NCBI GenBank assembly: GCA_904063045.1 | Contig: CAJFCJ010000008.1 | Coordinates: 248,001-312,000, forward strand | Direction: 5' to 3' | Length of the DNA: 64,000 nt | From: Dimorphilus gyrociliatus | Taxonomy: Eukaryota; Animalia; Annelida | Shown here: piece by piece, positions 1 through 64,000 of the stretch | Position numbering within the stretch: the first letter of the stretch is position 1 | How the letters are laid out: every line of letters begins with the position of its first letter | Position numbers and translations under genes: made by a program | The notes under the pieces: generated by a model | Seen by the model: the letters and a program-made list of their open reading frames with translations, nothing else | What the model was told of the DNA's origin: nothing | Database searches by the model: none

Positions 1-3000
1 TCTCTATTGCTCTTTAAGGAAAGAGGATTTAAGTTACACTTTTATTTTCTTTTTAAGACTTGCTTAAAATCTTGTTTTGTGCAATTTATATTGATTTTTA
101 AATAAAGAAACAATCGTATTTGCATATTCCACGCTGTTCATAGACTATAAATGCATAGAATATATAAATTCAATACAGTAGTTTTAATGTATTTTTAAAA
201 ATTATTATTCTAATGGCTTGTGTTTTATGAAATGCTCTATTTCCGTTTACTTTATTATTATTAGATAAGGAGAATATTTTATATCTTAGTTGTAGATTGG
301 ATTAGGCTATTAAACGATGCAAAAAGAGCAAAGAGAAATAATTTCTCTCCCTCTCACCCTCTATCTCGCTCTCTCTCTCTCTCTCTCCTTCTCTCTTTGT
401 AATGAGTTAGCCTATCACGTCCTTAATTAAGGCTAAAAATTGAATTAGTGAGAAAATTTCGAAGGACTATTAGAAGGTTTACAAGACGACCTCCATAAAT
501 TCATATACAATTCAGGTATAATCCCATAATATTATTAATTTTGGGATAATTCTCATGAGATTTCTTTGAGCTTTTCTATTTAGTCTTCACGGCCTATAAT
601 CCGTTAATTATTATCGTTAATGGCTTATCCGAGAAATAGCCTAAATTCTGTTATGAAATTGAAAGTATAAAATCTTATCAAGCTATCATAGTGTTGTGAC
701 GCTAAGATATGGTGAATAAAATATAAATTTAAGATATTCAGTTGAATGAATAAGAAAATTTTGATAGAATATATCATATTGGTAAGCTTATCCTTCAAAT
801 ATGCGCTCATTTTTCTTTTATATGCATAATATAGTTTTCAAAGTATTTAAATATGTTAATTTTCTTCCTATAGTTAGACTCTTTGGTAATGTAAAATCCC
901 ATTAATCAAAACATCTCACATTAGATCTCACGGTTCTCTCATAAACGAACAACTAACGAATCAAGAAAAGATCACGTGATTACCTTGTACATCACGAAAA
1001 TAGTATATTAGTTTTAACCACATGAAATAAAAAAAATAACTGATTAGTAGACTAATTTGATCAATAAATTGATGGAATAGGTATTTGAGAGTGAAGATAG
1101 AATTGGATTAAGGGGAAGGGAAAGAGAAGTGTAGGTGGAATGATTGGAGAGCAAGATGGGTTGAAAGGTCAATCTTGTTTATATGTTTTGGTAAGACTGC
1201 ATCGAAGAGTTTGCACGCTTGATTTAATTCAAATACAGCCTGCGTAGATGGATAAGAAGAGAGTTTCGGAAATATATTTCTTAAATATTAAAAGCTTTGA
1301 AAGTGTCATTTTCTCTTATTAAATGTCTATAAATTTTCCAGCCTTTTCTCTCACTCTATATCTATCTCTATTTCTTTGCTAAAGATAAGCATAATTTACT
1401 TAGGAGCACAAAAGAGTTTATTTCCTATTCTCACTTTATCTAACTATTTTATCTTCCCTCGTTCTTATCTCTTCTCAATATACATTTTCGTTTTTATTGA
1501 ACGACCGTGAACTTCATTCGAATCACGTAGCACAAGGCCTCTTTAGAATAATAACTATATGTAGAAGAAAAAATGATGGATAATATCTGTAATATAATAC
1601 TACTTATTGTCCATTTGATAGTCTTTATGGACATGCACAAATTATTAAATGAATAGAGTATATCCACGATTTGCTAATAGCATACAACAATGAATTAGAA
1701 GGTGTTAAGATTTAAATACATTTATAAGAGATATATAATATAAAACCCTTCAACAGTGTCTTTATTCTTCCTTCTATTATCCGATTTTCCCTTTCTTTCT
1801 CTCCTCCTCTTTGTTCCTCGCCTTCTCTGTCTATCTTTCTATCATTTTTTTCTTGATAATAAATAGACTCTGGTCTATAATAGATAAAAGACAAGAATTG
1901 ACAAAAAAATTTTCCCTAGAAAATTATCTTCGATGTTTGTTTCTTTTCGCCTAAGTCTATTCCATCTCATCAATTAATTATGATTTTTTTCCCTTACTCT
2001 CTTATACCCATAAGCAAAATGCCAAAAAGGATAAATTGAAATGAAATTTACAGCTAATAAAATATATAAGAAAAAAATTACGTAGCTATCCAACTTTCTT
2101 CTATATTTTTTTTCATTCGCAAAAAATCAAAATAATACCAGGATCGTTTTCAATCTTTCAAGCACCTGTTATAGGCCTACGATTACTGTACAAACAATAA
2201 ACAAACATAAAAAAAAATCAAGTGAGCACTTTATAAATTATGCTATGTATATTACAATCATAGTCAAGTTGGGAATAATAAATGTAGACAGAGAAAGACA
2301 AGCCTCAGGACCCGTTAATTAAAGACAATTGAAATATGACACAATATTCTCGTTTGCAAACAGCATTTAATACGAATTCGAATGTTACAGATGCTGTTTT
2401 TACTTAATTAATTATTGTTAGTAGCAAAATTCAATAAATTGAAATATTTTACGGGTAATGAAATTCAATAAAGTGGTTTCTCATAACAACTTAAAACCCT
2501 CTGGTCATTTCAATAAATTTCATGCACATATATTATCAATAAAAGCGCACTTTACTACTTTGTGACAATTATTCATATAATTAAAGCAATCTGCACTCTC
2601 ATATTTCTTTTCAGCAGTTATTTGTCGAAGCTATTTATTTAATGATCAATTCTTAACTAACATACGGAAAATCCATTATTTTCCAGGCATCTATCTATTT
2701 CAGTTATCTTTATGCTTTACTCTTTTCTATTCTTTCTTTGTCTATCTTCGTCTGCTCTTCCTGATCATTCTCTTGCTTTCTTTCTCTTTCTCTTTCTATA
2801 TGCAACAATACTCACAACCTAAATGAGACTCTACGGATAAGCAAAAGATGAAAGACTTTGTTTATAATACAATGATATATTGATCGTTATAATGAGTTTT
2901 GATCGAAAAATGGATTCAAGTCAGAAATAAAGAAAGGCGTGAAATGAATACATAGACACAGGAATATGGAGAGAGAAAGAGAGAGAGAGAGAAAACGAGG

Positions 3001-6000
3001 CAAAGAGAAACTCAGAGGTTGATTGGGTTAAAAAGTAACTTTGTAAAGATTGAAGGGGAAAAGGTTGTCTAATAAATAAACTTTGGAGGAGTTTGTCAAT
3101 TATCAGCAGTCGATGTTTTCAATAGGTCTGTCAGATTGATGCAAACATTACGAGAATGAAAAATTATCCATTATTTTTATATATTATGGGAGATTAAGGA
3201 TGGTTGGTTAGTAAGATTGAACAGAGCTCTTTCAAATACTCTTACTAGATTCACCGTCTCCTTGATTGTCCCTCATAATTCCCGTAGACGTTCCGAGCAT
3301 CTTTCCAAACTTTTTTACTCAAAAGAGCATTAAAGCCAGGAAGGCTTAGCGCACGAATAACGAATATAATCCAACACGGAAAGAACTATTCCCCTTACGT
3401 TCCGTATACGCCGCTACTTTGCAGCTGTGTTCGACAGCGCCCTATAACCGACTTGTACAGCACGCAACGCAAAGAAAAAAAAAGGAATTCGTGTGAGAAA
3501 ATAAGATGAAAAAATGCGCTATAGAGAATTTCCAACACCTGACTAGACCATGTCAAATCTAAGTGAAAGGTATCTTTGCTTTCAAGCAAATCTAAATCAT
3601 TTCTCTCTTACAGTATTCGCTATAGCTTCAGATTATTCTCATGTTTTACCATTCTTCCAATTTACTAAATCAATTTCTACATTTCTTGCTTGTGTCAGTT
3701 GGAAATAGACAGCAAGAACTACAGAAAGATATCTTTTGTCTGTAAGCATGAGCAAAACACGAAGACGAAGGATGCATTATTCGACATGATTTATGATTAT
3801 AAGTGTATCAAAATAGAATACAAAAAAGATAGACAAAAAACATAAAGAATACGGACAAGAGTAAAGATTCATACGCCTTCATTTCTAATTGTTCTCGCTC
3901 TCACTCTCTCACTCTCCCCTCGCTCTTTCTAACTTCATCACCTGTTTTTTCTCTGTATCGTTTCCTCCGAGTATAATATATTCTAGCTCTCGGGGTAAAT
4001 GCAAACAAGACGGAATATAGTCTTATTGATAAGTTAATAAATTATTACATGTCTTTTATCTCGTTTGATTAGCATACGAGTGTTTTTTCTATCAAACTAG
4101 AAATAGGATAACTCAATCGATAATATCTTATAGTTAACTTTTACTCAAAAGTTCACTATTTTCTCACTTACATCTCTTGCTAAACCCTCTTAAATTGCCG
4201 TACCGGATGTTCCTGAAACAAATTAGTAACCTTCCCATTCTCTTATTGAGGATTACTCTTCGAATTTTTCGTTAATTAAAATAGAGAATAAAAAGTATAC
4301 AAATAACGAGAATTTACGTATCAATTAATTAAATAATTCCTTGGAGAAAAAAACTTTCTTCTCTCTCTCTTTCTTTTATTTAAAGTAGTTAGAAAAATGC
4401 GCAATATGTTCACCATTACGTTGATATTGTCTAAAAGAAATGAGAATAGTAAGAGAAAGGAGGCAACCATCGTCAAGATTTAACAAGATAAACACGTACA
4501 TATTGTATAATAGAAGAAAAGAAGAAAAACAACAGAAAGAATCAATATGAGTTTGAAGGATTAGTCCAAAGGCAAATTTCTATTTTCTTCTTGCAAGAGA
4601 CAAAGAAAAAAGAGAATAATAGATTCATTTTATGAGCTTTTACAACATTGTTTCAGATACTTTCTGGGGACGCTCAACAGATAACCTAAAGGTTAAGTTC
4701 CCTATCAATGTAAATTTCTCCATCTGCCTTATTTCTGTGCAAGGAAGAGGAGGGACGGAGGGAGGGAAGTAGGGGAGCGGAAGTGATTACCGACGGAACA
4801 TAAGATGAGCATGTTTTCCCAGAATTTACACTATCATTGAAACACGCTTCACCAAATAACCTTTTTTTGTACTGAAGGATACTAAAAAGACTCCTGTACG
4901 AAAAATAGTCCAACCGTTTCAGTTAATGGAAGCCTGAAAAACCCGCAGGACGTTTTTTTACGATTGCCTCTTACTATTTGGCCTAAGCTTTCCGATCTTT
5001 CCCATAGAGGTTATTCCCCTTCTACATCTATTTGTCATTATATTTTGCGACATTTTAATATTATCAAAGTATATTAATAATACGTAGGATGGATTGATAA
5101 ATTAGACTGGTAAACCTATTCGACTGACTGGCTTATTTCCAGTAAACGATAAGAAAATGACTAAATGTTATTGTTGGTGAATTGTAACAGAAGTTCATTC
5201 TGGTCAAACTATTAATTATCGTTTGAACTTTTATACTCATTAAACGATTATAATGCAAAAAAACCAAATTTTTCTGTTATAATAAATATTACAATATTTC
5301 TTGTTTTTTTGCCCCTTATTTCCCAAGGTGAGGCGACCCAGGAACAAAAATAAAGTCATCATACGGGGAATAGAACGAAAGTGTTTTAATTTATATATAC
5401 AGTTTATACTGTATATATATAGTATCAACTTTAACATTAGTTGGATTTACGTTATTCTAATCAGAATATTAGCTTATTATTTTTATAGTTGGGAATTTAT
5501 AGATGTAATTAATTGTTTTATAAACTTTTAAGCTAGTTACTTCATTGCTAAAATGTATCTGTAAAATGTATCTGTAAAACTTTTCAATACGCCATTGGTT
5601 CTGTGTTTAAGGCTTGAAAGATTAATTGTAAAAAAAATAGACTTGGAAAATAAAAAATGTATGGACGGCAAAATTCCTATTGAATCCTTACGAGAAAAAT
5701 CAAATAAAACGGAAGTTGAATCAGTCTTTGTTTGTTTTTTCTTTATTAAACCAATTTATGTTGTAGTCTTTTAGGAAGTTATTGAATAGGGAAAAAAAAA
5801 ATCAACGAACTTCCCATGGTCAGATATTTATACCTTATTGAGCTACAATTTTACAAACGCAGGAAATGCCTGATCGATAGACATTCAAATAGCGTCTCTT
5901 TTTTTAGAGTGTCTCTCTACGAATCACAGCTGTTTGACAACAGAATTCGTTACAATATTGCTTATTCGTTTTACGTTCGAAGAACATTTCAACTTGTGAG

Positions 6001-8298
6001 AAAAGTATAAAAATAAAATTTAATTTAATGATTTTATGCAAAAAAGGAGAGAATTTACAATTCTAATCAGCTTAAATGATGATTAACTTTTTGATTTAAA
6101 GTGTAAAATTTCGTTAAAGGGCGTCAGCGAATAGAAAACGCTTTAGCTTACCGTTTACTTATCATATTTGTTAATATATATTAAGTATATATTCGTACAG
6201 GCATAGAATATACCATAAAGTATTTGCAAAGCCGATATTGTGGTCAAATCCAGACTTTCTCCAGAATGAGACGAATATTACTTTCCTTTGCATTGATATT
6301 AGATATAAATGATAAAAGAAAAATTTTTAAATGAGTATAACATGATGAAATGTTAAAAGAGTTAGTAGCCTTTTTCTATCAAGAGAAAATTTACGCAGAG
6401 ACGACTCTGGCAAGAGAAGCAAATAGTCAATTAGGGAGAAAATTCAGTGATGGATGAGCAGGTTTTGGAAAATCGACCGAAATATTTAGGTACATATATC
6501 TATAGACTCTATGTATATTGTAATACTTATAGTGTATAGCTTTCATACTAAGTTACACTAAACATACGTTTATATTCCAGTCTCGGAGAAACCAAACAAA
6601 GACAGTAAATGCCAAAACAGGCAACAAAATGTCAGGCAGACGTCACTTGTTTAAATCGCATTGCACTAATTACTAATTTCCAGCCATCACCTGAGTCGAA
6701 TATGTAACACTTTTTACAAAGAAGACATTTCCCCAGCGGCACATTTTGGATATCCGATTGCAGAAACTACAAAAGGAAAATATGGGAACGAACAACTGAA
6801 TCATTTCTTTTCCTGATTGATTTCTATAATGTTTCTTCATTATATAACAATAATGGAATAAAATTAGTTTCTATGTCAAAATATACTTATATTGCCCTTG
6901 ATAAATAGTGATAAATTGGGATACAGGAATAGAAAAATGAGACAGAAAGTGGAAGCGAGGGAAAGAGTGAGAGCGGAGAGAGAAAGAAACAGAGAGGCTG
7001 AATGAGTGAGGGATATGAGATGGTTAGGAACGACAATAAAATATGATGACCACCTGAATAAATTGCGGCCAGAATCATAGAAATTTTATTTCTATATTTC
7101 TATTTTGGCTTTTCTTCGCGTTGTCATCTTAAGTACGATAAATGAGAACTTAAGTTTAATGCCCGAAGGACTAATATTAGGTAAAATCCCTGCTTAAAGT
7201 CATCCAATATGATAAAAGTATTTAACGAAAACCATAAAAAAAACAAGTCAGTAATAGCGAATAATAAAGTTAAACTAATAAAGAAGTACTTTTTACAAGT
7301 TCTTAGTCTAAGCTGTAATAAAAAGAGATGTACAAAACGCTTCTTTAAACGCTATATATACGCAGATCGCTATTATCAGCAAGCTGTTCAGTTCATTTTA
7401 TGAGTATTCATTCTAGTACTGTGAAATGATTTAAAGCCTTTATTCGGATATATGCAAAAGTATAATAAACCAAAATTATTGATTATACTGTATTCTAAAT
7501 CATATTTACTATGAAAATAGAATCACTTATTTCTTAGAACAAGTGACGCTTATTCTGATGCTACAGCTATATTTTATTAACCACGATAAACCCCTATATG
7601 GAGTACTTTATTGGTTACACCAGGGGAACGTGTGGGAAATAAATAGATAGAAACAGAATCCTATTTCCTACGATTACAAACGTCTAGTAATTTAAGAAAA
7701 CTGCTTTACGATTAGATATTTACGAGCAACTTATGGCGAAGTAAAGGCCCTAAAATCTCCGCCTGAGTTAATATTAGATAGTTATAACATACGCCTGGTT
7801 AGTTAAGGATTCAATCTTATTGATCGTTAGTATAATAACAATGAAACATTTTGTATCTCTTTTACTTAGTATAATAGACCCATTTAAATCAGCTCATACA
7901 TATTAAATAGATGTTCATAAAAATCCTGATACTGTCAAAGCATCCCCCGAGAAGACAGTAGAGCGAAAATACGTCAATATTTAAATAATATACAACTACT
8001 GCATAAAAAATGTGACGAAAATTGAATGATCTTTTCTAATTACACTCTTATCATTGTACAAGTATTTTTCTTTAATTATTTACCATAATAAACTAATATC
8101 TAACATTAACTTATCTGTTTTATACGCTAAACGGTGAGTAGATTTTGTGTTTGAGGTAAAGCAAGAACAAATAAGCAAAGAAATTGAGGTTGAATAAAAA
8201 ATAAGTAAAAACTATAGATGAGAGAAAAATTGGGTGTGTCGTAAATAATTTGAAAAAGGGATAATTAAATCTTATATGGTGCATGTTCGTACACTCAC

Positions 8299-8865
8299 GG
8301 TGTCGCTGTGGGCAGATACACAGCAACATCCTATCCACAACACATTTTCCACATGGAACTCTCTTCTTGATGTTCTCTACGAGCTCGGCGTGAACAAATT
8401 CCACTTCTTCCTCGTCCTCCTCCTCCTTTAAAGATGTTGCTTGAACGGCAAAGCGGCTAGAGACAGCCGTTGCTGATGAACTCTTTCTAGACGGCATTGC
8501 CGAGTTTCGTCTACTAGAGAAATCATAACTCTTTCTATGAGAATAAGCTGTTGAGTTTCTCCTATAAGTTGGAGGAGAAATTCTCAACATATCCAAATGA
8601 ACTGAAGTTGCTGCTCCATACATGTCTGATGAATATTATCCTAATTTCTTTTTACTTCTTTCAATCAATTTAACACTTATATGTGAAAATAAGTCTGCTT
8701 TATCTGAAATGATCGTCGAAACAAGCTGTTCGGAGATATGGCTTTTACGACATTCGTTTCGGCGATAGGTGGAGTTAGTAACGATTTTTTTAAAGCGACT
8801 CATATTAGACGTTTTACCATGGCTTATCGCGATTCTTGACTGAGCCATGTAATTATCGAAGAGAC
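8299..8865 (-). CDS. Internal coding exons of an unidentified gene (Ser/Arg-rich, then acidic, then Cys-rich segment)
   Basis: Two collinear same-frame ORFs (8636-8902 and 8120-8623) with coding-like GC content. Acceptors are ttacaag| (exon starts 8865) and catcag| (starts 8625). A perfect GTGAGT donor follows ...CICPQRH (exon ends 8299). No recognisable domain; the rest of the gene was not located. Confidence 0.55.
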
Positions 8866-11800
8866 CTTGTAACTTTAGAATTTTTATAACTAGCGATTCC
8901 AAATGGTGTTGTATCCTTTTAAGCTAATGATTCATTTCTCTTCGATTTTCTAATCAGCCTTTCAGAATTGGCTGAATAGAAATTATCCACATTTAAACAC
9001 AGTAGCGTTGTTTAGAATTGATTTTTCATTTACCATTTTTTAAAATTAATGTATCTATTTCTATTGTAGTTATTAGAATTTTATAGCCTACGCTATCCAA
9101 CACATTTTAAACGTTAAACAACCACTAAACTTTTAAAATTCCTTCTGTCAAATATTTAATTATAGACTTGAATGTAGTAAATCTCATCCATTGTCAATTT
9201 TATTACTAATAATTCTCCTTTTCATAGATTTATTTTGTTCAGGTAATAAAAGCAATTACTGGAGCTAATTTTCTAGTTTAACATCATTTTAGTTACACTG
9301 TGCAGAAGATGATTAACAGATGGCGACACGATCTGTAACATTACGGCTAGAATAGAAATTTTCTAGTAGTCAGCTGATGGGAAAATACCTTATCTTTTTA
9401 TATATAGTTTGTTGGATTTAGTGTATAATAATTGTCAAAGATGGCAGCACAAATTGCTCTTTTTCACACTGAACTTACTTTTTAGACACAAAACTCTCTC
9501 TCTCTCTTAAAATAAGCCACATTCCAATCCTTCTCTCCTTATTCTTCTCCTTTATTGTTATATCTTCTGATAATGCTTGATGAAATGTAACTAAAATGTT
9601 GTATGTAATTGGATAAAATACCATAACAATGTTATCAACTGGTAGTTTTTTTCAACTAATAAAAAGATAGATTCTGTCTCTCTTTTTTTCCACTATCTCA
9701 TTTTGATCTTGCATTTCTTCAAAGATGTCTTATTACTTAAAAGTACTGAGTATACTACTTAGAACTTCCTATACAAATGTCAAACTGAAGGATTCCATTC
9801 TCTATCTTTTATTAGAGTATAAGAAAGAGATAGCCTCCCCAGACAACAGCCTGAATTAAGGAATAATTTGAATTTTCGATTCAATTACATCATTAAGTTC
9901 AGTTATTGGAAGTCTCAAAGATGCATCAAAAACGTGTTGGAAAGAAGAAGAGAGAAAAGTAAAGTTTACTTTCCTTATTGATATATTCATTTTTTAGGCA
10001 ACTAATACTTAACAAATTTTCTCATTTACGTAGTCAGATATCGTTTTTACTTTATCCTAATTGCAGATTAAAGTAATAAATCTAACCAATTAATCGAATC
10101 AAATATATAGCTTATCAAGTAACTAATAAACAATAATACACGTCTTTCTCTCTTTTTTTTTGTATTTGGTCCAAGAGAAATTTCCATAGAAAAACCACCT
10201 GCAGCAATCGATTAAGACGGAGTACTGCAAAATGAAAAAGAAACACTCCGCTTTGGGACTGTACTATATAATAAAAAAATAACACGCAAACGGTACATCA
10301 TCGAAATCCCATCGAAATCCTCGTTTTCTTCTAAAATAAACAATGTCCGAAAATCGGACAAAGCCCTCTCTTTTACGTATTTTTTCTCGAGTTCGGCACG
10401 TTTCTCTACGATATATCATTCGCTTCACTTGATATCGCCATAAGTGATTTGGAACGATGCCTTCTAACAATAGTTGAACCGAATGTGAAAAGAGAAATAA
10501 AGAGAGAGGGATGAGAGAGTGAAAGAAAAACGAGAAGTATAATAGTGACAGACTATAATCCTCCAGGTCCTAACGGTTCATAAATGTTCACGCAACATTA
10601 GCGAAACTTTCTCTTTGATACATATTTTTCTTCTTTCAATCTTTCTTTTTTTTGGGGGGGGGGAGGGGTTTATTCTTTCTCAATGCCTTTTCCCCTTTTC
10701 CTTTTTCCCTTTTTATAACATTAGAATCAATTCAGATGAGATACAAAGTAGATAAGTGAAAGACTTAACTTCTTATAGCCTCAAGAAAAAAATTATTTAT
10801 TTTATGCAATTTAATGATATGGCATACGCTTTTCAAACACTAATCATTATCCGATAGAAGTGTTATTAGATGACCTTAAAAAACGAGAACAAAGACTGGC
10901 AGTTTATGAAAAAATCATAGTATTTAGTATATAAAAAATATATGTGGATTGATGTATTCATAAAGAATTTACACTGATGGAGTTAAGTTCCCCTTATTAT
11001 TCAATAAATTTTGAATCATTACTGAACAACCTTAATCGATTCAAGTAATTAAACCTTTTAGTTTACCGATTTCTCTCTCTTTTTTCCTGTTGCTGCTTTC
11101 GTAATTACAGGCAAACTTTATTTTACGGAAATATGGGTGTGACGTACATTTAATCTTCCTTTTTTTTGCCCTATCCCTCTCTCTAATACTCTGTAGTGTA
11201 ACAACCGTAAAAAAAGTCGATAATTATTAGGTCAAGCGTGTATTCACCGCAGCTCGAGTTAACCAAATTAAGGCTTCATCTATGAGATTTCTTACGAAAA
11301 TTCCCCTAACATCTATTCCTTTTCTTAATATTAATAGAGCTTTAATAAATTTTCTTTTCATTTATCCTTTTGATTGATTAATAAGAATTCAAGAGATAAT
11401 CAATTAAGGAGAGGGGGGGAAAAGGCAAAGAAAGTAAGAAAAGATATCAATATATCAATATTGATAAATTCTTCGAGAGAAAAAAAGAAATGAAAAGGAG
11501 AAAGTTTAATTAGATCGCTGTAGGAAGTTGATCATTTTGTCGTGTACAAGGCTTACATAAGACATCCGGGTAAATTGCCAGATGCAGCGGATTTCAGTAA
11601 TGAATATCGGTTTTTCGTGACGTCCGATTTGCAAGATTTTATCCAAAAAGGAAAATTCTTTTTCTATTTTATGCAATAATTTTTGTTTTTATAAATTTTC
11701 AGTTTTTGCAAAATTTTTCATTTATAATTCTTGTTTTTTATTATAGCGGATTAACGAGATTAACGGTATTAGTGTTTGGTTTTTATTGCTTTAAGTTATT

Positions 11801-14800
11801 AATGCTAATTTCTTATCGAGAGAGAAATTTCTTCTATTAATTATTCATTTGGCAATTAATGATCTTTGGATTATTCTTACCATTTTATATCATTTCTTTC
11901 TAGTTTTTACGAAAAAAAACGTTATAAATAATAATAAAAAATTTTCTCCTCTCTTTTTTGACAATGGCTTTCTTGTCGTATTAGAAAAATATTAGGCCTA
12001 TTTAATACATCATTCCATGAAATTGCCAAGCAAATGCCACAAAGATGATGAAAGACCGAAAAAATCCTTAACCTTAAAGAGATGTAGAATAACGGGAGAA
12101 TTTTCTTTCTAATATAAATCTTATCTTTCCTTTCTAGCCTGCCCGCCCACCACCCACCCCTTTTTCACCCCTTATATATATACCCCTCTGTTTTTCAGGC
12201 TTTCTCTCTCTGTCTCTGTCTGCCCATCAGTCGTTCTCTTCCCTCTCTCTCTCTTATTCTGTCAAGCTATTATTCTAAAATTTTCTTTTGCTAACGTATT
12301 CTGTCTCTCTTACATCTTTTCTTAAGGTATGAATTGAAGACGTTTAGTCGGTTAAAAAAAGCCGATAAAAGCGTTATTTACCACCGCAACCCAAATGAAC
12401 GTATATATTTACGTAGTGTAAGAAAAATGGCAGCAATCCTGTCTCTCTTAAACTCAACACCGTCTTTGTTCGTCCTATTGATTTCTGATCAAAAGCTTCA
12501 GCATTCTATAGGTTCCTCAATCTCATATTCTCTCACCCCCTCCTTCTTTCCTTTTCGTTCGTTCTGTCCCTCGTCTCCCTTTTTCATTTACTTCTTACCG
12601 CGTGAGAGATTCTTCAATATTCCCCAAAACACCGCCCATTTCGACTTTCACCAATTTTTTCCTATCTCTATTCCCTATCCCACAGTCATACCATGGATTA
12701 CAAAATTTGATACGGTTCAATAGATTTTTGTAAAATTGGTGATGCCTTGACGCCTTAAGGACGCGTTTTATGTCTAATTGCAAAATTGACTAGGCAATCG
12801 ATGACACTATAAATACTGCCGGTATTTGCGGTATCGACTACAAGAGAAAAGAATTAAATTCATATAGACAATCGATAAATATGTTAATGTTAAACAGAAA
12901 CACTATCCGTAAATGTGATAAACAATGGAAGAATTTTTATATCATTACCTTATATATAGTACATACATCTATTTATAGATTTATAGACATATTTATATAA
13001 TTTCTCAGATAATTGTATTGTCTAGTAGACGTTTAGTAGCTCCTTCAGAAAATATTAACAATACTATCTCGTGTAAATTCATTATGCAAATGGAAGAAAA
13101 TTACTTATTTTAGGTAACCTTTGACCTTTGTCTCATAAGTAAAGGAAAGAAAATGGGTGAAAGAAAAAAAAATGCACAAATTTGTATTCTTTTTTTTTTA
13201 TGAAACATCAAGAAATTGCATCGAACTTGTATAACGAAAAAGAGGAAATTTGTAACAAATGTAATTCTCTATTACATGAATACTTGTGTAATTTTCCTTT
13301 ACAAGCCCTCACTGGATATTAGAAACACCTTACAATCTTTATATACATCCTTTTACTTGTTCTATTTTCTGGCAAAATACTTTTACGGTTCATTTGTTCG
13401 TTAAACTTTTTTAAATGAATAAAGAACGTTGTACCATTTCTTTCTAATATATACAACCCTTATTAGCCCTAACCCTGAGGGCCATAATTCGGGGTCGAGT
13501 CGTTTCCGAATTGTCAGACCAAATACTCTGATCGTGTCTTAGCAAATCCTTATTATCCTTTCTATTATTATTTTATTATTGTTATTATTCCCAATCAATT
13601 AGTAGTCTACAATATTTAATAGTAACGGTTTCCCATCTAGCAGGAAGAACCATTAAAAAAACTGATGAACTGAATAGAGAGTTTAGTAATTTTCTTTAGC
13701 CGTAGCAAGAGAAATTTTAGCAGAATAAATCTACACGTATAAAGGTATATATCGTATATTCCTTATACCTTTAAACTTTCTCCTTTTAGCTTACTTCTTA
13801 AGAGGAAGAAAAAAGGAAACATTATACGGATATGAGTATGCAGTGAATAAAAAAATATTAGGCTTTTCTTTTTTCATTCAAAAATTCTATTAGTGATATT
13901 CAATTAGCAAAAATTCTTATTCTTTTCCTTAGTACTAATAGTATAATTAGAGGTCATTTCTATTCCTTATTGAGATTATACGATTTGTAAAGATTTATTT
14001 GGGTAAATAAGTATATAAAAGGATTGTAAAATGAGATAAAGTATATAAGTTGATAAATAAGGAGAAATTTATAGGATATTTACGTAATTATTAATTTGTT
14101 GAATCCGGTAGTTTTTGTGACATTAAAATATATATAATATTGACAAACTTTGTAAAGAAAAACTCTATACGAATGTATTATTAATTAAGGCCTACAACAT
14201 TGGCGCATGAGCCGTATAATCGAATACAAACAAGATCAAATAAAACAAACGTGCGATCGTCAAAAAACTTTGCCGGCAGCTTCGTTTATTCCCGATCACG
14301 GCCTTTTTTTTCAGGAGTCGGAAAAATGAAATTTTTGCTCCGTCGATTGACATCAAAGGAAATAGAAGAGAAGTTTTCGTCTCCTCTATTTAAAGATGCT
14401 ATTTATTCGTAAATACAAATATATATCTATATAGTTTATAAATATATAAAAACAGTAAGAAACCATTCATCATTCTTTCGTCACTGTGTCATCTAAAAGC
14501 TTAGATATCAATAGTAATAGAAATTCTATTAGAAAATTAGTCGGATTTTCTCTACAAATAATCTTTTTATTAAGGAACGAAAAGATGCGAATATTTCGCA
14601 GATAAACTAAACGGCTCGAGCCTGTGAAAAATACATAGCGAAGACATTCAATCCCTTCGAAACACTGTCTGACGATCAAAGTCAATTGTAGACAAACTCT
14701 AGGCCTGATTTTATTGGCGTAAAACTCCAATAAGCACTTTACTTCTAGTACAACGCCTCGCGCATACGGATGGAAAATTAAGTTTATATTGTTCAGCCAT

Positions 14801-16635
14801 CAACCGACCGTCAGATGGCGTAAATGAGTTCAGGTATCCAAAAATCAAGTCTTGCTCATTCATCTATGTTTCGGTTTTTTCCGCCACTTTACGGAGCAAC
14901 CGGAATTCAATTACTAATTTCTTACAAAAAGAACGAATTTTACTAAAAGAGGCTATCGAGTAACGCTAATGAGTAGAACGTCACTGGGAATATCAACTAG
15001 CAAAATACGGTCAACTATCGATTTTTTCATCCACTTTTCTCTTTCGCTTTTTCTTCTCCTCTTTCCCCTCCCCCTTCCATACCGCCCCTCCTTACGCCAA
15101 CTATTATATTGAAGAAGAAAAGCGGCGATTCTTTGTAAAAAATCCCTGAGGTACGAAGAGAAAAAAGGGAAGCTAAATTGACCGTCTTCTGTCGAATCGA
15201 GTGCAACGACGCAGCAGGAAACGCTTTGTCAAATTAGCGCAATTTAATCCGACGATCTCTATGTTTACATTCTGTTCTATAGACCTACTAAATGTATTTT
15301 TACAGTTTTCGTCCGGTTCTTTTTTACATTAAAAAGAAAAAGGTTAGAGAAGTATAAAGGGTTGGGTGGGGAAAATAATGAATGAAGAACACGAAAGAAC
15401 CTAAAAAGTGCAAAGAAAAAAAAAGGGGGCGGAGGGAAAGTAAGGTAGAGAGAGAGAAAAAAGAAAATTTTTGTAAAAATAGAGTTTTATAGGAGGATTA
15501 TTTTAGATTTACAGACACATCCGTTTGTTAAAATAAAAGTCCTCAGAAAGAGTTTGTTTCTAACTTCATTTTAATTATTTTGGAATTTGCTTGATAGTTA
15601 AGAGGATTAAGAATGAAATGTATTTTCTATATATCTACTCATATGTATAAATACACTTTATATTTATAAATATACTAAACTAGCATTATATTTGTTTAAG
15701 TTGTTTAAGAAAACCCGCATTAGAGATAAAGGAGAAAGAAGAGTAGAGAAGGATCTTATGACTTAATGCCGTTAAAAAATTTAGCGCTGGATCGTGGCTA
15801 GGTTATAAACTATATTGAATTGGAAAATGTTTCCAGTTTAAAACACCGCTTAATCGAATTAGTAGATTGATTCGCCGTCGGAATTCTTCAATACCGTACT
15901 AAGAGGCTAATAAGATTTTCATAAATCTATCATTTCGGACTTCGGAAACGGAAAAAAAAACAATCCAATTAACTTAAAATACTATTACACTTAACTTCCT
16001 TAACGATATGGATAACCACATATTAGTTACATTTGTAAAGTGCCACTAGAAAGTCACGCCGAAGGCGATAAAAATTAGAAGGTAGACAAGAAGGGCGTTT
16101 CTAAGTTGCCTAAACTAAAAGGAATATCAATAATAACCTGTTTTCTGGTAACATTTAATCTAAATTGTACATTTACGAGGATTAATGCTATTTTTACTTT
16201 AAAATATTATTTTTTTTTTTAAAAAAAAAAGTTATTTTCAATTTTTTATTTATTTTCATTCTTTCCATCTTTATTAGTTTTTTTTTATATTCTCCATTCA
16301 TCTTTTCTAAAAAAACTACATTCGGTGTATTTTTAACGAGGATGCAATAACCTTACATTTCTTTAAAAGAGTATTTATTGTCAATTCCTAAAACAACTGG
16401 TGCCTTTGTATATATTAATAGATGAAAAATTGTTTCATCCAATTGATGAAATAGCTATTTTTTGGTTTTTTTTTAAAAAAAAAGTAATCAAGTTGTAAAA
16501 AAAAAAAAGAAAAAAAAACAAACAAAAACCTTGTGTTGGTTTACTTTTATAAATAAATTTTTAATCTTTATTGATGAATATAATCTAAACATTAGCACAT
16601 CTTTTTATATTTAGATAGAGTTTACAGATAGATAA

Positions 16636-16643
<8 letters not shown>

Positions 16644-16677
<34 letters not shown>
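16644..16677. repeat. (TA)n microsatellite
   Basis: Uninterrupted TA run. Similar runs occur at ~25351-25379, 26906-26942, 33914-33956, 40065-40081, 43818-43846, 55085-55105 and 60836-60860. Confidence 0.95.
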
Positions 16678-16679
<2 letters not shown>

Positions 16680-16867
16680 TTTATTTCATAAACTATCCAT
16701 ACAGCTTTGAAGATGAAGAGCGAACTAGAAAAAAGGTATTAGCAAATTTTGGTTATCTAATTAAAAATAGATAGAGCCAGTTTCTTGAGCTAAGAGAGTA
16801 AAAGACATCACAAGCACTAAATATGACAGACTCAAAAACCCAAATGACCGTAAGGCGCCGTCGGGAA

Positions 16868-16910
16868 ATCAAAGCAATATCAAAGCGACAAGAGAAGACG
16901 ACTTGGCGGC
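16868..16910. promoter_or_regulatory. Candidate Wnt/TCF response element (two HMG sites plus a Helper site)
   Basis: ATCAAAGC at 16868 and 16879 (reverse complement GCTTTGAT), and TGGCGGC at 16904-16910 (reverse complement GCCGCCA, the C-clamp Helper consensus). Confidence 0.5.
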
Positions 16911-19900
16911 TAGTTTGCCACCTAATATTGCGATTAGCTTGAGTATTCTACTTGTTATAGTCTAAACAATTATAGAGTATGTCCTCTTTTTGAAACTTTT
17001 ATCCCTTAAATAAGTTAAATAGAGAGTAATACGAACCAATTCCATTGGATTTACGGCCAGTTTCTTCTAGATTCTTGCCGTTTTCTGAATGAAATTTTCG
17101 AAGCACTGGACCCACTGCAAACAGGGTTTTTCGAAGTTTATCCATTCTAATATTGAGAATTGATCCTTTCCGCTCTTTACTAAAATTTTACTTACTAATG
17201 GCATAGAGAAATTTCACATTTCCCCTCTCATCTTCAGAGTCTGTCGACGGATGCATGACTATTCCGACGTCACCGTTAATAGATGTCGTTTTTAATACTT
17301 CTGCGCCATCTAGCTAATGATATCATTTACTGATTTAAAAATTATCTTTAACATATCCTAATATGATAAAATTAATAAAAAAAGAACCGTTAACGTAAGA
17401 TAAATAATAGAAGATGATAACGTATATATTCTATTTCCTTTTAATATCTGCAACTCTATTAGCCGTAATAGATAGATTACTTATGCTAATCCTACGATTA
17501 TCGATACTTATAGTCCAAGAATTTTCAAAGGAATCAATGGTATGCATAATTTATTATAATAATATTATTTATTTAGTATAACTATAAACGAATCAGATTT
17601 TGCATATCCTTCATTATTTAATCCTTAGTTAAACTTATTGAATTAAATTAATTTTTCTATGTCTAAATTAACTAAAATTGATTATAATCATAAAAAACAA
17701 CTCTCTTTTTTTATGTTGCCCTTTTCCATCAAATAATAACATTACCCTCTCCTAAAATTTTACTTTCAATTCAATATTTTAACCTTAATCCCACTTGAAA
17801 ACCAAGTGAGCAGTTTAATTTTATACTTTCTATTATTGGTTAGAAAGAGATTGAAAAAAAGGAGGTAAGAAAAGGTCAGTGGAGAAAAACAGACACTGAA
17901 AAAAAAACAACAGGCACATGCACATATACACGTATACACTCACATATATTCATACATACATACATGCGTTCAGTACACATGATGTCAATACTAAAAATAG
18001 CATAGTACTCAACTATACAATAGTACATTGAAGATAGAACAACAACAAAGGAAAAGATGTTGTAGATTCTATTAATTACTAATATAATTAGCCATTCAAG
18101 TACTTTTTTAATGTTGTTTGGAGTAGTTTACTAATTTGAATATGCACAAATTGATAAAGATTACAATTATCCCTTTTTTTATATTTCTTTATGAATAACG
18201 ATCTTTTTAATTATTTGTTTTAATATAAAAATATATTCGTTATCGAATAAATAGAAAAGAAATTGCATTTTCTTCTTTCTCTCTCCTCTCTCTCTCTCTC
18301 TCTCTCTTTCGCTTTCTCTTTGTTGTTACCTTTCTCAGTTTCTTTTTATTAATTTTATCAAAAGCCTATTTTCTTTACCTTTTTAGTTCAAATACTTAAG
18401 AAAATCATAAATGATTGTTTCATAAAAAATAGATATACCGGAAATTTACCGATTTTCGGGTAAAATAACTAACAAGATACCTTTTCATTTTGAAATATAG
18501 TAGTGTAAATATAAAAAAAATAAACTAGAGTAGGATAGATATATAGGCTAAGAAATAACAGTAGGCAAAATGACTCTGACAAGTGGAACAAAGTCTTCTT
18601 ATGTTAATAAAGAGAGAAATCGAATATATTTTTTTTTGTGTTTATAGATAAACATATAAAAAAAAATTTGCATTTTGTATAAAAACAAACTTATTACTTT
18701 TACTTTTCCTTTTTTTCATCAATTTTTATTCATTTGATCATTTATAAATAAAATTACTATTATTACTATTATTCCATTCATAAAAAAAATTCGTTAGAAT
18801 AAATAATCATTTGTAATTAATATAATTGATAATGACAAAAATTTCTCTCTCTTTTTCCCGACATAATAGTTAAAAATTATGGAAGTTATCGTTAAATTTC
18901 ATTGGAATGGATTTGTATTAAATGTATTGAAAATGATTAATTGGAAAGGGAAAGATTTAAGAAACATTATAATTCAGGAACTTCTTCTAATTGCAAAATT
19001 TAAATGGTAAGCATGCATTGAAGATAATCTTTTGTCAATGTTTAACAGATTACTTGAGTTAGCTCCGCCTCATGACGTTTCTTCTTTCAACGCTCTGCCC
19101 AGTCTAAAGTCCATAACAGTTTGAATCCCAAGAGATATTTCGTCATGTCTATATCACTTCCAGCTAAAGCAGAGAGGTCCATGTAAACCCATTTGTGATA
19201 ACGCATTTTTTTGTCCTTATATAGAGCTATATAAGACAGATTTATAGATGAGATATTAAAGGGTAAAAGGGGCTATTTTTTTATTTTGATGACATTTGGA
19301 AACTATAGATTTTTTTCTGGATCTATGTTAACAAAAATTATCAATAAATCTGATCATAAGAAATGGTCCCTATGCAATGTTATATGCACTAATTCCAAGA
19401 CCTCCATATACTAGATATATCTTATTATCTGCTTCATCATAATGCTATCCTTGAACTATTAACCTAAAAAAAATGCAACGATTTAGGTACAATTCTCAAT
19501 TTTCAGTTTTCTCGCCTCACAATATCTTTCGTGCTCCTTTTTTTTCAAAGTTGATAGATAGGAGACTTGCCCACAGAGCCGGAAACATACGGCTAATGAG
19601 ATTCAGATCCCATTAAAAAATATCTTTGTCCCTGTTAACACTTGATAAATATAAAAAAAAATAATTAGATATATTATCTAATATCTTAAAAGTAAAAAAT
19701 CTATCAATAAACATACGCATACAAGTAAAAAAAGACTTGTACTGTATACGTAGAGTATATATGTGCACAATATCCTGCATGTAAATAGTTATACTTGTTT
19801 ACATAGACAATAAATTGTCTACATAGATCACATAATATTTAGATAGTAAATAAGATTCTAAGATAATGACCTTATTAATTATTAAAATATTTTTTTTTTA

Positions 19901-20192
19901 ATAATATCAATCAACTAATTTTTTAAATATTAATAAAAATTTCAATTTATCAATTCGTTAATAACAAAAAAAGGAAAACAAATTCCATTAATGCAATGAT
20001 ATTAATAAAAGTCAATAGTATAAAAATACTATAGATAAAAAAAAAGTAGAAACATAACTAACAAACTAACAGATTTCTTTTTTCTCTTTTTGTTTCCTAT
20101 CTATGCTTTTGCTTGGAATTGTGATTTAGTATAATTAGGTCGGTTTACTTAGAAAAATCTTTTGATGTTTCTAGCTATTTTATGTCCGTCTA

Positions 20193-20248
20193 TCTCTCTC
20201 TCTCTCTCTCTCTCTTTCCCTCTCCCTCCCTTTCTCTCTCTCTCTCTC
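20193..20248. repeat. (CT)n/(GA)n simple repeat
   Basis: CT dinucleotide tract. Many shorter GA/CT tracts occur across 1-21 kb (e.g. ~366-396, 2968-2991, 18278-18308). Confidence 0.9.
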
Positions 20249-21322
20249 TACAGATCAATAAAAGCTCATTTTTAAAATAGTACAAAAAGAGAAAAGAAAC
20301 AAAAAAAGTCTGTTTTAATCTATTATTTTTTAATTGTTTTTTTTTTAAAAAAAATACAGTAAGAATGTAATTTTGTTTCTATTAATTGATTCAATTTAAA
20401 TCAATTATTTTTCAACAAAAGCAAAATTAATAAAATTTGGCAATTTTGTTTTCAAGTGTCTAATTAAAAATCAGAATAAAATAAATATCGAAATATGTTT
20501 ATTCTAAAAACGAAATAAAAAAAAAGGCGTCGAGTAAAATGCCAGGTCAATAATTCGGTTGGACGTCAAGTCGAATCGACAAAAAAAACCAGCCTAAACT
20601 ATTCGACGCTTCACGTATTTTCATCACCGACAGCTAACAAAAGAACGATAATTATTTTTTAATGTTTTTTTCAATTCTCATCTAATTGCTCCTCTTTCCC
20701 TATCTATTAGCTGTCTAACTTATCTCTTTCGCTTTTTCTTCCCTCTCTTGCTCTGTTTTTCATTTTCAAATAGGCCTATTCTAACATTCTTAGCAATCCA
20801 CGAAAAACGCTTACTATCAGTAATTGAGGAGAAAAGAAGAAAAAATTAGAAATAAAGAGAGTATCTAATTTTATACTAGAATGAAAGAGTTTCTACTTTA
20901 GGTCTAGATCATTTCTCTTTGTGAATATAGAAAAGAAAATTATCGATCATTAAGTGTCTTTAAATAGAGTTCATCAACGTCGGTCTATGGTCAAATAGAA
21001 TCGAATTAATTAGAGTAGTTTACACAATTTGAAAAATTCATTTCTACTATTTTGTTCCATTAATGATAAAAGAAGAAAAGGATCATTATGTTTTGGCTTT
21101 AAAGTTGTTCTTGTGAGTGAAATAAAGCTGATTTTATAGTAATAATTAAAGGAGCAGGGAACATTGTCTTTCCAATTTAACATCTTATTTATCTAACTTT
21201 AATATGTTTATATTTAGAAAACGACGAAATTATCTTAAGAATAATTAATTCAATAACTTACCTACTTAATTAATAATGATTGTTTATATTTACACTATAA
21301 CGATTTTTTATTTCTTGTTTTA

Positions 21323-21925
21323 TTAAGAATGAAAGTCACCGGATAATTCAGCTTGTTCTTGTGCATCTATTCGATGAGGAAACCATATTTGAGCAGTAAA
21401 TTTTCTTTTTTTATTAAAATATTGACTTTCGATATTCCAAGATAAAGAGTGACCATAAATTGGTTGAATCAATAATGAGTTGGATGTAGTAGGGGAAGAG
21501 TTGGAGCAAATTAATATAACTTTACCATTTGATTCTCCCATCCTTTTCCTTTTACTTGCTGTCATTACACCACAAGACTCAAGTATGCCAGCTAAATATT
21601 GTATATACCGCACTGCCAGCCTTAAAGTGTCGACTTTTGATAGTTTTTTATCACTTTCGCTTGCAAAGGGAACTTTAGCCCTCAGGCGCTCGAAGGCGTC
21701 ATTTATCGTTTTCATTCTTTTACGTTCCCTCATATTTGCCGCCTGTCTTTGAGCATTTTTTCTTATTTGCTTTCCGTCAGTTTTTTCATCATAATACTCA
21801 GTTTGTTGGTAACCACTCAAGTACCAATTAATATTAAAATCTATGTCACTGCAATCATTATTTGTCGGTAGCATGTCCCGTCCATCGAAATATTCGTTAA
21901 AAATTCTCCTTTCATACGACTCCAT
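21323..21925 (-). CDS. PTF1A: Pancreas transcription factor 1a / Fer1 (bHLH), single exon, 200 aa
   Basis: b[26 protein letters not shown]...[16 protein letters not shown]. The PTF1A-specific C-terminal motifs are present: KVILIC, C1 GHSLSW and C2 TAQIWFP (vertebrate QKVIIC, GHSLSW, TAKVWTP). Confidence 0.95.
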
Positions 21926-23386
21926 CCCTTATATTTAAATTAAATAAATATAAAACTAACGATATTGGAATGAATTTTAATTGATAGACTAAGAATTCCA
22001 AATACTATAAAGTAACTTGTATAAAGATCACTTTGTGCGTTTAACTGTGTAAAATACCATATGCTCTCCTTCGATGAACATTACTTTATAAAAAGAAAAC
22101 AATACGTATTTCTACATGATCTATATTTATCATTTTACCAATATTTTCAACCTATTCATCATCATCTCGTTGTCTTATTAGGTAAAAAAAAAAACTAACA
22201 GCGATTTCGACTTAATTCATTTCTAATCTAAATCCTTTTTACAAACTGTCAAGCGCCATCTTTTGAAATCTATAGAAATGATTTTTTTTTCTTTTCTGTA
22301 TCTCTTCTTTCTCGTATCCTGTATTTCTTTACTGAATGTCAAATTATATACAAAATATGTAAATTTTCATTTTTTATCATTATAATGAATTAAAGAAACT
22401 TTATCAATTTGCATTAAATAATGTTTATTTTTAGGGATAAAATGAAACCTTTCGCGAATTAAACCACCAACTAGAAAAACACTCTAATATTATGATATTT
22501 TGCCTCTACTATACCACAAGGTAAGCAGGAAAAATAAACTGTTTATCCCAAGGTTAGCTTAATGAAATGATTATAAACAAATACTGCGTCTAGTTGTCTA
22601 CATAATTCATTAGTTCTATCTCTTACTTTCTACAATACATACACAATCACTCACTTCCTTATTCCTATAGCTTATTAATGAAGATTTTCATTAGTATTAA
22701 GAAAAAAGATATGAAAAGAAATCCTTCATTACTTCACTCTTCTTGTTTCTTTAGCTTTTAGTACATAAACAATATACAGTACACGTGTTATTTTTGCCAA
22801 GTAACTTTGATAGTTATCTACTGTACTTGATAAAATAAACCAATTTTCTATATTTGTCATTATAGTGTTTATTAATATCTTTACTGTGATTAATGGTTTT
22901 TCCTTATCATTTTTGTTTATTATAAAAGTTTAATGCTGAGAGTGAGCTTGTCAACTAATTACCGTTAAAAATCTTAAATATAAGGAAGCTTTCTGTAAGC
23001 TTCAGAATAAATGATACATGTTTATTTATTCATTGGTATTCTTAAAAAAATAAATTTCTCGAATATCAATTATTTTCTCTCCTTCTTCATCCTATAGTCT
23101 TTCTATCTCTTTGCTAATCATCTGATAAATCATTCAATAAGGAATCAATCATTTTTGTTTTACTTTTTCCTATACAAAAAACATCGAAGAAGTGGTAGGA
23201 AGAGATTGAAAACCGTTGAAAGATATTTTGTTTTTCAGACGATTCGTGACATGGAAAAAATGATAAACACAAAAGCAGCCAATCATAAGTAGAGATGAAC
23301 GAGATTAATTCTTTTTTTGAGAAATTTTATGACTTTCATCTTATTCTATTCATAATCGATATTTTGGAATTTTGTTAAAATGTTCC

Positions 23387-23825
23387 TTACTTTGGGGAAA
23401 TGGCTAGAGAAAAGTAGAAAATGCAATTCAAATTCTTCTCTCTATTTGGAGTACTTTCAATTTTCTTATAATTTCTTTTCCATCTTATAGAATCTTCATG
23501 AAAAGATAATGAAATTACAAATGATAATGTTTGTAACCTAGTGCAAACAATTGTTTCCCATAGCCAAATAGGATTCGCTCGTTTCAAATGACTTTCGTAC
23601 AATATTTTTCCCCTCCTGCTTCAAAAAAGCATTATAACTAATAGCAACAAAGTCTTGATAGAAATATCCATAGATTTAGTTGATACTATTAAACATTCTG
23701 GAGTATTCGTGTAATAACTCGCAAAGCTTTCTCAAATGATTTCCTCCCTAAGTAATACAAACTGTCCTGTACGTTTTGTCAATTGCCAAAGTTAAATATG
23801 TGCTTCTTCAGGTCGACATACTCCC
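23387..23825 (-). pseudogene. Possible decayed coding or transposon remnant
   Basis: One minus-strand frame runs ~145 codons with only 3 internal stops in AT-rich DNA. No homolog recognised. Confidence 0.2.
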
Positions 23826-25347
23826 AATTAGCCTAGCTTTTGCCAATCTTATTTATTCCATGATGAATTACTGAGGATAAAATTCTTTAGGAATATTATC
23901 TTTTTCTTCTTGTTAACTATATTTAATAAAAGATTTTTATTAATATTCTATTTTTCAAAACCAGTTATGTAACAAACCTTTGAAGAGTAATAGTATATTT
24001 AAATAAATCAGTTTATTTTCATCGTTTCCTCCTTACAACAACTTATTTAAAGTAGAGAAATCATACATGAAAATAATTCATCAGCTTTAATTTTAATAGT
24101 TGTAAATAAGCGTAAAAGTAATGATAAAGCATTTAATAAGTATAGATTAACTATGAAATGGAAGAGAAATGTTTAAATTGGCCGAGAGTATATGATAGTT
24201 TGAAAATCCTATCAAACTGATCAATCATTATATAAACTGGAGATCTTTATCAAATAGATGCAATCTAAAACGAAACAAAAACGTTTTTGAAGGAAGTCCC
24301 TTGATATTTTATTAATATTTATAAATATTTAATAAATTAAATAGTAATTATTTAAAATGCTTTTTGTTGATTACATGTTCAAGATTGACTAAACAAAAGG
24401 TCTCTAAAGACAAGCATCTAACAGCTAAGCTGAGACTATATCTCTTGTTTGCATAATCAATATCTTTTTATTACATATAAAATGACTAGAAATAATTAGA
24501 ACATGTGTTGCATACTATTTCAAAGTTGTCTTTTGTCAATAGTAGTATTCAAAAGGATTTTATATGAACCTAGCAACTCGAATAGTTTTTACCGTGTAAT
24601 TTCTTATCGTTCATAAGAATCACATCTAAGAGACATCGATTAAAAACTTATTAAGTTACTTTACTATACTTTCACTTTTATTTCCACCTATTTTAATATA
24701 AATAAAGTAAGAAGATTCTGTTAGAAGTAGTATTGTTCATAAGCAAAACGTACCATCCTTGTTTGCTTGTCGATATCCATATCAATCATTCATCATTTAT
24801 ATCCATCAAAAATGGAACTTTGCCTACAACTTTTATTTCCTAAACAATTTTTTATCTTTATTCGGATATCTATCTCAAGATTTATCTAAGCTAATTCAGA
24901 TAAAGCACTTTTCTGGTACATATATTTTTAACATTAAATGAAAATACTGATTTACGTAAATAAATAGCTTCATTTAAAAAACTATAACCATACTCGACTT
25001 TTCCTTTGTTATATATATTGTATATATAAACGAAAACCAAACTCTTATCGAACTTGTGTCTATTTTTATTCATTAAAATTCTATTCACGACCTAATGGAA
25101 ATTATTTATATTAAGCCTTTAGAAATTTATTAACGAGCATATATAAAAGAATCTATCAAGACACAAGATCCAATTCAGAATCATAAAAATTTATTTCTAA
25201 CTCATTTATTATGCAGCATGTTCCCCCTTTTATTTTTTCAAAACAAAATACATTCAATTAATTTAGCCATTATCGGAAGCATAGGTTTACCGGAAATGGT
25301 CATTTATTTTTCTTCTAAATGGATAGATAAAAAAGATAAGGTTATGG

Positions 25348-25382
<35 letters not shown>

Positions 25383-26907
25383 TTATAAAGTTAAATAATT
25401 TAACATAATATTTATACATAAATACATAATATAAATTGATAAAAAAGAATATGTGCAATCAATAACATTCTATACTGACAAGCCTTCTTTCTCTCTTTCT
25501 CTCGTTCTCAAATATATTTAGTTACATTGTTAAATATTCGTATTATTGAAAACTGTTCCTTATCATTTCTATATGCCCTTAAAATCATCTATATAATTCG
25601 GTTATAAAAAATAGATGAGATTACGAATGATAATCAAAGTCCTGCGTGAGGATATTGTGCAATAAATTTCATTAATTTAATTTGAAATATAATAAAAAGC
25701 TATAAAAGAGATAATGTTAATGTTAGTTATTTAGATTCCATAACTAGTTAACTTTAGTCATTTAGATTCCATATAATTAATTACCAGTCATTTTCGGTTA
25801 GTCTATAATGCAAGTGAATCTTAAGAATGTTGATGATACGATGGTTTAATCATCTCAAGTAGACCAGTTCAGTTTAATAATATACAGCCTTTATAATTGT
25901 ATTTCCCCCCAGATACTTAGGTTGGCTATAACAATAAACATAAACGTAATGATTGTTAAATAGTTTTAAAAGATATTTCATAGGTTTTCTTTGCATTAAA
26001 CATATGAATTGATTATGAATATCTGATTATTTATTTTGTCATAAGACATTGAATGGGTGCATTATATTGGTTAATATATAAATATATACTAACACAAACT
26101 GCATAATTTCGAGAATTACATTAAAAAGTCTGTTTGATAATGTATTAAACTATAAAGAAAATAAATGAATAAATTACGTATTCTCCATACTCTTTCTCTT
26201 GTAAAAAAAAAAACAGTTATTGAATAATCCATTTTTTTTCTCACAGCTATTTAATAAAATAGAAAAATCCCTAGTGACGAGGAAACTGCAGTTCCTATAT
26301 CAATTTATATTAGAAATAGCATAATAAGAATTCTTAGAATTAAATTAGAAAAGAGATGGGAGAGTAATCCTTCGCTCGAAATCGAATATATCAATTATCT
26401 TGATAAAATTATTGAGTAATATTAAGTTTTGGATAAAAAAGACTTTACTCTTTGAAAATTTTTTGTCAATGATTAATCAATCAAATTTGTAATAACTTTA
26501 AGTAGGAAAAGTGGAAGAAGAAAAACTAAAGTTAAATCAAATCTTGGAAATTCGCTACACGGATGCAAATATACCGTAAATGACCTTAAGATATTAATAA
26601 ACAGTCATATTTATTATCAAGGTCGAACATATATAATTCTGAATAATCTAAATATAATTATTTTAGTTTCCAAACAGATGACACCACCTGCTTATATTAG
26701 CTATTTTTGTAAAAATATTGTTTATGAGAAAGCCATTATAGTACCTGCATTTATGTAAAAACGCTAACACAAAAGAGAGAGATTGTCTTGTTAAAACTGC
26801 AAAGTATAAAAAATGATAAAAATTATTATTTTGCAGTATTTAATTTCTTTTGTAAAGATTTTGATTACTTATCTCACCTTACACAAATAAAATAATTTGA
26901 TACTTTT

Positions 26908-26943
<36 letters not shown>

Positions 26944-27432
26944 GTATATGGAACTTTATCTTAATGCATAATGAATATATATAATTGATGGTTTCTATAG
27001 ATATTTAATAATAACTTTTTTAACAAATTTCCTACACACATACATACTATATAATATACAATACATAAGTTAAGACCATCTGCAGTGTTAATAGATTTTG
27101 TATTTTATTATAAATACTTTAATTTTTAACAACTTACCTATACGAAAATACATAAATGCATAAATTAAGACAGAGTAGGTATATTACAGGTAAAAAGAAA
27201 CTTGTATTAATTGATAAATTACAAGAATATCCCTGGCTTATAGTTTGGAAAAGAAACTATACATTTTTAAATATAATATATTCAATTTTTCGTTCATTGG
27301 AGTTATATGTTAATTATTACATTGGGAGCTAGCTTTGTGTAAAATCCATCACTATTGAACAGTCATTAAGGCACCAAAACTCTCATAAACGATATGCCAA
27401 AAAGTTATTTCTATAAAGGAGAATAACATATT

Positions 27433-28920
27433 TTAATACATTCTACATTCAGATGCGTGATATTGAAAGTATTCAAAATCACATTCCATTTCTCTCATAC
27501 ATATAGGACAAGTGTGCGTTTTATGAACTCTCTTCTGAGATCTTGTCTTTGGTCTAATATCTTCATCCGAGTTAGACTCTCTTATTTCATCTAAATTTAT
27601 ATCGTTTAATTTTCTTTTTTTATGAGGAGCAGCAACTGCATTGCTTTTTACTATCTTTGAATCATTTTGTTCATTATAATTTGCATTTTCGTTGCATTTC
27701 TTGTCTGAAATATCCAATGTAGAACTGGACGATTCTATATAAAATATACAAAAAAAAAGCATATTAACAAACATACATTTGCATAATGTTAAAAAATTTC
27801 CTCATAGGAATTACCTTCATTGTCAATAACTGGAATCTTCACTCGAATCAGCCTTTGTCTGGAATACTTTAAAGATAAACTAAAGAAATAATTATCCATA
27901 AATTCATCAGTGCAAAGTTTTGAGAGTGATTTTCCTTTCAATAAATCAGTTCGAAAACGAGGGCATTTCAGAAGATGTTCATTGCTTTCAGTTTCGGATT
28001 GCTAGTGAAAATAATACAATATCATTAATAGAGAGAAATCACTAGAGCTCTCTTTAAGTGAACAAAACAAGCTTACGGTTTCTTTGGAAGATATTCCATC
28101 GTTATTACTATTTTTCTGGGCTATAGCAGATTTGACTCGTTCGTCTATTTCAACTATTCAATGAAAAGTAAAACTTTAAAATTCTGCTTATTGACAACTT
28201 GATAATGAAAAATACAGACAACTAATATGGGACTCCACTTCATCATCCACGCTATCAATAATTGCTTCCTTTTCTTTTCTGAAGTCAACAGCTCTTCGTT
28301 TTCTACGACTTTTCTAATAAATCAAAAAAAAAAGACTTTTAGAATAGGACATATTATAATATATAATATTTTGTAATTACCATAATTTGGACTAGGAAAG
28401 CATCTGTTATAAGCAAACCTTTGTCGTAATAGACCTCATCTTCAGTCGCACTCTTACCTTTAAAGAAGGTTATACTCAAAAAATAGATGTTGACCTTATT
28501 AAATCCTCAATTAATTAACTGTAATTACCTGTATTTTTATTGTGGATTTCCTTTTCAACTTTGGCAGATTTTTTGACTCGATCATCTATTGATGGAAATA
28601 AACAGCAATTTAATTGATGCATAAAAATCATACCTTAACCATTAATTGTTAAATTATACTAATTGCAATATGCTGTACTAACCAGTAGCTTTGTTTGTTT
28701 CAGTTTGGTCTATGCAAATGTCTTCATCATCTTCAGCATTGCTATTATCGCTCTCGTCGTCTGTACAGCAATTTTGGTCAGTCGTCTTGGATTTTTTTGC
28801 ATCATACTCTTCATCAGTATGGCACTGGGATGTATCTTTACGTCTCTTATTACGAGTAGATATATAATTTTTTTTTTCTATTTGCGAGTCTTCAGATGAA
28901 ATATTTTCAGTGAGTTCCAT
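27433..28920 (-). CDS. Uncharacterised low-complexity charged protein (342 aa) with a C-terminal UBZ-like C2HC zinc finger
   Basis: Exons 28920-28683, 28585-28529, 28457-28381, 28313-28223, 28153-28077, 28001-27815 and 27734-27433 join in frame via GT-AG introns. The protein ends CPICMREMECDFEYFQYHASECRMY*. Confidence 0.75.
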
Positions 28921-29605
28921 TGCTCAATTTGAGTCTACACATCCACCAAAAATCTATTATTCCCTTAATTTGGAAAAATATACAAATCTATAAGCTTATT
29001 TTAATTAAAAAAGAGGTTAAATTACCTTTCTGCAGTGTAAAAGATATTATTCAATGAATGCATTCAATGATTTTCTTGTCGTGCTTAATGAACTGTGAAA
29101 TTTTTAGCACAGTTCAAAAGAGAAATAATCTACAAAAATCTTTTTGATGATATTTATAAATATTTTAGATAAACAAATTGATTATTTTATGAAAACTATG
29201 GCTAAAAATTAAAGGAGAGTTGCGCAAAGCTTAGAATCGGCTTCCTGCCATTAGAGTTAATTCAACGAACGGATGGGAGCTGGAACCTCTCTATATTTCT
29301 AAAATGTGACTACCTGATCGGTTACATTGCGACAGCATGCCATACCTATTACGTCTTATCATAAAAATGGCGCTTGCTGATGACAAACATTAGCAAAATA
29401 GTAGCTTATTTTTTGATTTTTTACGCTACTTTGGTCCATCACGAACTAAATTTGGACCGTTGATGCAAGAATAAAGTTGTTAAGTTGTATTGGACAAGCT
29501 GTCGTTTTATCTCTATTGAAGAAGAAAATATTAAATTCTGTTTGGTAGTTTTCATCCTTATCATTATGCTGCATGCTGTGGAAGATCCGATAGAGTCTAG
29601 CAAAT
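28921..29605. promoter_or_regulatory. Divergent (bidirectional) promoter region: UBZ gene / TBC1D12-14
   Basis: Head-to-head start codons ~690 bp apart. YY1-like AAAATGGCG at ~29364. Confidence 0.6.
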
Positions 29606-32600
29606 ATGGGAATTACTAAAACACCCGCGATCCCCAACGAAATCAATATGAGTGAGCCGCACGACAAAAATGATACAGCGAATCGAATTCGGGAAAAAAT
29701 AAATGGCCAGGGTAAAGTTCACACAGAGAGAGCTAACTTCGGTTCTCCACTGGAATCTGACGATTCTGAGTCTTCGTGCTCGTCAAGCGACGATCATGAT
29801 AGGACTATGAGAAGAGATTGTTCTAGCTCAGATACAGACTGTGAGGCTAACGGTCAAACAATTCCGGAAGATACAAATAAAGAAGGGGAAGATAAGGTCA
29901 TTGGTAAACCACGACGAGTTGATTCGATTTCAACATCCAGCGTCTCCTCATTAAATACAGATTTTTCAGTGTCATTTAATTCTCAGTTGTCTATGGATAT
30001 GACCGACTTTCGAAATGTTTCATTAGATTCGGAAAGCAGTGTTTCTGAAATTGGTACTAGTAAAAAAGACACAGACGGACCTATAACCACAATAGCCAGG
30101 TAATAAATTTATATTTTTTAATATTACAAGGAAATAAATTTATCTATAAAACCTTTATCTAATTTCTGAGCTAGCTCGAATGAAAATCTATATACTTTAA
30201 ATATAGGACTGTTACAAGCTTTTTACTATCTATAGATTTCTAGTACATCTCTGTACCTTAAACATTTACTCGTAGATTAAGAGTTTTTTTCACTACGAAT
30301 AGACTATGAGTAATGTCCGAATATACTTTTAAGAAATATCATTAATGTTATATTATTATTGTTATTGCTATTATTTATCCTCCATGTTACATGTGCTTCG
30401 TAATTTTATCTATTCTTTTTACTAAACTGGGATATCAGATCTAAAAACATTAAATATATACACACGCATATATATTTGTATATATTGCTTGTTGAACCCT
30501 CTACAATATGTTTTACACTGATAATCTTAATAAAGGTATTAAATTCCATTAAACGTAGTAGTAGGTAGGATCAAAGTTGTTTCAAGTAAGTAATTAAAAC
30601 ATTTTTTAACAAAAGAATTAACACAAGACTAGCTCAAAAATTCCCTTGAGAAAAATGTTGGCTGTAGCTATGCCACGCCCCATTAAAACAAACTCGTTTT
30701 GTACTCTACCGGTTTACATCAATTTTTTCTATTTTTATAAAGAACTTTCTTCCGTAAAAAATCCGATGTCACGGAAAAAAATTCAGAAGAAACTTCGTCT
30801 ACTCCTGATATAGTACAGTCTGAAGAGGAAAATCGTATTGGGGAGTTGAAAGTAGCGAAAGATAGTGCGAACCAAAACAATAATGTAAAGAGAAAAAGTG
30901 GAGACGTTGAAGTACCAAGTACAACTGCTTTGATTTTAGAACAGAGACCAATGTTAATATTCTTTTATAATAATATCGATTCAATTGCATTATATTTAAT
31001 ATGCGTTTAATTGTATTTTGATCAGTAATCTTCCGTCCAAACCTGAAGAGGAAAGGGAAAAACATAAAAAGCAATATGAAGACATGATAGCTGCTGCTAA
31101 GAAGAAAGAGCAAAAAGAGTTAAAATTAAAGAAGAAGCAGTACGCTCAGCAAATAAAGCACGAAGAAGAACTACATCAGGCATTGAAAGTCTGGCACAGC
31201 GAAATCCTACCTCATTGGCATTCTATGTTAGTTAAGAACAATTAAATTATCTTTAGAAAAACCTTTCGTCGGTGGCTACTTTATTTAATTTCAACAAGTT
31301 AATGAATTGAATTTTCATATCTGTCGGTGCAACTCCGCTTGGCACCATATCTTTCTTTTCTGTCTGATAATATAGTTTAATCCGTTAGTTGCCCCCGAAA
31401 ATGGTCGATTTTCGATTGATTTTTTTTCTCTTTTTATCGCCTTTATTCCTCAAGTATTTTCTTGATAGTCTGTCCTCGAACAAGAGTCTTATAAGATAAA
31501 CTGTATAAATTGAAACCTAAAGAATAGCAGGATACCCTTGTCTAGGAAAATTGTTCTTTTAAAACATTTTTGCACTGTTAATTTCTTTTTATAGGAGAGA
31601 TACAAAAAAATCTCGAGATTTGTGGTGGAAGGGAGTTCCACCGGCTGTAAGAGGAAAAATTTGGCAATTAGCAATTGGTAACGACTTGAATATTACTCCT
31701 GAGTTATTTGAAATATGTCGAAATAGAGCCAGAGACCTTTTAAAAGCATTAAATCTTCAAACAGAATTTCGTTGCGATTGTGGAAATGGTTAGTAAATAA
31801 TCTAATCTATATATACATGTACTTATATATAATACAATATACATATAAATATATACAGTATATATAAATAGCACATGATTAGTATTAATGGATTGCCGTG
31901 AAAACTAATGCTTCTTTTTCATTCTATAATTTTATCGTAGATGAACTCGCTGCCTGCAAAGAACAATCTTTAGAATTGATTAAATTGGATGTATCCAGAA
32001 CTTTCCCTCAACTATGCATATTTCAAAAGGTAAGAATATTATTTTGTAAACGCTTCTAAATCCATTTTCTGAACATAGGGAGGCCCCTACGCGGAACATT
32101 TACATAGCCTTTTAGCCGCCTACGCCTGCTACAGACCGGATGTAGGATACGTAAGTATTTAAAGAATGATAACTAAAACTTAGATTATTTCTACATGTCA
32201 CATGCTACTGATTCGCTCCAGATAGTCGCTATCTGGCTTATTATAGAACATTAACTATTTCTTATAATAACATTGATTTCTTTTTATGGGCAATTTCTTT
32301 AAAGTTCAACTTTCTAGTTATTTTTACAATAGTTTATTTATCTAATTAGTGTTCTCATATATTAAAGAATAACAATTTAAACAAATCTTTAATTACATAA
32401 ATATCATATTGTACTATAGTGGTAGGATTCAGCTGTATTATTGAGAAATATATTGAATATTTTATATCTCAAATTAGTGATTATTATGACGATACTATAG
32501 TAAACTGAATTTTTTAGGTTTACTAATTCGCCGAAGACGATTAATCAGCAAAACGTTTATAAAAGATTTATGCGGCGTCTTTTAATAATAAATTTATGAA

Positions 32601-33616
32601 ATTTTACATTCAAAGATATATAATGTACTATTTTTACGTTTTAGGTACAAGGAATGTCATTTATAGCCGCTTTCTTGTTGCTCAACATGGAGGTTGAAGA
32701 TGCTTTTATATCTTTTGCGAATCTGTTGAATCGTCCGTGCCAGGTTGCCTTTTTTCGATTAGATGAGCCTTTGGTAAGTAAAAGATGATTAGTCTTAAAA
32801 TTAAGCTATTTCATATAGATGAGAAGAAATTATATTTACTTGTGTTTTTTCATTTATAGATGAAATCCTATTTCGACGTTTACAGCATGTTTTTTCGAGA
32901 GAATTTACCTAAATTATATAAGCACTTTGAGTTATATAAACTCACACCTGATTTATATTTAATCGATTGGTAAGTTAATGAATAATTAATGTATTGATAA
33001 CTTAGCATAACTGATATCTAATAATAAATTATATACAAATATATAGAAATATATATTTATCTTTGATTTTATTTTGTTATTTATACAGGATATTTACTTT
33101 GTATAGTAAATCATTACCGTTAGATGTTGCTAGTCGCGTTTGGGATGTGTTTTATAGAGATGGTGAAGAGTTTTTGTTTAGGACTGCATTAGGTTTGTTA
33201 AATTCTTAAAGTTTTTACGTATTTATTCAATCTAATCGTTATCTATTGACAATGAAAAATTACCGTTTCAAATTTTGATAACTTTTATACCTTCAATTAA
33301 TTCTTCTTTATTTCTATTAGGTATTATGAAATATAACGAAGATATTTTCTATGGAATGGACTTTATACACGCAGCCCAGTTTCTTACACATCTTCCTGAT
33401 GACATCGACTGTGAACGCATGTTTAAGTGTATTGAATCGATTCATATGCAGATAGAAAAAAGAAAATTTCCAAGTTTCTTAGCCGCAATTCAACGAAATA
33501 TCTCATCTGCCAATCAGAATGTACAGCAATCAAATTCGGCTGCCGATTCAGCCAGTATATCTTCGCGCAACTCAAATTACTCACAACGAGAGGGAACCAG
33601 TGGTAATGGATCTTGA
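29606..33616 (+). CDS. TBC1D14: TBC1 domain Rab-GAP, TBC1D12/TBC1D14 family (632 aa)
   Basis: Exons 29606-30099, 30743-30952, 31026-31226, 31595-31788, 31941-32029, 32079-32150, 32645-32773, 32860-32969, 33089-33192, 33321-33616. Family motifs [17 protein letters not shown] and [16 protein letters not shown]; catalytic [10 protein letters not shown] (R finger) and GYVQGM (Q finger) are intact. Confidence 0.95.
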
Positions 33617-33909
33617 GTCGTCACAAATAAAAATACTTTTTTCCACACCTGCTCCAGTCGTTGGAAAAGAGAAGATATCTAACTCTACATTTCACTCAGC
33701 AATGCAAATTATGTGTTTATTTAAAAAAAAACAAACAAGATAACGCTTCTTTAAATCTAACAAAAAAAAGCGTCTAAAGCATTCCTCCTTGTCTGTGTTT
33801 TGAAAAATACTGTATCAAAAAGAGAATATATTCTGCTCAAATCAATTTTAACAAAAAAAAAATTGTACAGGACCAATTTGATAGCAAATTTCTACACTCG
33901 TATTGTACA

Positions 33910-33961
<52 letters not shown>

Positions 33962-34455
33962 TAGTATACATATTTAAAAATTGCTTTTAAAAATTCGTAT
34001 AAAACTGCTAAACTGCAAAAAAATAAAACGCAAAAAATCTGCTCTTGTTTTCACAACTTCGTCATATGAAAAATAGTTGACTGTAAAATCTGTACAATTA
34101 TACCTGCTTAAATGTTATTTTATTAATATGTTGAGTGCAATGATAATACAAAGTATAAAATGATAAAAAATATAAAAATTCTTATTTTTGAGTGGATTTA
34201 CTAGTTTGTTTACTTTAATTTAGATATAAACAAAGGATCATACTATCTGATAGTATGATGAATTATACACTTTTTGTTTTGTCATCCTTTCTTAAAACTT
34301 TTTTTATGATAAGTCTGTTCATTTTTTATTATAATTGTTATGCTATGAAACACTGCTTTCCTAAAGCAAGTAGCTAAATTACTGTAAGTACTGAAAACTC
34401 AAGTATTTAAGTGTTTAATTAGCTCATTCGTTTTGTGACGATTTCATATCCCAGG

Positions 34456-34506
34456 CACGTGCAGTTACACACAACAATTCGTGTGAGTCACGTGAATAGA
34501 GCGTGA
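34456..34506. promoter_or_regulatory. KLF10/11 promoter E-box / ChoRE-like array
   Basis: CACGTG at 34456 and 34489. CGTG cores at 34480, 34491 and 34502 (11-bp phasing). AP-1-like TGAGTCA at 34484; CCAAT box (ATTGG) at ~34517. Confidence 0.65.
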
Positions 34507-34953
34507 GCTCCCTCTGATTGGCTATGCGAAAAGTTGGCCTCTGCTTCCTACGAGATGGCTCCTCCCTGAACTACACCTACAATGACTGGATTCCTATTCG
34601 GAGTAAAAATATGAGACTTAAGAGCCAAGTCGGAATACTGTTGTTAATATTCCAAGTTGGAATTTTCTATGCTATTTTGATTAGGAACTGCAACCATACT
34701 AGTCTTAGTTTGTGTACATCGGCTTTTCTGCGACTTTTAATAATTTTTGGCTGTTTACGTTGTAATATGAGATAATTTCTTCTGTCTAATTGATGCTAGA
34801 TCTTAGCCGTAATTAAAGGTATTGAAAAATTTGCCTAAAACTTTTCGATTGCACAATTACAGTACAAAAACGCTATAAAACGTGCGAATGAAGTCAGCTG
34901 ATTGGTAATCAATGCTACTTTATTACATCATTTCGTTTTTTTTACAGAGAAAA

Positions 34954-35800
<847 letters not shown>

Positions 35801-37872
35801 TTTTTTGGTGTTTCTTTTCTAGTTTTGTTAAGAAAATAATCCAGATACTTTATTTTACTTTTATTCTATTTGAAATTTAATGTATGTTACGTCTATGCTA
35901 GATTGTGTGACGTAATAAAATTATCAGTGATATATTCTATATATACTGTATACTATGTATATAACTTGAATATATCATACAATTAATTCTCTTATCAACC
36001 GAGTATCTAATGTATTTAAGCCAACTGTGAAAATTTCCATTAAAACTGGAAAGAGAATTCATCAAGTGCAATTATCAATGAGACTCTAGCTTTTTATGGA
36101 TTTACAAAGACATATGTTCAGCTTGCAACAAACGAATTCAACGGATTAGATCTATGAAAGAAAAACTATTAAAAGTATTCTTAATTCAAATACTATCGAC
36201 TTATAATAAGTAATAATATACTAATATTTTAAAACATTAAATAAATTCACTTAACTATGATACTAAATAAATTCTGTATGAACAATTAAAAATCAAGTAT
36301 AATATAGAGTTTTCATCTTATCACAACAGAAACCTTTCTAATGTTCCTTAAAGATAAGATCTACTACATGTAAAGAAGAAGTTTTGTCCGAGAATAAACT
36401 CTAAAATAGTGTTAAGCATCTTTAAATTCTATTAGGAAATTGTATATTGCATTCTTAAAAAAAAAGAGAAATTTCATTATAGGTTCCTTTAGTTGTTGTT
36501 GTTTTTTTGTTTAATCTATGTTCTTTTGTGTCATAGAATACTTTAGTTTTTTCCAGTTTATTTAAATAGTTGTCAATGTTGTCAATTAGACACAAATAAA
36601 TACATTTTGATCGGAATATATACACTTAAATTTTATATTAGACCTTATATGTCCTTAGAACTAAAATATATCAAGTTCTAATCCCTATTCAAAAGAGTTT
36701 TTAACAGAAAATATCAATTTTTATTAATAATAGTTATTCATTATGTTGGTTTTGATGCTTATTTTCTTTTTAATTGCGAATATGTTTTTATATTTGAAAC
36801 TTCTTGGATTGTTTCATAAATTTCACTTCCAGTTCGAGTAAATAGGAAAATAGAAAACAGATGGCGTTCGTATTACTGTAAAAAAAATATATTTCTTTAG
36901 GCATAATACACATTCATTACACTTTTAAATATTGTCAATAAAACATAATAAGAATAGGCTTAATCTAATGATTATTCATATCATATTACAATGCTAACAC
37001 TAGTAGAAATATGTAAAAGATCTCCAAGGAGGAAGTAAATTTTATGAAAATTAAAGTAATTTTTTTTATGTATGATAAGCTTTTCCTAGTTTGAAATGAA
37101 TCAATTCAGTTATTTATAGATATAAAGAGGGGTATGATTTTGAAAAAAGTATGGAATCAACAGGGGGAGGGAGATTTTTACTCATTCATCAAATGAGGAA
37201 GTTTAAAATAGTTACGACTACCTCTTTGTTACACATTTCACAGTGGTACGTATTTTTCTTTCAATATATTATCACCTACATGCGAAAACTCATATTTTGC
37301 AATATAGCAAAGTTTTAGTCTATGATGGCTTCCTTTTTTTTTGCAATACTGGCACATTTGGTAAAAGTCTATTTATATCTACATATTGTATAGCATATCC
37401 TGTAAATGTATTAAAATCTCTAAGATTTGTATTAGTGTACAATTTACTATTCTTAGAATAGAACTACACAAGTAGTTGTGTCGTTGCTTTTTGACTCTAA
37501 GATAATACCATTAAATGGGTATTTCTCTTAATTTAAAGTATTAGTCTGTACTTGTTTTTACTTTACTCTAATCTCTTTGATTATATAATTATCCACAGTC
37601 TCTTTGAAAATTTATTTATGTAATTTACGCATCTTAGGTGCAAACAACACTCTGTCTATCTTATCATTTACGGTTTAACATTATAAAAATGGACATTTGC
37701 AAGGCATTGACTAGGCGCCATTTTGATTTGTACTAAAGCTTTAATTCTTTTGTACATTGTCTGATAAAGTCACGTGTGACAACAAAGTCAGAAGGGAGAA
37801 CTCTTAGATCTTCCTCCACTTTAGTGAATTTATTTTTATTTTGAGTTACTTAAAGACGAACCAGAATTTGGT

Positions 37873-39696
37873 ATGAAACCTGGACTAGCGGAAGGAACCT
37901 TGATTGCTATATTTGCCCTGTCATCATGGATAAACGTCAACAGTTTATGGGTAGAAGTACCAATTTTCATTCAAAATTTACCAGAAGCATGGTCCCTACC
38001 ATCTTATTTGTCAATAATCATTCAAGCATCTAACATCTTCCCATTTGTTTATGTTCTGTATGCAAAGCGTACATCCAAGAGCGGTCAGATTCCACGTTCA
38101 AGATTAATTTTTTTAGTTCTCTTCGTTACTCTATTGTCATGCTTGTCACTCATTTGGACATGGCAAAAGACAGTTGCAAACAAAAGTATAGCTCTCTTTG
38201 TTATCAGTTTCTTTATGTCTGGTGCTAGTTGCATTTCTCAAGTATTATATCTCCCATTTATGGCAAATTTTGATGCAAATTTTATGCCTGCATTTTACAT
38301 TGGTGAAGGACTCAGCGGTCTCCTTCCCAGTTTATTATCGCTTGTTCAAGGGGTTGGGGAAAAATCTGGATGTGTCAACTTTACAACACCCGATAACAAA
38401 ACAGGTATTAAACCCGTCTATGATCGTCCAAAGTTTTCTGTAGAAGTATTTTTGGGAGTTGAAACGAGTCTAATTGGAATTTCTTTATTCTCATTTGTTC
38501 TACTATCTTATAGACTTTCAAAGCGAAAAGGGCATTTACAGAACGATTTGAGTTCTTCCGAACAAAGTCTTTTAGAAAAAGACGTTGAAATAGTTGAAGA
38601 TAACGAACCAAAGAAGATATATTTCTGTATACTATTTGTAATTGGATTTTTTTCAAATGGTCTCTTAACTGCTACGCAATCCTACTCATCATTACCATAT
38701 GGAGATACAGTTTATAGTTTGGCGAATCGATTGTCTATTTTAATAAACCCTCTATCTTGTTTTGCCTTATTCTTTTTGAGATTACCATTATCAATTATAT
38801 ACTGTTGTCTGTTAATTGCTGGAGGATGTACAACTTATCAGCTGGTCCTCGCCTTTTACAGTCCTAACCCACCGATAACTGGTATTATTGGCTCGATATT
38901 AGTGGTAAGTGATAGGTATAAATGAGTATTGTATTTAACCAAAGTAGCTTATTTTCACAATGTCTTTCTAAAACCGAACGTTAAGGCTTAGATTTCCCGA
39001 TTTTGCTCTTTAACAATAGACGACGTAAAATCTGCAAGTTCTATATGTGTTTAGGGAATTTCCAGAGAGCTAAATAAGGATATGTAAATATTATACTTAT
39101 GAACATGTTTTACAATTATCAATATAATCTCTATCTCAATCCATAACTTTATATCTTTCCCGTCGTTAAACCATGCTATCTTGCTCAAAGATATTTATAT
39201 ATATATATTAAATTAATTGATATAAATAATTTCAAAATTTACATATCCCGTATATAAAAAAGATCGCACTTTTCAACCTACAATTCTTTATATTTACTAT
39301 CAGTAATCGTTTTAGTTGGTCAATGAAGATATTCTTTATTTTTCATTTTATATAAAGTATTATTATATTATTAATATGTAATTTTACCCCTTTAATATTA
39401 TTTTCTTTATGTATTGTATTCTATATAAAATACTTGGAAAATTTTTAAATTTTTGGTATAAAAAAGCATTTATTTACATTTTTTACTTTCGTTTTGCATA
39501 GGTTTCAACAAATGTTGTCCTCGTTGGCCTTTTTTCGATAACAAAAGTGTCTATTGTAACTGTATTAACTAAAGGAGGAGCATATGCATTATTTCTCTCC
39601 GGAATTATCTTTCAACTTGGTTCATTTACTGGAGCAACTGTTGGAGTCTTTTTGAATATATTTAAAGTTTTTAAATCGGCACCGCCTTGTCCTTAA
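37873..39696 (+). CDS. SLC52A: Riboflavin transporter, SLC52 family (408 aa)
   Basis: Exons 37873-38904 and 39502-39696. Family signatures WINVNSLWVEVP...LPEAWSLPSYL and FYIGEGLSGLLPS; multiple TM segments. Confidence 0.93.
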
Positions 39697-40311
39697 CTTC
39701 TATTTAATTTTACTATTACTACTACCGTTTTAAAACTCGAGTTCTTTTCCTCGAAATTGTTTACACAGAAAGAGAAAATAAACGAAATAACCTCTAAATA
39801 TGAAATGACAACTTTTCTCCGTTAAATTTACCTTTTATATATCTAAAAATACATTTTCAAATATATTCAGGTGTAATTTATTCAATTTCAAGTGAAATAA
39901 CCACTTTAATTCAAATACTTGAAAAGAAATATTCATTCAGAGTGGAAAATTATTCAATTCTTAAAAGCATGAATTATTAGTTTTGTTCTTTTAGAATACA
40001 GTTTTTTATATGGTGCAGATTCTTATATCGTTGTTTTCTCTTTAAATCAAATATATATCGTATATATATATATATATATATTCATTACATATACTTTCAA
40101 AGTAAAACTCTCCCTTACAACATTTACCATCATCTTATACACATTCTACTAAAGTACAAATTATGGTTCCAAAAATTAAGCGATAGTCTATTGAGTATAT
40201 ATTTCTTTTTCAATTTTAATATAAAGAATTTATTCATTACTTTCCTATTTGTTAAGTTTGGCAACTGAAAAATACAAGATATTCTTTTTTATTTCATTTG
40301 TTAAGAAAAAA

Positions 40312-40326
40312 CAGCGCCCTCTACTA
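40312..40326 (-). promoter_or_regulatory. CTCF-like motif at the RAD51C 5' end
   Basis: The minus strand reads TAGTAGAGGGCGCTG, matching the core YAGRKGGCRS. It lies just before a 5'UTR donor (AAG|GTAAAT, ~40337). Confidence 0.5.
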
Positions 40327-40623
40327 ATCGGAAAGGTAAATAAGTGTATAAACTTGTTTGTGCTTTTCTCTTAGTAAAGTTTCTATTTATATCTTCATAC
40401 TTAATTTAGTATTATTTCAACATCTCTAAATAGAAATCTTATACCAGATAAATTTATATTCAAAGAATAGTACTTCAACTTTTTTTAGTCTTAATCTAAA
40501 TCAACATTTTATCGCTCAAGCTATATTTTTACATTTTAAAAATAAAGGACTTTACACAACCATTAAAAGAAGCTGAAACTTTCAAAAGTAATTTCAGTAT
40601 TTTTTTTTAGATAATCAATCTTA

Positions 40624-42370
40624 ATGGATTGCGAACCAAAACCGTCCAGTTCTAACGAAACATTGACCGAACCAGAGTTAGAGAGTAATAAGACATTAAC
40701 TTTTAAAATAACTTATATTCAATACTACTTTTAAAAAAATCACTGTTAGATTCGATAGAATCTTTGAAAATAAATGAACAATTAAAAGAACTACTAAAAG
40801 AAAAGGGATTTAAGATCAGCGAGATATTAAAGAGTAAACCGTCAAACTTGAAATCAGGTAAGATTGATAAACCGGAATATAGACAAATAAAAGCTTATAA
40901 AACTTACTTTTCAAATTTAATCATAATACGTGTCTTATTTATCTTTTGTAGATTTGGGTATAACAGCTAAGGATGCTCTATTAATAATCAATGCTGCCAA
41001 AGATGCGGAACCTACCAGTTCGGAAAAATTTTCAGTAGCTAGTCGAAATGCTCTTGATATGATTTATGATGCTCCCAACGCCAGTATACTAACTTTCTCT
41101 AAAGCTTTAGATGATTTGCTAGACGGGGGCATTTCAACTAATTGTTTAACTGAGATAGTGGGAGAATCTGGATGTGCTAAGACCCAGTTCTGGTAAATCT
41201 TCCTTCTTTTTTCTTTATCAGACAATTTTACAATTTATTTTATCTATGATAACCCCATTCGAATATTATTTACAGCTTGCAAATTGCGGCTGCTGCAACA
41301 ATACCTCAAGAAATGGGGGGTTTAAATGCATCCACAATATATATAGATACACACAATGGAGTATTTATAGATAGAGTAAAGTCAATAACTCTTGGTGTAG
41401 TTGAAAAATGCCACAAATCGGCCAGGGAAAATCAACTAGGTGAGTGAAAGACATTTAAAACGTTCATAGCTTGGGAACAAATGATATACGACTAATTATA
41501 ATTACTTCTTCTTATTTTCTTTTTTAAGATATTTCAAAAGAATTAGAATCTTATACTCTTGAAATGGCTCTATCAAAAATTCTAATTCAAAAGCCAATAA
41601 GTCTTCAACAGTTGATGATTTCAATAGGTCGCTTAGAAGAATTTATTAAATTACATTCGCAGGTATTGATAGTAAATCATGTATAAGTAATTAGAGGATT
41701 TCTATTACTAATTATCATTGTTCTTCAGGTGCGTGTGATAATTATCGACAGTATTACTTTTCCCATAAAATATGTTGTCCATGATAGTGAAGAAAGACTT
41801 AAAATACTTCTTTCTATCCATGCAACTCTAAGGGAACTATCACAAGATTATAATTTAGCGGTAAAATTATTTTATCCTTCACCTAACCTTAAAAAGTGAA
41901 CATGTGCTTCTTTTTGCAATTTGAAAATGTTAGGTTCTCTGGACAAACCAAATGACTACAGGGCCTAATAGAGATTCTGTAGCTGCGTTAGGCGATAGTT
42001 GGGCTCATGCATGTACCCAACGTCTAACTTTTTCCAAATTAAACGACGACTTTCAAGCAAACATATGGAAAAGTTCATCAAATCAAGGAAACAGTATAGT
42101 TTTCAAAGTAAAGGCAAGTATATATTTTAAGAGTTTTCTTTGATTAGCTAATTCCCGTTGTTTTCCCTTTTCTTTCGTTTATATTTCTAACCAGTTTAAA
42201 GTCTACAAAAAGCATGAAAAAACAATCTTAAGCCTTTTGTTTTTTCCATGCTATTTATACTCTGAACTTGGTTGTTTTGTTAAAAATGCACCGATTGCAA
42301 GAAATGCATAACTAATTGTTTTCTTGTATTTCAACAGGAAGAAGGTATAAGAGACGCAGAAGAAACTTAG
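40624..42370 (+). CDS. RAD51C: RAD51 paralog C (350 aa)
   Basis: Exons 40624-40684, 40750-40857, 40952-41192, 41276-41439, 41529-41662, 41729-41860, 41934-42113 (GC donor), 42338-42370. RAD51C-like ILTFSKALDDLL, LQIA..TIPQEMGG, TNQMTT, ALGDSWAHA and EEGIRD. Confidence 0.9.
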
Positions 42371-43160
42371 ATTTTTATTATGTATAACAAAAATATCATT
42401 TCATATAAATTTAAAAGACACTTATTATGTTGATTTGTATACTTGAGTAAAGGAAATTTACCAAGGAAACAAGACTATACTTTTTATTCAATACTATTCT
42501 TAAGATAAAACTATCAATATATTAGTAATAATGAGATATCTGATAATACATTTATTCTAAATATAATATTTTAGTCTAATATTTTATAGAACTTGTTTAG
42601 TTCGTATTAAAGCTATCTGTAATCAACCAGTTATCATGAATTTCCCTTAATTAGACAATATCTTTATCCCCTTAATCTCCCTACTTAATTGATATTGAAG
42701 AAAATTTTAAGGAATTTAAAATTGGATAAAACAAGAGTACTATAGATAATTTTTGGTTTTTCCATCATTTCATAAACATTCAAATGAAGTACAGTAATAA
42801 AAATAGAAAGAATTATATAAATAAATGTAAAATTCTTATCTTGTTGTATAAACACATTCCGTATATATCAAAGTATTTTGCAAGGATAAAGTATATATTA
42901 TATCTTTAAACTTATGAATATGTATATGATCTAATTATCCTACTTCATATCTAGCGTTAACATCGAATAACACTACACGTCACTTTGTGCTTTTCGCATT
43001 GTAAAAAAACATGGTTGATTGGAACATAGTGGCCTTAGATATATAAAACTTCCTTATTGAAATTTTTTGACCTATCGAATTGGCCAAAGTGTTTTTAGCT
43101 TGGCTACAGGTCTAATATCATTCAGATCTTCGTTCGATTCCACCGATCAAACTGTACAAA

Positions 43161-43813
43161 ATGTCGTTAGCTCTCTACGATAACTCGACCATGTCGATAC
43201 GTGAGTAAATTATATATCTTTATTATCATTGTCTTAACAAGATAGTTGAAAATTATTTGAAACTATGTAATTAATATCTTATCATATACACTGGATAAAA
43301 GCCTTCAATTAGTATATCAAAGATTTTTTCTAATGCTATAAAATAAAGGCCGCGATATATAGTTACAATGAGATTTATGAAGGCGCTAAAATTTAAATAT
43401 AATACACTATACTGTATGCCAAAAAAAAAACCTATGCTATATAATCAAATAGAGTCACTCTTATTCCTTATTGAAGCTGGAAAGGAAAGTAGGAAACTGT
43501 ATCCTATTTTTTAGACAAATCTTTTATATTAATATTATATTAGTCTATTCCGAGAACCTTTAGGTTAGCTATAGAAATTTGATTATCAAAAGACTTTAAC
43601 AAAAGTTTAAATGTGTTTGGTTTTATCATTAACATAACTAGTGTATTATTTATAGATTCCAAGTTTTTTTGAACTATAATATAAGTTTTGCGACCGTATC
43701 AGTATCGTTTCCTTCTTCCCTTGTGTTTGCGTTTATTATCTATAAAAGTATTAATTAATCCATCAGTAAGAAACGAACAATTTTCTTTTTTGTATACACC
43801 TTAATAAAGATAT

Positions 43814-43851
<38 letters not shown>

Positions 43852-46055
43852 CTTCTTTTCTGAATATACCATTATTCAAGAATTTGTAAAAGGTTTAAAT
43901 ATATATAATTCAATATCAAGTTTTCCTACTTTCAAAACGAATAGCTCAAAAAATACAATAAGAATTTGTATGTAAGCGAGGGAAGGGGAGATATCCCAAG
44001 TTCAATAGCCTAATAATACCTGTAGTATTTAACATAATATGTCTAAGCTTGTCCTTTACTTTCATCTCTTATATATATATAAATATATTTGTAAACACCA
44101 TACTTTTTCAAATTCTTACGATATAAAAAAATAATCTTTTAACAAACTAATGAAATTATTTAGTTGTCTTTTAGAAAGTCAGTAGAAACTCTGCACATTT
44201 TTATATTTATTAACAAAGTTATATTTTGCCTGACAAAACGTTTTCAACAAGATAAAAGTAGTAAAAAATCTTTCATCAACAATCAGAAAGTTAATTATTT
44301 CTCAATTTGAATAGTTATAGTAATACTAATATATAGAGAATTGTCATATGTAAACTTTAATGAAAGAAAGCTCTTAATTTTTATTATTTTTCCTTTATAT
44401 TGCTTTGCTTAATACGTAAATTGATTTAAGACTGTTGCTGCCATCTATAGTGGTAAATTTTTTATATCTAGACGCTTATAATAAATATGATCAAAGGTTA
44501 AGAATAATATAAAAAAACTGTTTCCATCAAGACAAAATAACAATTGGTATTTTGATACAGTAAAGATGTTAATAGATTTCCTTTCATTTGTAAATTCTTG
44601 TACTTGAAAATTTTGTTGTATAAACAAACCAGATGGGAGACAAAAGTAAAATGTTCTTTTAAGCCTGAAATTAGATGATATCAATCGATTACGTGATAAG
44701 ATTAAGTATCATAAAATGTTAGATTTTATAGCATGTTCAATAATCTCTCATTCAAATTCACTGCGTCCAGAGATAAAATATTAAACTGATTGTTCAGTGA
44801 AGGAAAGCTCAATGAACGACAAGGAAAAGATTTTAATGAAATACCATTTTAACTAACCATTTGGGAAGAGGAAGAACTTTATTGATTTTTTTATCTTTAT
44901 CAAATAGATCTATTACAATTGTATATATCTCATTAGTATTGTACATCTAATTCAATATGAAAATCTACTATTCTGAACATATTATCTCCCTATTGCAGTG
45001 TCAAACTTTGACGAGAGCGATTATACACCCTTTGGCTCAACGATGAGTAACGTGTCGAATGAATTTATGGACGAACATTTTTATTCAAACTGTAGTAAGT
45101 TTCTTATTAGTTTAATTTCATAAATAGTTAGACAAGGAAGGAAATATTTATACTTCCTCTTTTTATTATTTCCTACATTGTGTCATTTTATTTAGCACAC
45201 TCTTCCGATACTATGACCAATTCAGGTTCGGACGACTCTTATCAAGCTGTTGAGTGGAAGAACGTTATACCAGAGAAATGGGATTGCGAACTCGTCCAGA
45301 ACTATATTGCTCATATATTGTATCGAAATGAATTTGATAATGACAGGTAGGCCGGCTACCTTTTTCTATTTTCCTTTTCAAACTAAAATTTCTTTTGATG
45401 AACTTTCTCCAGGATAGTCATTACACAGGACAAATTTCGTGAATGTAACGGACAAAAGTTAATGCGAATGCAACATCACGATTTCATACAACTTGATCCA
45501 GACAGTGGTACAGTAATATACAGAGAATTCCAGGAACTAAATCGAAGTATTCCGAATTACCCACCTGACCCAGATTCGAGTGACTATCCGACTTCACATT
45601 ATATCCCTACAGCTCCTCATACGATCACGAAAACTGCAAGGAGCAAACGGGAGCCTGCAGCAAAAAAACCAAGAACTCCAAGCACAAGAGGTAGAAAACC
45701 AGGTCAACTGTCCAAAGGCAATCATCTTTGGGAGTTTTTGAGGGATTTACTTAATGATGATAGATCTAACCCTCATCTATTAAAATGGGTTAATCGCGAA
45801 GAAGGTATCTTTCGAATAGTTAAATCTGAGCAAGTTGCCAAATTCTGGGGGGATAAGAAGAAAAGACCAAAAATGTCGTATGAGAAGATGAGTCGAGCTA
45901 TTAGGTTTTGTAGAGATGTTGGTTATTTTGGCGAAGTTCCAAAAAATGTAGGACACCCCAAAAAATTAATATTTAAATTTGGCAATAAGGCCCACGGCTG
46001 GGATAAGAAAGATCCTAATGCTAACCTTGATTTTCTGAAGAATATTTCATACTAA
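43161..46055 (+). CDS. ETS transcription factor of the ESE (ELF3/ELF5/EHF-like) group with a Pointed domain (309 aa)
   Basis: Exons 43161-43200, 44999-45094, 45196-45346, 45413-46055 are frame-consistent. PNT-like IPEKWDCELVQNYI...CNGQKLMRM; ETS domain HLWEFLRDLL...FKFGNKAHGW. Confidence 0.88.
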
Positions 46056-46762
46056 TTTCACAAAACGCGAATTGAAACTTAGCCAACTATGTAAATTATC
46101 CTTCATATACTTTTTAAAATATTGAACTTGTTTATGTTCCATAATTTTCCTAAATTCTCACAAATCAATCTTGAATTGTTATATTGAACTACAATTTTGT
46201 TAAACTCATTTATTTCAACGCAATTCTTATCGCTATAAAATACATTTACATTCATGTTTTTGTCGAGCTGAAGCCAAATTTCTTCTGAAGGTTTTTTACG
46301 ACGTTGTACATCCTGAGTTAGAGCAATTGACTTTCAGGCGTTTCCAAAGCTGTAATTTTGGAGGAATATAGGAACATTATAAAATGAAATACTAAATCCA
46401 ATATCATAACAGTGGAATAACTACGTACAGCATTACAATGTCCGTTACTATACCTTTGAAGAAATCTGGAATACGAATTACAATTGAAAATACATATATA
46501 TGTACATACATATGAAGTAACCGTTTATTATTCGTTTTTCTTTTTTGTGTTATAAAATAATAATATAAAATAAATCAATTTTAACGATTATTTAATTACG
46601 ATCCTCTTTGACTTTCTACTGTCGCTTCGTTCTTAATACTAAGTATAAGTAACACTAATTGTCGAATTGTAAAAACATTCTAAACAAAGAGAAACCATAA
46701 TTTCTATCTAATATGGTAAATTATTATGAATGTTCAAATTTTCAAATCAAAATATTAGTGGG

Positions 46763-47853
46763 CTATAAAGACGTTAACCGATCTTTAAACGCCAAGCAAG
46801 TTACAGCTTTTTGATGTCCATCGTACTCTCTTCTGACTTTGCCTGTTTCTAAATCCCATACCCTTGCAAGATTATCGGAGGACGAAGTCATCAAGTGTCT
46901 CGAATCGCTGCTAAAGGCACAATCCCAAACCCATCTCTGGTTGGGAACAGCACAAAGGGTAGTATACAGAGAAGAATCTGATGTTTTCCAAATTTTTGCA
47001 GAGCCATCGGCAGAGGTGGTGGCTAAATATTTTCCATCTGGACTATATTTGCATTTTAAAGCATACTTCCTATGAGCCTGTATTTTTTTTTCTACAGCTA
47101 TTGTCTGAGTTTCTTCGTTAATTGAATTTTTTAAAGGCCTGGAACGTGTTCAAAATTTTTGCATGAACCAAATTTTTAACTCAATGAAAGCATTATTTTA
47201 AAATGAGATTAAATGAAATATTTTAAAGAAATAACAAATATTTTCTGAAACACGTTCCAGATATATAGATCACCCCTATTGGTAACAGCAGATAAGTTTG
47301 AACCCGTTACGTCAATGGAAAGATCTTGAATAGAACACTCCTCTACATTTCCAATTTCTTCATGGTAGTTTGCAGTTAAATCCCAACAATATACTTTACC
47401 TTGTTGGCTGCCGATGTACAGAACAGCTTGGTTCGGATGCAAAACAGCTGCGTTTATATAGTTATCGATTCTGAAACATTTTGCACATTGCAGGCCTCGA
47501 GACCTTGATCTAAAATCCCATACGCGAATAAAACCATCTTCTCCCGCAGAATACATCCACCGACTGTCTTGTTCAAAACCGACTGATAAAACATTTTTTT
47601 GAACACCATTGCAACATATTAGGGGATTTGAATTCCCTGATTTTGCATCATAAACGCGTATGTTCTGGTAGCAACCAGCGGCCAACAGTTTACCATCGTT
47701 TGTTAACTCCAAACAATTAATCTGTGTATCACTTTGGCACTGTATTGTTCGTTCACAATAGCCTCGCTGGGCTTGCCAAAACTTGATAGTATGATCATAT
47801 CCTGAAGTAACAAAGATTACTGTCTCATCCCCTGAATCAAGAGTTTCGTTCAT
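46763..47853 (-). CDS. MLST8: Target of rapamycin complex subunit LST8 (WD40, 325 aa)
   Basis: Exons 47853-47252 and 47138-46763. [37 protein letters not shown] and [11 protein letters not shown]. Length matches known LST8 proteins. Confidence 0.96.
47139..47260. repeat. Inverted repeat / fold-back spanning the MLST8 intron
   Basis: On the coding strand, CTGGAACGTGTT (47260-47249) and AACACGTTCCAG (47150-47139) are a perfect 12-bp inverted pair that extends imperfectly inward. Confidence 0.85.
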
Positions 47854-48233
47854 ATTTTATAAATGTCAAAGTGCAGTTGATTAAGAAAAATTATATTGCA
47901 AAAGACCATAGATGTTTTTCATTCCTAAAGTATAACAGTCGTCTAATTTACTCTCAAAGAAGTTTCATACTTAAAATTATCCGAACAAAATTTGAACCGG
48001 AAACGGAAATAACAATCAATTTTGGACATTTTTACTGAAAAAAGTAGTCGAAAAATTCTAAAATTTCCCTTAGGATTTTATAGCTATTTTTAATTAATAA
48101 AAAAGTTTTAGTAAATTATAAAAATTTTATGACTAAATAAACTGGTAGAACAACGGAACTAGTTTTGCGTTAACGACTTAACGTGCTCACTGAAGAAGCT
48201 GACATTTGTAATTAAATTTCTACAATTTAAGGG
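47854..48233. promoter_or_regulatory. Divergent promoter MLST8 / TTC12
   Basis: Start codons 380 bp apart, head-to-head. Tandem ETS-like CCGGAAACGGAAAT at ~47997-48010. Confidence 0.65.
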
Positions 48234-51200
48234 ATGGCTACAAATTCGGATGTGAATTCTGAATTGGACAACTTTCTTAATAAGGTTGATGAATTAGGTG
48301 AGCATATCGAAGCTTCTTTTGAAGCTCAAGTTTATTGAGTCTTTCGGTGCCGCTTTCGTGAAGATGCTAGAGTTCTATAACACATGCACATTATTTTTTA
48401 GATGATCTTATGCATGGAATTCGATCCTCAAAATTAGACGATGAAGACGAGTTGAATAAACTTGAATTGAATACCATACAACAACTCACGAAATTTAAAT
48501 CTGAAAAGGATAAAACAAGGGACAACAAATCTGAAATAAATAAAACAATAATAAACCAAAAGGCTTTTACGGATAATCCAGCTGATATTCGAGACGGTTT
48601 TTAATACATTTGATAAATAAATCACGATGGCTGATCAATCTTTTTCATATAGAATTCAAAGCTGCTGTAGAAAAAGATGCTTTGGAGCGTTCTGAGAGAA
48701 GAAAAAAGCATATTCAAGAAGCAAAATTTTATAAAGAAAAAGGAAATACAGAATTTAAAAATGAAAATTACGAAAAAGCAGTGGAGTACTACACAAAGGT
48801 AAATATGATCTCATAACTAACTTTCTTAAATTGATCTCATTAATCTTTATTGTAAGATAACTTTTTATACTACTTTCAATTTTTATTAGCTATAATTTCA
48901 TTTATTTAGGTAAATACGGCTCGTTTAATTAAGTTTTATCGGCGATCGCAAAGGAATGTAGGTGAAATGCTTATATTTTTTTAAACGAAAAAAAGAACAC
49001 AACGAAAAATAAGTTAATATTACGTTCAATATCTTGAAAGGATGTAATTTTCCTGATATCAACTAAATAATAAAATATTATTTAATAACTATTATATTCA
49101 GAATAAGACAAACAGTTTAATTTAATATAAGATAAAAAAAAATCATCAGGAGAATCTATGTTTAATTTGCTATGGCAACCCGTCTGGGATTTTCTTCCAA
49201 GATTGTTGAATAACTTATCTAATACAAAATAGGCCTTATTTATATATAAGAAAAAAAACATTTTCCATAAAACTGTATACAATAAAAAGAGATGCAAGAA
49301 ACGCTAAATACATATCTAGTTAAATGAACACAACGTCTACTTTTTGCAGTTAAACCACAGCTAATTCTCTTTAATTTCATACCTGCAGGGTATTGACTTG
49401 GTTAAGGATATGATAGTACTCTATACAAATAGAGCGCAAGCCTATATTAAACTGTCAGAATATGAGAAGGCTTTAAAAGACTGTGACTTGGCTTTAAGAT
49501 TGGATGATAAATATTTGAAAGCATACTTACATAAAGGAAAAGCGTATTCAGCTCTAGGAAAGTTTGATGAAGCATTAAATAGCTATAAAACTGCTATATC
49601 TTGTGACCCAAAAAAGCAGAATGTTGTTAGCCTAATTCAAGGTCCATAAAGTTTCCAATCAAATTATAAAAAAAAACGCATCGACTTGGAAATAATTTTA
49701 TTTCATTACGTTTTTAGGATACATATCTGAAGTTCAGCTGAAGAAAAACCAAGCAAATTCGTCAGGAGATAGGAAAGAAATTCAACTAAAAACTGAATGT
49801 GTAGTTGACGTGAGAATTCTCTAGCAAAATAAAATACACGTTACGTACAGTAATGTGGTTTTCTTCAGGTTTTAGATACATTATTTATTAATGGAACTGA
49901 AGCTGTCCATGTACATGGAGGATTGAGAATACTACAGAATATACTTTACATACGTGAGTCTTTGTAGTTGTCTGCTGGTTTAATAAATATTCTAAAATAT
50001 CTATTTTTCTCATTTAGCTGATGCTCCAATTATTTTTAAATCTAACGGTGGACTAAGATTGAGTAGTGAACATGATCTAATTGTTAGATGTCTTGAATCC
50101 GAGCCAACGAAATTAACCAAAGATGAACTTCAAGTTTGCAGTTCAGTATACGCTTGTTACGCTGCTGCTTGCATCAACGATGGTTAGCCAATAAATAACT
50201 ATTTTCAACGCTACTAACTGTAAATACTTTTTCTGTCTAGATGAGCATAAACGGGTAATTTTTCTTGAAAATGAAAAATTAGCAGCTCAAACTCAAAAAT
50301 TCTTAGACGCTCTTTTGGAAAAGGCCAAAACTTTGCATGTTGATATACTTGCTTTTATACGAGTAGTTACGTGCATTCCGATTGGAGTAGATGCTTTTGC
50401 CACAAAATTCGATGCTTGCAGGTTTGTTTTTTAGTAAAATTCTGCAATAAACCATTTCTCAAAATACATGAATCATAAGAAAGCTAATTAACCTTTTGAA
50501 AATATTTTTAGATTTGTTAAAAGTTGCGTAGATCTTCAATCATTTTATGAAAAAAAACTTCCAAAATTGGGAAACGATATTGTTGCTATTTTTTTTGAAT
50601 TATTTAAATGTAGAAAGTAAGTAATTTGTGAAAATGTTCTTTTTACTATATCGATTCTAAAACAACTATAGATTTCGTGATAAAATGGTTTCTCAAATTA
50701 ATGGCATATCAGATATATTTGCGGATTTCATGGTAAATATATACTTTTCTTATATAAATTTACATTAATATATAAATGCAACTATAGAGAAAAAATTCAA
50801 AGATCAACAATATTCGTTTGTTATCAACATTTTTAACTGGTTTAACAAGTCTTGCTAGGGATCAAAGGCTAAGAAAATTATTATCTGAAAGAACATTATT
50901 TTGGACAAGCATATTTGATGTATTGGTAAATATTTTCTTTGTTTTATTTCCAAGTAGAAGAAACTGTGCTGTTATCGTTTTTTTCCAGGAAAGAGTAATT
51001 AATCCTCTGGCTTCATCCGATAAACCTGAATTTTCAGTACAACGAGATTGTATGTTGCTTTTGAACTGTTTATGTTATGAAAATAGCGAAATAATGAAAT
51101 CAAAAAGTATTGGCAAAATTTGCTCAGCAATTTACCCTCTATTGAAAGCAGAGGAGCATCAACTGCAGCAGACAACTCTTCATACGTATTCAACCATTTT

Positions 51201-51860
51201 AACAGGTTGCAAAGACATAGCAATAGAAATGATAAAATGGGGTTTCGTCGAGTATTTAATAGAATTAATGACGGTAAGATAAAAGAAAATCACTTAAAAA
51301 TTTTAGCTGAGATACGTTTTTTTAGGATGGCGAAAAATTCAATGGTAATTGCCTCACAAGATGTCTTTTGGCTTGTACGCGAGCGGACCAATCAACTTGT
51401 AAGATGCTCACTTCTTGGTTGCCTGGTTTGTACAATTTTTGCTTCAATTTAAAAATTATTCAACTTTTTTCTTATCAAATTTTTATTATAGCTTTAAAGT
51501 CTCTTATAAATCTCCTTGACTTGGAGGATGAGAAAGCCGCCGGAAACGCAGCGCTAGTACTCACAGACCTCTTAAATCATGATAAGAATATATGTAACAC
51601 TTTAAAAGCAACCGATATTATACGCAGACTATTAATAATGTGCAAGGATGCAAATTGTCAAAAAGTTCGAGTTAACTGCGCCATATTTCTTAGTAAAATA
51701 GTAACAACAGATGAAGAGTAAGTTATAAAATAAGTTTTTAGAAATATTATAATAGTATTATATTAATAATTATCTTTCCTTCAGGTTAAAGATAAAGCTA
51801 AGAGAATTGGACGGTATAGGAATTTTACATAATATGTTAAAGTCTGTCCGACTGGAGTAA
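48234..51860 (+). CDS. TTC12: Tetratricopeptide repeat protein 12 (TPR + ARM; axonemal dynein assembly), 723 aa
   Basis: Exons 48234-48297, 48402-48596, 48653-48798, 49389-49641, 49718-49809, 49869-49953, 50018-50182, 50241-50421, 50512-50616, 50672-50732, 50788-50925, 50989-51273, 51326-51425, 51492-51717, 51785-51860. Motifs LDNFLNKVDE, VEKDALERSERR, KDMIVLYTNRAQAY, GNAALVL and NCAIFLSK. Confidence 0.9.
49167..49180 (+). promoter_or_regulatory. RFX X-box-like motif in TTC12 intron 3
   Basis: TTTGCTATGGCAAC, a 13/14 match to RTHNYYWTRRNRAC. Confidence 0.45.
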
Positions 51861-52641
51861 TTTCACTGAAGATGAGAGACATCTAGATAAAAAAAAAATT
51901 TAATGCTTTATACTACTTGATCAAATTTCTAAACATAAGATCTGTGATAAAAAACATGTTTAGAATCAAGTATGTTGTTCAGTGTCGTTTACAACGAAAG
52001 TCGCGTCAGTAAAAACACCCAAAATTAATTGTTTGTATTTTTTAAAAGAAATTCGATATGTTTGTTGTTTGTTGCTTACTGCTATAAGCGAGGAGATCTG
52101 TCAGTCCTACTCTCTTACTTTAAACAATTGGGGAGCAAAAAAAAAAAAATATGCAAAATTTTGCCAATTTTCTAATAAAATGATAAATTCACACTTTCCG
52201 TCTAGTTTTGGCAATGTTAATTATGGTTTTTAATCATTAAGAGAGTCAATATGAGTCTTATTTAAGAAATGCAATAAAACTTTCAAATCAAACTAAATCA
52301 ATAAAATAGCTTTTAATCTTCACAGTTATTACGGTGTTTAAAGCTTCAAACTCTTAAGCTATTGTCTATTACGTGCTAAAACATGAAGTTTTAGAGATTA
52401 AATTAATGTCTTTGTTTAATTGTAGGAAATCCTTCTACCGATATATTGTATTAAAACATCATTTGTAGATTGACAATATGGGACAGAGTCAATAGATAAC
52501 GTTTTATAAAGTGCGATGATTCAGTTATAAAATTTCTAAAATTTTAGCGCCAAAATAGTTCTAAATAATAAAGATGGAGCCACTGTCGCAGAGCATCCAC
52601 ATTTTGGCATATTCCTTTATATTCGCCAAAATTTGAAAAAG

Positions 52642-53514
52642 ATGGAACTTGATTCGCCGCCACCTTCCGATAATCACAATAAATCGGTATCCGAAAGGAT
52701 AGATAGTATTAGGGCATTAAGAAGAAAGGTGGATGTGCTAAATAGCAGCATACAAGATAAGATTGGCGATTTGTCAATTGTCAACACTGAAGCTGAACAA
52801 TTTGAGAATCATGCGCTAAGTTCATACGATTACATAAGAGAGACTAACGTAGACGCCGACCAGGTGTTCGATTGTAAAGAATTTGGGACAAAATTTAGGT
52901 CGCACGTTAGAAGTATTTATGGCGAGAATGGACTTTTGGAAAATGGCGGAATTTCAGAAATGGGTTGGAAAAAAATTGGGGAATCTATTGGTAAATATTA
53001 TAAACTATTTTCTGGTAAAAAGTCGTTTGCTGGCTGTCTGGGGGATATCCCACCGGAAAAGAAAAGGCAGAGTCGGTCGCAGATCAGACGAAAAGATAAG
53101 GAGTTGATGATGCTGTCTCAACCAGGGGAAAAGGCTGTGGGATCTGAAAAGAAAGAGGAGACTAGCGCACTAGTTTTGCATGTTCTAAAATGTCTTCGTC
53201 ATAATTATAGAACAAAGAAAAGAGCAATAGGCTTTTACGAATTTGTCGTTGATCCCTTATCATTTGGTCGTACGTTGGAGAACATTTTTTATTTATCTTT
53301 TCTAATTAGGGACAGACATGTAAGGATGTTCCTTAATGCAGACCAGCTCCCTGTAATAAAACCCGTGTCGGAAGAAGAAAGATCAAAATTTGCAGAAGTA
53401 GCCGAAATCGATTCGCTTTCAACTCTCTTTACCGTGACTCATGAAGACTGGACAAAGATAGTGGAAAAATTGGGTATGGAACATAGAAGCTTAATATCCC
53501 GCCCAAAATGCTAA
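52642..53514 (+). CDS. NSMCE4A: SMC5/6 kleisin NSE4 (NSMCE4A/EID3 family), intronless, 290 aa
   Basis: Nse4 C-terminal winged helix: EETSALV...FYEFVVDPLSFGRTLENIFYLSFLIRD...LPVIKP. First ATG in the frame is at 52642. Confidence 0.88.
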   Translation: MELDSPPPSDNHNKSVSERIDSIRALRRKVDVLNSSIQDKIGDLSIVNTEAEQFENHALSSYDYIRETNVDADQVFDCKEFGTKFRSHVRSIYGENGLLENGGISEMGWKKIGESIGKYYKLFSGKKSFAGCLGDIPPEKKRQSRSQIRRKDKELMMLSQPGEKAVGSEKKEETSALVLHVLKCLRHNYRTKKRAIGFYEFVVDPLSFGRTLENIFYLSFLIRDRHVRMFLNADQLPVIKPVSEEERSKFAEVAEIDSLSTLFTVTHEDWTKIVEKLGMEHRSLISRPKC

Positions 53515-53790
53515 TGAGGATTTCTCTCAATTACCCGTTAGACTCTGTATTATTTTTGTACAGATTTCTTTTTATATGGTGTATTTGTTTATATTACTGT
53601 TTATCTCTCTTACGTTTGTACTGACTTTATCAACGAAAGACAAGTAGTAAAAAGATTCTATACTAAGCGGAAGTGAAAGTTCCAAAAAAACGTAGGAGAG
53701 GTCGGTAAACGCTTACCGAATTTCCCCCGGGAGTACGTGTTTTTTTAGACGATCCAGTTCTGTTAAAAAAAATATATAAAAAAAAGCCTG

Positions 53791-53808
53791 GACGCCATCT
53801 GCTGGTGG
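53791..53808 (-). promoter_or_regulatory. CTCF-like site between NSE4 and the TR promoter
   Basis: The minus strand reads CCACCAGCAGATGGCGTC; CCAGCAGATGGCG matches CCASYAGRKGGCR. Confidence 0.6.
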
Positions 53809-54355
53809 TTAAAATTCTGATTATAGTTAGTAAATTGGCGGCTCCTTTCACCATATCTAAGAAAATAAATCAATTAGGAGAAAAAACATATTTTTTCTTC
53901 AGTTAGTACAAAAAAGGAAGAGTTATGTAACAAATTTAAGAATGAAGGCTCCCATTTGTCTCAATAAAAAGGGAAAGTTTACTGATAAATCTCCGTGTTC
54001 AAAAATCTGTCTCTTCCTTTTCCCGAAAGGAAAATAATAAGATTTTAAATAGTATAGGCTTACAAGTGCAAGCGTGATCACTGGTGTTTCTATAGGTAAA
54101 AGCTAAACTTTCCCTGAGTTGAAGTTCTGGTCGAATTTTCCTCTACTTTGTTAAAACACTTTCCACGAAAGGACATAACGCGAAGATACTTTCCCGACAT
54201 CTCTTTATACAAAAGCGGTTTAACCTTTCATACGGTTCGGCAGCATCTACATCTTTCTGCCCAATAGGTGGTTGAATTCGGAGAGTTGGGTTTAACTTTC
54301 GCAGAGAATTCGCATTGGGATAGTGCGGTCTGGTATAGACCCAGTAACCCTTCTT

Positions 54356-54467
54356 ATTGGCTGCAAGCGGTCATCTCGCCATGGCGACGTTGCGTTAGCA
54401 TGACAACCGAGTAGGGTCAGGTCAGGTTAATTACGTAACAGCCCGATGGTCGGAGAATGTTATGTAA
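54356..54467 (+). promoter_or_regulatory. TR proximal promoter module (CCAAT, two X-box-like motifs, DR4, two D-boxes)
   Basis: ATTGG at ~54356; CTCGCCATGGCGAC 54375; GTTAGCATGACAAC 54394; GGGTCA-ggtc-AGGTTA 54414-54429; TTACGTAA 54431; TTATGTAA 54460. Confidence 0.6.
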
Positions 54468-54627
54468 TTTCTCTCTCACCTCCGCCAGTCGCTGCATTTT
54501 GCGATTTGCATTCGATCGGGACACTTTACAACGCTTATAGACGGTGTACTTTTTTTTATAACTACCTCAGTTTTTGTGATTAGACGGGAGAAGTTCACTT
54601 CAGTGTAAAGAGACAATAAACATAAAA

Positions 54628-55084
54628 ATGCATCACTCCCCGGAAAAGTCTTTCGATCAGACGAGATTTTCTTCGTCGTCTAATACTTCTACGCCATCAC
54701 CAGGGAATCCATCTTCCGAAGAAGCATCAAATTCTTTCTTTAGTCCTGGAGCAAATTCTAAAATTGGTATGACTAGTCCGTCTTCATCTAATGGAAAAAT
54801 GAAGAAAAGTAAGTAAATTGAATAGATCTAAAAGGAATAAATTATTAGTATAATTATTACTTTATACTATAAGAATTAAAGTCTCTTCAAGGGGTGCATT
54901 TAAAGGCCTTGTTATCACCCAAAACCATAAAAAAAGAACTAGCTAGCCATAATAAAAAAGAAATTGATGTTAATTTAAACTTTTTTGTTTTTTTAAAAAC
55001 AAAAGAGAAAAAGAAATGAGCAGTTTTTTTTCTATTCTATTTACTTAGTTTTTTTTATAATTTTTTTATAAAGTAGAGAATAGA

Positions 55085-55117
<33 letters not shown>

Positions 55118-58100
55118 AATGTATGGATGTATGTATGGATATATATATATGTGTACATGTCTACATGTTCAATCACATGACTACGTTATGTACTTTGACC
55201 CGAAATTGACCCATAGATATAACTTAACGTGTATCAACAACATGAATTACTTTGTCTAATGGATAAACTATTAATAGAGATACATAAATTCGAAGCATAG
55301 AAACAAAGTACCGTATATAGAATTGTGTACATGTATGTAAACTCATCTTTAGAAATATAAATATATAGGCGTACCACTTTCTTTTAACAAATTGCTAAAG
55401 TAAGAATAATAATACACCTTTTTTTGGTGTGTTAGGTGTTAATTATAGGTTTGTAAATGTCTCCAAATAGGCCGATATCAATATCTGACTAATTGAATGA
55501 AAATTAGGTTTAAACGGATTAATTTTCGTGGAAGCTTCTCTTTTTACGAATATATATTTAAGGTATTTGTTTTGTCATGTATAATACTTGAAATGTGTAA
55601 CTTAATCACGTGACTACAAGACGGTCAGTTGGGCCTATTGTTATTTTTCTAAAGAATCCCGCTTGGGTTTCAGATTTATGTAACAATAGTCACGTGACTA
55701 TTTACACAGTCTGACGACCCGATATTGACCTATTGAGGTAGATTTTACAAATCACCTTTAAATTGCGAATTGATTCTTTCCTTTTTAGAAAAAATAGTTT
55801 CCGTTGAAAAAAAGTAAAAGTAGAAATTCGAAAATTGTATTTATTTTCAGTGCTTGATAATGTATTTATACTAGAAAGTTTGGTTATATTATTTATGTAA
55901 CATGTAAATGCGCTTGAAACGCATGCGCATTGCGTGACGTTGGCATGGCACGCGCAGTCGGACAAGTGCGGTCATTTATTACGCAATCTGTTCTTATGCA
56001 ATCCCCCTATTGTATACGCGTTTCACTGCTAGATGCTTTGTTCCAAGGATGAAGGTTTGTTTATGCCTCCGAGTCTTAAATATATGTAAAACCATTTAAT
56101 AAGTGATTTTTTATTGTATAGTTGAGAAAGTTGTCCGCGCAATGAGTACTGTATTCTTAATTTGTCTCCCCTTTCTTTAAATAACCTACTATTGCTAACA
56201 TAGTAACAAAATCTGTGAGTAAGGAGAATTTTTAGGGCGTAATTGATGACGCAGCCTGGGAAAATGCAAGTTCATGCAAAACTCCACAACATTAGTGGGA
56301 ACAGGTTACGTAACTGACTGAGTGAGTAAGCGGCAATTGCATAAAATTGAGGTCATACGAAGGACACGCATAATCGCCTTTAGCCCCGAACATTTTCCAT
56401 GCGACGCATATGTTAATGATTAACCTTAATTAGTCTGTCATAAAATATACATTTCAACGATAGTCGAATGAAACAAAAATGAGCATCGCAAACTGCAGAT
56501 GTTCCAACATCCAGCTGAGAGTTTTTGACCGTTTGTGCACCTGGCATAGTAAAGACAGTTATAATTAGGCTTGCGTAATCGTCCAGGTGTGTCCGCAATA
56601 CGTACTTAGATGGCACGTTTAAAAAAAATCCCTTTTGCTATTTTTGTAACACAAAGATAAATCACCGCTCCGACTTTCCTTTCTTTACCAAGCTTTTTTA
56701 TAAAGTTTACTTATAACTTTCTCTGAGTGCCTTTTTCTTTTTACCTCTAACAATAGAGTTTAATTTAACGGAATAATGTAAGAATTATTCGCTTGTTAAG
56801 TAATTCGTCATTAACTCCTGTAAACCATATGGCTAGAAGTGAACACAAAGAAAGAGCAAAAGAAGCAAATCGTTAGCCCTTTCTCTCCTTAATAAAAAAA
56901 GGTATTAAAAGTTAAAAGGGAAATATGCAAGCAATTTTTATTAGACCCTTACGTTACGTAAGTATTATGTAATTTATATCGATTAGTGAAATTCCCTTCC
57001 ATAGGAAAAGAAGTTATGTAATTTTATACGTTAAAAATGAAGTTAAAACACGAATATCCTTCTATTGAGAACTTTGCCGACTTTTCCCTAGTTTTTTCAT
57101 AAACAAATTAAAATCAATTAAGTAGATTAATAGTCCGAAAAAAAATAAGTTGAGACGTGCGGTTTCGCTGATAAGGCTGACACCCTTTGTTGCTCTTTGA
57201 GCATAATTGCCCTACTCGTCTTTCCTTTATTGAATAAAGACTTCTTCCAAGTCAAAACAATTAATAAGATAACAATTAAATATCCGCTTTCGTTGTTATT
57301 ATCTTATTAATAAAAAAAAATTCAATAAATATCGCTTTGTTTGTTCGAAAGAGAGAGATTTGTGATTAAAAGTTTGTCTTTATCAATAATTCTTTTGTTT
57401 TTATGGTTGCTTACTTATTTACAGACGCCCCTTATATTCCAAGTTATATGGACTTGACAAATGGTCCGGAACCGTGTGTTGTTTGTGGAGACGCGGCAAC
57501 GGGTTATCATTATCGGTGTATGACATGCGAAGGTTGCAAAGGTTTCTTCAGAAGAACAATACAAAAGAATTTACAATATCACTGCAAATGGAACGGTCAA
57601 TGCTCGATAGATAAAAATACGAGAAATCAGTGCCAGCAATGTAGATTTCAAAAGTGTATTAGGGTTGGAATGGCTACAGACTGTAAGTTATTTAATTATT
57701 TCCTTTAATTAAGATGGTTTTTAATTGAAAAAGTTACCATTTCCTGTGTTTTCCATCACACAGTAGTCTTAAACGAGAAACAAAGAGTCGCTAAACGCAA
57801 ACTGATCGAAGATAATAGGGAAAGAAGGCGGCAAGAACAAGTAAGTTTTTGATGACCGTTTGCTATACAAATAACTATTAGTTTTCTCGTTTCTTAAAAT
57901 AGACAGTACAAAGCACTCGAGTTAAACAGCAGCACGAAAATTGTATTCACGACTGTTTGACAAATGAAGATAAGATCTTGATTGCCGAAATAATGAAGGC
58001 CTATTCACAGACTAATACTTCTCAGAATTATATAATAGTAAGTTAACCAAATAAGATTTAAGGATCTATACCTTATATTTAATGACTCTGAACAATCATT

Positions 58101-59051
58101 CATGAACTTTTAGCCCGAAAGAGAAATTCTCGGAAGGGAGAGGATGGGCTCAGCCGATCCAAAATTATGGAAACATCTTGCCGAAGTAATGACCCCTTCA
58201 ATCATTAGAGTAGTTGAATTCGCAAAAAAATTACCCGGTTTTAATCAATTGGATTTGGACGATCAAATCCTGTTGTTAAAGTCTTCCTGTATGGAAATTA
58301 TGTGCCTAAGGGCGGCATATAAGTATGATGTACGAAATGGATTGTCAATAATGGACGGTGAAAAGGTAAGTTTTATAAGAATTATATATAAATATATTGT
58401 TTGATATACATTTTGTTACATTCTAATTTTAATTTGAACTTTTAAACTATTTCAGGATAGCGGTTTTACTCTACTTATTGAACCTATAAGAGAATTTGCA
58501 ATCGGCCTGTCTAAATTACAGCTGGATGATACAGAAGTGGCACTTTTAGCTGCTGTTTTGCTAATGCAAGCAGGTAAATATTTTTCTTTGTTAAACCCTA
58601 TTTAAATATTTTATTTGATATTTTAATTAATTTTCTCTTTATCTTGTCAGATCGTTCTGGTTTGAAGAACCAAGAAGAAGTTGAATCAATACAAGATTCC
58701 ATTTTAGGAGCGTATAAACGTTATATATCAGAAAAAAGACCTCATCAACCAATCCATTGGGCAAAGGTTTTAATGAAGGTATAGCTAATTGGAAGTTACT
58801 TAAAAATTTATCTAACTATTCTCTTGTTTTCTATTCTTTAGATTACAGACTTGAGATCCATAACATCAAAACATGCCGAAAAAATTATGAATATCAAATT
58901 AGATCAAGCTTTTACAATGCCTCAACAAGTTGCAAATGTTTTCGAAGGTGCTACCAGTGTTGAAGTTACAAGTGACTATCTTCCGTCTTATCCTAGTTGG
59001 CCTTTAATGCCGTTACACCACGTTGTTCCAAACATGACTTCCAAAAGCTGA
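54628..59051 (+). CDS. THR: Thyroid hormone receptor (NR1A), 452 aa
   Basis: Exons 54628-54808, 57425-57682, 57764-57840, 57903-58037, 58114-58365, 58456-58573, 58651-58778, 58842-59051. TR signatures [75 protein letters not shown] and ITDLR. Confidence 0.95.
55174..56366. promoter_or_regulatory. TR intron-1 enhancer cluster (E-boxes, DR5 elements, D-boxes)
   Basis: E-boxes with TCACRTGAC flanks: CACATG at 55174 and CACGTG at 55607 and 55691. DR5 elements at 55196-55212, 55715-55731 and 56350-56366. TTAYGTAA at 55676, 55893 and 56306. Confidence 0.6.
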
Positions 59052-60368
59052 TTTGTCTTTCTCAAACTCTGTCTCTCTCTCTTTCTCTCTCTGTCTGTGT
59101 CTCTCCTTTCTATCCCTTTCTATCTATTTCTATCTATTTTTCCATGCATATGTTTGTGACGTTTTTTAAAAAATAATTTTTTAATACGAAAAGGAAGAAA
59201 CAAGAAATAAAATTTGCACAGAGCTTCGTTTTTGTAACAAAGGAGAAATTTGTCTCTTTCTTTCCAAATTACTGATGTAGTACGCCATCTATCGGATTTT
59301 TGACAAAGCAAGCACCATTCGTTTACGGTTAATACAGACAAGCTATAAGGGATTACAGTAGTAGTTTATTCTGCGATAATTTGACGAAAGTAGCTGATTT
59401 ATGTTTAATAAATTTCATCATTAAAATATAGCTTGAAATGAAAAATAAAGTTTAATTATAGGATAATCGGTTCTCACTCGGTCACTGGGGCATTTTTTAT
59501 TACATTAACAATCATATGGGATAGAAATGATACTTATTCCGATATAATTGGAAGGTGGAAGAGTCATTAAGGATACTTGAAGCCATATTATAAATATACG
59601 CTTATTCGTGAGTCTTTCTTTGTCTAAGGGTAATTAATCGATTATTTATAAGTTAAATACAGACAATTGAACAAAAGAAACAAAAGGGAGTATTTAGTTT
59701 ATATATACAGAATATAAGAACATATATTTGTAGAATGTTTAAGTAGCAATAGATTATAAATAGCTATATATACCTATAAATTTACTATCTATATTTTATT
59801 AAAAAGCTATAATAGAGTAAATTATTAAAAAATGCTAATTATTAATTTGTTCTATATTTATTGGCGGGGGAGTTTCGAAAAGCAGCTACAGACATTATTC
59901 ATGAATGATATTTAATAAAAAATTATCAATTAAAAAACTTTTACAAACGAAAAAACATAATTTTAATGAAACGAATAGAGAACAAAAAAAAAGTTATAAT
60001 AATAAAGAAAAAACAAACAAATATCTCTTTTTTTTTTATCATATAAACTTTAAAACTGTACCAGACTAGTTACAAGACTGGAATGTGGCGCAACACAAAA
60101 AAGCACATAATATCTTATAACTTTTTTTTTTTCCTTTTAAGATGGTTTGTTAGTTTTTTTTAATTTTTAAATAGACGTTTAGCACCAGCATAAGCCTGAA
60201 AAATCATTCAATAAATTAACCTATTAACATAAAGAGTCTTTTTTTGCCGTTTTTTTCCTTTTTGTTATAATATGTATATATAAAAAAGAACAACAATAGA
60301 GATCCATAAAGACACAGTCTGTATTTGCTTGATGTCTCTATTTTATAGTTTTTCCTTTTCTTTTATTG

Positions 60369-60826
60369 TTAGACCTTTGTTTCTGAATATGAAAAGTCGG
60401 AGAGTAATGTTTCCGGTTTGGCTGTGGATCCATCGGGAGCCATTCGAACGTGAACGTGTCTTCCTCTCCCCTTACTTGGAACACGGACTAAATCTTCGTC
60501 GGTCTCGTAATCCGTATCGTCAACGTTTCTTTTCTTTGTTGTAGCTGTTGGTGGATTAGATACTATATAGATTAACTTGACTGAGAAGATTCGACGACTC
60601 TTGAAGAACTTGAAAGAAATGGTGCCAAGTAGATGGGATAGTAACATTGATGCAATGAGAGCGCAAAGTACATGACCGCAAACGACGGCCATCCTTAGAA
60701 GACCAGATGCAATTTCCGATATATCATTAGAGACGCTGGAGGCATACTTGTCTTTGAGGAGTCCTAATTCGTAAGAGTATATGTAAAATTGATGTTGATG
60801 AATATCATAGAATACTATATAAGCTG

Positions 60827-60860
<34 letters not shown>

Positions 60861-63800
60861 GAGTACAAACCTGAATAAAATTTAGGCCGTATTGGTATAA
60901 ATTTACAGGGTATAATCTGAATATCTAAGATAGTTTCGTCAACTTGAATATCGCAAGGATCTTCTTCATGCAAGGATTTCTTTCTTATTGCACAAGCTTC
61001 TTTTAAATAATTTTGACTTCTTCTACGTTTTTCACCGTTAAAAAAGGAAAGAAAAGTCTGCAAGTGAACTAGTTCGTTACGCGCTTGTTCTTCAAAAACG
61101 GGAAGGGTGACGTTGTTAAAATGAACAGCCTGTTGTTTTATGTAATTATTGGTCTCATTTGCTCTCACTCTTAACGAAGCAGTTAGAACTTCGGTATGAT
61201 CAAAGAATTCAGCAGTAAATAGAGGCCTAGTCGATCGAACCGCAAAGTGGATTAGGGTCAATAGAGCGATAGCTATTAATATTTTTGGCAAAAGAGGATG
61301 CTGAATCATTTTGGCAGTCTTCGAACGCCACCTAATTTTTCTGCGTGGTGGTTTCTTCGGAGCCGAGTTCAAAGCTACAGAATGCGCTGGTATATCGATT
61401 TGCTTATATCGGTCATCAACATTTTCGTTAGTTTTTTCTGGGAACGTGCTTAGTCTCTCCGTAACTTCGAACCCTTTGCACATTGACTTTAAGTATAATA
61501 CTGTTCTTGTTAGTCTGTATAGTATTATAAATAGATCCATAACAAAGAAGACTATTTTAAGCGTGCCAAGATGCAACGAATCTTTTAATTCATTTAGGCT
61601 GATAGTTTCCTGTGGAAAAACGAATAATTAATAATTCACGATTAATTACGTAATTTCCTCCGTAAATACCTTATCCAAGTAAGATTCCCCTTCGTTTGGA
61701 ACGACAAACTTATATTCATAGCCGTTAGAGTTCATTCCTTTCATTGACTTTTTCGGTAATTTTTCAGAGAAAAATCTCACAGAGTCCAATTGGTGACGAG
61801 GAGTTTTAGACCCTCCAGGACCGGGACATTTATTAAATTTTGGCAATGGTAAACGCTTACGAACTGGTAATGATTTATTGAACATCTGCCAAAATTGAAG
61901 TGGCCACAGTTGGGCATTTTGGACTTCTTCTATGTTTAAAAAAGAGGCAAAATCGACCTCTTTTCCCCGGAGGTATTCATTCTTTCGAAATGCCTTTGGC
62001 CTCTCGTTTGAATATCTAGATTTATTGAATAAGTCGGCCGCGGTTTTAGTCCAATTACTATGATAAATTTTTTTCAAATATTGCCGATATCTAAAGAAAG
62101 TCTTTGATAGATGATTATTTAATTCTTCTTTGTAGAGTTCAGAAAATTCCGTTACATTCTTGCTATATGCGTACATTGCGTAATCGATATGACTCCTCAT
62201 TAAGTGACTAATTGTAGGATCGTTTGATTTTTTATCAACATCTTTCCTAAGAGAGTCAAATAACTCTTCAACATAGACGGAGCAGGAACTTTGCATTGAG
62301 GTAACTAACTTAACTTGTTGTATGAGTTCGTTCTCGCCAAATTCATCGATTTTTAGCACTCTTCTTCTCGTTTCATTACCTCTATTTGTCTGATTGCGGA
62401 AGGCTGCTTCCACACCCTTAAAATCACTTGATAGTATATAGCTTAGTACTGTATAAAGTACTGTAAATGTAAAAATGAAAGTGTAGAGCATTTTAAAGAC
62501 GCCATACGTAACTATAATCAATATTTGTGATTTGCTCAAACCGTTCCAATGACCGCAGCTGGTCGATGAACTGTCTATTGAATGAGTATCTGCTGAAGGG
62601 ATTCGAGTTGAGGGCCCTTTAGGATTTTTTCGAGTACAATCCAAGTAACAAAACACGCTAACGGATAAGAGAGCCAAAACCCCACAGACACTAGACAAGA
62701 TAATAAGGGCAACTAAATGTGGCATATCCGGTTCCTTAAGTGTCACTTTTTCCCTCTTTGCTATATATTTTGGATGTTCGATCACCATTCTTGTTAGAAA
62801 AATTGAATAGTTCTTGTACGGATCTTCCAGTTGAACATCGTATGTCCTTGACTTTAAATACATAAAATTCGGGACACTAAAAGAAATATTAAAAGTTGGT
62901 TTTGGAGCACAACCAACTAATAAATCGATTTTATATAATTCTTCAGGTCCTCCCCCTCGTCTACTATTTGCTCTTTTCTTCCTGTCGTTAACTCTAACTT
63001 GCATATAACCAGGACAATCGCTCATGCGGCCAGTGATGTTAATTACCCAAATAGCTTCGTCCCTTGTCAACGTTAAAGAAGCTTTAAGCGTCTCGTCGAC
63101 AATCAGGTGAGGACCATTTTTAAAGTACCACTTGAAAAGGCTTTGATTACCTGGCATAATAAATTTGACAGAGGGAAGAGGGTTATTGCGTTTAATATCA
63201 TATTCGAAAGGTTTGTCAATTTGACTTTCCGAATGAGATTTTATAGTAACGTTAACGTCTATATAATCTTTCTCGTCTCCTAAATCGCCCGTATAATACG
63301 GTATAAATTTTGATGTATTTTTATTACAACTATCCGAATTCCTTCCAGAGAACCATTTAGAAGTACTAAATAGGGAAAAAAGAATTTTATTAATAAAATT
63401 TTATTGATATCTCTTCAAAATGGGCTAGAAAATTCAATTACCTATAAGCGAATGGTTCCTCAAATTGCACGTATGTTAAAAAGCTATTATCAGTTGGCAT
63501 TTTCTCGATTTTGAATGGTCTATTCTTCTTAACTTTCTTTTTATAGGGAAATAATTTGTATGAAATTGGTTTTCCCGTTGGATCGTTATAAATATCGAGG
63601 ATAAAATCTTTCTCCATTTTTAAATTTGTCGTATGTTTAACAGTTAGAAAATCTGTTGTGTAGCTTCCATGAGTAAGAAAATCTAAGCCTTTACTTTTAA
63701 TTTCTTTATATCTTCTTTCAGAACGATAATTTAGGCTTTCAACTTCAATTTCATAAAATAGTTTGTAAAGTATTTCCGGTTCTTTGCTTTTTATATGACA

Positions 63801-64000
63801 TTTAACATGATAATTACGAGTACCAGTTCGAAAATCAGCTTCGAATGCTGGTTGAAGTGTAAATGTATAAGCAGAGCCAGTTATACAGTTAATTGGTGCA
63901 TTGGTACATTCAGGCTTAACAGCTTCTTTGCAATCTTTCAACGTATAACAGCCGATGTAATCATCTGTTGCGCAACACTCTTGATTCGGTCTACCCCGTC
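60369..64000 (-). CDS. Large uncharacterised five-pass membrane protein (>1148 aa, 5' end outside the window)
   Basis: Exons >64000-63442, 63365-61670, 61609-60871 and 60823-60369 join in frame. Long Cys-containing N-terminal region and five hydrophobic segments (LVALIILSSVCGVLALLSVSVFC; ILIIVTYGVFKMLYTFIFTFTVL; LKIVFFVMDLFIILY; LLPKILIAIALLTLIHF; VVCGHVLCALIASMLLSHLLGTISF). Confidence 0.85.

Follow-up and report, generated by a model that had tools for sequence, protein, structure and literature searches.

Dimorphilus gyrociliatus carries two RAD51C genes, one on contig C8 and one on contig C7 (hereafter the window gene and the C7 copy), and in the window gene the glycine that precedes the Walker A lysine is replaced by alanine and the catalytic glutamate by histidine. 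Both substitutions recur in related animals, and the gene that bears them is under purifying selection. The best overall reading, to which we assign a probability of about 0.6, is that the window gene would be a non-hydrolysing, structural duplicate of RAD51C that perhaps serves an XRCC3-type complex.

Results

Gene model of the window gene

The window (the whole stretch of 64,000 nucleotides that was analysed) corresponds to C8:248001-312000 of a 77.9 Mb assembly in 349 contigs. Around the window gene the DNA is AT-rich and eukaryotic in character, with short GT-AG introns. The gene occupies positions 40624-42370 of the + strand and has eight exons that encode 348 aa with no internal stop. 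The features, in window positions, are the following:

40624..40684, + strand: exon 1, predicted, with a predicted start codon (ATG 40624, donor GTAATA); provisional
40750..40857, + strand: exon 2, N-terminal helical domain (AG acceptor, donor GTAAGA, in frame); aligns to the N-terminal domain of the C7 copy
40952..41192, + strand: exon 3, linker and Walker A; ends after base 2 of the Cys codon that follows KTQF
41161..41184, + strand: Walker A GESGCAKT (codons GGA GAA TCT GGA TGT GCT AAG ACC; Ala GCT at 41176-41178)
41276..41439, + strand: exon 4, 164 nt, counterpart of human RAD51C exon 3 (167 nt); same length in the C7 copy
41340..41357, + strand: YIDTHN (codons TAT ATA GAT ACA CAC AAT; His CAC at 41352-41354)
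41529..41662, + strand: exon 5, 134 nt, equal in length to human RAD51C exon 4
41729..41860, + strand: exon 6, 132 nt, equal in length to human RAD51C exon 5; carries Walker B VIIID at 41735-41749
41934..42107, + strand: exon 7, with the TNQMTT loop, the ALGDSWAHA motif and the Lys aligned to the lysine finger
42108..42337, + strand: last intron, 230 nt, with blocks conserved in a window-type locus of a relative (L019)
42338..42370, + strand: exon 8, EEGIRDAEET and then the stop codon (TAG 42368-42370)

Within these exons, the Walker B Asp (counterpart of D242) lies at 41747-41749, the Gln of TNQ (counterpart of Q285) at 41949-41951 and the lysine-finger Lys (counterpart of K328) at 42069-42071.

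The last intron stands out by its length of 230 nt, compared with 65-94 nt for the other introns of the gene. Like the corresponding intron of the C7 copy, it interrupts the gene two residues ahead of G[FI]RD, at a position that we take to be the c.1026|1027 boundary of human RAD51C. Its alignment to the intron of a window-type locus in a relative (L019:1064-1391) has 74% column identity and long conserved blocks, despite the saturation of synonymous sites in the exons; at the same place a second such locus (L015) has an intron of only 66 nt. An Rfam scan of the gene region including this intron returned no match. The conserved blocks could have a regulatory role, encode a small RNA or form an alternative exon.

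Assignment to RAD51C

The Pfam profile Rad51 (PF08423) matches exon 3 with 30 bits (cut-off 22) and exon 4 with 14.5 bits. Among PDB chains, exon 7 matches RAD51C only, and its sole match in the genome of D. gyrociliatus is itself, while the best PDB matches of exon 4 are the RAD51C structures of Alvinella (8gj8 and 8gja). Exon 3 is ambiguous: its PDB matches belong to the RadA/RAD51 family and include RAD51C, but RadA and RAD51B come out slightly ahead of it. On the same exon RAD51D reaches 19.5 bits, less than RAD51C, and it is missing from the match lists of exons 4 and 7.

The strongest evidence for the identity of the gene is its structure. A phase-2 intron splits the Cys codon (TG|C) after KTQF and is followed by exons of 164, 134 and 132 nt; in human RAD51C, the boundaries c.404|405, 571|572, 705|706 and 837|838 correspond to a phase-2 split of Cys135 and to exons of 167, 134 and 132 nt (PMC9221245). 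The XRCC3 and RAD51B genes of the same genome have no intron at the KTQ-Cys point and read straight through it. An assignment of the window gene to XRCC3, RAD51B or RAD51D was rejected because those genes or best matches are found elsewhere and the window gene has the RAD51C-specific intron pattern. Alignments and intron positions alike support its descent from RAD51C.

Two substitutions at the active site

The window gene deviates from the canonical Walker A motif GxxxxGK[TS] and has His in place of the catalytic Glu. In HMMER alignments to PDB sequences, the Ala of GESGCAKT aligns to the Gly immediately before the Walker A Lys of P. furiosus Rad51 (1pzn)/RadA, and by coordinates it lies opposite G130 of human RAD51C (query 33-78 = 8faz_C 87-133). 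The His aligns without gaps to the IDTE glutamate of Alvinella RAD51C and of RadA, and it occupies the position of the catalytic E161 of human RAD51C (query 1-44 = human 136-179). The Walker A Lys and Thr, the Walker B Asp, the Gln of TNQ and the Lys of the lysine finger are all kept. The gene lacks the Glu but keeps Lys and Thr of Walker A and the Asp of Walker B, the combination that defines non-hydrolysing RAD51 paralogues at the sequence level (PMC7614784). In each of the other five RAD51-family genes of the genome, both positions have the canonical residue.

The initial annotation of this DNA had described both changes, G130 to Ala in GESGCAKT and, gap-free, E161 to His, as well as an intact Walker B and an otherwise intact open reading frame. 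The two changes are confirmed by the codons at 41161-41184 and 41340-41357 and by the HMMER alignments, for the His to Alvinella RAD51C, and the reading frame is indeed intact over eight exons with GT-AG introns throughout. Sequencing errors had been named as a possible objection; however, the same Ala and His occur in two other, independent and diverged assemblies (L015, L019), so that chance as well as sequencing error can be rejected.

A second RAD51C and the RAD51 family of the genome

The second RAD51C lies at C7:2709991-2711977 (L012:589-2575) and consists of seven exons joined by GT-AG introns, encoding 351 aa. It reads GPPGIGKT and FIDTEGSF, and thus has a canonical Walker A and the catalytic Glu. 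RAD51C was the best single-domain PDB match in all three exons tested. The C7 copy also has exons of 164, 134 and 132 nt and, after KTQ, a Cys codon that is split by a phase-2 intron, and it is only about 31% identical to the window gene. Since both copies share the exon structure of human RAD51C, they represent an old duplication at the DNA level; this duplication predates the divergence from the sampled relatives.

The C7 copy has two peculiarities of its own. In exon 6 (L012:2232-2399) it reads TNH where RAD51C has TNQ, which places a His at the position of Q285, a residue that we take to be a gamma-phosphate sensor of the RecA Q194 type. In addition, the linker between its N-terminal domain and the core is seven residues shorter than that of the window gene. 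Both the TNH and the shorter linker are conserved in a relative (L017).

A genome scan with the Pfam Rad51 profile detected six loci on C14, C1, C4 (two), C8 and C7. Besides the C7 copy these are:

C14: RAD51-like
C1: DMC1-like
C4:1626843: XRCC3; best PDB match human XRCC3
C4:1692471: RAD51B; PDB matches RAD51B only
C8:289083-289190: the window gene; a single exon match of 28 bits

RAD51D and XRCC2 were not detected in the genome with PF08423, PF06745, PF13481 or the DNA pattern for GxxGxGKTQ, in exon-level six-frame searches that are weak for divergent paralogues. The additional matches of these searches were myosin, UPF1-like and DEAH helicases, RuvBL1/2, Twinkle and NUBP.

Conservation and selection in related animals

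Logan assemblies of related animals (runs SRR23372216, SRR23372228 and SRR23372229) were analysed with exon-level searches. Two window-type loci were found (L015/L016 and L019/L020), both intact from exon 3 to the stop codon. Their Walker A motifs are GEPGTAKT (L015) and GESGSAKT (L019), and both read YIDTHNG; the Ala is encoded by GCT and the His by CAC or CAT. In the P-loop of the window-type sequences the Ala is thus fixed while two other positions vary, and the His is likewise fixed, being conserved in L015 and L019 as well as in the sequences P0009 and P0010. The Walker A Lys and Thr, the Walker B Asp, the Gln and the finger Lys are conserved in both L015 and L019. Because all five of these residues are kept, the sequences argue that the nucleotide pocket of the window gene still matters.

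Substitution rates were estimated by the method of Nei and Gojobori over about 240 shared codons:

Window-type pairs: amino acid identity 75-80%, dN 0.11-0.16, pS 0.54-0.73 (near saturation), dN/dS 0.05-0.12
C7 pair: amino acid identity 92.5%, dN 0.043, pS 0.43, dS 0.65, dN/dS 0.07

Even without correction, pN/pS of the window-type pairs does not exceed 0.21. The non-synonymous rate of the window gene is about three to four times that of the C7 copy. The window-type genes thus evolve faster, but they are under clear purifying selection.

The orthologue of the C7 copy was found in the same runs (L017/L018); it reads GPPGIGKT and IDTE and has actin upstream, as in D. gyrociliatus. The window-type loci of the relatives have no flanking genes in common with the window, and their dS to the window gene is 1.8-2.5, above the values of the C7 pair (0.65) and of actin (0.9). 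Because of the different flanks and the higher dS, these loci may be co-orthologues of the window gene rather than strict orthologues. L015/L016 and L019/L020 are about 79% identical at the protein level and stem from the same runs, and both contigs begin at a shared 30-mer of exon 3. The two loci could be paralogues, haplotypes or the genes of two species in the sample.

A search of representatives with exon 7 (58 aa) gave eight matches, comprising the exon of a relative (P0001), two partial RAD51C-like proteins (P0007 and P0008) and five apparently spurious matches to repeat proteins. A word search with exon 3 gave no matches. P0007 (258 aa) has a RAD51C-like C-terminal half in which a unit ALGDAW...RLLL...VLVKS is present three times in tandem, and its N-terminus resembles a transposase; the predicted protein is probably a chimera or the product of a misassembly.

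Contig C8 also contains, at G000:C8:14085-35989, a tandem array that comprises at least eight genes. They are intronless, encode about 320-346 aa and have a weak match to LRR_4. Members of this family directly adjoin a window-type gene in a relative (L015:2597-9983), at an identity of only 30-40%.

Discussion

RAD51C is a tumour suppressor and sits in two different complexes of RAD51 paralogues. In the human BCDX2 complex, RAD51B and RAD51C are the active ATPases, as the initial annotation had stated, while RAD51D and XRCC2 are devoid of the catalytic Glu and hold ATP non-exchangeably (PMC7614784). E161 is the catalytic Glu of RAD51C, and the mutation E161A abolishes all ATPase activity and the loading of RAD51 in BCDX2 (PMC7614784). 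In the complex of XRCC3, RAD51C, RAD51D and XRCC2, the ATPase of RAD51C is uncoupled and E161A is without effect; RAD51B and XRCC3 bind to the same face of RAD51C (PMC7618403). For human G130A the complex still forms, ssDNA binding and ATPase activity are intermediate and HR is 0.32, and the variant has been proposed to be likely pathogenic (PMC9499524).

The window gene is read as non-hydrolysing because the two positions that are changed in it each impair hydrolysis in human RAD51C. From the human mutants we infer that ATP hydrolysis has been lost, and nucleotide binding has probably been retained. An old DNA-level duplication gave rise to two RAD51C genes in the worm lineage, and in the window gene the RAD51C fold was retained while the Gly before the Walker A Lys changed to Ala and the catalytic Glu to His. 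Its product would bind nucleotide without hydrolysing it and act as a structural subunit in a complex of RAD51 paralogues, a state that is natural to human RAD51D and XRCC2. The choice of partners is speculative: the C7 copy, which keeps the hydrolytic site, would pair with RAD51B, where hydrolysis by RAD51C is essential, and the window gene would serve a filament-capping complex of the XRCC3 type, where hydrolysis is dispensable. Both partners, XRCC3 and RAD51B, are present in the genome. Several points speak against this reading: a His might serve as general base in place of the Glu, RAD51B and XRCC3 share one binding face on RAD51C (PMC7618403), the C7 copy is not fully canonical, having TNH for TNQ, and the window-type loci of the relatives may be co-orthologues. 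Moreover, profile and pattern searches did not detect RAD51D and XRCC2, so that the worm may have complexes unlike those of humans.

In its most specific form, the two roles of RAD51C would have been split into two genes, a hydrolysing C7 copy that acts with RAD51B and a hydrolysis-dead window gene that either acts in an XRCC3-type complex or replaces the undetected RAD51D. This division of labour is possible, and it is put forward here tentatively. If true, the pair would mirror the finding for human RAD51C that its ATPase matters only in the RAD51B complex.

A histidine can act as a general base, and to our knowledge the change from Glu to His has not been tried in any RAD51 protein. The window gene might still encode an active ATPase, with the His as general base and a P-loop Ala that tunes affinity, so that the two copies would be divergent but similar isoforms, for example for germline and soma. 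The conservation of the Lys, Thr, Asp, Gln and lysine finger under strong purifying selection would be in line with this, as would the intermediate ATPase activity of human G130A (PMC9499524). Nevertheless, retained activity is unlikely, since E161A leads to complete loss of ATPase activity in BCDX2 (PMC7614784), the Glu is invariant in the five other members of the family in this genome and in the matched structures of RadA, RAD51 and RAD51C, and two separate changes that have been fixed together at one active site look like a loss of catalysis.

Another explanation would be that the window gene, although derived from RAD51C, has taken the position of RAD51D in the tetramer, the original RAD51D having been lost or having become unrecognizable. 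The negative searches for RAD51D and XRCC2 would fit such a replacement, and human RAD51D is naturally devoid of the catalytic Glu and holds ATP, the very state that is predicted for the window gene (PMC7614784). However, exon-wise six-frame searches with profiles perform poorly on divergent paralogues, as illustrated by the window gene itself with its one match of 28 bits, and RAD51D may have been missed. Moreover, the loops and the linker of the window gene are of the RAD51C and not of the RAD51D type, which makes the replacement quite improbable.

It is very unlikely that the window gene is a redundant duplicate on its way to becoming a pseudogene. The faster non-synonymous change (dN 0.11-0.16 versus 0.043 for the C7 copy) and the loss of two catalytic-site residues might point in this direction, but the same two substitutions are fixed while adjacent P-loop residues vary, and the reading was rejected on account of the low dN/dS and pN/pS values and of the reading frame and splice sites, which are intact in three diverged assemblies. 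The initial annotation had named, as one combined objection, a second canonical RAD51C and decay of the window gene: the former exists on C7, whereas the latter is contradicted by a dN/dS of about 0.05-0.12 and by the intact reading frame in the three assemblies. Its own proposal, that RAD51C itself turned into a scaffold or pseudo-ATPase around which the complexes of the species were rewired, is hardly tenable, for although the substitutions are real, the canonical RAD51C on C7 is intact and conserved (dN/dS about 0.07-0.13).

In this genome, one of the two RAD51C copies seems to have fixed changes at both positions that are known from loss of ATPase activity in humans, namely G130 and E161, and to have been kept under selection nonetheless. 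That the ATPase of RAD51C is essential together with RAD51B and dispensable together with XRCC3 was published between 2023 and 2026. Should the partners of the two copies differ, the pair would represent natural separation-of-function alleles and would provide an evolutionary test of which functions of RAD51C need hydrolysis. No description of a RAD51C duplicate of this kind was found in a literature search. It should also be noted that a gene with a deviant active site should not be taken as "the" orthologue before the rest of the genome has been checked.

Comparison with known RAD51 paralogues

The window gene resembles human RAD51C (8faz_C, 8ouy) and the RAD51C of Alvinella pompejana (8gj8, 8gja) in having a Rad51/RecA core, an N-terminal domain and a lysine finger, and it shares with them the motifs KTQ[LF]C, IDTxxxFxxDRV, DSI[AT]FP, TNQMTT and ALG[DE]SW[AG]HA. 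With the human gene it further shares exon boundaries and phases, including exons of 134 and 132 nt. In contrast to both RAD51C proteins, it has Ala for G130 and His for E161, its matches reach only 17-26 bits per exon, and it is one of two copies and not a single gene. The C7 copy is like the window gene with respect to exon-intron layout, family and conservation in a relative.

The human variants G130A and E161A concern these two residues as well. The Walker A change of the window gene is exactly that of G130A, whereas its Glu is replaced by His and not by Ala. Furthermore, the human variants are disease alleles or engineered loss-of-function alleles, while in the window gene both changes have been fixed together under selection, beside an intact second copy. 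The window gene resembles RAD51D and XRCC2, the ATP-holding structural subunits, in that the catalytic Glu is absent while Lys and Thr of Walker A and the Asp of Walker B are retained; unlike them, it is derived from RAD51C according to gene structure and motifs, and it deviates at the P-loop glycine.

Follow-up and report, generated by a model that had tools for sequence, protein, structure and literature searches.

Gene model and motif positions

The gene that carries the motifs described here is the thyroid hormone receptor gene (TR) of Dimorphilus gyrociliatus, annotated as DgyrCDS6842/6843, and lies within the 64 kb stretch of DNA that was analysed (the window). The neighbours considered were an Nse4-like gene upstream and a membrane-protein gene downstream. 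The spliced TR protein was taken from the public entries P0283 and P0362 recovered by searching; the proteins of isoforms DgyrCDS6843 and DgyrCDS6842 are 100% identical to the window, counted over exon-only alignment segments. Residues 1-46 of P0283 were mapped by tblastn to 54628-54765 of exon 1 at 100%, and P0362 exceeds P0283 by 14 amino acids, equal to the 42 nt that extend to the distal donor at 54808. Splicing after 54766 gives isoform DgyrCDS6843 and splicing after 54808 gives isoform DgyrCDS6842; intron 1 thus starts at 54767 or 54809, depending on the isoform, and ends at 57424, with a GTAAGT donor at 54809 and a ttacag acceptor through 57424. The exon 1 peptide, used as a search query, returned no match. 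For the exon encoding the DNA-binding domain (DBD), the top PDB matches were the TR DBDs 2nll_B (2e-35) and 3m9e_A, and the next receptor scored about 29 bits lower. The genome has a median intron length of 66 bp, and intronic ATAC peaks go with unusually long introns (PMC7854359); the supplements of the genome paper nowhere mention thyroid, TFE3, USF, DR5 or RAR (PMC7854359).

Six motifs had been located in the preliminary description, and all of them were found again within 1 nt; the public protein mapping also confirms that the repeated modules lie within TR intron 1. Three motifs are pairs of RGKTCA half-sites in direct orientation with an exact 5-nt spacer (DR5), two of which contain a non-consensus base. 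The others are E-boxes, all three of which have a CACGTG/CATGTG core with T at -4 and A at +4, the sequence form expected of MiT/TFE sites. DR5-1 begins 16 nt past the hexamer of E-box 1 (module 1), and DR5-2 begins 18 nt past the hexamer of E-box 2 (module 2). The reverse complement of E-box 1 includes the M-box-like TCATGTGA, the sole TCATGTGA of the window; E-box 2, of the CLEAR/USF type, is a 10-mer that forms a perfect palindrome and is likewise the sole such 10-mer of the window. A cluster of half-sites that is ambiguous between DR4 and DR5 was found at 54414, upstream of exon 1. A reading of the half-sites as RORE or Rev-erb monomer sites was rejected by eye, their 5' flanks having two mismatches to the A/T-rich extension.

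Table 1. Features of the TR locus, with window coordinates and the matching positions on contig L009 of a close relative.
Feature	Position	Strand	Position in L009	Remarks
TR coding exon 1 (ATG exon)	54628-54808	+		two in-phase donors
TR intron 1	54809-57424	+		2.6 kb from the distal donor; contains every motif discussed
Conserved non-coding island 1 (module 1)	55169-55240	.	448-521	88% identity
E-box 1, TCACATGAC	55173-55181	+	454, unchanged	hexamer CACATG at 55174-55179; contains TCACATGA at 55173
DR5-1, TGACCCgaaatTGACCC	55196-55212	minus-strand reading GGGTCAatttcGGGTCA	477-493, as AGGTCAatttaGGGTCG	perfect match
Conserved non-coding block 2	55478-55776	.		E-box 3, D-box, E-box 2, DR5-2, TAATT-type motifs
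E-box 3, TCACGTGAC	55606-55614	+	924, unchanged	TCACGTGA at 55606; without an adjoining intact DR5
D-box, TTATGTAA	55676-55683	+	994, kept	separated from E-box 2 by 6 nt
E-box 2, GTCACGTGAC	55689-55698	+	1008, unchanged	hexamer at 55691-55696; TCACGTGA at 55690
DR5-2, CGACCCgatatTGACCT	55715-55731	minus-strand reading AGGTCAatatcGGGTCG	1033-1049, 17-mer and 18-nt distance unchanged	one mismatch
Conserved non-coding block 3	55854-56052	.		78-96% identity; relatively CpG-rich
Conserved non-coding block 4	56291-56640	.		84-96% identity; D-box GTTACGTAAC, DR5-3
D-box, GTTACGTAAC	56305-56314			within conserved block 4
DR5-3, AGGTCAtacgaAGGACA	56350-56366	+	1702-1718, unchanged	one mismatch
TR DBD exon	57425-57682	+		P0283 mapping; PDB matches

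Conservation in a close relative

A 4.5-kb contig of a close relative (L009) spans the entire TR intron 1 and was used for comparison. At four-fold degenerate sites the two species differ in 19 of 36 cases (53%; 47% identity), and 36 of the 38 differences in the exons fall on third codon positions. These include seven of the eight differences in the last 26 codons of exon 1 and 29 of the 30 in the DBD exon, which shows 88% nucleotide identity. Directly past the exon 1 donor the alignment breaks down, and the intron sequence between the conserved islands is mostly 20-58% identical. Island 1 comprises just 72 nt and its 5' edge coincides with E-box 1; the adjoining 50-column bins are 22-30% identical 5' of it and, starting at about 55269, 24-46% identical 3' of it. 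In block 2 the identity per 50-nt bin is 86-98%, with the maximum of 98% at 55677-55726, and in block 4 the stretch 56317-56383 shows no difference between the species.

A coding exon in blocks 2 and 3 was rejected because no ORF is common to both species; the stop-free frames of block 2 are all at most 38 codons long in either species. The 67-aa minus-strand ORF of block 4 was likewise rejected as coding, with 5/5/3 differences at codon positions 1/2/3. The islands are non-coding, and their conservation lies far above what neutral sites show.

Each of the three E-boxes and three DR5s is still in place in the relative, in the same orientation and with the same distances of 16 and 18 nt. The only half-site changes noted are in DR5-1, in which one GGGTCA has become AGGTCA, still consensus, and the other GGGTCG; the 5-nt spacer and the 16-nt distance to the E-box are kept. 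Conservation of spacing in relatives had been proposed beforehand as a check, and the motifs, their order, orientation and spacing have all come through it. That this arrangement has been kept while neutral sites are near saturation is a strong argument for function. The stretch is a real, selected set of putative cis-regulatory modules. The blocks that enclose modules 2 and 3 are about 95% conserved over their whole length, and the motifs there are no better kept than their flanks, so conservation does not single out the motifs in the blocks of modules 2 and 3. The half-site GGGTCG is the conserved form in three of the four copies (modules 1 and 2, two species); since it is sub-optimal and yet conserved, the element that is truly recognised may differ from a textbook DR5.

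Such conservation might have a cause other than transcription-factor binding. The islands could belong to a non-coding RNA or enhance a neighbouring gene, and the motif matches would then be incidental. Blocks 2 and 4, at 300-350 nt and about 95% conservation, are indeed more uniform than a typical binding-site cluster, and they exceed even the DBD exon in nucleotide identity. Against this, an Rfam search gave no family at threshold, island 1 is very short and is bounded exactly by its E-box, and an RNA gene does not predict the DR5 enrichment that recurs at the TR loci of distant, non-aligning species (see below). We consider this origin of the islands improbable. Some microRNA matches to the TA/TG microsatellite at 55087-55182 were sub-threshold in Rfam and were discarded as low-complexity artefacts.

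The conserved blocks might also represent an alternative promoter and first exon within intron 1, which would give rise to an N-terminally truncated TR starting from the Met of SYMDL, or to a non-coding transcript. In that case the E-box/DR5 modules would act as upstream elements of this internal promoter and not as an enhancer of the annotated one. Block 3 contains promoter-type motifs (CGCATGCGCA, which is NRF1-like, TGACGT, TTACGCAAT and TTATGCAAT). Next come the poorly conserved stretch 56053-56290 and, at 56317-56330, a donor-like CTGAGTGAGTAAGC in which conservation is perfect. An annotated TR isoform of Priapulus, X2, begins with MDLSKGPEPC. In D. gyrociliatus, however, only two TR isoforms are annotated, each of which starts from exon 1, and an internal promoter appears rather unlikely. 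It would be compatible with functional motifs, as it changes merely which start site is served.

Motif frequency in the window

Matches to TCACRTGAC number five in the 64 kb, as compared with 0.36 expected, and at least five were obtained in none of 100 shuffles. The DR5 pattern with at most one mismatch was matched three times as compared with 0.22 expected, and at least three matches occurred in 0/100 shuffles. Among pairs of RGKTCA, scored at all spacings from 0 to 10, only the site at 55196 was a direct repeat with zero mismatches in the entire window. The TR 5' region (53515-57424) contains four DR5s as compared with 0.12 expected (0/200 Markov simulations), and at most one site of each other spacing (about 0.1 expected each); the remaining 60 kb, which is gene-dense, contains one DR5 (1.2 expected). 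The E-box and DR5 motifs are strongly clustered in TR intron 1.

Modules 1 and 2 are alike in order and orientation, have part of their spacer and flank bases in common and are about 60-65% identical over 72 columns; this likeness suggests a common origin. A neutral local duplication, either a recent segment copy or a transposon remnant, or indeed chance, might therefore be invoked to explain the pair without any function. The observed motif counts, however, were never reached in shuffles. Both copies occupy orthologous sites in the relative, so that the copying predates the species split, and they are 84-96% conserved between the species, whereas the DNA around island 1 is no longer alignable. 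A functionless origin of this kind is already contradicted by the conservation data and can be given hardly any weight. An origin from a transposon or MITE was also rejected, as there are no terminal inverted repeats, the only copies in the 64 kb are local and both are orthologous in the relative.

Direct repeats at TR loci of other lophotrochozoans

The spacing of direct repeats was analysed in the 5' regions of TR from six lophotrochozoans of three phyla (annelids, oyster, brachiopod): Dimorphilus, L003, Lamellibrachia, Capitella, Magallana and Lingula. The genomic TR locus of the oyster (L011) was located by using P0252, since P0090 gave a transcript contig alone; the TR loci of Anneissia (P0094), Paramacrobiotus (P0096) and Owenia (P0248) lay outside this set, as did those of vertebrates. 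Pooled over the six regions, of which those of L003 and Lamellibrachia are related and not fully independent samples, 25 DR5s were observed as compared with 3.5 expected. DR2 came second (9 observed, 3.5 expected), and the other spacings gave 3-8 sites as compared with about 3.3 expected. Among the latter, DR3, DR4 and DR0 accounted for 4-6 sites each (about 3.3 expected; DR4, 6 and 3.1; DR0, 5 and 3.4). A DR5 excess was absent from the 3' control regions (5 observed, 4.2 expected). Between the upstream regions of L003 and Lamellibrachia, the sole piece that aligns is 32 nt long and contains a perfect GGGTCA-N5-GGGTCA repeat after TGACG(T/C)AAC.

An E-box/bZIP partner accompanies 10 of the 25 DR5s at the six loci (4.8 expected) and none of the six DR5s at the Capitella TR. 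A universal rule of a DR5 plus such a partner is thus poorly borne out and was set aside, and the combination of E-box and DR5 fails as a general feature of TR loci at Capitella. The pairing of an E-box with DR5 appears to be lineage-specific.

Candidate binding factors

Vertebrate TR typically uses spacings of DR4 or DR0. The three sites of intron 1 are all DR5s and so depart from the vertebrate type. The oyster receptor, CgTR, prefers spacings in the order DR3 > DR2 > DR5 > DR0 > DR4 > DR1 (PMC4692385), and the schistosome TRalpha binds DR0-DR5 (PMC2045677). As lophotrochozoan TRs bind DR0-DR5 in vitro, TR itself stays a candidate for the DR5s of intron 1. RAR/RXR of Platynereis binds DR1, DR2 and DR5 in EMSA, DR0, DR3 and DR4 giving marginal competition (PMC5821490). 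The pattern of DR5 followed by DR2 fits this annelid RAR/RXR better than a spacing-promiscuous lophotrochozoan TR. From these profiles, RAR/RXR is the most likely candidate for binding the DR5s and TR itself (autoregulation) the second; NR4A/RXR is a further candidate. In the preliminary description the DR5s were read as sites for retinoid receptors or another partner of RXR; the DR5-specific enrichment at six TR loci upholds the part of that reading which calls for a nuclear-receptor dimer preferring a 5-nt spacing.

With autoregulation only, TR, as a homodimer or as TR/RXR, would repress or induce its own gene through the DR5s and retinoids would have no role. The sites lie in the putative regulatory DNA of TR itself, within intron 1, and the ambiguous DR4/DR5 half-site cluster at 54414 lies upstream of exon 1. 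There is also a precedent: CgTR represses its own promoter and, in EMSA, binds a DR5-spaced element there (PMC4692385), and the breadth of schistosome TRalpha binding points the same way. On the other hand, lophotrochozoan TRs show little spacing preference, DR3 ranking first in the oyster, whereas at TR loci DR5 stands out sharply as the enriched spacing, followed by DR2, a pattern that matches the annelid RAR/RXR profile. Control by TR alone is on the whole unlikely.

The sequence GTCACGTGAC is that of the CLEAR element and TCATGTGA that of the M-box of the MiT/TFE factors, and the TCACGTGA type takes in USF and CLOCK:BMAL sites as well. The CATGTG core variant is tolerated by MiT/TFE factors, and a flanking T at the E-box disfavours Myc/Max. 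MiT/TFE, USF and CLOCK:BMAL are the candidate binders, and the sequences fit all three.

Proposed function of the intronic modules

The stretch is probably made up of non-coding cis-regulatory modules under selection, which would most likely act as enhancers of TR from within its intron; to this reading, in which TR is assumed to be the target gene, we assign a probability of roughly 0.6. The DR5s would be response elements of a nuclear-receptor dimer sensitive to the 5-nt spacer, and the TCAYGTGA E-boxes would be sites of a bHLH-ZIP or bHLH-PAS dimer able to accept the flanking T and the CATGTG core. Modules 1 and 2 would be old copies of one unit, made up of an E-box, ACTAY, 16-18 nt and YGACCC-N5-TGACCY, with both copies older than the split from the relative. 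Two protein dimers would be placed about two helical turns apart and together would set the transcription of TR.

A more specific version is that E-box-N16/18-DR5 is a dedicated composite element, at which a bHLH-ZIP or bHLH-PAS dimer binds in cooperation with a heterodimer of nuclear receptors (RAR/RXR or TR/RXR), and that the DR5 cluster at TR genes is an ancestral lophotrochozoan trait. The DNA itself would then hard-wire the crosstalk of retinoid or thyroid receptors with factors of the clock or of nutrient state, and control of TR by RAR/RXR would be older than the divergence of annelids, molluscs and brachiopods. This version we regard as doubtful.

Comparison with known systems

Descriptions of how TR genes are controlled outside the vertebrates are very scarce. 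In the literature searched, one atypical oyster DR5 was the only tested control element of a non-vertebrate TR to be found. The intron 1 candidates are precisely mapped and strongly selected, they lie in a compact and experimentally tractable annelid genome, and the DR5 spacing forms a specific signature at six lophotrochozoan TR loci. A concrete choice is thereby posed: input from a retinoid receptor, or autoregulation by TR. Should RAR/RXR bind the sites, coupling of the retinoid to the thyroid receptor would be old and common to lophotrochozoan phyla. The fixed distance from E-box to DR5 would also offer a clean system for asking how strictly motifs must be arranged in an enhancer.

The closest known case is CgDR5 of Crassostrea gigas, which shares with Dimorphilus a 5-nt direct repeat in TR's own regulatory DNA, lies about 1 kb from the start and was interpreted as a nuclear-receptor response element controlling TR expression (PMC4692385). 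With this TR-bound, atypical DR5 of the oyster TR promoter already published (PMC4692385), the term "undescribed" in the preliminary description has to be narrowed. CgDR5 is a single upstream site with two mismatches, whereas Dimorphilus has three intronic DR5s, one of which is perfect; no paired E-box was reported for CgDR5, whereas two of the Dimorphilus DR5s belong to a repeated unit with an E-box. Binding of TR to CgDR5 was demonstrated by EMSA; the Dimorphilus sites are known from sequence, and are conserved in a relative.

The classical RAR/RXR DR5 (RGKTCA-N5-RGKTCA; PMC4283048) has the half-site consensus, orientation and spacer that are seen in Dimorphilus, but two of the three Dimorphilus sites deviate by a non-consensus base and GGGTCG is conserved. 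The binding profile of annelid RAR/RXR (PMC5821490) matches the enrichment of DR5 and then DR2 at TR loci.

With CLEAR elements and M-boxes the Dimorphilus E-boxes share the T...A-flanked core, one as a full palindromic 10-mer and one with CATGTG. CLEAR elements usually lie near the promoters of lysosomal and autophagy genes, whereas these E-boxes are found in an intron of a receptor gene, beside nuclear-receptor half-sites and D-boxes. The crosstalk of RAR/RXR with CLOCK(MOP4):BMAL1 is a protein-protein mechanism. As in the modules proposed here, a retinoid receptor is coupled with a bHLH-PAS dimer that acts at E-boxes (PMC4283048); the crosstalk as described involves no fixed arrangement of sites, whereas in Dimorphilus the putative sites for the two partners are neighbours with a fixed interval between them.

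Gene model of TR and motif inventory

The model of the thyroid hormone receptor (TR) gene was built on public database proteins. Among structures, the DBD exon (57425–57682) matched the TR DBD best (2nll_B, 2e-35, 124 bits), and the next receptor scored about 29 bits lower. A Lamellibrachia TR query retrieved the 438-aa Dimorphilus gyrociliatus protein DgyrCDS6843 (P0283), which maps to the window exons with 100% identity in exon-only alignment segments; DgyrCDS6842 (P0362), from the same cluster, exceeds it by 14 aa. The two proteins use annotated exon 1 donors 42 nt apart. In a close relative represented by contig L009, the proximal donor GT reads GA (L009 38–82, window 54766–54810), which leaves the distal donor as the sole usable one. 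Intron 1 ends at 57424 and is about 2.6 kb long; the median intron of the Dimorphilus genome is 66 bp, and its 944 intronic ATAC peaks sit in introns far larger than non-regulatory ones (PMC7854359).

The preliminary description had placed two E-box + DR5 modules and further copies of both motifs in TR intron 1. The placement is correct according to the P0283/P0362 exon mapping, and every element listed was found by reading of the window and pattern searches.

Motifs, exon 1 and conserved segments of TR intron 1 (window positions; identity is to L009)
Feature	Position	Sequence	Remarks
TR exon 1	ATG at 54628		P0283/P0362 mapping; in-phase donors after 54766 (G/GTATGA, DgyrCDS6843) and after 54808 (A/GTAAGT, DgyrCDS6842)
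E-box 1	55173–55181	TCACATGAC	hexamer CACATG; window reading and pattern search
DR5-1	55196–55212	TGACCCgaaatTGACCC	starts 16 nt past CACATG hexamer of E-box 1
E-box 3	55606	TCACGTGAC	third E-box copy
E-box 2	55689–55698	GTCACGTGAC	pattern search
DR5-2	55715–55731	CGACCCgatatTGACCT	starts 18 nt past E-box 2 hexamer
DR5-3	56350–56366	AGGTCAtacgaAGGACA	+ strand
Island 1	55169–55240		88% identical
Block 2	55478–55776		86–98% identical; peak of 98% over 55677–55726 (module 2)
Block 3	55854–56052		78–96% identical
Block 4	56291–56640		84–96% identical; 56317–56383 identical

The motif counts are not explained by chance. In the 64-kb window, TCACRTGAC has five matches (0.36 expected) and the DR5 pattern three (0.22 expected). 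Direct repeats were also scored as RGKTCA pairs with spacers of 0–10 nt, with up to one mismatch per pair tolerated; across the window, only the site at 55196 matches perfectly at any of these spacings. The 3.9 kb from the upstream gene to the DBD exon hold four DR5s (0.12 expected), a number reached in 0 of 200 second-order Markov simulations, and at most one site of each other spacing (about 0.1 expected each). The remaining 60 kb of the gene-dense window contain one DR5 (1.2 expected).

Nine of the 21 D-boxes (TTAYGTAA) of the window fall within a 3.1-kb stretch (53923–57021), where each DR5 has a D-box or E-box within 50 nt. Homeodomain-type TAATT motifs (CTAATTGA, AAATTAGG, GATTAATT) are abundant in the conserved block 55440–55530, upstream of E-box 3, which suggests developmental inputs to the same putative enhancer.

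Conservation in a close relative

A DBD-exon ORF search of Logan assemblies gave a 96%-identical fragment, whose cluster mate led to L009. This genomic contig (4,557 nt, run SRR23372229) is identical over the overlaps to a shorter contig from each of two further runs, and spans the end of exon 1, all of intron 1 and part of the ligand-binding-domain exons. Neutral divergence from the window is strong: of 36 four-fold degenerate sites, 19 (53%) are changed, and 36 of the 38 exon differences lie at third codon positions. Intron 1 is mostly 20–58% identical, and four islands stand out.

The three E-boxes and the three DR5s all occupy orthologous positions in the relative, with the 16- and 18-nt distances unchanged. 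DR5-2 and DR5-3 are without difference, and DR5-1 reads AGGTCAatttaGGGTCG, in which one substitution keeps to the consensus and another gives rise to the GGGTCG half-site of module 2; its spacer has kept its length. Five of six intronic D-boxes are kept, one of them by a consensus-preserving C-to-T change (TTACGTAA to TTATGTAA). With about 72 nt, island 1 is short, and the E-box forms its 5′ edge; the uniform conservation of blocks 2 and 4 (∼95%) means that conservation there does not single out the motifs. The segment 56391–56640 (∼250 nt, roughly 94% identical) exceeds the DBD exon (88% nucleotide identity) and is free of codon-position bias.

The conserved islands are non-coding. No long reading frame in block 2 or block 3 is common to the window and L009. 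A 67-aa minus-strand ORF in block 4 (56413–56616) looks spurious, its differences (5/5/3 at codon positions 1/2/3) showing no codon-position bias. An Rfam search gave sub-threshold matches only (mir-297, mir-466, mir-1277), which were rejected as low-complexity artefacts; they fall on a (TA)n/(TG)n microsatellite (55085–55170) directly 5′ of module 1 that does not align with the relative.

Block 3 is possibly an internal promoter with an alternative first exon of TR: it carries promoter-type motifs (CGCATGCGCA, NRF1-like; TGACGT; TTACGCAAT; TTATGCAAT), and beyond it, after a stretch of low conservation, lies a donor-like GTGAGTAAGC (about 56321) without any difference from the relative.

Modules 1 and 2 as probable copies

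Modules 1 and 2 agree in the E-box, in the ACTAY that comes after it, in most of the spacer within the DR5 and in part of the 3′ flank. They are about 60–65% identical over 72 columns, and more so with module 1 taken from the relative; a decayed third version may follow the E-box at 55606. Terminal inverted repeats or further module copies were not found in the window. Since both copies are present in the relative, any duplication is old. Both persisted as the DNA flanking island 1 decayed, a pattern that points to selection.

Direct repeats at other TR loci

One half-site definition was applied to the DNA upstream of the DBD exon of TR in Dimorphilus, L003 (an ENA assembly; DBD 82–83% identical), Lamellibrachia satsuma (L006; PMC10212961), Capitella teleta (L010), Magallana gigas (L011) and Lingula anatina (L012), with the nematode Trichuris suis (L007) as non-lophotrochozoan comparison; vertebrate TR loci were left out. 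Upstream DR5s numbered 4 in Dimorphilus (0.1 expected), 5 in L003 (0.4), 3 in Lamellibrachia (0.4), 6 in Capitella (0.7), 4 in Magallana (0.9), 3 in Lingula (1.0) and 0 in Trichuris (∼0.3). Pooled over the six lophotrochozoans, which are not fully independent as L003 and Lamellibrachia are related, there were 25 DR5s and nine DR2s (3.5 expected each) and 3–8 sites of every other spacing (∼3.3 expected); the 3′ and remaining DNA held five DR5s (4.2 expected). An unlikely alternative is that the islands represent an RNA gene or an enhancer of a neighbouring gene; neither reading predicts DR5 enrichment at the TR loci of distant species.

Between L003 and Lamellibrachia, only a 32-nt upstream piece aligns (L003 3952–3982; L006 7233–7264), containing TGACG(T/C)AAC, 2–3 nt and a perfect GGGTCA-N5-GGGTCA, the half-sites of which are those of Dimorphilus DR5-1. 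Of the 25 DR5s, 10 have a bZIP site or E-box no more than 60 nt away (4.8 expected). This pairing is only mildly enriched overall and absent in Capitella; the DR5 cluster therefore looks old, and the fixed unit of E-box and DR5 looks confined to the Dimorphilus lineage.

Further arrangements were observed at these loci. L003 has a unit repeated twice (2656, 3902), in which a minus-oriented DR5 is followed after 33–36 nt by TGACGTAAC. Capitella (L010 6966–6988) and Lamellibrachia (L006 11828–11848) each have TCAC(A/G)TGACCCGAG, an E-box fused to the TGACCC half-site of a DR6 or DR4; CACGTGACCC resembles the optimal CLOCK:BMAL site, and GACCCGA also occurs in the DR5 half-sites of modules 1 and 2 in Dimorphilus. 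Overlapping half-sites in 5-nt phase lie upstream of TR in Dimorphilus (54414–54440, GGGTCAGGTCAGGTTA) and Capitella (L010 4449–4469, AGGTCTGGTCAGGTCAGGTCA), with the 13-mer GGTCAGGTCAGGT in common; ATTACGTAAC follows directly in Dimorphilus. Trichuris suis (L007/L008) has a clear TR orthologue (DBD 83% identical to Dimorphilus) in a compact 2-kb gene, the flanks of which contain no DR5 and no TCAYGTGA E-box.

Candidate binding factors

Platynereis RAR/RXR binds DR2; DR1 and DR5 compete for this binding, DR0, DR3 and DR4 only marginally (PMC5821490). Oyster TR binds DR0–DR5 in the order DR3 > DR2 > DR5 > DR0 > DR4 > DR1, and it also binds its own promoter, at an atypical DR5, and represses it (PMC4692385); schistosome TRalpha binds all of DR0–DR5 (PMC2045677). 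The sharply DR5-specific enrichment, with DR2 second, fits RAR/RXR better than a spacing-promiscuous TR, and TR autoregulation through the DR5s is a serious alternative. RXR-NR4A heterodimers also use DR5. Candidate binders of the E-boxes are MiT/TFE, USF or CLOCK:BMAL, which agree with the T...A flanks and with conservation of the CATGTG variant. A flanking T disfavours Myc/Max. The Dimorphilus genome is without MAD and MNT (PMC7854359).

Comparison with known systems

The motifs in TR intron 1 are a genuine, strongly selected cis-regulatory cluster of known motif types. The modules had been interpreted as an undescribed composite enhancer linking retinoid (or other RXR-partner) signalling and nutrient/clock bHLH factors to TR expression; the observation was confirmed and this reading borne out in part. 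As far as the literature was searched, the conserved E-box-N16/18-DR5 unit is a new observation, as is the DR5 excess shared by the TR loci of all six lophotrochozoans sampled, from three phyla. The term undescribed is tempered by oyster CgDR5, a site bound by TR and a precedent for a DR5 in the own regulatory DNA of a lophotrochozoan TR (PMC4692385).
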